DNA of 42,548 nt from positions 1 to 42,548 of the forward strand of contig CAYGPH010000005.1 of the NCBI GenBank assembly GCA_964351815.1. Reading direction: 5' to 3'. Both the position numbers and the translations under genes were made by a program. Positions 1 to 42,548 of this stretch are shown here, one piece after another; within the stretch, counting starts at the first letter, position 1; the number at the start of each line of letters is the position of its first letter. The notes under the pieces were generated by a model. It searched no databases. It was not told the origin of the DNA and saw only the letters and a list, made by a program, of their open reading frames with translations. The stretch comes from an uncultured Verrucomicrobiales bacterium (lineage in GTDB: Bacteria > Pseudomonadota > Alphaproteobacteria > Paracaedibacterales > CAITNM01).

Positions 1-572
1 GGCAAACGGGATCTAACGCCTTTTTCAAAGATCAACGCGCTTCAAAAGTTGGTGATGTTCTAACAGCCGAAATATCTATTAATCGCAGCCAATCAACGGA
101 AATTTCACCTAACATTTCACGCAATAGCAGTTTAAATTCAACCGTGACAGAAATTATTGGCCACAAATTACCTTTGCAAAAGCGTATGGCAAGGGCACTA
201 CCTGGTAAACAAGAAAAAACCCCTGGTGTTATGGATAATTATTTAAACATGAACAGTAACCCATCCCATGCTGGTTCAGCAAAATACGATGTGAAAGATA
301 ACATGCAGTTCACCATATCAGTAATTGTTGAACAAATTTTGCCAAATGGAAACATGGTTGTTCATGGCCGCGATGAAATGCGATTAATGAATGAAATTCG
401 TGAAGTAGAGCTACGTGGTATTATTCGTCGCCAAGATATATCTTCCAAAAACACCATATCAGGCAGTAAAATTTCACAACTTCGTGTAACCTATGGTGGC
501 CGTGGAGACCTTACGGAATCGCAGGAACGCCCATATGGCCAGCAATATCTTGATAAAATTTTACCTTTTTAA
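1..572 (+). CDS. flgH: Flagellar basal-body L-ring protein FlgH (5'-truncated by window edge)
   Basis: The frame is open from position 3 (QTGSNAFFKDQRASKVGDVLT, the FlgH 'FxDxRAxxVGDxLT' motif) into ORF 144..572, which has LPNGNMVVHG, ELRGIIRRQDI and YGGRG..SQERPYGQQYLDKILPF typical of alphaproteobacterial FlgH. Confidence 0.93.
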   Translation, partial: QTGSNAFFKDQRASKVGDVLTAEISINRSQSTEISPNISRNSSLNSTVTEIIGHKLPLQKRMARALPGKQEKTPGVMDNYLNMNSNPSHAGSAKYDVKDNMQFTISVIVEQILPNGNMVVHGRDEMRLMNEIREVELRGIIRRQDISSKNTISGSKISQLRVTYGGRGDLTESQERPYGQQYLDKILPF

Positions 573-607
573 GATTAAACAAAAAATTTAATAAAAAATT
601 TACTAAT

Positions 608-622
608 TTAAATTTAAATTAA
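608..622. promoter_or_regulatory. Candidate CtrA box (TTAA-N7-TTAA) upstream of fliE-like gene
   Basis: TTAA atttaaa TTAA at 608-622, about 26 nt before ATG 649. Context is very AT-rich, so a chance match is possible. Confidence 0.3.
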
Positions 623-648
623 ATTATACTTTTATTTGTTTGAAATTT

Positions 649-969
649 ATGCCATCGATATTACCCACATCAATGCAAATACACGGACAATCAAATAAGG
701 TTGCCGAACAGTTAGTTAAGCACGCTCAGCAAAAAACCCAGCAAGGTGAACCAAATGATTTTTCAACCTTTATCAAAAATGATGCAAAAAATTTAATGAA
801 AACTGCCCAGCAATCAGAATCTATGTTGCACAATTATTTCCAAGGAATAGGTAGTCTTGAGGAAATTGCTCCAGTTATAAAACAGGTCATGACAGAAATT
901 GAAATTCGTTCAAAAATGGTATCTAGTTTTGCTGGCATCCTAAAAACCTTAACTTCTATGCAAATCTAA
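649..969 (+). CDS. fliE: Divergent flagellar hook-basal body protein FliE-like
   Basis: About 106 aa from ATG 649 (track starts at TTG 640). FliE-like layout: 'FSTFIK' helix, 'G..SLEEI', C-terminal helix ending in MQI. Follows flgH. Confidence 0.65.
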   Translation: MPSILPTSMQIHGQSNKVAEQLVKHAQQKTQQGEPNDFSTFIKNDAKNLMKTAQQSESMLHNYFQGIGSLEEIAPVIKQVMTEIEIRSKMVSSFAGILKTLTSMQI

Positions 970-1139
970 AAAATATACTAACTAAACTATTCCAGGTGTT
1001 CATGAAAAATTTTTGCTGTATTTCTGAAGAAACCGCTTGTAACGTTAAAATAGCAACTATTGTATATATAGAACTTATAGCTTTATGATTTTTAGCTAAC
1101 CTAACATTATTGTGCGCTAAGAGAAAAAATTTTAAACAC

Positions 1140-1171
1140 AAAAAAAACCAGCTTTGTAGCTGGTTTTTTTT
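1140..1171. terminator. Bidirectional rho-independent terminator between fliE and hppA
   Basis: A-tract-CCAGCT-ttgt-AGCTGG-T-tract perfect hairpin between convergent genes, 20 nt from the hppA stop. Confidence 0.85.
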
Positions 1172-1190
1172 ATCTCAATATGCACAATTT

Positions 1191-3272
1191 TTAGTGGGCT
1201 AAAATTCCCAGCAAAAGTAGGGCAACGATATTAATAATTTTAATCATAGGGTTGATTGCTGGACCAGCTGTATCCTTATAAGGATCGCCCACGGTATCAC
1301 CCGTTATTGATGCCATATGTGCTTCAGATCCTTTTCCACCATGGTGACCATCTTCTATGTACTTTTTCGCATTATCCCAAGCACCACCACCTGATGTCAT
1401 GGATATGGCAACAAAAACACCGGTTACAATAGTTCCCATTAACATGGCGCCTAAGCAGGAAAAAGCTGCTGTTTTTGTGGCCACCGCATTGATAACAAAA
1501 TATATCACCACCGGAGCAAGCACCGGAAGTATAGAAGGAACAATCATTTCCGTAATAGCCGAACGCGTAAGCATATCTACAGCAGCGCTATAATCTGGTT
1601 TTGCAGTACCTTCCATAATTCCTTTAATTTCACGGAACTGACGGCGTACTTCAACTACCACAGCGCTACCAGCACGACCAACGGCTTTCATGCACATTGA
1701 TGAAAAAAGGTAAGGCAACATACCACCAATTAGCAAACCAACCAAAACATAAGGATCTTCTAAGTCAAAACTTACACTTAATGATGGAAAATAGTACTTA
1801 AGATCTTGCGTATAAGTTGCAAAAAGCACTAAAGCCGCCAAACCAGCAGAACCAATTGCATAGCCTTTCGTAACGGCTTTTGTTGTGTTTCCAACGGCAT
1901 CTAGGGCATCGGTAATGGCACGAACACTTTTTGGCAATTCAGCCATTTCAGCAATACCACCAGCGTTATCTGTTACAGGACCGTAAGCATCTAGTGCTAC
2001 AATAACACCAGCTAAAGATAACATTGTTGTAGCTGCCACGGTAATACCAAAAATTCCTGCCTGCATGTACGCAACCAGAATACCAACACAAATAACCAGA
2101 ATTGGTAAGGCAGTTGCTTCCATTGATACGGCTAAACCTTGAATAATGTTTGTGGCATGGCCTGTTTCAGAAGCCTTAGCAACACTACGAACCGGACGAT
2201 ACGCGGTGGATGTGTAATATTCTGTAATCCAAACCAGTAGTCCAGTAACTAAAAGTCCAGTTAAACTGCAAATAAGTAGGCTGTTAACGTTAAAACTTAA
2301 GCCATTAATCACCATAGCTTCATCAATTGGCGCAAACATATGTGTTGTTACACCATAAATTAAAACACTTGAAACAACCGTTGCGGCGATTAAAGCTTTA
2401 TAAAGCGCTTTCATGATGTTTTTATCTTTACCAACTTTTGCAAAGAAAGTACCAATTATACTACCAATAATACAAACAGCGCCAATAACAAGCGGGTAGA
2501 GCATAAACATATTTTGCAAATCGCCAGTGAAATAAATTCCAGCAAGCACCATGCCAGCTACAATGGTAACCACATAAGTTTCGAAAAGGTCTGCCGCCAT
2601 ACCAGCACAATCACCAACGTTATCACCAACGTTATCAGCGATAACAGCGGGGTTACGAGGATCATCTTCTGGAATACCAGCTTCAATTTTACCAACTAAA
2701 TCGGCACCAACATCTGCTCCTTTGGTGAAAATACCGCCACCTAACCGGGCAAAAATAGATATTAAAGACGCACCAAAGCTTAAGGCAACCAATGCTTCCA
2801 TCATGATTCGGCTATCTACACCATCATTTTTTAAGTAGAAAAAGAATAGTGAAACACCTAATAAACCAAGGCCAACAACTAACATACCTGTAATGGCGCC
2901 TGATTTAAATGCAACATTTAATGCTTCTACTAACCCGTTACGTGCAGCTTGGGCCGTACGCACGTTTGCACGCACGGATACATACATGCCAATATAACCT
3001 GCTAAACCAGATAAAAAAGCGCCAAGCACAAAGCCTATAGCAACTAATGTTGACAAAAAGTAGGCTAATAATCCTGCTATAACCACTCCAACAACTGCAA
3101 TAGTGCCGTACTGGCGATTAAGGTAGGCATTAGCCCCTTCTTGAATCGCACTGGCAATTTCTTGCATGCGGTCTGTTCCAGCCGATTTTGAAAAAACACT
3201 GCTTGCGGCAAAAATGGCATAAACTATAGCCAAAACTCCGCTTCCAACAATAAGTAAGGTCGAAAACTCCAT
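1191..3272 (-). CDS. hppA: Membrane H+-translocating pyrophosphatase (K+-independent type)
   Basis: Motifs [69 protein letters not shown] (Lys) is the K+-independent signature. Confidence 0.97.
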
Positions 3273-3287
3273 ATTTTAAAATAACAC

Positions 3288-3327
3288 TTAACGATTTATT
3301 AACGCAGTATACTTAATTTTTTGTTAA
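3288..3327. promoter_or_regulatory. Two tandem candidate CtrA boxes in the hppA / orphan divergent intergenic region
   Basis: TTAA cgattta TTAAC (3288-3303, full consensus) and TTAA ttttttg TTAA (3313-3327). Confidence 0.45.
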
Positions 3328-3435
3328 GCGTCTAACTTATCCTTTATCTTTTTTTCATTACAATTAAAACTAAGGTTTGTATTAGACTTTAACTTGAACA
3401 GTAATTATGTGTTTAAGACTTTTATTGGGGGTAAA

Positions 3436-3819
3436 ATGTTATCAAAATTTTCTTTATTTTTTTCCTTGGTTATATTATCAACAACCTTTGTTCGTTTAGT
3501 CGCAAACTTTCCTGTGCAAAAATCATCATCTTTTGAAAGAACACGTTTAGAATTTGTTTCTGGTTCTGTTGTAGCAGAAAATACCCACAAGGATTTCACA
3601 CCCCAGCTAGAACAAGGTGCGGAAAAAGGCCGTTCTCTTTTTTCTTTTAACTCAAATGCACCTGAATTTTTCCCAGCGAGTGAGGCTGCAAAAATGAGCA
3701 GTGAGAAATTATACTCAGATACTCCTGTGAATACTCAACCTTATATTTCTAATAATACAACGGATCATAAGGATACTTTTACAGATAAATATAACACCTT
3801 AAAAAGCCTAGGCATTTAA
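3436..3819 (+). CDS. Hypothetical secreted protein with PAM2-like motif
   Basis: ATG 3436 is preceded by GGGGG (SD-like). Signal-peptide-like MLSKFSLFFSLVILSTTFVRLVA. Disordered-looking body containing SFNSNAPEFFPA. Confidence 0.65.
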   Translation: MLSKFSLFFSLVILSTTFVRLVANFPVQKSSSFERTRLEFVSGSVVAENTHKDFTPQLEQGAEKGRSLFSFNSNAPEFFPASEAAKMSSEKLYSDTPVNTQPYISNNTTDHKDTFTDKYNTLKSLGI

Positions 3820-4071
3820 AATGATCACCCCAAAGTATTCTATGAATCGCAAAAACATTGTAGATTATAGTAAGCGCTAAAACACAAAAAAACTTCCCAT
3901 GGTCCCAAAAAAAATTCCCCACATACCAAATAAGAATTTATGGAGCTATTCATGGGAGGATGCTGTTTGTGAATTTGTACAGAAATTGTTTTAACCACCT
4001 CAAAATTGCAGTAGGTTTTTTTCCTTACGAAACCTAGGTATTTATGGGTCTCTACATCAGGTGCTTTCTTG

Positions 4072-5322
4072 CTAATCTTTGAGCATATATAACTGATGAT
4101 GGGGGATGCGCAAATTTAAGCGCATATTATTATTTTCTTGTTCATGGCTAACAACAAAGCCTTTCTGCCAACACCACCCATATTGTGGATAGGTTTTTAC
4201 AGGTAAGGAGAGATTTAGGTGCACCCATTGTCGTTCAAGTTCTTTGAATAATCTCCTTTTTAGTTGTTTAAACCCCTGGCCTGTTTTTGCAGATATATAA
4301 ATGTTATCCCTATTGCCAATGATATTTGGCTGTTCATTTTCTTGCAATTGATCACATTTGTTAAATACGTTAATGATGCGGCTGTTATTGCGGTTTACCC
4401 CAATCCTATCAAGCACTGATAACACATGATCGGCGTGTAAATCCTTTTCTGGGTTGGTAATATCCTGCACGTGCAAAATAATATTAGCAAAACGAACTTC
4501 TTCTAAGGTACCAGAAAATGCAGCAATAAGTTCTGTTGGCAAATCTACGATAAAGCCAACCGTATCTGATAGAATTGCCCGATGAACATAGCAATTATTT
4601 TCAATGTCTATTTGTCTTAGGGTTGAATCTAGGGTTGCGAAAAGCTTGTTTTCAGCATAAACATTTGCATGAGAGAGTTTATTAAAAAGGGTTGATTTCC
4701 CTACGTTTGTATATCCAACCAGGGCAATAACATTTTCATCTTGGCGTTTCTTCCGGTGTTCAGTACGCATTTTTTTAATATTAGCTAAGCGCTTTTCCAA
4801 GGACTGGATTTTTTCCCTGATAATTCTGCGGTCAAGTTCAATTTGCTTTTCACCGGGGCCCGAAGCAAAGCCCCTGCCACCGCGTTGCCTTTCAAGGTGG
4901 GTCCAGGCCCTAACTAGCCGGCCCCTTTGATAATTAAAGGATGCAAGTTCCACTTGCATTTTACCTTCAGCAGTTGTCGCGCGTTTAGCAAAAATTTCTA
5001 AAATTAAGCCGGTTCTATCTATAACCTTTACTTTCAGCTTATTTTCTAAATTTCGCTGGTGTAATGGCGATAAACTTGCATTTATTACAACTAGTTTAAT
5101 GTTTTCGCTTTTTATAACCTCTGCCAAGTGATCTACTTGCCCAGACCCTAAATAAAGTGCGGGGTGAATTTTTTTAAGGGTTATGGTGTTTTTGTAAAGC
5201 ACTTCAAGGTCAATTGTATTTGCAAGCTCGTTTAATTCCTCAAGACCAGCATTACGATCGCGAATATCTTTTATGTGATGAATATTGATGATGGCAGATA
5301 AAAAAGGGTTGGGTTTGGTCAT
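4072..5322 (-). CDS. hflX: Ribosome-splitting GTPase HflX
   Basis: DRTGLILEIFAKRA, WTHLERQRGG..GPGEKQIELDRR, GYTNVGKST (G1), LFATLD, SDTVGF, NKCD, ISAKTG. Confidence 0.97.
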   Translation of the reverse strand: MTKPNPFLSAIINIHHIKDIRDRNAGLEELNELANTIDLEVLYKNTITLKKIHPALYLGSGQVDHLAEVIKSENIKLVVINASLSPLHQRNLENKLKVKVIDRTGLILEIFAKRATTAEGKMQVELASFNYQRGRLVRAWTHLERQRGGRGFASGPGEKQIELDRRIIREKIQSLEKRLANIKKMRTEHRKKRQDENVIALVGYTNVGKSTLFNKLSHANVYAENKLFATLDSTLRQIDIENNCYVHRAILSDTVGFIVDLPTELIAAFSGTLEEVRFANIILHVQDITNPEKDLHADHVLSVLDRIGVNRNNSRIINVFNKCDQLQENEQPNIIGNRDNIYISAKTGQGFKQLKRRLFKELERQWVHLNLSLPVKTYPQYGWCWQKGFVVSHEQENNNMRLNLRIPHHQLYMLKD

Positions 5323-5324
5323 AT

Positions 5325-6794
5325 TTATTTATGCAAGGCCGTTATAGCTATCGTTGAAAATATATCCAGAAAATATGATGGTTTAATCACGAGTAAAGCC
5401 ATTATTATTAACACGAAAAGTGTAACGGATAAAACTAAAAAATAATTTTTTCCTAAGGATAATGTTTCATTATCTTTTTTGTCATCATCGCTAAAGGCTA
5501 ATTTTTTTAATATATAAATGTAATATCCAGCACTTATAACCGATGAAATAACAATACACAGCGCCAAGAAAAATGATGAACGGTTAAATACAGCTTGCAA
5601 CATATAAACCTTTGCAAAGAAACCTGGTAATGGCGGAATACCAGCTAAGGAAAAAATAAACACAATAAAAGCTAAATATGGAATTGTGGGGATTTTTCTA
5701 AGTTTTTTAAGGTCGGACACATAGGTTATTTCAAAGTTCCATGTGTTTACCCATCCAAGGATCACTAAAATTCCAAAGGTTGTTAAAACGTATGTGAACA
5801 GATAAAAGAGAATTGCTTTTAAGCCTAAATCACCGCCAACGGTAAAACCAATAACTAAAATACCCATATTCATAACCGTACTATAGGCAAGTAAGCGGTA
5901 TATATTTTTTTGCTTTAACGCTGTAATACTGGCCCAAAACATTGTGATAATACCAAAGATTGCAAAAAGGTAACGCCAAAAGGTAAATAAACCATAAAAT
6001 GGATAACTTAAAAGCTGAATTAAAACGAAGGTAGTAATAATTTTTGGCATCGTATTAATAAATAGTATGGCTGCGTGCTGTTTTGTTTGGAAAATATCCG
6101 TGATCCAAGAATGAAAGGGAATTAAAGGCAGCTTAATGCATAGGGAAATCAGCACAAAAACCACGCCTATGATAGCACCAGCGTGGTCTAAATCGTAAAT
6201 GATAGAATCGAAGAAGTAAAAAAGTGAATTAAAAGAACAGGTTCCAGAAAAACCATAAATCAAGCTAATTCCAAAAAGCATAATCACGGAACTAATTGCG
6301 CCATAGGAAAAGAACCTTACACTTGCTTCTGCATTTAACAGACAATCCCTATCTTGTAAGGATAAAATATACTGGCACAAATGGGAAAGTTCTATACCTA
6401 TAAATAATATGAGCAAGTGGTTTGAAGTAACGGCAACAGCTCCACCTATGGTGCTTAAGGAAAATAGTACAAGCCATTCAAGTTTTTTTTGATAAGAGGT
6501 CACCAAAAAGCGGCTAAAAGGATAAAGCAATATTCCCGCCACCAGGTATATCAGCACACGTGCATAGGATGTGTAGTCGGACCCATAAAACATGCCATTC
6601 CAATGTACTTGTTGTGTCTTATCGTTAACCGCTATTAAAAAAGCTGCTAGAAAAAACAAGGCTACAAAGAAAATAGTTAAAGAATTTAAATTTTGGTCTT
6701 TTTTGAAAAGATAAAATATTAACGAAATACACGTGGTAAATGCCAGAAATATCTCTGTTAATGAAGTGATAGCAGAAAAAAAACTAGGAAGCAT
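5325..6794 (-). CDS. nuoN: NADH-quinone oxidoreductase subunit N (divergent)
   Basis: Multi-TM antiporter-like subunit with IKLPLIPFHSW, RLLAYS, FSLAGIPPLPGFFAK. Follows nuoM with overlapping stop/start. Confidence 0.9.
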   Translation of the reverse strand: MLPSFFSAITSLTEIFLAFTTCISLIFYLFKKDQNLNSLTIFFVALFFLAAFLIAVNDKTQQVHWNGMFYGSDYTSYARVLIYLVAGILLYPFSRFLVTSYQKKLEWLVLFSLSTIGGAVAVTSNHLLILFIGIELSHLCQYILSLQDRDCLLNAEASVRFFSYGAISSVIMLFGISLIYGFSGTCSFNSLFYFFDSIIYDLDHAGAIIGVVFVLISLCIKLPLIPFHSWITDIFQTKQHAAILFINTMPKIITTFVLIQLLSYPFYGLFTFWRYLFAIFGIITMFWASITALKQKNIYRLLAYSTVMNMGILVIGFTVGGDLGLKAILFYLFTYVLTTFGILVILGWVNTWNFEITYVSDLKKLRKIPTIPYLAFIVFIFSLAGIPPLPGFFAKVYMLQAVFNRSSFFLALCIVISSVISAGYYIYILKKLAFSDDDKKDNETLSLGKNYFLVLSVTLFVLIIMALLVIKPSYFLDIFSTIAITALHK

Positions 6795-8310
6795 TATAAG
6801 TCACAGTGTTGAAAGGTTTAATAGTATGGTTGTATTCACTTAGTACCGCACGTGAATGGCGACGAATAGGGCTTAATATAAAGTTTGGGTAAATACCAAT
6901 TCCAAAGCTTAATAACACAAAAAAATACAAACAAATCCTTTCAGGTAATGTTAGCGCAAGACTAATTTTTTGTTCATGGGAATTTATTGTGTTACTTATT
7001 GCATGTGAAACACTGCCAAAAAAAGCCTTTTTTACAAATCTTAACATATAACCAGCCGATAATATTACCCCTAAAACTGCAAAACATACAGCAATTGGGT
7101 AATTTTGGAACGCCCCTAAAAACACTAAAATTTCTCCGATAAAGCTTGCACTGAAAGGGAGTGCTATTGAAGCAAATACTAATGCACCAAAAAGAATTGT
7201 AAATTCTGGCATAATGCTAGCTATACCAGAAAGCTTTTGTAAATCACGTGTTTTAAAACGTTGGTAAATAATACCGATGGAAAAAAATAACCCTGCAGAA
7301 ACCACACCATGGCTTAACATAATAACGATGGCACCATTTAAACTATCATGGTTTACGGCAAAAATACCAATTATTGCTGTTCCCATATGTGCAATTGATG
7401 AATATGCGATAATTTTTTTTATATCATTTTGTCCCAAGGCTATAAAAGACGCCCATAGGGTTCCAACAACGCCTAATGTTAGTAGTATCGGAATGTATTC
7501 AATAGTTGCCTGGGGAAAAATAGGAATGTTAATACGTATGAAACCGTATAGGCCAAGTTTAAGAAGAACTCCAGCAAGAATCATAGATCCGCTAGTAGGT
7601 GCTTCTACGTGTGCATCAGGTAGCCATGTGTGAAAAGGGAAGAGTGGTACTTTTACGGCAAATGATGCAAAGAAACACCAGAACAGAAATTTTTGATTCT
7701 CTGTGTTTAAAACTAAATCCTTTAAATCAAAAAAACTAGACCCTTGCATCAGCGTATAAAGCTTTATGATACCCACTAACATTAAAACAGAACCGGCAAA
7801 GGTAAATAGGAAAAATTTCATCGCTGCATAATTGCGGTTTGGTCCACCCCATATACCAATAATAAAATACATAGGTATAAGCACACCCTCAAAAAAAAGG
7901 TAGAAAACAAATAGGTCGTTGGCTAAAAAACTTCCATTAATAAAGGTTTGCAGAAGAAAAAGTAATGAAAGAAAGTTCTTTTTTCCGTTTTCTATAGCTC
8001 TTGATGCGGAATATATAACAAAAAAGAATAAAATATTTGTAAGGCTAACCATTAGTAAGGATAAGTTATCCAAACCTAATTCAAAGGCAATGTTAAAGGC
8101 AGGTATCCAAGTGTAATTTTCAATAAATTGAAAATGTGGGTTATAATTATCAAACTGATACACGATAAAAATGTTTAGAATCAAGGTTATAGATCCTATA
8201 AATATTGCAAGAACTGTTACATTGTTTTTAAACTTTGATGAACTAACAGCACACAATAAAGAGCCTAATAAAGGTACAAATAAAAGCAGGGAAAGAACAG
8301 GAATATTCAT
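6784..8310 (-). CDS. nuoM: NADH-quinone oxidoreductase subunit M
   Basis: FYLFFEGVLIPMYFIIGIWGG, VKVPLFPFHTWLPDAHVEAPT, KKIIAYSSIAHMG, FIGEIL. Confidence 0.96.
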   Translation of the reverse strand: MNIPVLSLLLFVPLLGSLLCAVSSSKFKNNVTVLAIFIGSITLILNIFIVYQFDNYNPHFQFIENYTWIPAFNIAFELGLDNLSLLMVSLTNILFFFVIYSASRAIENGKKNFLSLLFLLQTFINGSFLANDLFVFYLFFEGVLIPMYFIIGIWGGPNRNYAAMKFFLFTFAGSVLMLVGIIKLYTLMQGSSFFDLKDLVLNTENQKFLFWCFFASFAVKVPLFPFHTWLPDAHVEAPTSGSMILAGVLLKLGLYGFIRINIPIFPQATIEYIPILLTLGVVGTLWASFIALGQNDIKKIIAYSSIAHMGTAIIGIFAVNHDSLNGAIVIMLSHGVVSAGLFFSIGIIYQRFKTRDLQKLSGIASIMPEFTILFGALVFASIALPFSASFIGEILVFLGAFQNYPIAVCFAVLGVILSAGYMLRFVKKAFFGSVSHAISNTINSHEQKISLALTLPERICLYFFVLLSFGIGIYPNFILSPIRRHSRAVLSEYNHTIKPFNTVTYNAS

Positions 8311-10238
8311 ACTTTGCCAAGATACCTTTTCATTATACTTACAACCTCTGGGAAAAATTGTATGATGATAAAACCAAAAAGGATACCAATTAAAGCCAAA
8401 ACTACCCAGATAAAATATTCTTGCATATTACCCGTATGAAAACGTTTCATTTTGTTTGAAAACTTCGAAGCAATTTTTGCTATCCCATCGGCGCCATATT
8501 TATCAATAACTTGGTGTTCACCATTAAAATATAATTTTTCACCAAAAGTTTCCATTTGCCTTGCAAAGCTATCATAGATTTTATCAAAGTATCCCTTGTT
8601 AAGGGAAAAACTGTAAAGTTTCGGTATTTTTTTTACAAGACAATCTACTTTTTTAAATTCTTTATCATAAAGCCAAACAACTAAAGCAGCGCCAATTGCT
8701 CCTGCGACTAACGGTAAGTACTTTATAAACCAAAGAACATGGTGCGGAACTTTATGAACAACTAAACTTGCCCAAACTTTTGAAGAAATTGGAAACTTTA
8801 CAAAAACTTCATAGCCATAGTATCCCGCAATAACAGAGCCAACGCATAAAAGAATTATTGGTATTTTCATTAATAAACCCGGGGCATGAATATGTGCTGC
8901 CACATGATCATTCGATCGAAACGTGCCAAAAAACACATAATATATTAATCGCCAACTGTACAATGCCGTTAACAGGGCAGCAAACACAAAGGTTGCCGCA
9001 AAAAAACCAGCACCATAAACTTGCGAATCAAAAATAGCTTCCATAATGAAATCTTTTGAATAATACCCAGCAAAAAGTGGTGCTCCAGTTAGGGATAGTG
9101 TTCCAATAAGCATGCAATAATAGCTAAATGGTTCAAGTTTTCTAAGGTTGCCCATTTTTGTAATGTCTTGTTCATTTGACATGGCATGGATTACAACGCC
9201 TGCACCTAAAAATAGCAACGCCTTAAAAAAAGCGTGGGTAAAGAGATGAAAGAAAGCAATAGTGTATGCACCGGCACCGCAGGCCATAAACATCATGCCA
9301 AGTTGACTACAAGTTGAATATGCAATTATTTTTTTAATATCATTTTGTGTAAGCCCAACTATTCCTGCAAAAATACATGTTATTGCACCAACGGAAATCG
9401 TTAGAAATTCAGCCATAGGTGAATGTACTATTAAAGTGCTAAAACGAATTAATAAATATACACCAGCAGTTACCATTGTTGCCGCATGCAATAAAGCAGA
9501 AACGGGTGTTGGCGCAGCCATTGCATCAGGTAACCATACATGCAATAGAATCTGCCCAGATTTTCCCATAGCACCTATCAGCAAAAGTATGCAGATACTA
9601 TCTATAATTGGTGAACTAACTATATATTGGCTATCGTGTATAATATCCAAAATGTTTAATGTATGAAAATGCATTAAAATTAGTGCCATGGCAATAATCA
9701 GGGCGGCGTCGCCAATGCGATTGATAACAAAAGCTTTCATGGATGAGTAAGCAGGAGATGCATTTTTATACCAAAATCCTATAAGTAAATACGATGCAAG
9801 GCCAACCCCTTCCCATCCACAAAACAACTGTAACAAGTTTGGAGCAGAAACCAAAAACAGCATCGCAAAAGTGAAGAAGTTTAGATAACAAAAGAATCGC
9901 ATCGCATCTTTTTCTTCTTTCATGTATTCCAACGAATAAAGGTGCACAAGTGCAGAAATAAACGTGATGATAAGTATCATACTTAGATTCAGGCCATCTA
10001 TAAACAATCCCCAGTTTTCATTTATAGTGTTTGACTTTATCCAAAGGAAAAAATTTATCGAAATACTTTCCTTGAACACAAAGGGAATTAAAAGCAAACT
10101 GCAAATAAACGCAAAAAAAATAGATGCTACTGAAATTCTCTTTTTAATATCTGATCCCGTATTTCTTTCAATAAGACAAAACAAACTGCTAGCGAGTGGT
10201 AAAAATATGCAAAGGCATGCTAGGAGATTTTGAGACAC
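8307..10238 (-). CDS. nuoL: NADH-quinone oxidoreductase subunit L
   Basis: GWEGVGLASYLLIGFW, NRIGD, HVWLPDAMAAPTPVSALLHAATMVTAGVY, HLFTHAFFKALLFL. GTG start. Confidence 0.96.
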   Translation of the reverse strand: MSQNLLACLCIFLPLASSLFCLIERNTGSDIKKRISVASIFFAFICSLLLIPFVFKESISINFFLWIKSNTINENWGLFIDGLNLSMILIITFISALVHLYSLEYMKEEKDAMRFFCYLNFFTFAMLFLVSAPNLLQLFCGWEGVGLASYLLIGFWYKNASPAYSSMKAFVINRIGDAALIIAMALILMHFHTLNILDIIHDSQYIVSSPIIDSICILLLIGAMGKSGQILLHVWLPDAMAAPTPVSALLHAATMVTAGVYLLIRFSTLIVHSPMAEFLTISVGAITCIFAGIVGLTQNDIKKIIAYSTCSQLGMMFMACGAGAYTIAFFHLFTHAFFKALLFLGAGVVIHAMSNEQDITKMGNLRKLEPFSYYCMLIGTLSLTGAPLFAGYYSKDFIMEAIFDSQVYGAGFFAATFVFAALLTALYSWRLIYYVFFGTFRSNDHVAAHIHAPGLLMKIPIILLCVGSVIAGYYGYEVFVKFPISSKVWASLVVHKVPHHVLWFIKYLPLVAGAIGAALVVWLYDKEFKKVDCLVKKIPKLYSFSLNKGYFDKIYDSFARQMETFGEKLYFNGEHQVIDKYGADGIAKIASKFSNKMKRFHTGNMQEYFIWVVLALIGILFGFIIIQFFPEVVSIMKRYLGKV

Positions 10239-10673
10239 TAAATTTTATTTTTGCATATTATTAAAATTTTATGTTTTTTTTGAAAAAAAATCTAGGTTTT
10301 CTCGCTGTTTTCTATAAATTTTCTTAAAAAAATTAACTAAAATAACAAAAAAAAGCGTAAACATGAATTTTGTGCATATAAAATTGATCCTCAAAAGTGC
10401 TTAAGGTTATCACTCATAAACTTAATTTTGCACTTGCATGACACTTTATTCATGAACCATGAACACACAGGTTAAGGAAAAAAAGCATTCATTTTTTTAT
10501 CTAAAATAGCTTGTTACAATACTATAACCATAAAGATGGGTAATTTTTTGCTTTGAACATTTTTATTTTGCAAAAGATCCAAACCATGTGAACTTGTAAC
10601 AAATCTATAAAGGGGCGTTGAACCGAATCTTAAGCCATGCTAAATTTAAATTTCATTATTTTAAGTAATTTTT

Positions 10674-11129
10674 ATGGATATTCTGCCGATCGTTATTATT
10701 GAAAGCCAAAGGTTCCCAACGGTGACAGACGTTTGGTATGAACACGCCCATGAATCACTGGTAAAAAAAGGTTATCAAGTTAGTCGTATAAGTGTGCCAC
10801 AGGCGTTAGACATTCCTCAGGCTTTTAAAATGCTATGTGAAACATCGCATCATCCGGAAGCAGGCCACCTAAACATGCCGCAGGGGTATTTACTTTTTGG
10901 TGTCAACTACCAGGGTGAAACTACCCAAGATGAACATTTTCTAATGTTGCAACAGATAATCGAGTTACAAAAAACCTACCCCGTTATAACTGCACAGGTT
11001 TGTGCTTTTGAATCGCAAGCTGACAAGCTACAGGGGTTAGGAAAAACCCTTGAATATAAGGTTGATCTTGCTTTAACCTCATTACACCATTTGATTAATT
11101 TGCAAAAAAAAATCTGGGACATTAATTAA
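10674..11129 (+). CDS. ribH: Degenerate 6,7-dimethyl-8-ribityllumazine synthase (RibH)-like protein
   Basis: Colinear with RibH: IVII..RF, ISVPQALDIP (cf. VPGAFEIP), FGVNYQGETT (cf. LGxVIRGxT), YPVI. Sits in the canonical ribH position, 6 nt before nusB. Confidence 0.7.
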   Translation: MDILPIVIIESQRFPTVTDVWYEHAHESLVKKGYQVSRISVPQALDIPQAFKMLCETSHHPEAGHLNMPQGYLLFGVNYQGETTQDEHFLMLQQIIELQKTYPVITAQVCAFESQADKLQGLGKTLEYKVDLALTSLHHLINLQKKIWDIN

Positions 11130-11135
11130 ATTCCC

Positions 11136-11606
11136 ATGGCAAATACACAAAATAAATCCTTATCGCCTAGGCATCTAGCTAGAGTGGCTGCTGTGCAGGC
11201 TGTCTATCAAATTGAACAGAATCCAGCACAAAAAGAGGTGTTTATTAATCAAGATTTTTCTTCTGAAAGCAGTCTTGATCTTTTTGAATTACCTGCTCAG
11301 CCAAATATACCTTTATATACAGCCCTTACATCAGGATTAGTTGGTAATCTGGCAAAATATGACGACATCATTCGTATGCAATTAAGTACTAATTGGAAAA
11401 TTGAACGTCTACCAAGTATAAGCCGTGCAATTTTGCGCTGTGCCTGCTTTGAGTTTGATGTAGAAAGTGCTACCGATTCTGCTGTGATTATTAATGAATA
11501 TGTGGAAATTGCTAAAAGCTTTTTAGAAAATAAAGATGTAAAATTCATTAATGGTATTCTCGATAAATTAAGCAAGCAACTAAGAAAAGCCGAGATATTG
11601 TCGTAA
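11136..11606 (+). CDS. nusB: Transcription antitermination factor NusB
   Basis: RHLARVAAVQAVYQ, WKIERL...RAILR...FE, VIINEYVEIAKSF, FINGILDK. Confidence 0.96.
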   Translation: MANTQNKSLSPRHLARVAAVQAVYQIEQNPAQKEVFINQDFSSESSLDLFELPAQPNIPLYTALTSGLVGNLAKYDDIIRMQLSTNWKIERLPSISRAILRCACFEFDVESATDSAVIINEYVEIAKSFLENKDVKFINGILDKLSKQLRKAEILS

Positions 11607-11743
11607 ATCTTATTGTTATGCCTTTCCTATTGGGTAGGCTACAGGTGAATCATCACAGAACTTAAGGAATATCACAGGCAATACTAAAAGTTATAGGTTT
11701 AGTGGCAAGGTTTTTTAAGATTTGAAACTCTATTACGCGAAAA

Positions 11744-12268
11744 TTATTTATGTTTTTCGCTTAAAAAATTATCGATATCTGCCTTTGATTGAGAAACAAA
11801 AAATATCAAATAATATGTGTTTTCATCGTCTGTAAAATTTTTTTTCATAACAACACTGTATTGTTGAGATTCTTTTTTTATTCTTTTGCCTTTTTCTGTG
11901 GCTTCATAATCAAAACGAAATGGATATGCTGTAAATGTGTTTAATTTCGCAACAGTTTTAGCATTTTCAACAACACCAATAATCTGTCGGTTGTATATTT
12001 CATGTAACATAGAAGAAAAAATATGTACCTTTCTAGATAATTTGCTGGAAACTTCTATAATTGTTGGATAACAAGAATTTGTTACATAAACTTCCCCATT
12101 TTGAATAGCCTTATTCATTGCATTAAAGGCTTTTTCTAAATCTTTTTTTTCCTTGGGCCAATGCTTATTAACAAGATTTTCAAAACTATTAAACTTGACT
12201 GGATCCTGAGATGCAAAGCTTTGAAAAAGATTAAAACTAACAATGAGGCTAAAAAATAGGTATTTCAT
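11744..12268 (-). CDS. Hypothetical secreted protein
   Basis: Likely start ATG 12268: MKYLFFSLIVSFNLFQSFA-SQD signal peptide. No family recognised. Confidence 0.7.
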   Translation of the reverse strand: MKYLFFSLIVSFNLFQSFASQDPVKFNSFENLVNKHWPKEKKDLEKAFNAMNKAIQNGEVYVTNSCYPTIIEVSSKLSRKVHIFSSMLHEIYNRQIIGVVENAKTVAKLNTFTAYPFRFDYEATEKGKRIKKESQQYSVVMKKNFTDDENTYYLIFFVSQSKADIDNFLSEKHK

Positions 12269-12373
12269 GGAAAAAAAGATAATCATTTTGTTAAATTGTA
12301 ACAAAAAAAGGTGGGCTTATGTCTATATTTTTTTTATCCTGTAAAGATAAACATAATTAAAAGTACTTTGCCA

Positions 12374-13255
12374 ATGGATTGGGATCGCCTACGCATATTT
12401 CACGTTGTCGCCCAAGCAGGCAGTTTAACAGAAGCAGGGTATCGTCTCAATGTTAGTCAATCTGCCGTGTCTCGCCAAATTAGTTCTTTGGAAAAAGAAC
12501 TGAGCACAACACTTTTTGTTAGACATCCAAGGGGTTTAGCTCTTACGGAAACTGGAGAGCATTTATTTAAAACAACCCAAGAGATTTTTAGCCAGGTAAA
12601 TGCCATAAGTACAGTTATTCGAGAAACAAAAGATAGTATTTCTGGAAGCCTAAAAATAGCAACAACCGTTGGTATAGGTTCCGTTTGGCTAGCTTCGCGG
12701 TTAGGTGATTTTATTGAACAATATCCAGATATCCATTTAGATGTAAAACTAACGGATGAAGAAGTAAATTTTTCCTTAAGGGAAGTAGATGTTATTCTTA
12801 ATTATCACCAACTGCAAAATCACGACCAAGATATTGTTCAGGAGGCATTATCAACAATCAACATGGGTGTTTATGCAAGCAAGAAATATCTTGAGGCCCA
12901 TGGAACACCAAAGAAGCCAGAAGATCTTGATAAACATCGTATAATAGCTTTTGGAAGCCAGGGTGCACCTGCTGATAATGCAAATTGGTTATTACGCCTG
13001 GGCCTTAAGGCAGGATCTATTCGATCTCCATTTTTAAGTATTAATAATGCCTACGGAATGTTACAAGCTGCGAAACAAAACGTTGGCATTGCATTTTTAG
13101 CTGATTTTATAGCCCGCGATCATGAAGAACTTGTTCAATTGTTTGAAGCAATACCGACACCAAAAATGCAAATGTACTTAACATACCCTAAGGCATTAGA
13201 AAGCATTGGCAGGCTTGGGGCATTTAGGAATTTCTTAATTACCCAGTTAAAATAG
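12374..13255 (+). CDS. LysR-family regulator, LsrB/VtlR-like
   Basis: Start ATG 12374: MDWDRLRIFH..A.AGS...A...L.VSQSAVSRQIS HTH. ATTVGIG..WL, EDLDKHRIIAFG and NWL match the alphaproteobacterial LsrB/VtlR group. Confidence 0.9.
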   Translation: MDWDRLRIFHVVAQAGSLTEAGYRLNVSQSAVSRQISSLEKELSTTLFVRHPRGLALTETGEHLFKTTQEIFSQVNAISTVIRETKDSISGSLKIATTVGIGSVWLASRLGDFIEQYPDIHLDVKLTDEEVNFSLREVDVILNYHQLQNHDQDIVQEALSTINMGVYASKKYLEAHGTPKKPEDLDKHRIIAFGSQGAPADNANWLLRLGLKAGSIRSPFLSINNAYGMLQAAKQNVGIAFLADFIARDHEELVQLFEAIPTPKMQMYLTYPKALESIGRLGAFRNFLITQLK

Positions 13256-14063
13256 ATTTATTAAGAAATTTTACTAGGAAGGCGTTTTCACAAAGGTTAT
13301 TTGAAGACTTGTGATCACAATCACCTATATGGTTCAAAAAACCCACGTCTATTTTATTATCTAAAAGAAACCTAAACCCACCTTTAAAAGTATGGCATAC
13401 ACGTGCTTGTATTTCATTTATTTTGTAGTGTTTTTGTAAAAAATTCTTGGTGCCCAAAATGGATTCTCCAGTCCCAACTAAATCATCTAGAATAAGAAAA
13501 TTTTCTGTTACAGGAATCACCATGCTTTTTTCAAAAAAGGATAACATAATCCCTTTATCTGTGCGCTTCTTGTGAAGTAATATATATGGTAATTTAAATT
13601 CAGTAGCCAAAGCCTTTACAAGGTTTTTTCTACCTGAATCTGGAGCAACCAAGGTATAGCATTTGTTTTGCTGCTGAGATAATTCTAATTGAAGCCAAGG
13701 TGTTAAAAGATCAATATTTTCTATGCCATCGATATTTTGGTGAGCATTGAGCGTATAAATTTTTAACGATGGATTGCCTCTTCGAAAGAGATTTAGCAGG
13801 CTTATAGCATTATTTTTTTCTCGCAAATAAGGAAAATATGGAAGAAAAAGTTTTTCAACATAAACGCGATCCATATAAATTAAAAGCGGGGCTAATTCTT
13901 GGAAGTTAGCTTGGAAACGAACGGTTAAAAGTTGAATAGATTCCTTAGTTTCAAAGAATTTTGCTTCATTGGTTGCAAAAAAATTATAGAACTTTTGAAA
14001 GTCACGTGAAAAAATTTTATTTGCCCATGGCACGGTATTCGGATCACATAAGAACATAGGCAA
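13239..14063 (-). CDS. Divergent ribose-phosphate pyrophosphokinase (Prs)-like phosphoribosyltransferase-fold protein
   Basis: LPYFPYLRE (cf. PYFGYARQ), TLNAH (cf. TVDLH), VAPDSG, HKKR, PRT loop ILDDLVGTGES. Start is TTG 14063 or ATG 14057. 3' end overlaps the LysR gene by 17 nt. Confidence 0.75.
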   Translation of the reverse strand: MPMFLCDPNTVPWANKIFSRDFQKFYNFFATNEAKFFETKESIQLLTVRFQANFQELAPLLIYMDRVYVEKLFLPYFPYLREKNNAISLLNLFRRGNPSLKIYTLNAHQNIDGIENIDLLTPWLQLELSQQQNKCYTLVAPDSGRKNLVKALATEFKLPYILLHKKRTDKGIMLSFFEKSMVIPVTENFLILDDLVGTGESILGTKNFLQKHYKINEIQARVCHTFKGGFRFLLDNKIDVGFLNHIGDCDHKSSNNLCENAFLVKFLNKSILTG

Positions 14064-14100
14064 AAAAATTATTATAATAATGGTAAACTTACCATTTTAA

Positions 14101-14115
14101 TTAAATTTTTGTTAA
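14101..14115. promoter_or_regulatory. Candidate CtrA box
   Basis: TTAA atttttg TTAA between the prs-like gene and the sORF/pal. Confidence 0.3.
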
Positions 14116-14161
14116 TACTTTCTGCGCTAGTTTGAATAAGATAAACAGTGAAGAAAGCATT

Positions 14162-14290
14162 ATGTACCTTGCCTTAATAACAATTAGCTTTTCAATAATG
14201 TTAACCTTTGTTGCAAAAAATTTTGATAACGATAACTATAAATTTAAAGAGTCGAATATTGTTCATGCTCTAAAAAAAGTAGGTAAATAA
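14162..14290 (+). CDS. Small single-TM protein (42 aa), not in ORF track
   Basis: MYLALITISFSIMLTFVAKNFDNDNYKFKESNIVHALKKVGK*. Purine-rich GAAGAAAG upstream, imperfect hairpin immediately downstream. Confidence 0.4.
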   Translation: MYLALITISFSIMLTFVAKNFDNDNYKFKESNIVHALKKVGK

Positions 14291-14302
14291 AAATTATAAA
14301 TA

Positions 14303-14340
14303 ATTTTAGGGAGTTTCTTATTAAACCCTAAAATAAAAAA
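14303..14340. terminator. Imperfect inverted repeat, possible terminator
   Basis: ATTTTAGG-gaGTTT...AAAC-CCTAAAAT followed by an A tract. Confidence 0.35.
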
Positions 14341-14419
14341 ATTTTAGAAAAATGTGTTTGAAAATTTCATAGATTTGTTATAGTAGAAAAGTATAACTAT
14401 TTTTCATAAAGGGAATTCG

Positions 14420-14893
14420 ATGAAAAAAACTCTACTATCCAAGAACACTTTGCTATCCGGTGCTCTGGCTCTATTTCTCGTTGGCTGTGAGTGTACAGAT
14501 GTATGCGAAAGCCTAGACGCAGGCGCTTCTGCAGCTCCTGGTACACCAGCACATTTTTCACAAACTGTAAAAGATCGTGTATTTTTTAAATTTGACGAAT
14601 CAAGTGTACCTATGGAAGCTGAAGATACCGTTAAAGCACAAGCTAGTTGGTTAAACGTTTATGGTTCAACAACTGCAACCGTTGAAGGTCATTGTGATGA
14701 GCGCGGAACTCGTGAATATAACTTAGCGTTAGGTGCACGTCGTGCGAACTCATTGAAAAGAAAACTTGAAGGTTTTGGCGTTGCAAGCAGCAGACTAAAA
14801 ACAGTTTCCTATGGTAAAGATAAACCACAGGTAATGGGTAATACGGAAGAAGCTTATGCAGAAAACCGTACTGCGATTACAAGCATAAATTAA
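14420..14893 (+). CDS. pal: Peptidoglycan-associated lipoprotein Pal
   Basis: Lipobox LVGC. DRVFFKFD, VEGHCDERGTREYNLALGARRA, TVSYGK, AENR. Confidence 0.96.
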   Translation: MKKTLLSKNTLLSGALALFLVGCECTDVCESLDAGASAAPGTPAHFSQTVKDRVFFKFDESSVPMEAEDTVKAQASWLNVYGSTTATVEGHCDERGTREYNLALGARRANSLKRKLEGFGVASSRLKTVSYGKDKPQVMGNTEEAYAENRTAITSIN

Positions 14894-14913
14894 ATAGATA
14901 TTTTTATTTAATT

Positions 14914-14945
14914 AACCCGCAACATACAGTTGCGGGTTTCTTTTT
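14914..14945 (+). terminator. Rho-independent terminator of pal
   Basis: AACCCGCAAC-ataca-GTTGCGGGTT followed by TCTTTTT. Confidence 0.88.
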
Positions 14946-14994
14946 ATCTCCACATAGATTATAAATCGAAGTAAGGCTTAAAAAAATATGACTT

Positions 14995-15558
14995 ATGAAA
15001 ATTAATGCAAACGATATCCGCGTTGGTAATGTAATAGAACACAACAAAAAACTTATGGTGGTCACCAAAACAGAACATGTGCAGCCAGGAAAAGGTGGCG
15101 CATATATGCAAGTAGAAATGAAGGGTTTGTTAGAACCTACAAAGCTTCATGAACGCTTTCGTTCAGCCGAAACCGTTGAAAAGATTTACCTAGAAAATTT
15201 ACCCTATCAATTTCTTTATCAGGAAGGTGATAACTTTGTCTTTATGGATGAAACAACCTATGAACAAATTTCATTACATAATGATTTTGTAGGCGACGCT
15301 AAAGTGTATCTTCAAGATGGTATGGTGATTGAACTTTCCATGTATGAGGGTAAGCCCCTATCGGTAAACCTTCCAGAAACAGTAGTTTTAGAGATTAAAG
15401 AAGCTGATGCCGTTGTTAAAGGCCAAACGGCAAGCTCTTCCTATAAACCTGCAATTTTAGAAAATGGGTTGCGCATTATGGTTCCACCTCACATCGGAAC
15501 GGGGACAAAGGTTGTTGTTCGTACAAGCGATAATGCCTATATGGAACGGGCAAAATAA
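14995..15558 (+). CDS. efp: Elongation factor P
   Basis: HVQPGKGGAYMQVE, VKGQTASSSYKPAILENG, VPPHI, YMERAK. Confidence 0.98.
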   Translation: MKINANDIRVGNVIEHNKKLMVVTKTEHVQPGKGGAYMQVEMKGLLEPTKLHERFRSAETVEKIYLENLPYQFLYQEGDNFVFMDETTYEQISLHNDFVGDAKVYLQDGMVIELSMYEGKPLSVNLPETVVLEIKEADAVVKGQTASSSYKPAILENGLRIMVPPHIGTGTKVVVRTSDNAYMERAK

Positions 15559-16346
15559 TGAACAATTTAAGTTTTCAAGGTGCGCCGAATTCTGCCTTAG
15601 TGAATGTAATGGCAAAAGCAGCTTTAAAAGCTGCAAAATCCCTATTGCATGATTTTTCTGAGGTTGAACGTTTGCATGTTACCCGTAAAGGTTTGCATGA
15701 TTTTGTTACCAGTGCTGATCAACGATCTGAGAGTATACTCCTGCGCGAACTGCAAAAAGCACGACCAAAGTTTGGTTTTTTAAGTGAAGAAGCTGGCAGT
15801 GATGAAGGTTCAGATCCGCGTCATCGTTGGATTATTGACCCCTTGGATGGCACATCAAACTTTATGCATGGGCTGCCACAATTTGCCATTAATATTGCCC
15901 TTGAATTTGACAATGAAATTATTGCTGCCTTAAGCTATGACCCCATAGGTGATGAAACTTTTTGGGCAGAAAAAGGAAAGGGAGCCTTTTGCAACCATAG
16001 GCGTTTGCGTGTCGTGGATCGTGAACAGGAACGTTGGCTGATCGGCTTACAATTTGATCACCCTGCGATTACAAAAATAAAGCCCCATGTGCTTGGGCTT
16101 CGCTATAGTGGTTCAAGTGTATTAGACCTTGCCTATTTGGCTGCAGGTCGATTAGATGGTTTACATTTTCAAAATTTATGTCCTTGGGATTGTGCAGCTG
16201 GTTGTCTTTTGTTACAAGAGGCTGGTCACAAAGTTATTGATACCCATGATCAAGATGCTGAAATGATTAACTTTAAAAAAGAAAAATTATCACTAATTTG
16301 TGGTGCTGAACCCGTAGCCAACTTTTTACAAAAGCAAATTATTTAA
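15558..16346 (+). CDS. suhB: Inositol monophosphatase family protein SuhB
   Basis: DFVTSAD, LSEE, WIIDPLDGTSNF, WDCAAG. Coupled to efp (TAATG), a conserved alphaproteobacterial pair. Confidence 0.92.
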   Translation: MNNLSFQGAPNSALVNVMAKAALKAAKSLLHDFSEVERLHVTRKGLHDFVTSADQRSESILLRELQKARPKFGFLSEEAGSDEGSDPRHRWIIDPLDGTSNFMHGLPQFAINIALEFDNEIIAALSYDPIGDETFWAEKGKGAFCNHRRLRVVDREQERWLIGLQFDHPAITKIKPHVLGLRYSGSSVLDLAYLAAGRLDGLHFQNLCPWDCAAGCLLLQEAGHKVIDTHDQDAEMINFKKEKLSLICGAEPVANFLQKQII

Positions 16347-16506
16347 GAAATATCTAAAATAGTAAAATTTAAAGGTTTAAATATTCATGTTTAGGTTTTT
16401 TGTAGTGTTTTATTAATATCCTGCACAGCTTTCGCACCTAGGGTAATAAAAAAACCTTGTAATTTTTATTAATAAGGACTACATAGTCATCAGCAATACA
16501 TGATAA

Positions 16507-17829
16507 ATGGTATTTCTAATGACTATGTTAAGCAGCCTTAATAAAAAACAAAAAGAAGCTATTGGTTTACTTCAGGTTGGTACTTTCCTTGAATATTTTG
16601 ACCTAATGCTTTATGTGCATATGGCCGTTCTTATGAATGAGCTTTTTTTTCCAAAAACTGACCCTAAAACAGCAAGTTTGCTTGCAGCCTTTGCCTTTTG
16701 TTCGACTTATGTGTTAAGGCCTTTTGGGGCCATGATTTTTGGCTATATAGGTGATAATATTGGCCGCAAAGCTACCGTGGTTATTACAACAATGATGATG
16801 GCCCTAAGCTGTATCGTTATGGCTAACTTACCTACCTATGCGCAAGTTGGAATTACTGCTGCTTGGATGGTTACTATTTGTCGAATTATTCAGGGTATGT
16901 CGTCTATGGGCGAAATTATGGGGGCACTTATCTATATTACCGAAATTATAAAGCGGCCTTTGCAATATCAAATGGTGTCGCTAATATCTTTATCAGCTTC
17001 CATAGGCACAATGTTTGCCCTTGCTGTGGCAACGCTTGTTACGCGCGCTGGGCTAAATTGGCGTATGGCCTTTTGGGTTGGTGCTTGTATAGCTGTTATT
17101 GGTTCAGTAGCCCGTACCCGTCTAAGGGAAACACCAGAATTTTTGCAAGCGAAAGAAAATAAGAAGAAACGCCAAGAAAAATTTATTAAAGAAGAAACCA
17201 CCAAAAACAATCAAAGTAGTAAAACCAGCAAAAATCTTATGGCTTATTTTGCTGTTGAATGTTCCTATGCCCTGACTTTTTACTTAACGTTCATTCACCT
17301 ATCCAGAATTCTAAAAACAATGGGCTATACGGCCAACGATATTATTTTTCATAATTTTTGGTTGTCCCTTGTTGCCATTTTGTACAACATTATTACTATC
17401 TACTTAAGCACAAAGTATCACCCATTAAAAATTTTAAAAACCCGTGGTTTGTATGGTATTGGGTTGTTTTTATTGGTACCTGTTTTACTATCACACGTAA
17501 GCAGCCTTTGGCACCTTTTTGCAATACAGTTTCTTCTTTTAATCTATCGCGGTGGTGCAACACCTGCCGATTCAATTTTTATTGAACATTTTAAGGTACA
17601 GAAACGCTTTACGCTGATCACTTTTAATTATGCCTTATCGCGTGCTTTTATGCATATTATTTCTGCCCTTGGGCTTGTATATTTAACCGATTGGTTTGGC
17701 CACTATGGCCTATGGATTATTGGCGTACCGATTTCCATAGGCTTTGTTTTTGCTGTCAGGCATTTTCAAGTACTTGAAGCGCAAGCACCAATTTCACCAA
17801 GGTGCAACCACGAAAAAACTGCAGCTTAG
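16507..17829 (+). CDS. MFS transporter, ProP/MHS-like
   Basis: GTFLEYFDLMLY, LRPFGAMIFGYIGDNIGRK, RIIQGMSSMGE, LRETPEF. Substrate cannot be assigned. Confidence 0.92.
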   Translation: MVFLMTMLSSLNKKQKEAIGLLQVGTFLEYFDLMLYVHMAVLMNELFFPKTDPKTASLLAAFAFCSTYVLRPFGAMIFGYIGDNIGRKATVVITTMMMALSCIVMANLPTYAQVGITAAWMVTICRIIQGMSSMGEIMGALIYITEIIKRPLQYQMVSLISLSASIGTMFALAVATLVTRAGLNWRMAFWVGACIAVIGSVARTRLRETPEFLQAKENKKKRQEKFIKEETTKNNQSSKTSKNLMAYFAVECSYALTFYLTFIHLSRILKTMGYTANDIIFHNFWLSLVAILYNIITIYLSTKYHPLKILKTRGLYGIGLFLLVPVLLSHVSSLWHLFAIQFLLLIYRGGATPADSIFIEHFKVQKRFTLITFNYALSRAFMHIISALGLVYLTDWFGHYGLWIIGVPISIGFVFAVRHFQVLEAQAPISPRCNHEKTAA

Positions 17830-17892
17830 CAGTACTAAAAAATACTATTTTACAGCTTTTTTGTAATCAAAAAAAATCTTATAAGCAAAAGA

Positions 17893-18723
17893 TTACATTT
17901 TCTTAGCTAGTTCATCAAATGCCTTAAGTTTAATAAGAACTTTTGGGAGCTCATGCAAGGGTATCATATTTGGGCCATCACTTGGGGCATTATCTGGATC
18001 TTGGTGTGTTTCCATAAATACACCAGCAATGCCTGTGGTAATAGCACAATTAGCTAATATGGGTGCATATTCCCGTTGACCACCAGATTTTTCGCCCAAA
18101 CCACCAGGCTGCTGCACCGAATGGGTAGCATCAAAAATAATTGGGTACTGGGTTTGCTTCATAATAACCAGGCTGCGCATATCACTAACCAGTGTATTGT
18201 AGCCAAAGCTAGCACCACGTTCGCATAGCATAAAGTTTTGATAGCCAAAGCTTTCCATTTTACGCACTATATTTTGCATATCCCATGGGGCTAGAAACTG
18301 CCCTTTTTTTATATTAATTAATTTTCCAGTATCGGCAGCTGCAGCTAATAAATCCGTTTGGCGGCATAAAAAAGCAGGAATTTGTAATACATCTATGACT
18401 TCCTTAATAATATGGCACTGTTCTGGACTGTGCACATCGGTAATTACTGGACAACCAAATGTATGACGAATCTCTGCAAAAACATCCATACTTTTATCTA
18501 AACCTAAACCTCTTTCAGCGGTTGCACTTGTGCGATTGGCCTTATCAAAGCTGCTTTTAAAGATAAAAGGTATTTTTAGTTCGGTGGTTATACTAACCAA
18601 TTTTTCTGCCATCATGAGCGCATGATCGCGACTTTCCATAACGCAAGGGCCTGCAATAAGCGTAAAAGGCAATTGATTTCCAATTTTTAGCTGATTTAGG
18701 GTAAGTACTTTCATAAGTTTCAA
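17893..18723 (-). CDS. kdsA: KDO-8-phosphate synthase
   Basis: [51 protein letters not shown]. Confidence 0.98.
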
Positions 18724-18823
18724 ACTATATTTAATATAAATTTGCTAGTACACTAGCGAAACACACTGGGTTTTAAAACCTAAATCATGTAACATTTAGA
18801 AATAAAAAAGAATATTTAAAAAA

Positions 18824-19612
18824 ATGTTTACCAACACACAAAATCCACTTACGGCAATTGGTCGCTTATTCTTAAGTTTTGTTGACCAACTTGGCGTTTT
18901 AAGTATATTTATTTTTCACACGCTGCGTTATGGCCTTAGGCCCCCTTACTATGGCGGGCAAATTTTAAAACAAATGCTGTTTATAGGTTATTATTCCTTA
19001 CCAGTAGTGGGTTTAACCGCTATTTTTACGGGTATGGTATTAGCTTTACAAAGCTACACTGGATTTTCGCGCTTTTCTGCAGAGGGTGCGGTAGCAACGG
19101 TTGTTGTTTTATCGATGACACGAGAACTTGGGCCTGTATTAGCTGGCCTTATGGTTGCTGGCAGAGTTGGCGCTTCCATAGCCGCAGAAATTGGCACCAT
19201 GCGGGTTACGGAACAAATTGATGCCCTATACACCCTTTCAGCTAATCCATTTCGTTACCTTGTTTTCCCAAGGGTGCTAGCAGGTGCTACAATGTTGCCC
19301 TTACTTGTCATTGCAGCGAACCTGATTGGGGTAATGGGTGGTTACCTGATTGGTGTACATGAACTTGATTTTAATGGTGGCAATTATATGCACCAAACTT
19401 TAAAATACTTAGAAATTCAAGATGTGACCTCTGGTTTAATTAAAGCATCAGCTTTTGGTACCATAATTAGTATTATGGGCTGTTACCATGGTTATCATTC
19501 TGGCCGTGGCGCAGAAGGTGTAGGTCGTGCCACAACCAATGCTGTGGTTTCATCATCTATTTTTATTTTATTTATGAACTATGTGCTAACCACTATACTC
19601 TTTGAAAGATAA
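18824..19612 (+). CDS. mlaE: MlaE-family ABC transporter permease
   Basis: RELGPVLAGLMVAGRVG..IAAEIGTMRVTEQIDAL, GAEGVGRATT. Confidence 0.96.
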   Translation: MFTNTQNPLTAIGRLFLSFVDQLGVLSIFIFHTLRYGLRPPYYGGQILKQMLFIGYYSLPVVGLTAIFTGMVLALQSYTGFSRFSAEGAVATVVVLSMTRELGPVLAGLMVAGRVGASIAAEIGTMRVTEQIDALYTLSANPFRYLVFPRVLAGATMLPLLVIAANLIGVMGGYLIGVHELDFNGGNYMHQTLKYLEIQDVTSGLIKASAFGTIISIMGCYHGYHSGRGAEGVGRATTNAVVSSSIFILFMNYVLTTILFER

Positions 19613-19615
19613 ACT

Positions 19616-20401
19616 ATGCCTTCAAAACCAATCATACATGTTAAAAATGTTCACAAATCTTTTGGAGATAATCACGTTCTTAGGGGCATTGACCTAAAAT
19701 TGAACCATGGTGAATCTTTTGGGGTCATTGGTGGTTCTGGCACAGGAAAATCAGTATTAATTAAATGTATTTTAGGCATTATTCGTGCTGATATGGGTGA
19801 AATTTTAATTAACGGTGAAAATATTGTTGGTGCTAAAAGTGCTAACCGCCAGCGCTTAATCTCAAATTTTGGTATGCTTTTTCAAGGTGGCGCATTATTT
19901 GATAGCTTAACGATTGGACAAAATATTGCTTTTGGCTTGGTTCATGGCCACAGAATTGATAAACGCGAAGCACGCAAAATTGCTGAAGAAAAAATTGAAG
20001 CTGTGGATTTAGATCCACGTGTAATAGATATTTTTCCGGCTGAACTTTCTGGTGGTATGCAAAAACGTGCAGCTTTGGCTAGGGCGATTGCGACAAACCC
20101 AAAGGTAATATTCTTTGATGAGCCAACTGCCGGCCTTGACCCAATCGTGAGCGGTACGATTAATGCCCTTATTCGACGCTGCGTTAGTGACTTAGGTGCT
20201 AGCGCAATCACTATCACCCACGATATACCTTCCTTAAGGGTTATTGCTGATAGAGTTGGCTTATTATTTAAAGGTGAACTTATTTGGCGTGGAGAAATTG
20301 CTGATATTGATAAAACTGACAACCCATATATGCGGCAGTTTATTGATGGTAACCCCCATGGTCCTTTTACCGATAGTAGTGACAAAAAAGCAGAAACATA
20401 A
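19616..20401 (+). CDS. mlaF: MlaF-family ABC transporter ATPase
   Basis: GGSGTGKS, GMLFQGGALFDSL, LSGGMQKR, FFDEPTAGLDP, ITHD. Confidence 0.95.
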   Translation: MPSKPIIHVKNVHKSFGDNHVLRGIDLKLNHGESFGVIGGSGTGKSVLIKCILGIIRADMGEILINGENIVGAKSANRQRLISNFGMLFQGGALFDSLTIGQNIAFGLVHGHRIDKREARKIAEEKIEAVDLDPRVIDIFPAELSGGMQKRAALARAIATNPKVIFFDEPTAGLDPIVSGTINALIRRCVSDLGASAITITHDIPSLRVIADRVGLLFKGELIWRGEIADIDKTDNPYMRQFIDGNPHGPFTDSSDKKAET

Positions 20402-21738
20402 TGAAATCTAAAGTACTTTTTGTTTGCCAGGAGTGTGGTGCCACCCACAACCGCTGGAATGGCAAATGTGAAGGTTGTGGTGCATGGAACAGTTTGCAGG
20501 AAGAAATACAGTCAGGACCCCGTTTAAAAGCGACTAAAGCCCCTACACTTAACACCCAAACAATAGATGATTGTTTGGCTAATGACAAAGATGATCAGCG
20601 CTTAATTACGAATATTTCAGAACTTAATAGGGTCTGCGGTGGTGGAATAGTTGCAGGATCAGTGCTACTAGTAGGTGGTGACCCAGGCATAGGGAAATCT
20701 ACCTTACTGTTACAGCTGGTTGCAGATATTGGCGCAAAGCACTCTTGTTTATATATTTCCGGAGAAGAATCCGTTAAACAACTTGCGATGCGTGCCAAGC
20801 GTATGGGTGTTGCAGCACCACATTTAGAAATTGCCAGTTCAACAAGTTTGGAAGAAATAATAAATGCCATTGGAAAAAGCATGCCAAAGCTTGTGGTTGT
20901 TGATTCCATTCAAACAATTAGTGCAGATAGCCTTGATGCAGCAGCAGGTTCCGTTAGCCAAGTGCGTTTATGTTCGCAAAATTTAATTCACCTTGCGAAA
21001 GCAAAAAATATTGCGATTGTGATTGTTGGTCATGTAACAAAAGAAGGGAATATTGCTGGACCAAGGGTGCTAGAACACATGGTGGATACTGTTCTTTACT
21101 TTGAAGGCGATCGCCATCATGATTTTCGTATTTTAAGGGCTGTAAAAAACCGTTTTGGAGCCACAAATGAAATTGGTTTATTTACGATGGAACAACAGGG
21201 TTTAATGGAAGTTAAAAATCCATCGGAAATTTTTTTAAGTGATCGCCCCGAAAATATAAGTGGAACAGCTGTTTTTGCAGGTATTGAAGGTACTCGGCCT
21301 GTTTTATGTGAAATTCAAGCCTTGGTAGCAAAAAGCTACTTAAATATGCCAAGACGCACGGCTGTTGGCTGGGATAACGGCCGTTTGGCCATGATTTTAG
21401 CAGTACTTGAAAGCCGGGCAGGCTTTAGCTTTGGCCCAATGGATGTGTATTTAAACGTTGTTGGTGGCCTAAAAATTACGGAACCTGCAGCAGATTTAGC
21501 AGTAGCAGCGGCCTTAATTTCCGCATTACTTAATAAACCAACGCCTAAGCATGCTGTTTTTTTTGGTGAAATAGGGTTGGGCGGCGAAGTACGTCCTGTA
21601 ACTCAAAGCGAGCTGCGACAAAAAGAGGCCGAGAAACTTGGGTTTACCACAGCTTTTGGTGCCTTTAAAAAAACAACCAACCCAGCCGTAAAATTGGAAT
21701 CTTTAAAATTTGTTTATGCATTAAAAAACAATTTTTAA
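20401..21738 (+). CDS. radA: DNA repair protein RadA/Sms
   Basis: C4 zinc finger CQECG..W.GKCEGC, GDPGIGKSTLLLQ, KNRFG, Lon-like C-terminus. Confidence 0.98.
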   Translation: MKSKVLFVCQECGATHNRWNGKCEGCGAWNSLQEEIQSGPRLKATKAPTLNTQTIDDCLANDKDDQRLITNISELNRVCGGGIVAGSVLLVGGDPGIGKSTLLLQLVADIGAKHSCLYISGEESVKQLAMRAKRMGVAAPHLEIASSTSLEEIINAIGKSMPKLVVVDSIQTISADSLDAAAGSVSQVRLCSQNLIHLAKAKNIAIVIVGHVTKEGNIAGPRVLEHMVDTVLYFEGDRHHDFRILRAVKNRFGATNEIGLFTMEQQGLMEVKNPSEIFLSDRPENISGTAVFAGIEGTRPVLCEIQALVAKSYLNMPRRTAVGWDNGRLAMILAVLESRAGFSFGPMDVYLNVVGGLKITEPAADLAVAAALISALLNKPTPKHAVFFGEIGLGGEVRPVTQSELRQKEAEKLGFTTAFGAFKKTTNPAVKLESLKFVYALKNNF

Positions 21739-21748
21739 AACCCTCTTT

Positions 21749-22867
21749 TTATTCATCTAAACGTAAAATACTCTCTACAGCATCAGAACAAGGTAATGAA
21801 AGTAAATCGTTTGGAAGCTCTAAAAGGCCACATATTTGCGAAGTATTTACATCGTATGGCCTTAGGGCTAGCTTGTCTAAAAATAGCATAGATCTTTTAT
21901 CAATTTCATCGTGAACTTCACTGATATATTCCAACTTTTGCACAAAGCATGAAAGTAAAGTAAGTTTTGTTCTTGGGGTAAACATTTGATAACATAATAT
22001 TTTATGTGCAAACCTTATAACTTTATGAAATTGCGCAGACGAAAGTTTGAAGAAGGTTTTGTTAAAGTTAGTAACCTCTTCTAATGTAGTTTCTCCAAAA
22101 AAAATGGCACCTATAACACTATCCGGTGATAAACTTGCCCGAGTTGATAGTTGTTTAACTTGTTCTTTAATACGGGAATATTCATTTTTAGAAAAAATAG
22201 AACGCACGTAGATTTCACTTTTGGCATTAGGAACGAAAATACCTTCCAGAAGTTTTTTTTCTTCATCCGTAAAGTGTGGGCTTTCCAAAGGGTCATAATT
22301 CTTTATAAAAACGCAGTCTACAAGTGGTTTTTTTTGTGTACCTTCAACTCTTAAGGAAGCCCGCTTAGCTAACGGTTCCCCAGTAGTAAAATCTGAGGTA
22401 AGGTTTGGGTTAAATTCCGTTGCTTCAAGGGTAGGGGGTGTTCCTTGAATACAACCATCAGGTTGCTGTACCTGAAACTTCCCCTTACTTGGTCCATGAT
22501 GTTCATCAGTCGCTTGCCAAGCGGGTAATTGCTCATCGTCACTATTTATTTGCTGTGCTTGCTGCTGTGATTCATCCCATTCATCTATTTCGCGCGGCTG
22601 CGCATCTGTCCATCCAGGTGGTGTTTGAGAACAAGTACTTTCACTAGCACTTCTTTTTGGAGAATGAGCATGAAGGATTTCTGCCGATTCACGCGGTGTC
22701 TGCTGACTCGGTGTCTGTTGAGGCAAGGTAGCTTTTAATTTTAAACTTACACTTGGGCAAACATGCCTTTTATGAAAAACTGAATCTGTTTGTGAAGGAT
22801 CCTGAGATTGATCAGCTGCATTTATGCTACCTAAACATACAACCAAAAGTAGGGAAATTAATTTCAT
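21749..22867 (-). CDS. Hypothetical secreted protein (disordered Q/S/T/P-rich N-half, helical C-domain)
   Basis: Signal peptide MKLISLLLVVCLGSINA. 372-aa ORF, no family recognised. Confidence 0.8.
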   Translation of the reverse strand: MKLISLLLVVCLGSINAADQSQDPSQTDSVFHKRHVCPSVSLKLKATLPQQTPSQQTPRESAEILHAHSPKRSASESTCSQTPPGWTDAQPREIDEWDESQQQAQQINSDDEQLPAWQATDEHHGPSKGKFQVQQPDGCIQGTPPTLEATEFNPNLTSDFTTGEPLAKRASLRVEGTQKKPLVDCVFIKNYDPLESPHFTDEEKKLLEGIFVPNAKSEIYVRSIFSKNEYSRIKEQVKQLSTRASLSPDSVIGAIFFGETTLEEVTNFNKTFFKLSSAQFHKVIRFAHKILCYQMFTPRTKLTLLSCFVQKLEYISEVHDEIDKRSMLFLDKLALRPYDVNTSQICGLLELPNDLLSLPCSDAVESILRLDE

Positions 22868-22994
22868 TTTTGTTTAAAAAAATAACTTTATTTGTTTTTA
22901 ACAGAGCATAGGAGTTCCTGCAACATTATATATTTTTAAGCTTTTTTTAAGGAGCATAGTTGCTAAACAGCCAAACCAATCCGTATGTTATAGT

Positions 22995-23762
22995 TCAGTG
23001 AAAAGGTTGAGCTAATATAGCATTAATAAGTTCTTCATTAGAAAATTGATCTGTTTTAAGGTGCACTAAAGCTAAAAAGTTATTGGCAGTAAAACTTTCT
23101 TGTTTGGCCAAAATTGTACCAATGCACCTAATTCTTTCCGTATCTAATTGTTTAAGTGAATTGACAAGGCTTGGGAGTATGCATGAAAAGCTTTTGTGTT
23201 TTCTTTCTGGGAATTGTGCAGCAAAAACAGAACAGTAACGATGAATCAAACGAATATCAGCTAATTTAAGGTAGTAAATATAATGATCATCTAGTAATTT
23301 GCGATGGTCAAAATTGTAAAGAAACGTTTTTAAACATACATGTTGTGGTTTTAATTTGAATAGCTTTGCTATGTCCAATATATTGCCTACTACTTCCACT
23401 CTTTCTGCAACAGTGAACATACTTAATATGGACATACTAAAAGATTCTATAGTCGTACGGCCTTTTGGGTTTAGGGCATTAAGCTGATTACAAAGACTTA
23501 TGTTATCTTGAGATAAGTGACCATTTTCAATTTCAAAATAAGCTACTTTAGATGCCAAAAAACCATTAATTTCAATAGGTTCGATTGAAAAGTCTTCCTC
23601 ATCACTAGCAACAGAATTATGTCGGGATTCCAATCGTATTGCAGCTGCCCTAGCCAAAATTTGATGTGGGTTAAAAACATCGTTTGCTGAGTCAAAATTT
23701 TGATTTGTTGCAAACAAGCTTGAAAAAAACATGGTTGCAAGTACAAGGAATAAATAACGCAT
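22995..23762 (-). CDS. Hypothetical secreted protein, probable remote paralog of 21749..22867
   Basis: Signal peptide MRYLFLVLATMFFSSLFA. AAGGA SD upstream. 255 aa. Confidence 0.8.
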   Translation of the reverse strand: MRYLFLVLATMFFSSLFATNQNFDSANDVFNPHQILARAAAIRLESRHNSVASDEEDFSIEPIEINGFLASKVAYFEIENGHLSQDNISLCNQLNALNPKGRTTIESFSMSILSMFTVAERVEVVGNILDIAKLFKLKPQHVCLKTFLYNFDHRKLLDDHYIYYLKLADIRLIHRYCSVFAAQFPERKHKSFSCILPSLVNSLKQLDTERIRCIGTILAKQESFTANNFLALVHLKTDQFSNEELINAILAQPFH

Positions 23763-23893
23763 TTTTTAATTTTCCTTTCATAATTTTAATTATTATGCAT
23801 GATATATGTTATGCGGCAAATAAAATTAAATAGCCTAGACTAATTGATTATCTCGCCGTAATATTCAGATATATAAAAATTATCAAAAATATT

Positions 23894-25207
23894 ATGAAAA
23901 ATTGTTTTTACATTATACCAGCAGCACTTCTGTTTACAGGTTGTGAAAGTAATACAATTAACTTAGAGCAAAATCCAAAACAAATTAAAGTTGAACAAAA
24001 CAATAATATGGCTGCCGTTGAACAGGACAGCGAATATTCCAATTCCCATGATGTTGCTGTTTCTTATGGCAATCATGAATCCATTCAAGTAAGAGAAGTT
24101 TTTGAACGCTATGAGTTTTTAAAAGATAATTTTTTTATGCAAAGTAAGGGAATAAAAAACAATGTAAAATCCCTACAGGAATTCTCTGTTGAATACGAAA
24201 ACGTTGTTCACGAATTCGCACAGTTTTTACTTTTAGACGAGTTGCTTAAAACAAAATACGATAAACATAAAAGCTTAAACGCCCAGCACCAAAGGGCAAT
24301 GGACAAAATTTTAAGTTTACTTTATGCAAAGTTTCGCGCCCCGGTTTTGTTTGCAAAGCTTGAAGATATACTGTCACAAATTCAAGCGCAACATGGGGAT
24401 ATTTCACGATTCAGCACATATTCTTACACACAACTTTATATTAAAGCTTTAGAAATTATGCAGCTTAGTATGCTGCTGGAATCAATTAACAATAAAAATA
24501 CTACCTTTTATAATTTTAACGGAGAAGTTTTAACACCTTCAAATTTACGTTTACATTATCCCTTAGAAACAAAAGACAAAAAGGCTAACACCCCACCAAA
24601 GCCTGATACGCGTGTCTTGAAAATATCATTTACAAACTACACAATTAATGACGTGATTCCAGAATACACAAGATCAGCGTCTGCAAATAAAAGAATTGAT
24701 TTATTAACAAACTTTGGTGATAAACTTTTAAGCTTTGCCGTATACAAAATTGTTTTAAACGATGCTGATTCGCATTCATTTAAAAATAAACCTGAAATAA
24801 AGCAATTGTTTCAGGTTAATAAGGCTGTTTCTCAAAAAGCAATTTTACGTCAGCAAATAACGAAGGAACTTTCGTCATCTCATCCCGCGCTTATTGATAA
24901 GCTATCGAACATGGTTATGCATCAGATAAAAACGACACCAAGTGATATCACCAAGCATTTTGAAAACAATAAGAAAACCGCTATTAAAAATCAGGTTGTG
25001 CATTATTTATCAGACATGCGATTATTAGGTGGCCTTCATGCCATGGCAGGGGAAATGAAGATGAAATTATTTAGTCTTCATGGTGAAGAACTTCCTTTAA
25101 ATTTAAAATTTCCAAAAGCCCAAAGTAATTTAGGTATTTTTGTCTATCATTATCTTAAAAATCAAACGGCTATAGATATTCAAAAATCTTTAAATAAATC
25201 TGAATAA
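23894..25207 (+). CDS. Hypothetical lipoprotein, possibly two SurA/PrsA-like helical chaperone units
   Basis: Lipobox LFTGC. Internal repeat (FNGEVLTPSNL / LHGEELPLNL). PrsA-like segments VLNDA..F.NKPEIK and IKTTPSDITKHFENNK. The fold call is tentative. Confidence 0.7.
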   Translation: MKNCFYIIPAALLFTGCESNTINLEQNPKQIKVEQNNNMAAVEQDSEYSNSHDVAVSYGNHESIQVREVFERYEFLKDNFFMQSKGIKNNVKSLQEFSVEYENVVHEFAQFLLLDELLKTKYDKHKSLNAQHQRAMDKILSLLYAKFRAPVLFAKLEDILSQIQAQHGDISRFSTYSYTQLYIKALEIMQLSMLLESINNKNTTFYNFNGEVLTPSNLRLHYPLETKDKKANTPPKPDTRVLKISFTNYTINDVIPEYTRSASANKRIDLLTNFGDKLLSFAVYKIVLNDADSHSFKNKPEIKQLFQVNKAVSQKAILRQQITKELSSSHPALIDKLSNMVMHQIKTTPSDITKHFENNKKTAIKNQVVHYLSDMRLLGGLHAMAGEMKMKLFSLHGEELPLNLKFPKAQSNLGIFVYHYLKNQTAIDIQKSLNKSE

Positions 25208-25219
25208 AAAAATTAATTT

Positions 25220-25714
25220 TCAGGTGATTTTTTCAATAATTTCTGGTGATACCTTTATACGGGTTTGCCTACCCATGAATTCAATCAGTAATTCTACCCG
25301 CTGTTGATCCGTATACTTTTCAAATATGGCAGAATAATCTTGAAAAACGCCATTCGTAAGACGAACTTTTTCTCCATAAAAAAACTCCAGCGCTTTTAAG
25401 GGTACGAAACCATTAGGGTTTTCTTGTTCTTGCAAAGCCATTACGATGTCATCCGATATGCTTGCAGGCTTTGTTAACGAATGCATTAAAAGCTGCTGTA
25501 CACCCCGTGTTCCACTTAAGGGGCGCCATCCTGAACCTATGCTTTCTTGCACAAAAAGGTAACGCGGAAAAAGTGGACGGGTCACTTCTTGCTGCTTTCG
25601 GGCATGGCGTATTTTTTTTAAAAACTTTGGACAATAAACTTTCCAACCTTGCTGTTGCAATTGTTGCAAGGCATATTCTTCCTTGTTTATTTGAGTATAA
25701 ACCACATACCACAT
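25220..25714 (-). CDS. NusG-paralog antiterminator (RfaH/UpxY-like)
   Basis: NGN domain WYVVYT...E..A...L, PLFPRYLFV, TRGV. KOW domain GEKVRLTNGVF...IF, RVELLIEFMGR. Confidence 0.88.
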   Translation of the reverse strand: MWYVVYTQINKEEYALQQLQQQGWKVYCPKFLKKIRHARKQQEVTRPLFPRYLFVQESIGSGWRPLSGTRGVQQLLMHSLTKPASISDDIVMALQEQENPNGFVPLKALEFFYGEKVRLTNGVFQDYSAIFEKYTDQQRVELLIEFMGRQTRIKVSPEIIEKIT

Positions 25715-25718
25715 AAAC

Positions 25719-26978
25719 TTAGCCAGCTTTTAGCAAATTTTCAAAGCTTTCATAACTAGGGACCTGCGCTAGATTTCCAAGGGTTGTTAGTGTAGGCTTT
25801 TCCATTAGGGTTTTTGTGCAAATACTGTGCAGGCGTTGCAAATTAACCTGCTCAATTTTTGATAAAATATCTTCCATAGAAATAGGCTTTTTATAAAATG
25901 CCATTTGTCTTGCCAAACGCTCTGCCCTGTTTGCCGTACTTTCAAGACCCATTAACAAACCTGCTTGCATTTGGTTTTTAACCCGCTGTAATTCCTCTGG
26001 TGTTATACTGTTGCAAGCTTTTTTAAATTCATCGGCCACAACGGGGATAAGTTCTCCTACTTTTTCTGGGCTCGTTCCCGCATAAACACTTAACAAACCA
26101 CCGTCTGAAAAACTGTATTGATCTGCTGAAATTGTATAAACTAAGCCGCGCTTTTCACGAATTTCTTGGAACAAGCGTGATGACATGCCGCCGCCCATAA
26201 TACTGGCTAAAACCAAATAATCATAATAATAATCATCAAAAAAACCAACCGTTGGAAAACCCATAACAACATGAATTTGTTCAAGATCTTTTTGTTTACG
26301 ATAATCCCCACCTTGATATGAAGCGGTTAATGGCGTTTGATTGCCTTTATCTGTAACTTTTGTAAAGTACTTTTCTGCTAGTTTGCATAGTTCATCATGA
26401 TCAACATTGCCAGAGGCACAAAGAACCATATTATGTACCCCATAGTGACGTTCCAAATAGGATTTTACTTGCTCTGCCTTAAGGTTTTCAATAATTTTCT
26501 TACTGCCTAAAATAGGCCAACCCATAGGATGATCCCCATATGCGGTTTCTTGAAAATAATCAAAAACCACATCGTCTGGTGTGTCGTTTGATCTGCCAAT
26601 TTCTTGAATCACAACCCCTTGTTCCCGCGAAAATTCAGCTTCATCAAAAGAAGAATTTTGTAAAATGTCACTAATAATATCTACACCTAAGGCAACATCT
26701 TTTTTCAACAATCGAACGTAATAAGCTGTCATTTCACGTGATGTATAGGCATTCATATAGCCACCCACATCTTCTATGACTTTCGAAATATCTAAAGCAC
26801 TGCGGTTTGTGGTACCCTTAAAGGCCATGTGCTCTAACATATGTGCAATACCGTTCTCAGCTTTTGTTTCATGGCGAGCACCAATATTAAGCCAAACACC
26901 TAGGGCAACGGTTTCCACATGTTCGAAACTATCGGAAGCTACAGTTAAGCCATTTGGTAGAGTTGTTGTTTGAATCAT
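25719..26978 (-). CDS. M16 family zinc peptidase (bacterial MPP-like)
   Basis: Inverted zinc motif HMLEH, NAYTSRE, GGGMSSRLFQEIREKRGLVY. Confidence 0.96.
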   Translation of the reverse strand: MIQTTTLPNGLTVASDSFEHVETVALGVWLNIGARHETKAENGIAHMLEHMAFKGTTNRSALDISKVIEDVGGYMNAYTSREMTAYYVRLLKKDVALGVDIISDILQNSSFDEAEFSREQGVVIQEIGRSNDTPDDVVFDYFQETAYGDHPMGWPILGSKKIIENLKAEQVKSYLERHYGVHNMVLCASGNVDHDELCKLAEKYFTKVTDKGNQTPLTASYQGGDYRKQKDLEQIHVVMGFPTVGFFDDYYYDYLVLASIMGGGMSSRLFQEIREKRGLVYTISADQYSFSDGGLLSVYAGTSPEKVGELIPVVADEFKKACNSITPEELQRVKNQMQAGLLMGLESTANRAERLARQMAFYKKPISMEDILSKIEQVNLQRLHSICTKTLMEKPTLTTLGNLAQVPSYESFENLLKAG

Positions 26979-27007
26979 TTATTTTCATATTATTTAATAA
27001 TGTTTAA

Positions 27008-27036
27008 ACCCTAGCAAAACTATTAACCCCATGCAA
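27008..27036 (-). promoter_or_regulatory. Candidate sigma70 promoter of M16 peptidase / NusG-paralog operon
   Basis: Minus strand TTGCAT-17 nt-TAGGGT, about 30 nt upstream of the ATG at 26978. Confidence 0.45.
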
Positions 27037-27150
27037 AGAAACACAAGCCCTGCTATGCAACTTAACGCAAATTAATTGTGGTGGTTGGAATTTTTTAACC
27101 TAGCAAAACCAAAATGTAAGCGCTTTAATATTTTAAAATGGTATTCACCG

Positions 27151-28479
27151 TTAATCTACCCTAATTTTGTTTGTGGAGGATGAAAAATCTAACAGTAGAG
27201 GAAGGCTGAACAGACAACTTAATAGACTATAATAAGTGTATCTAGCCTCTGCTGCCATGGAAAAAATTAATAGGCTAAATGCGATAATTAAGCCACTTAA
27301 ATTCATATAAAAAATGTTCCATTGATTTTGTGCTAGCGGTGTTTTTTTTAAAATTTTTCTTAAGTAAAAAAGGGCGATTAAAACTTGAATTATAAAATAC
27401 AGTTTGTAGCTGGTAAATAAATTGAGTAATCGAACTAAATGGTATTTTTCAAGAACACTGTAAAACCATATATAATCATAGGGCATAGGGTTGCTGATAT
27501 CTTTTGGGTTACGATAAAGGGTAAGTTCTAGTTGGTGAGCAAACAACCGCCAGCGATGGCTAAGGTATGCAACTGGATGCTCTATAATCGCCTTACGCCA
27601 GCTTTGCATCAATAGATTGCTGTGGCTTGTATTTTTTTGCAAAGGTGAATCATTGCTAAATGCAAGTTCATCTACACGTTTGGGATTAAAGTTTTTCTGA
27701 AGTCGTTCTATAGAATAGTTGGCCTTTTTAAAGGGTGCTGGAATTATGTCCTGCTGAACTAATAAACTCATGGCTGCAAGGTCATATAGCTTTACATATT
27801 GCCATGCTTGTGATGGTTTTGAGGTCATCTGGTTGAATTTTTCCACGGAAAAAAGTAGGGCTACACTAAAAAAAACACCTACTAATAGCCTGACTAACAG
27901 GTACCTTTTTATATGAATGTGTGACCACCATAGTATAATAACAGGTGCTATAAACATAGCTTGGTACTTAACGGCGGTTCCATAAAACAGTATTGATAAA
28001 GCGAAAATATTGAGCAATGTTTTTTGCACATTTGACAAAACATTTTGGTTGAAACTTAGAAAAAACAAGTATCCGCAAACATAAAGGTAACTGTTAGCAA
28101 AATTTATATCTTTTAAAATAAAAGCCTGGTATCCCAATGCCATAGGGCTTAGCGCTAAAATTACAACAAATAACTTTTGCCAGTTTTTTTTAAAACTATG
28201 GCAAAACCAAAATACTGCAGCAGCATAAAGCATAAGTTGCCACAAAAGCATGACACTATAATGATGGTAAATTTTATAAAGTAATCGCCATAGCCAAGCC
28301 ATAATAGGTGGGTGATGATCACAAAAAATGCCACCATTCAAGGATTGCTGCAGCTGATTTATGCTATCTGAACGCAAAATGCCAGGCCAAAATATTACTG
28401 CTAAAGCAAAAAAGAGCAACCAAGGTAAGAAGAACCAAAGTGTTTTGTGTGTTTTCAACAAGATAAACAAAGTATTCAA
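27151..28479 (-). CDS. Polytopic membrane protein, putative GT-C-fold glycosyltransferase (DUF6020-like)
   Basis: First loop WPG...DS..Q.........DHHPP.MA.LWR, LKD motif, large periplasmic loop, late 'EARY' motif, about 10 TM segments. Confidence 0.65.
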   Translation of the reverse strand: MNTLFILLKTHKTLWFFLPWLLFFALAVIFWPGILRSDSINQLQQSLNGGIFCDHHPPIMAWLWRLLYKIYHHYSVMLLWQLMLYAAAVFWFCHSFKKNWQKLFVVILALSPMALGYQAFILKDINFANSYLYVCGYLFFLSFNQNVLSNVQKTLLNIFALSILFYGTAVKYQAMFIAPVIILWWSHIHIKRYLLVRLLVGVFFSVALLFSVEKFNQMTSKPSQAWQYVKLYDLAAMSLLVQQDIIPAPFKKANYSIERLQKNFNPKRVDELAFSNDSPLQKNTSHSNLLMQSWRKAIIEHPVAYLSHRWRLFAHQLELTLYRNPKDISNPMPYDYIWFYSVLEKYHLVRLLNLFTSYKLYFIIQVLIALFYLRKILKKTPLAQNQWNIFYMNLSGLIIAFSLLIFSMAAEARYTYYSLLSCLFSLPLLLDFSSSTNKIRVD

Positions 28480-28603
28480 GGGTTTTATTAAAATGTATTT
28501 TAGTATAACCGAAGCACTAGGGTTTGAGTACGGCGTTGTCTGTATTTTATATAATCATCAACTTGTGGGTACAGAGTTTACTAATCTCTTAATAGTTATG
28601 AGC

Positions 28604-28828
28604 TCATGATACTGATTCACTCTTATCTTTTGTTGTAGGCACATCAATTGTTTTAGGCACACATTTTCCATTTTTCCATTCGCATTGTGATATTCTCTGT
28701 TTGACTAAAGCAAGATCACATACCTTACTAGATGTTGCTCTTCCACAATCCGAATCTTTGCCCCAACAAGTGTTTCCAGCAATTAAGAAAAGGCCAAGGG
28801 TGGTTGTTTTAAGTATTTTTACTAACAT
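28604..28828 (-). CDS. Small secreted Cys-rich protein (74 aa)
   Basis: Signal-like N-terminus. Mature region C-x8-C-x11-C-x-W-x4-C. AGAG SD-like upstream. Confidence 0.65.
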   Translation of the reverse strand: MLVKILKTTTLGLFLIAGNTCWGKDSDCGRATSSKVCDLALVKQRISQCEWKNGKCVPKTIDVPTTKDKSESVS

Positions 28829-29260
28829 AAACTTTGTCTCTTTATAGTTTTTCTATGTAGTCTGGAAATAAGTTTTTTTCATTATAAAAGGTTAAAGCCA
28901 CAAAGAATAAATAATTGATTTTGCAAAAAAGAATGTTTTTGAGAGCTTGGTAAAATTAGCACTATCTGCCTAAAATATATGAGCTTAAATACCTTCATGA
29001 TTCATGTTTTTTTAAACTTCAAGGTTAGATTGGTAATCAACAAGGAATGGGATAATAAGCACCTTTGCTGGGGAATTTTCCTATTAGGTACCTTTTTAGG
29101 GTTTATAGCTGATGATGATATTATCTAAGACACATCTTTTGGCTTTGGGCAAAAATTCGATGATTCTATCTTAACTTTTGTATTCCTATGGGCAAATAAA
29201 GAATTTGTTAACCTTTTTTCTATAAATTTAAAAAAAACTGTAGAATTTGGATTTTCTTTC

Positions 29261-30358
29261 ATGCGTTATCTTTTTTTGTTTGCTTTAATGAATGCACTTC
29301 ATATTCATGCATTTGGTTTGGGTTTGAAAAGTTTCAACAGCATGTACCACTATGAATGCAGCGGTAAAAATGTTGATTCTGTTTTAAGCACTATAGAAGA
29401 ATACGATAATTTGATGCATGGTAAGCAAAATTCTAGGCTTATGGATCAAAGAACATACAATAAACTTAGAAGTATGCAAGCCGCAAACGATAAAATATCA
29501 AATTGTGTAGGTTCAAAAGGCGCACATAGTGCAAACGAAAGAACAATATCTGCCTACAAGCTATCCAAGGATCACCCCAATTTCACACAATCATTTTATA
29601 ACGCCTGTGATAGTAATGAGCTGTTTTTAAAAACTTTTAGAGCAGATTGCGAAATCGCGTCACAGGCGATGAAATTTGTTTTGAAAGCTCAGCGTCGGCC
29701 TGACGATAACATCCATTCCTTTACTAGTAAGCCCGCTAAAGTAGTAGCAAAAGAAGATAATAATAAACCAGAAAACTCAGCAGCACCTCAACGTGCAAAA
29801 CCACCAATGCCTAATGCACCAGAAATGCCTAATACACCGCCAATGTATAACGGCCAGGGTAACTTCTATCCTCAATACGAGCAGCAACAGCCGCCAATGT
29901 ATGCCAATGAACCTTATCCAAATCAAGCTCCACCTATGTACTACTCGAATACACCACCTATGTACTACCAACAGCAAGTCAATCCTGGTCAACAACAGTT
30001 TGAGCAACCAATGTCTATGCCAGAACCAGTCCCGCCATACGATGCGCAATCTGAATACAATTCAAATGCGCAAAAACCTATGGTTCAGTACTACCCTATG
30101 CCTATGCAGCAACCGATGATGAGTTATTATGGGCAGCCTATGATGATGCCACAGCAAGGTCAAGAATCATTGGAAATGCAGCAGCCAATGCAATCTAAAA
30201 ACATGCAACAGATGATGCAGCAACCTATGATGGGGTACTATGGTCAACCCATGTACTATCCACAACAACCTATGGGATATGGTCAGCCAATGATGTTTAA
30301 TAATCAAGCAACAAATGGTTCAAACGATGATTATATGGGTTATGTGCCTGCACAGTAA
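29261..30358 (+). CDS. Secreted protein with 4-Cys N-domain and Q/P/M/Y-rich low-complexity tail with 4 PPxY motifs
   Basis: Signal peptide MRYLFLFALMNALHIHA. The repeats are conserved as protein in this frame, with synonymous variation. Confidence 0.85.
   Translation: MRYLFLFALMNALHIHAFGLGLKSFNSMYHYECSGKNVDSVLSTIEEYDNLMHGKQNSRLMDQRTYNKLRSMQAANDKISNCVGSKGAHSANERTISAYKLSKDHPNFTQSFYNACDSNELFLKTFRADCEIASQAMKFVLKAQRRPDDNIHSFTSKPAKVVAKEDNNKPENSAAPQRAKPPMPNAPEMPNTPPMYNGQGNFYPQYEQQQPPMYANEPYPNQAPPMYYSNTPPMYYQQQVNPGQQQFEQPMSMPEPVPPYDAQSEYNSNAQKPMVQYYPMPMQQPMMSYYGQPMMMPQQGQESLEMQQPMQSKNMQQMMQQPMMGYYGQPMYYPQQPMGYGQPMMFNNQATNGSNDDYMGYVPAQ
29801..30297 (+). repeat. Degenerate coding repeats: PPMY x4 and QQPMM[SG]YYGQPM units
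   Basis: PPMY at 29837, 29891, 29930, 29954. gcagcaacc.atgatg.g.ta.tatgg.ca.cc.atg at about 30106 and 30217, plus a shorter copy near 30265. Confidence 0.8.
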
Positions 30359-30556
30359 TGGTATCAATTGAACCTAAACTTTATTCAACCCTAGAACCTT
30401 TGCTGTGAATGGACTTAACCACTATGGATTGTCTTAAAAAAATAAATTCTAAGGCCTTCCATAGGTCTTAAGCCAGGTAACTCGTTCAATTCAGTATCAC
30501 TAGATTTCAGCAGAGAAATCCGTTATTTTAGGCTAGAATTTAAAAATATAAAACCT

Positions 30557-33136
30557 ATGCAACCGCAACGGTTAAGCGATATTCGTAGTACTTTTCTTAA
30601 CTATTTTCAAAAACATAATCACTCCATTGTGCCATCCGCGCCATTAGTCCCAGATGATCCCTCATTAATGTTTGTAAATGCGGGAATGGTACCTTTTAAA
30701 GATATTTTTACGGGTAAAGCAACACCTGATTATACTAAGGCCACGTCAGCACAGAAATGTCTAAGGGCCGGTGGCAAGCATAATGATCTGGATAATGTGG
30801 GTTATACCTCTCGGCACCATACTTTTTTTGAAATGTTAGGTAACTTTTCTTTTGGCGACTATTTTAAGGAAGAAGCCATTGTTTTTGCATGGGATATAAT
30901 AACAAAGGTGTTTGAAATTTCAAAAGATAAACTATTAATTACTGTGCATTCAAGTGACCAAGAAGCTCGTGATATTTGGCGCAAGGTAACAGGTTTTGGA
31001 AATTCAAAGATTATTACCATAGATGGGCTTGATAATTTTTGGAGTATGGGTGATGTAGGGCCGTGTGGACCATGCACAGAAATCTTTTATGATCACGGAC
31101 CCAATGTGGTCGGAGGACCTCCAGGATCAAGCCAGGAGGATGGCGATAGGTATATAGAGATATGGAATCTTGTTTTTATGCAATACGATAGCCTAGCAAG
31201 TGGAGAAAAAATTCTGTTGCCTAAACCATGTGTCGATACGGGTATGGGCTTAGAACGTATGGCTGCAGTTTTACAAGGTGTTCAAAGCAATTTTCAAATT
31301 GATCTTTTTCAACAGCTTATTAAAGGATCTATAGATATTGCTGGTAACCCAGATCATCTGCAATCACACCAAGTGATAGCTGATCATTTAAGGGCTACAG
31401 CCTTTTTAATAGCAGATGGCGTTATGCCAAGTAATGAGGGGCGGGGTTATGTTTTACGACGTATCATGCGCAGAGCGATGCGCCACAATTACCTTATGGG
31501 ACAAAAAAAACCATCCATATACCGCCTCTTACCGATATTAAATGATCTTATGGGTAACGCTTACCCTGAGCTTAATCGTGCAAACTTACTCATTAGTGAA
31601 ACCTTACGTAATGAAGAGGATAAATTTCTTGAAACCTTAGGGCGAGGTATGGCTGTTCTTGATGATGAAATTCAAAAAGTAAATAGTAAATGCTTAAGTG
31701 GTGAAGTCGCCTTTAAATTATACGACACCTATGGTTTTCCCTTAGATCTTACGGAAGATGTTTTGCGCCAACACAAAATAAAAGTAGATCACGAAGGCTT
31801 TGATCGTGCTATGCAACACCAAAAACAACTTGCAAAGGCAAGTTGGTCTGGCTCTGGCGATGTTCAAGACAGTAAAGAATGGTTTACTTTAGCTTCAGAT
31901 TTAAAACCAACAGATTTTTGTGGATACGAAGAACTAGAGTTAAAAACAAAGATTTTAGGGATAATTAGTGAAAATCATATTGTAGGCAGTATCAGTAATG
32001 GTGATGCTTGGATTGTGTTAGAAAAAACGCCATTCTATGCGGAAGCTGGCGGCCAAGTTAGCGATAAGGGTGAGCTTACAATAAATGGCAGCAAATACGC
32101 TGTGCTTGACTGCCAACGTTTTGCAAACAGCTTAGTAGCCCACAAAATTGTAGTAGGTGCAAATGAAATCAAGCTGAACGATTGTGTTGTAGCGACAGTA
32201 AATAAGGAGCTTAGGGCAAAAATTGCAGCTAACCACTCGGCAACCCACCTTTTGCATGGTGCATTACGCAGGGTTTTAGGCGACCATGTTGTGCAAAAAG
32301 GTTCGTTGGTTGATGCAAACAAACTACGTTTTGACTTTACCCACAGTAAAGCTTTAAAGCCGGAAGAAATAAAAGCTGTGATTGATATCGTTAATCAAGA
32401 AATATTAAGTGATCACAAAGTAAATACAGAAATATCAACCCCAGAAAAAGCAATGCAAGCAGGTGTTTTAGGCCTATTTGGTGAAAAATATGGTGACCAA
32501 GTTCGTGTCCTTAGCATAGGTTATTCGCAAGAACTTTGCGGTGGCACCCATGTGAAAAATACTGGAAATATTGGGTTGTTTTATATTACCCAAGAATCAG
32601 GCGTGTCTGCTGGTGTGCGAAGAATAGAAGCTATAACAAATACAGCAATACTGAATTATTTTACAAAATCCTCAGAAAATCTTAATCATGAACTTGAAGT
32701 GCAAAAAAAACAATTAAAACAGGCCTTAAAAGACCTTGATGCCGTTAAAAAAGAAATAGCTATGCACAAAGTAGCAGAGCCCCAAGCAAATGGTAATGAA
32801 AGTAACTTAACTACTTTGGGTGCTTACCCTGCAATTATTCGGCATTTAATAGACGTAAAACCCCAAGAACTTCGCAATATTGCCGAGCAGTTAAAAAAAT
32901 CCCTATCAAGCGGTATTGTTTTGGTTACAACGGTTTTTGAAAATAAGGTAGGTATAGTGGTTGCTATAACAAAAGACTTAAGCCAAAAACTTGATGCTGT
33001 GAAATTAGTAAAAACCGCTGCCATTAGTGTTGGTGGTCAAGGTGGTGGTGGTCGTGCCGACATGGCACAGGCTGGTGGTAACCAACCAGAAAGCGTTTCA
33101 AGTATAGTGCAAGTTTTAAATAATATGCTTTGCTGA
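30557..33136 (+). CDS. alaS: Alanine--tRNA ligase
   Basis: FVNAGM, RHHTFFEMLGNFSFGDYFK, DTGMGLER, editing motifs HSATHLLH and ELCGGTH, C-terminal GGGGRADMAQAGG. Confidence 0.99.
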   Translation: MQPQRLSDIRSTFLNYFQKHNHSIVPSAPLVPDDPSLMFVNAGMVPFKDIFTGKATPDYTKATSAQKCLRAGGKHNDLDNVGYTSRHHTFFEMLGNFSFGDYFKEEAIVFAWDIITKVFEISKDKLLITVHSSDQEARDIWRKVTGFGNSKIITIDGLDNFWSMGDVGPCGPCTEIFYDHGPNVVGGPPGSSQEDGDRYIEIWNLVFMQYDSLASGEKILLPKPCVDTGMGLERMAAVLQGVQSNFQIDLFQQLIKGSIDIAGNPDHLQSHQVIADHLRATAFLIADGVMPSNEGRGYVLRRIMRRAMRHNYLMGQKKPSIYRLLPILNDLMGNAYPELNRANLLISETLRNEEDKFLETLGRGMAVLDDEIQKVNSKCLSGEVAFKLYDTYGFPLDLTEDVLRQHKIKVDHEGFDRAMQHQKQLAKASWSGSGDVQDSKEWFTLASDLKPTDFCGYEELELKTKILGIISENHIVGSISNGDAWIVLEKTPFYAEAGGQVSDKGELTINGSKYAVLDCQRFANSLVAHKIVVGANEIKLNDCVVATVNKELRAKIAANHSATHLLHGALRRVLGDHVVQKGSLVDANKLRFDFTHSKALKPEEIKAVIDIVNQEILSDHKVNTEISTPEKAMQAGVLGLFGEKYGDQVRVLSIGYSQELCGGTHVKNTGNIGLFYITQESGVSAGVRRIEAITNTAILNYFTKSSENLNHELEVQKKQLKQALKDLDAVKKEIAMHKVAEPQANGNESNLTTLGAYPAIIRHLIDVKPQELRNIAEQLKKSLSSGIVLVTTVFENKVGIVVAITKDLSQKLDAVKLVKTAAISVGGQGGGGRADMAQAGGNQPESVSSIVQVLNNMLC

Positions 33137-33177
33137 GTTTTACCAGGTTTAGGTTTTCGTCCCACTAAAAACTGGTT

Positions 33178-33366
33178 TTACAGGAAGTAAAATCGAGGAC
33201 AATCATGGTTTAGAAAATGCCATTGACATCTTATTGTGATATTGTAAAACACTGCATTCACCAAAAATTATTGGAGGTGGTTCCAGCTCTTGCTATAATT
33301 TCCCGTGTCAAAATGGGGTTTAATAAGTTCCTACTGACTATCTGTTAAATTGCTTATAAAAGTCAT
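33178..33366 (-). pseudogene. IS5-family transposase N-terminal relic (DUF4096-type)
   Basis: Minus strand reads MTFISNLTDSQ*ELIKPHFDTGNYSKSWNHLQ*FLVNAVFYNITIRCQWHFLNHDCP, matching IS5 'SDLTDxQWxxIxP' and 'VNAxxYxxxTGCQWRxLPxD'. Two internal stops, no DDE domain. Confidence 0.8.
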
Positions 33367-33699
33367 TTTTTCTTCTTTCACAAGCTTTCTAACGAGTTTA
33401 ACAAAAACTGCAAGAGGGTTTCTTACAATTCTTTCATAGCACTTGGCCTTTCTTAAAAATTTTTACGAAAAATGCTGATGATAATCTTAAAACCTTCGCC
33501 TTAAATGCTAAACCCTTAGTTATGCAGGGTCTTTTATTTGATTAGGTATAATTGAAACTATTTATTACTATCGCTGCCAAAAAACACAACCTTTGTGAAC
33601 AGTGCATAGGTAAAATTTACCTTACTCCAAAACAAAATATGGTAAAGTGATCAAAATTTTAGTTTAATAACCAATAACAAAATTTTCTTAACTTTAGTA

Positions 33700-36249
33700 A
33701 TGATAAAAAAAATATTTTTAAGCGTCTTCACCCTGTTGGTATTCTTAGTGGTATCATTATTCTTTATTGATTTAAAAAGATATGCACAACCCTATTTACA
33801 TAAGGCCGAAATTCAACTTGATAAAAATATTAAGGTAGGTAGCATTAATTTTTATGTGGTGCCAACGCCGCGCCTTATGGTTAATAACATAGAAATTAAT
33901 GACAAAGATGGCACGCCATTTTTCGTTGTTGATAATATTTCCCTTGTATTAAATTTTTTCGAATCGATAACAGGTAACCCTTGTTTGCAAACCGCTAAAA
34001 TAAATAGTCCAAATATTTACCTAAAAAATTACAAAAATAATAATAATTGGACCATGCCTGAAAACAATGATGAATTTTCAAAGCTAGAAGGCGAAAGCAC
34101 AAAAAGTGAAAAAACTCCGTTGGATAGCTTTTTTCAATATGTGCCGCTTTTAAATATAGAAAATGCCCACATAAGTTATACTGATTATTCTAATCCTAAG
34201 GGCCAAGAGCCCATGAAAATTGACAATCTATATATTAAATTGGTGGCTCCAACCTTAAAAAAACAAGCAGTTTTAGAAATTAAAGCCACAGCGTTTGAAA
34301 ATAGCTTTACGTTTTTAAATCAATTTGATGTTCAAAAAAATTTGGTTTCATTTAAAGGTCAGCTGAATGTAGAGAATGCAAAATTTAAAGTTTCTTGTGA
34401 TGCAGCTACAAGTTTTGAAATGTCTACCCAAGGAATAGAAAGTGTATTGTCATTAAATTCTATAAGTTCCACAGAGGTAATTGAACTCCCAAATAAAAAA
34501 ATTAATCTTAATGATTTGCAGCAAGTATCAGCTGCTGTAATTGGCGACATGAAAAATGGTTTTTTCTTAAAAGATTTAAAAATAATTCACCCCCTGTTCA
34601 GTATTTCAGGAAATGGTTCAATCATAGATAAGGATCTTTCTGTTTTGATGAATTTAAGCGCATCTCTTACGGATGTTGATTTTAAAATAGACAGCCAAGA
34701 TTTAGATAAGATTAAAATTGCCATAATAGGAAAAAATACCCAAGGTTTACAAAAATGGTTTGTGGAAGAGGCCCTATGTAAAGACACCATAAACTTTAGC
34801 GGCCACACAAAGCTAAGTAACCCTAATATATTTTATATTGATACAGTTAATGTTGGAAAAGCAAAGTTTGTAGGAAAAATTTCCATGAACAATGGGGTGA
34901 ATGAAGTTGAATTGCAAACGCCAGAAATAAGATATTGGTTAATGCTGCTAGATATGGAACAAGATATTGTTAAAGATAAAGCTCAAATAAATCTAACCGT
35001 TAATCCGGATGAAAAAATACACATTATTACAACGAATAAATTTTTAAGTTTTATTGCAAATGCTGAGAAAAAATCAGACCAATGGGTAATAAAATTGGCA
35101 CTTCAGAAGCTAGTTTTGGGTGATAATCATTTCAGTGGCAAAGTGGACGTAAGCTATGGCCCAGAAAAAATTTCATCTAATGTGCAGTCTTTAAATGTAA
35201 AAACACCCTTTGTGCCGAATATAAATTTAAATGGCAACGTTGAGGTGAATCTTAAGGGTAAAATACCCTATATTACGGGTAATATTCATGCAGCAAAAAT
35301 ATCTATAGCTGAAATCACACCGAGCAAGGTAGAAAGAAATTACCCTATTCAACAAAACATAAATTCACCGTCTCAGCGTTGGAGTAGGGATCCACTAGAA
35401 CTCCCATTGGATAAGTTTGATATGAATTTTGATTTAAACCTACCAGCTCTTGCTGCAGCAGGTTTAGTTTTCAAAAATTTAAAAAGTAAAATCACATTGA
35501 AAAATGGGGCTTTGAATATGCCCTTTTCTGCCGATTTGTTTGATGGAAAAATTAATGCAGGTTTATATTTAACAAGTAAAAACCTGTTAAATTTTGAAGG
35601 TAACATTAGCAACGTTAATATTCAAAAACACGATATTTTGAAAAAATATTTCTCCTCTGGCTTATTAAATAGCAACGTGGCTTTTTCTTCATACGGTAAA
35701 TCCGAATATGAAATTATTAAAAATTTAAAGGGATCTGCAAAAGCTGAAGTTGTAAACGGCGTAATGATGGGCTTTTCATTGCCATTAATTGTGAATATGA
35801 TTCAAAATCCTAAAACAATTGTTGACGGCAGTGCAATTGGCCAAGCGTTTGGTCAATCTGCAAGTTCAAGGTTTGAAAAACTGCAAAGTGTTTTCCAATT
35901 AAACAATGGTCAGATGCAAACAAGCAATACGATTTTACAAATGGAAAACGCCCAGGTAAGCATTACTGGAGTTGCAGATATCCTTGGCTGGAAATCAGAT
36001 TTTAATGCCCAGGTAAAAGTTTCACCACTTACAGATAAATTACCCCCGGTAATTTTTCAAATCTATGGTCCTTTAGATGATCCAAAATATCGTTTTGATA
36101 AAAATTTCTTTAAAAGCTTTCTCGAAAAGAAAACACAAAATGTGATAAAAAAATCTTTAAGCAAAGCTATAGGTGATATTGTTGGCGATCAGCAAGACGG
36201 GTCGGGAAAAATAAATCCAAAATCTATTTTAAAAGGTATTTTTGGGTAG
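33700..36249 (+). CDS. asmA: AsmA-family lipid-transport-like protein
   Basis: N-terminal TM anchor, long beta-rich body, WSxxPL, C-terminal L.G.A....NG...G, G..D, GPLDDP. Confidence 0.85.
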   Translation: MIKKIFLSVFTLLVFLVVSLFFIDLKRYAQPYLHKAEIQLDKNIKVGSINFYVVPTPRLMVNNIEINDKDGTPFFVVDNISLVLNFFESITGNPCLQTAKINSPNIYLKNYKNNNNWTMPENNDEFSKLEGESTKSEKTPLDSFFQYVPLLNIENAHISYTDYSNPKGQEPMKIDNLYIKLVAPTLKKQAVLEIKATAFENSFTFLNQFDVQKNLVSFKGQLNVENAKFKVSCDAATSFEMSTQGIESVLSLNSISSTEVIELPNKKINLNDLQQVSAAVIGDMKNGFFLKDLKIIHPLFSISGNGSIIDKDLSVLMNLSASLTDVDFKIDSQDLDKIKIAIIGKNTQGLQKWFVEEALCKDTINFSGHTKLSNPNIFYIDTVNVGKAKFVGKISMNNGVNEVELQTPEIRYWLMLLDMEQDIVKDKAQINLTVNPDEKIHIITTNKFLSFIANAEKKSDQWVIKLALQKLVLGDNHFSGKVDVSYGPEKISSNVQSLNVKTPFVPNINLNGNVEVNLKGKIPYITGNIHAAKISIAEITPSKVERNYPIQQNINSPSQRWSRDPLELPLDKFDMNFDLNLPALAAAGLVFKNLKSKITLKNGALNMPFSADLFDGKINAGLYLTSKNLLNFEGNISNVNIQKHDILKKYFSSGLLNSNVAFSSYGKSEYEIIKNLKGSAKAEVVNGVMMGFSLPLIVNMIQNPKTIVDGSAIGQAFGQSASSRFEKLQSVFQLNNGQMQTSNTILQMENAQVSITGVADILGWKSDFNAQVKVSPLTDKLPPVIFQIYGPLDDPKYRFDKNFFKSFLEKKTQNVIKKSLSKAIGDIVGDQQDGSGKINPKSILKGIFG

Positions 36250-36285
36250 TTGTGAACCTTTTTTTAATCTGATACAAAAACAATT

Positions 36286-36903
36286 TTAGTTCTGATAGTA
36301 AAAGTAGCAAATTTCATTTTCACCATAAATTTCTTGAATAATTTTTTGCCAGCTTTCTAAAAAAAACACCGGTTCTGTTGCTAAATCCAATGATAATTGA
36401 TAACTGTTTACCACAAAGTCTTTCCCTGCATATGAAAGCAGGCCATCTTTTGTGCTTTCACGATAACAAATTTGCAGGTCTTTTTGCTTTAACTGACTTC
36501 GTTGTGATAGGCAAGTTACGTTCCCAGAAAACTTTAAAGATAAAAAAGTAGGATATATAGTTAATACAGTATGGTGAGAACGAATAATATCAAGGTGTTT
36601 TTCCCTTCTCAAAATTGCTTCTGCGTTAGTACTTTCTTTTGGAAAAAAATTATTTGCAACCCTTACTTTAAACTTTTCATAATTAATCACCCCAAGCTTA
36701 TCAGCATAGCATTTATGAATTGCTTTATAGTTATTTGCGACAAAATGGTCATAACTTCTGCCTGTTTCGTACACAAAAGTTTCTCCATCAATGTTACGTA
36801 CAGCGTAACTGGCATGGATTATGAAGGTTTTTTGAAAAAAAACGAATAAAAAGATTCTTAAGGTAAAAAAAAACGTTTTACGAATCAACACGAAAGTAAG
36901 CAA
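36286..36903 (-). CDS. Hypothetical protein (possible signal/anchor N-terminus)
   Basis: 205-aa ORF, TTG start uncertain, overlaps upstream ORF by 26 nt. Confidence 0.55.
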   Translation of the reverse strand: MLTFVLIRKTFFFTLRIFLFVFFQKTFIIHASYAVRNIDGETFVYETGRSYDHFVANNYKAIHKCYADKLGVINYEKFKVRVANNFFPKESTNAEAILRREKHLDIIRSHHTVLTIYPTFLSLKFSGNVTCLSQRSQLKQKDLQICYRESTKDGLLSYAGKDFVVNSYQLSLDLATEPVFFLESWQKIIQEIYGENEICYFYYQN

Positions 36904-37273
36904 GCTTATTATTTAGTGATGTATAAATCATACTGTTTTCCATGTTAATGTAAAGACTATAGCCTTTTCCAGAGAATATTTTTTCTGTTTCTTCGGATTT
37001 AAAAGCATAACCATCAAAATTGCTAACTTTTACTTGTTTTTTAGCAGAACAATATTCAAGATTAATGTGGGTATCAGTGTTTTCACCTAAAAACTTTGCC
37101 CACGATCCTTTTTTGACCATAGTGTCTTTTTTTTTGTAAGGTTTGTTTTGGTGATCAATAATATTTAAAACGTATTCTTGTAAAGCACCTTCAAATATAA
37201 ATGGTGCATATCGCATTAAAACCTTTAGGTCGTTTATTCCATGAATATGATAGCTAGCACGCAAATTTGCCAA
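36878..37273 (-). CDS. Hypothetical protein
   Basis: 131 aa, TTG start 1 nt after the gltA stop (coupling-like geometry). Confidence 0.5.
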   Translation of the reverse strand: MANLRASYHIHGINDLKVLMRYAPFIFEGALQEYVLNIIDHQNKPYKKKDTMVKKGSWAKFLGENTDTHINLEYCSAKKQVKVSNFDGYAFKSEETEKIFSGKGYSLYINMENSMIYTSLNNKLAYFRVDS

Positions 37274-37274
37274 G

Positions 37275-38525
37275 TTATATTCCTTTGTAAAGTTGGCGTG
37301 GTCTTCCTATTTTTTGTTCAGGATCTGTTATCATTTCATTCCATTGGGCAATCCAGCCCGATGCCCTAGCAATAGCAAAAAGTACTGTGAACATATTTAC
37401 TGGAATACCAAGGGCTTTAAGTATAATACCAGAATAGAAGTCTACGTTAGGATACAATTTTTTTTCAATAAAATATGGATCATTCAGTGCAAATTTTTCA
37501 AGTTCCATGGCAAGATCTAACAAAGGGTCTTTATTACCCATAGTTTCAAACAATTCATGGGCTGTTAGCATAAGAATTTTTGCACGTGGGTCATAATTTT
37601 TATAAACCCTATGTCCAAATCCCATAAGCCTGAAGGGATCATTTTTATCCTTTGCTTTTTTTATATACGTTGGAATATTTTCCTTAGAACCTATTTCACT
37701 TAACATACTTAAAACGGCTTCATTAGCACCCCCATGGGCAGGCCCCCAAAGGGCAGCAATACCAGAAGCTATGCATGCAAAAGGGTTTGCTTGGCTCGAT
37801 CCAGCAAGGCGTACGGTTGATGTGGATGCATTTTGTTCATGGTCAGCGTGTAATATAAAAATACGATCAATAGCCTTAGCTTGAATATTTGATACTTTAT
37901 AATCTTCTGTTGGTCTAGAAAACATCATATACAGAAAATTTTCTGAGTAGGATAGGGAATTTTTAGGATAAGGCAAGGGCATACCTATAGAATAATTATA
38001 GGCCATAGCCGCTAAGGTAGGTAGCTTTGCTATAACACGGTAAGATGCAAGTTGGCGCTGCTTTGGGTCATTTATATCTAAGCTATCATGGTAAAAAGCA
38101 GATAATGCACCGACAACAGCAACCATAATTGCCATTGGGTGTGCATCGCACCGGAAACCACGAAAAAAAGTATGCATTTGCTGGTGAACCATGGTGTGGT
38201 TTGTTATGGCTTCCTTGAATTCTTTTAGTGATTTTTTATTAGGAATATGGCCATTCAGCAGTAAATATGAAATATCTAGAAAATCATGTTCTTCAACCAA
38301 ATTTTCTATCGGGATACCCCTATATTCTAATTGGCCTTTGTCGCCATCAATATAGGTGATGGTTGATTTGCACGAAGCAGTAGAGGTAAAACCAGGGTCA
38401 TATAGGAAATGGCCTGTTTGCTGATAAACAGAACGAATATCTACAGCATTGGGCCCTTTCGTCGCCTCCAAAATAGGTAATTCAATAGTTTTATCGCCAA
38501 TTGTTAGGGTTGCAGTTTTAGACAT
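37275..38525 (-). CDS. gltA: Citrate synthase (type II)
   Basis: [58 protein letters not shown]. Confidence 0.99.
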
Positions 38526-38686
38526 AAAAAAATATTGTTAGTCAATATTCTATTGTTGATCATTATTAAGGTGTTTTGCAATAAAATAATAAAATTTAAG
38601 TTAAATTGTACTTTAAGAACATGAAAATCTTTATATTTACAATTAGTTATGCTGGCCACTTGATATTCATGATGAAACATTAGAAA

Positions 38687-42548: not shown

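Follow-up and report, generated by a model that had tools for sequence, protein, structure and literature searches.

A bacterial orphan protein with four clustered PPMY motifs in a low-complexity tail: a candidate ligand of host WW domains

A gene on the + strand of the window analysed here (42,548 nucleotides, contig CAYGPH010000005.1), at 29261..30358, encodes an orphan protein of 365 aa whose tail holds four PPMY motifs within 44 residues. PPxY motifs are ligands of class I WW domains, and the Nedd4/Rsp5-type ligases are the best-known class of WW-domain proteins; short eukaryotic motifs are, moreover, known to be copied by intracellular bacteria. We tentatively read the product, from its sequence, as a host-facing and lineage-restricted protein which may present linear motifs to the WW domains of a host. 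The features of the motifs themselves, the probable route of the protein and its setting in the genome are weighed below against readings which require no eukaryotic partner.

PPMY motifs and repeats

The four motifs begin at aa 193, 211, 224 and 232. Copy 1 (aa 193-196, 29837..29848, +) stands in the context NTPPMYNG, copy 2 (aa 211-214, 29891..29902, +) in QQPPMYAN, copy 3 (aa 224-227, 29930..29941, +) in QAPPMYYS and copy 4 (aa 232-235, 29954..29965, +) in NTPPMYYQ; the variable position is Met throughout. Both these positions and the existence of two codon versions, CCGCCAATGTAT and CCACCTATGTAC, each used twice, agree with the initial annotation of this DNA. The 12 nt of copy 2 are identical to those of copy 1, and copy 4 is identical to copy 3 over 15 nt, whereas copy 3 differs from the first two copies at three positions, all synonymous. 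Between the two versions there are thus three synonymous and no non-synonymous differences, and every one of the three synonymous positions has changed.

A similar pattern was found further along the tail. The unit QQPMMxYYGQPM, annotated previously as a repeat, occurs twice, once in each copy of an 18-aa repeat identified by repeat search (family D1) and translation: copy A (MQQPMMSYYGQPMMMPQQ; 30104..30157, +) and copy B (MQQPMMGYYGQPMYYPQQ; 30215..30268, +). The two share 74 % DNA identity, and over their 18 codons pS is 0.89 against a pN of 0.16. Tandem Repeats Finder reported a single 18-nt array of 2.6 copies in the gene, and the repeats are degenerate. Judged from these substitutions, it is the peptide, rather than a DNA repeat, which is kept in both the PPMY motifs and the 18-aa repeats, in keeping with the protein-level selection proposed earlier.

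The tail in which these elements lie (aa 171-365; 29771..30355, +) has a net charge of -8 and contains neither His nor Cys. Its 195 residues, close to the 190 or so first estimated, include 36 P (18.5 %), 36 Q (18.5 %), 28 M (14.4 %) and 22 Y (11.3 %), representing enrichments of 4.9x, 4.4x, 6x and 3.4x, respectively, over the long ORFs of the genome. Four YP dipeptides, where several had been noted, occur together with eight QPM and with MxM and MM runs. The AlphaFold2 model is coil throughout this region, with low pLDDT, and this, along with the low-complexity composition, places the PY motifs in what is probably an accessible, disordered segment.

Within the protein, the PPMY motifs exceed what chance would give at this composition. 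When the residues of the tail were shuffled, at least four PPxY arose in 88 of 20000 permutations and at least four PPMY in 0 of 20000. PPMY shares the highest 4-mer count in the protein (four each) with QQPM and QPMM, and is therefore one among several repeated units. The genome encodes two further P/Q/M/Y tails (C14 and C10), neither with PPxY or LPxY, so PPxY is no simple by-product of such a composition. At the level of the lineage, triple PPxY clusters were present in 4/62 genomes of the order, compared to 14/62 for the backwards control pattern; this absence of enrichment speaks against a host-facing protein, as do the approximately 120 aa of tail which carry no PPxY. The late-domain motifs P[TS]AP and YPxL were absent from the protein on reading of its sequence.

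Export, location and host

Export would depend on a predicted Sec signal peptide at aa 1-17 (29261..29311, +). Judged by eye, the N-terminus resembles a Sec signal, as initially annotated: an n-region MR is followed by the hydrophobic YLFLFALMNAL and by HIHA, with putative cleavage after IHA (Ala at -1, Ile at -3). The candidate signal has a single positive charge, with Asn and His in or near the h-region, and inspection of the sequence revealed no lipobox Cys. The segment is the only hydrophobic one in the whole protein. Over aa 4-22 the hydropathy averages 1.7, a borderline value for a signal anchor, and an uncleaved anchor is a possible alternative to a cleaved peptide. The following N-domain (aa 18-170; 29312..29770, +; net charge +5) matched no known family in Pfam or NCBIfam and is predicted to be all-helical. 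Its four Cys, remarked upon from the outset, lie at positions 33, 82, 116 and 130. AlphaFold2, run twice without an alignment, returned mean pLDDT values of 43.1 and 39.8 and no usable fold, with four to six helices in the N-domain at a pLDDT of only 40-43.

Under the host-facing reading, Sec would export the protein to the periplasm, where its small helical domain would fold and probably form two disulfides, and the protein would then be exposed on, or released from, the surface of a bacterium residing inside a protist. The 195-aa disordered tail could present many short linear motifs at once, as a multivalent array in which the four PPMY, resembling in their number the motifs of host multi-PY adaptors, would engage host WW-domain proteins, while the half of the tail dominated by QPM and YYG might contribute weak self-association and, through it, avidity. 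Signal cleavage, the disulfides, passage through the outer membrane and the host partner are those parts of this scheme which we infer.

The genome of the organism, an alphaproteobacterium (1.44 Mb, 36.7 % GC), encodes two full TLC ATP/ADP translocases and one fragment, against 0/14 control genomes. A patatin-like gene and a gene for a type VI sheath are also present. The best named match of its alaS is a Candidatus Finniella MAG (56 %), near the 56-58 % of same-family genomes. Members of Candidatus Finniella are described as dwellers of protist cytoplasm, and the Paracaedibacteraceae are listed as dwelling in host cytoplasm, in the same source (PMC11909080). With its translocases, type VI sheath gene and small genome, the organism shows traits typical of obligate intracellular bacteria, and a eukaryotic target is therefore biologically possible. 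The position of the gene among family-less ORFs with signal peptides was likewise counted in favour of a host-facing protein. A search of the bacterial genome itself for WW domains returned none, which adds little, because the control found none anywhere either.

A Sec signal alone, however, takes a protein only as far as the periplasm, which weighs against a host-facing role. The protein may instead be periplasmic or anchored in the inner membrane by an uncleaved signal, with the tail as a flexible spacer which spans the periplasm or fills space, possibly a Met-rich redox or metal buffer, and with PPMY lacking any eukaryotic partner. The initial annotation, which proposed a recruiter of host ligase or a self-assembling surface protein, had named a strictly periplasmic location only as a refutation. 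We consider this envelope-confined protein, itself doubtful, to be nearly as likely as the host-facing one. The Sec-type N-terminus is the sole targeting feature present, and its borderline hydropathy would accommodate a membrane anchor. Pfam, NCBIfam and the sequence itself revealed no outer-membrane or secretion domain in the protein, be it an autotransporter barrel, an anchor domain, a lipobox or another outer-membrane device; the C-terminal half is a low-complexity coil without a family match, unlike that of an autotransporter or other self-exporting surface protein. Elsewhere in the genome, VirB4 was not found, a single secretin and a single GspE/PilB-like ATPase scored best as pilus-type but reached the curated cut-off of no type II or pilus model, and TolC-type genes are present. 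Same-family genomes encode signal-peptide proteins with similar low-complexity stretches of Met/Pro/Gln/Gly/Tyr, followed in two cases by long Ala/Glu/Gln/Lys helices, which we take to recall the periplasm-spanning TolA. The Met content of the tail (14.4 %), with its MxM and MM runs, points in the same direction. A further case is that of Rickettsia RARP-1, which was reportedly considered a secreted effector in the past. It has been reported as periplasmic (bioRxiv 10.1101/2022.02.23.481736).

Confinement to the envelope nonetheless leaves several features unaccounted for. A plain spacer fails to explain why the exact PPMY is retained despite synonymous change, and 11.3 % Tyr is unusual for the known Pro-rich periplasmic spacers. 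As a metal buffer the tail would be atypical: it has no His, few acidic residues and no match to a metal-binding family, and the known Met/His-rich metal-binding proteins differ from it in their His and acidic content. Periplasmic proteins of the PcoE/SilE/CopB-like type are defined by Met occurring with His or Asp, whereas the tail is devoid of His and matched nothing in Pfam or NCBIfam. Were the protein periplasmic, the finding would shrink to an unusual orphan envelope protein.

Relation to known adaptors and effectors

In its motifs, four canonical PPxY within 44 disordered residues, the protein resembles the PY-motif ligands of class I WW domains, among them viral late domains and the Ndfip-type multi-PY adaptors of host NEDD4-like ligases. 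The account of NDFIP2 and WWP2 in PMC12720080 describes several PY motifs per adaptor and the activation of NEDD4-like ligases by multi-PY adaptors. Unlike the Ndfip-type adaptors, the protein described here is bacterial, has a Sec-type signal, is not a membrane adaptor and bears Met in every variable position.

Among bacterial effectors, Ehrlichia TRP32 and TRP120 are reported to interact with NEDD4L (PMC5768648, PMC8112483, PMC10028187), TRP32 being described as devoid of PPxY (PMC5768648). Our protein and the TRP effectors are both disordered, repeat-bearing products of intracellular alphaproteobacteria, and ours may display eukaryote-type motifs. The Ehrlichia TRPs are not known to carry a Sec signal, whereas the present protein has a Sec-type N-terminus, degenerate rather than long tandem repeats, and no sequence similarity to anything in the databases searched. 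Exit of the TRPs is described as proceeding by type I secretion (PMC8112483); the TRP-type combination, in which long tandem repeats of near-identical units go together with type I export and no Sec signal, was not found in our protein. Salmonella SteD, for its part, is described as working through host TMEM127. In the literature searched, no bacterial protein was reported to act on WW-domain ligases through a canonical PPxY of its own.

Envelope proteins offer a second comparison and, like the multi-PY adaptors, were counted as precedents for a host-facing role. Wolbachia Wbm0152, an outer-membrane lipoprotein, is described as perturbing ESCRT in yeast, with a warning from its authors about the difficulty of predicting ESCRT binding when only the sequence is at hand (PMC12707686), and titles among the references of PMC11909080 speak of 63-kDa and 89-kDa periplasmic proteins of Holospora which are released into the host. 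The likeness to the present protein lies in the Sec route to the envelope, which our protein would share; no homology was detected, and Wbm0152 is a lipoprotein whereas our protein lacks a lipobox.

A more specific proposal, which we regard as unlikely, is that the protein would be a bacterial multi-PY adaptor, the first of its kind, exported by Sec and exposed on the bacterial surface in the protist cytoplasm. Its PPMY motifs would dock and switch on host Nedd4/Rsp5-type ligases in the manner of Ndfip, possibly redirecting ubiquitination or ESCRT-type membrane remodelling at the surface of the symbiont. The protein would also belong to a fast-evolving set of exported Met/Pro/Gln/Tyr tails, spread across the lineage, which would imitate the Pro-rich ligands of WW, GYF or SH3 modules in eukaryotes. 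If true, this would extend the logic of viral late domains and Ndfip to a bacterial symbiont of protists, by way of Sec and the envelope and not by injection.

Related tails and self-assembly

Three proteins of this genome carry P/Q/M/Y tails: the one described here, C14 and C10. C14 belongs to a valS-adjacent family (G000:C14, G008:C2, G004:C35) of the same build, comprising a signal peptide, a helical domain and a hypervariable Met/Pro/Gln/Tyr-rich tail. The tails align compositionally (C14, blastp without composition correction, E 1.5e-5). Kinship with this family was considered and rejected, the N-domains being unrelated (hhalign probability 1.2 %); the family, in contrast to our protein, has orthologues. 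Unrelated exported proteins with hypervariable Met/Pro/Gln/Tyr tails in Finniella-like genomes may constitute a class of interface proteins not yet described from Holosporales-type symbionts; of the effectors of these symbionts essentially nothing is said to be known (PMC11909080).

The presence of such tails on three proteins would also suit a self-assembling surface coat or adhesive, in which Tyr and Met contacts would produce a gel, an elastomeric layer or a condensate, perhaps tuned by Met oxidation, and which would have no specific host receptor. This strikes us as improbable, although part of the evidence is favourable. The tail is nearly uncharged (16/195 charged residues, with a charge-free stretch of 42) and rich in Tyr, Gln, Met and Pro, its repeat units are kept at the protein level, and Met-rich low-complexity domains, such as that of yeast Pbp1, are discussed as redox-sensitive phase separators (PMC8394241). 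The aromatic residues are, however, unevenly spaced (cv 1.05 compared to 0.88 +/- 0.16 in shuffles, 86 % of which had a cv at or below that observed), leaving evenly spaced aromatic 'stickers' unsupported. A Pro content of 18.5 %, furthermore, disfavours assembly of the amyloid type.

The same properties qualify the term 'prion-like', which the initial annotation had applied to the tail. Prion-like domains comprise at least 60 aa, rich in Q/N and poor in charge and proline. Q+N account for 52/195 residues (27 %) of the tail and charges are few, so that this part of the description stands; with Pro at 36/195 the tail lies outside the definition, and the label is weakened because of this proline content and of an aromatic spacing no more even than that of shuffles. 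Set beside yeast Pbp1 (PMC8394241) and prion-like domains, the tail is similarly near-uncharged, Q/Y/M-rich and built of short repeated units, and differs in its proline, its uneven aromatics and its exported, bacterial setting.

Gene integrity and orphan status

The coding sequence is complete, running from an ATG to a TAA stop. Under the codon usage of the genome, the coding frame has a log-likelihood of -3.94, compared to -4.60 and -4.84 for the other frames, and an independent contig from a second assembly is identical across the gene, with 0 indels; these observations bear out the gene as genuine and native. One DNA sequencing run contains the stretch, and is possibly this DNA's own source, while the run index lists no RNA sequencing run containing it.

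Upstream lies an AT-rich intergenic region of 432 nt (28829..29260, not assigned to a strand), common to a divergent 74-aa Cys-rich ORF. A weak promoter-like site at 28947-28976 (+) provides no evidence of a promoter, because a pattern scan of 28400-30700 found two such sites against 8.7 +/- 3.0 in shuffles. A terminator scan of the gene region was at or below shuffle level, and no Shine-Dalgarno sequence was recognisable upstream of 29261. An RfaH ops-like element was considered as a regulator and rejected: with what we take to be the ops consensus, 11 matches with at most two mismatches were found against 13.4 expected, none of them in 28829-29260 or the gene, the nearest lying at 27540 and 31515. 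The start MRYLFL, common to our protein and a 255-aa ORF at 22998-23762, proved to be coincidental (identity 13/18 over the first nt, 21/60 over 60 nt).

The protein is a strict orphan in the databases searched. No family match was obtained in Pfam (E up to 0.1) or NCBIfam (E up to 0.001). The protein itself was the only hit in a word-indexed search of 5.8 billion proteins, using the whole sequence or the tail alone (E up to 10), in a full HMMER search with aa 1-175 as the query against 1.84 billion representatives, and in the ESM Atlas, queried with the N-domain and the whole protein. The best match among PDB sequences (TFIIS, E 0.32) is meaningless, and phmmer at maximum sensitivity detected no paralogue in the same genome. 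Six-frame searches found a homologue in 0/40 related genomes, where the genus has a single representative. Regions upstream of alaS were fetched from 14 related genomes, and the 13 which were long enough to scan were non-syntenic and held no similar ORF.

That the gene is merely young or decaying, a low-complexity expansion on a remnant domain with no specific function in a drifting symbiont genome, is highly improbable: its orphan status, the want of a Shine-Dalgarno sequence and of a convincing promoter upstream, and the low-confidence structure models would fit such an origin, but a frame of 365 codons stays open at 36.7 % GC, its codon usage is native, pN lies far below pS between the repeat copies, and Pro is enriched 4.9-fold despite the AT bias of the genome.

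Gene structure and relatives

The open reading frame (ORF) proposed at 29261-30358 on the plus strand is present, running from an ATG start to a TAA stop and encoding 365 aa. Scored against the genome's own codon usage, the annotated frame gave the best log-likelihood (-3.94, versus -4.60 and -4.84), and its synonymous codon choices fit those of the genome; two overlapping ORFs in other frames are, in our judgement, by-products of low-complexity DNA. The interval 28900-30696 showed zero differences or indels relative to an independent contig built from the sole public run containing this stretch. Since the DNA may itself derive from that run, the identity serves as a check on the assembler rather than as an independent sample.

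The N-terminus (MR, YLFLFALMNAL, HIHA) carries the only hydrophobic segment of the protein and, judged by eye, looks like a Sec signal lacking a lipobox; an uncleaved signal anchor is possible. The four cysteines described in the initial annotation were located at positions 33, 82, 116 and 130 and, because the genome contains a gene for a DsbA-like thioredoxin-fold protein, two disulfides among them are plausible. AlphaFold2, run without an alignment, predicted a helical N-domain followed by a tail of coil, with confidence too low to define a fold (pLDDT 43 and 40).

Among 5.8 billion clustered proteins the target matched only itself, whether the whole protein or the tail alone was used (E up to 10), and a full HMMER read of 1.84 billion representatives with aa 1-175 as query likewise returned the self-match only. 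No relative was found in the ESM Atlas, Pfam, NCBIfam or PDB sequences, and a search of 41 genomes gave a match in the target's own genome only. Upstream of alaS, 13 related genomes offered neither synteny nor an ORF similar to the target. This orphan status is less surprising given that the searched genomes included no other member of the genus, and that alaS is only 56-58 % identical to its counterparts in same-family genomes.

A repetitive tail with signs of constraint

The tail (aa 171-365, 195 residues) contains 36 Pro, 36 Gln, 28 Met and 22 Tyr, corresponding to enrichments of 4.9-, 4.4-, 6- and 3.4-fold, respectively, over 540 long ORFs from this genome. It has only 16 charged residues and no His, and 42 residues in a row are charge-free. 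QPM occurs eight times, and the YP dipeptides, earlier described as several, number four. All four PPMY motifs, instances of PPxY, lie where they had been placed (nt 29837, 29891, 29930 and 29954; aa 193, 211, 224 and 232). Shuffling the tail residues 20000 times yielded at least four PPxY on 88 occasions and four PPMY on none. PPMY, QQPM and QPMM occur four times each; the tail is internally repetitive, and the four PPMY are therefore not independent events.

PPMY is encoded twice as CCGCCAATGTAT and twice as CCACCTATGTAC, versions which differ at 3 of 3 synonymous positions and at 0 of approximately 9.7 non-synonymous sites. At the DNA level, the two copies of an 18-aa unit, MQQPMM(S/G)YYGQPM..., share 74 % identity; pS is 0.89 and pN 0.16. 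The repeat copies are not recent DNA duplicates. These samples are tiny but point in the same direction, with the peptide kept and silent sites drifted, and they support the proposal of protein-level selection on the repeats.

Comparable tails in the lineage

Two further proteins of the same genome end in P/Q/M/Y-rich tails, neither containing PPxY or LPxY. The first, on contig C14 (G000:C14:18397-20124 = locus L097:6398-8125, minus strand), is a 576-aa protein with a signal peptide. The second, on contig C10 (G000:C10:2-634 = locus L098:2-631, plus strand), is cut by the contig start, carries at least three 16-aa tandem repeats (TQPVALNTEAPHSSPS) and matched no Pfam family; its gene lies just upstream of groEL. 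Orthologues of the C14 protein adjoin valS, and are divergent from it, in two same-family genomes (G008:C2, locus L112; G004:C35, locus L111), forming a family of signal-peptide proteins that has no name in Pfam or NCBIfam. Across the three sequences the helical N-domain is conserved, at 28-29 % identity and with 58 invariant columns, whereas the low-complexity region behind it is wholly different in each genome: that of G008 consists of Met/Pro/Gly/Gln repeats, presumably reminiscent of the Pro-Gly-Met tails of eukaryotic SmB, and that of G004 of Gly/Asn/Phe repeats followed by PAPA runs. Both proteins finish in Ala/Glu/Gln/Lys helices. Membership of the target's N-domain in this family was ruled out (hhalign probability 1.2 %).

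A pattern of three PPxY at short spacing was sought in 62 genomes of the order and found in four, the target's included. In G025 (C3, locus L106) and G042 (C156, locus L107) it marks two signal-peptide proteins, related to each other, that combine PPGY runs with elastin-like repeats; in G013, of the same family (C19, locus L108), a 373-aa signal-peptide protein carries PPPY, PPLY and PPAY directly behind the signal. One of these clusters reads PPGYPPPGYYPPPPNY and is followed by elastin-like GVGLPGAP repeats. Neither these proteins nor the target matched Pfam. The backwards control pattern occurred in 14 of the 62 genomes, and PPxY clusters are therefore not enriched in the order. In our reading, this lineage repeatedly equips exported proteins with rapidly changing Met/Pro/Gln/Tyr tails, and these tails occasionally bear PPxY arrays.

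Organism and possible routes of export

The assembly (1.44 Mb, 118 contigs, GC 36.7 %) has a marker-gene completeness of 100 %. The best named match of alaS, at 56 %, is a metagenome-assembled genome labelled Candidatus Finniella inopinata (Holosporales, Candidatus Paracaedibacteraceae); the exact placement suggested by this one gene is provisional. Two full TLC ATP/ADP translocase genes (G000:C49:2175-3665 and G000:C12:9159-10550) and a fragment with internal stops (G000:C104:52-228) are present, compared with none in 14 control genomes. Together with a type VI sheath gene (G000:C29:4630-5526), they are marks of an energy-parasitic intracellular bacterium; a search for VirB4 found none. A 2025 review describes the Paracaedibacteraceae, including Finniella, as cytoplasmic protist symbionts (PMC11909080). 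An obligately intracellular life is thus well supported.

The review judges the type VI system to be the most credible route for effectors, and also cites work in which periplasmic proteins of Holospora are released into the host (PMC11909080). The genome also carries TolC-type genes and a patatin-like phospholipase gene. Its sole secretin, which bears a lipobox (G000:C16:24740-25318, minus strand; MshL-type best, below cut-off), and its sole GspE/PilB/ComGA-like ATPase (G000:C90:824-1636, plus strand) lie on separate contigs, and their best scores are pilus-type, under all curated cut-offs; they may belong to a type II secretion system or to a pilus.

Possible roles of the protein

The target is a real, unusual orphan. 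We tentatively favour a role at the host interface. Its architecture, motif array, repeat constraint and the organism's lifestyle are shown by the analysis; everything after Sec export we infer. Sec would export the protein, its helical domain would fold in the periplasm, and it may then be displayed on, or shed from, the bacterial surface in the host cytoplasm. There the disordered tail could present its four PPMY to host WW-domain proteins, the QPM/YYG half perhaps contributing weak self-association. The interpretation in the initial annotation, a recruiter of host ubiquitin ligase or ESCRT machinery or else a self-assembling surface protein, is supported in part, its central claim being a hypothesis.

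Confinement to the envelope has almost the same probability. On its own, a Sec signal leads only to the periplasm, and no outer-membrane device was found for the target. Rickettsia RARP-1 was reportedly once taken for a secreted effector. A preprint reports this protein to be periplasmic (bioRxiv 10.1101/2022.02.23.481736). A self-assembling coat is an unlikely role: tail composition fits, but the aromatic residues are unevenly spaced and proline is high. That the gene is young and without function is very improbable, as pN is far below pS between repeat copies and proline is enriched against the AT bias of the genome.

Several known systems invite comparison. That WW domains of Nedd4/Rsp5 ligases bind PPxY, a motif exploited by viruses, is established (restated in PMC12707686), and NEDD4-like ligases are activated by multi-PY host adaptors (PMC12720080), in the manner of which the target could act. 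Ehrlichia TRP32 lacks a canonical PPxY, yet interacts with NEDD4L (PMC5768648); Salmonella SteD uses the host PY adaptor TMEM127 (PMC7342019); and Wolbachia Wbm0152, an outer-membrane lipoprotein, perturbs ESCRT in yeast, its authors cautioning that ESCRT binding is hard to foresee from sequence (PMC12707686). The target falls outside all of these families. In the full-text literature searched, itself a part of the whole, no bacterial protein was reported to act via its own canonical PPxY array. The target is a variant among the motif-bearing disordered proteins of intracellular bacteria.

Gene neighbourhood

The target is flanked by alaS on one side and, on the other, by a series of ORFs that matched no family and mostly start with a signal peptide. 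These encode proteins of 372 aa (21752-22867, minus strand) and 255 aa (22998-23762, minus), a lipoprotein-like protein of 437 aa (23894-25204, plus), a polytopic membrane protein of 442 aa (27151-28479, minus) and a Cys-rich, six-Cys protein of 74 aa (28604-28828, minus). The last showed a weak, sub-threshold similarity to the Paramecium surface antigen domain, scoring 17.5 bits where the cut-off is 21.2 (E 0.006). The series is broken, at 25220-26978 on the minus strand, by an M16-type peptidase gene and an RfaH/NusG paralogue (TIGR01955, 109 bits, below the cut-off of 144.5). The peptidase gene and the 442-aa membrane ORF share the strand of the paralogue, which lies directly downstream of them, and no prominent ops-like element was seen within the window. 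Downstream of alaS lies a gene for an 849-aa AsmA-family protein (33700-36249, plus strand), followed by those for citrate synthase and aconitase.
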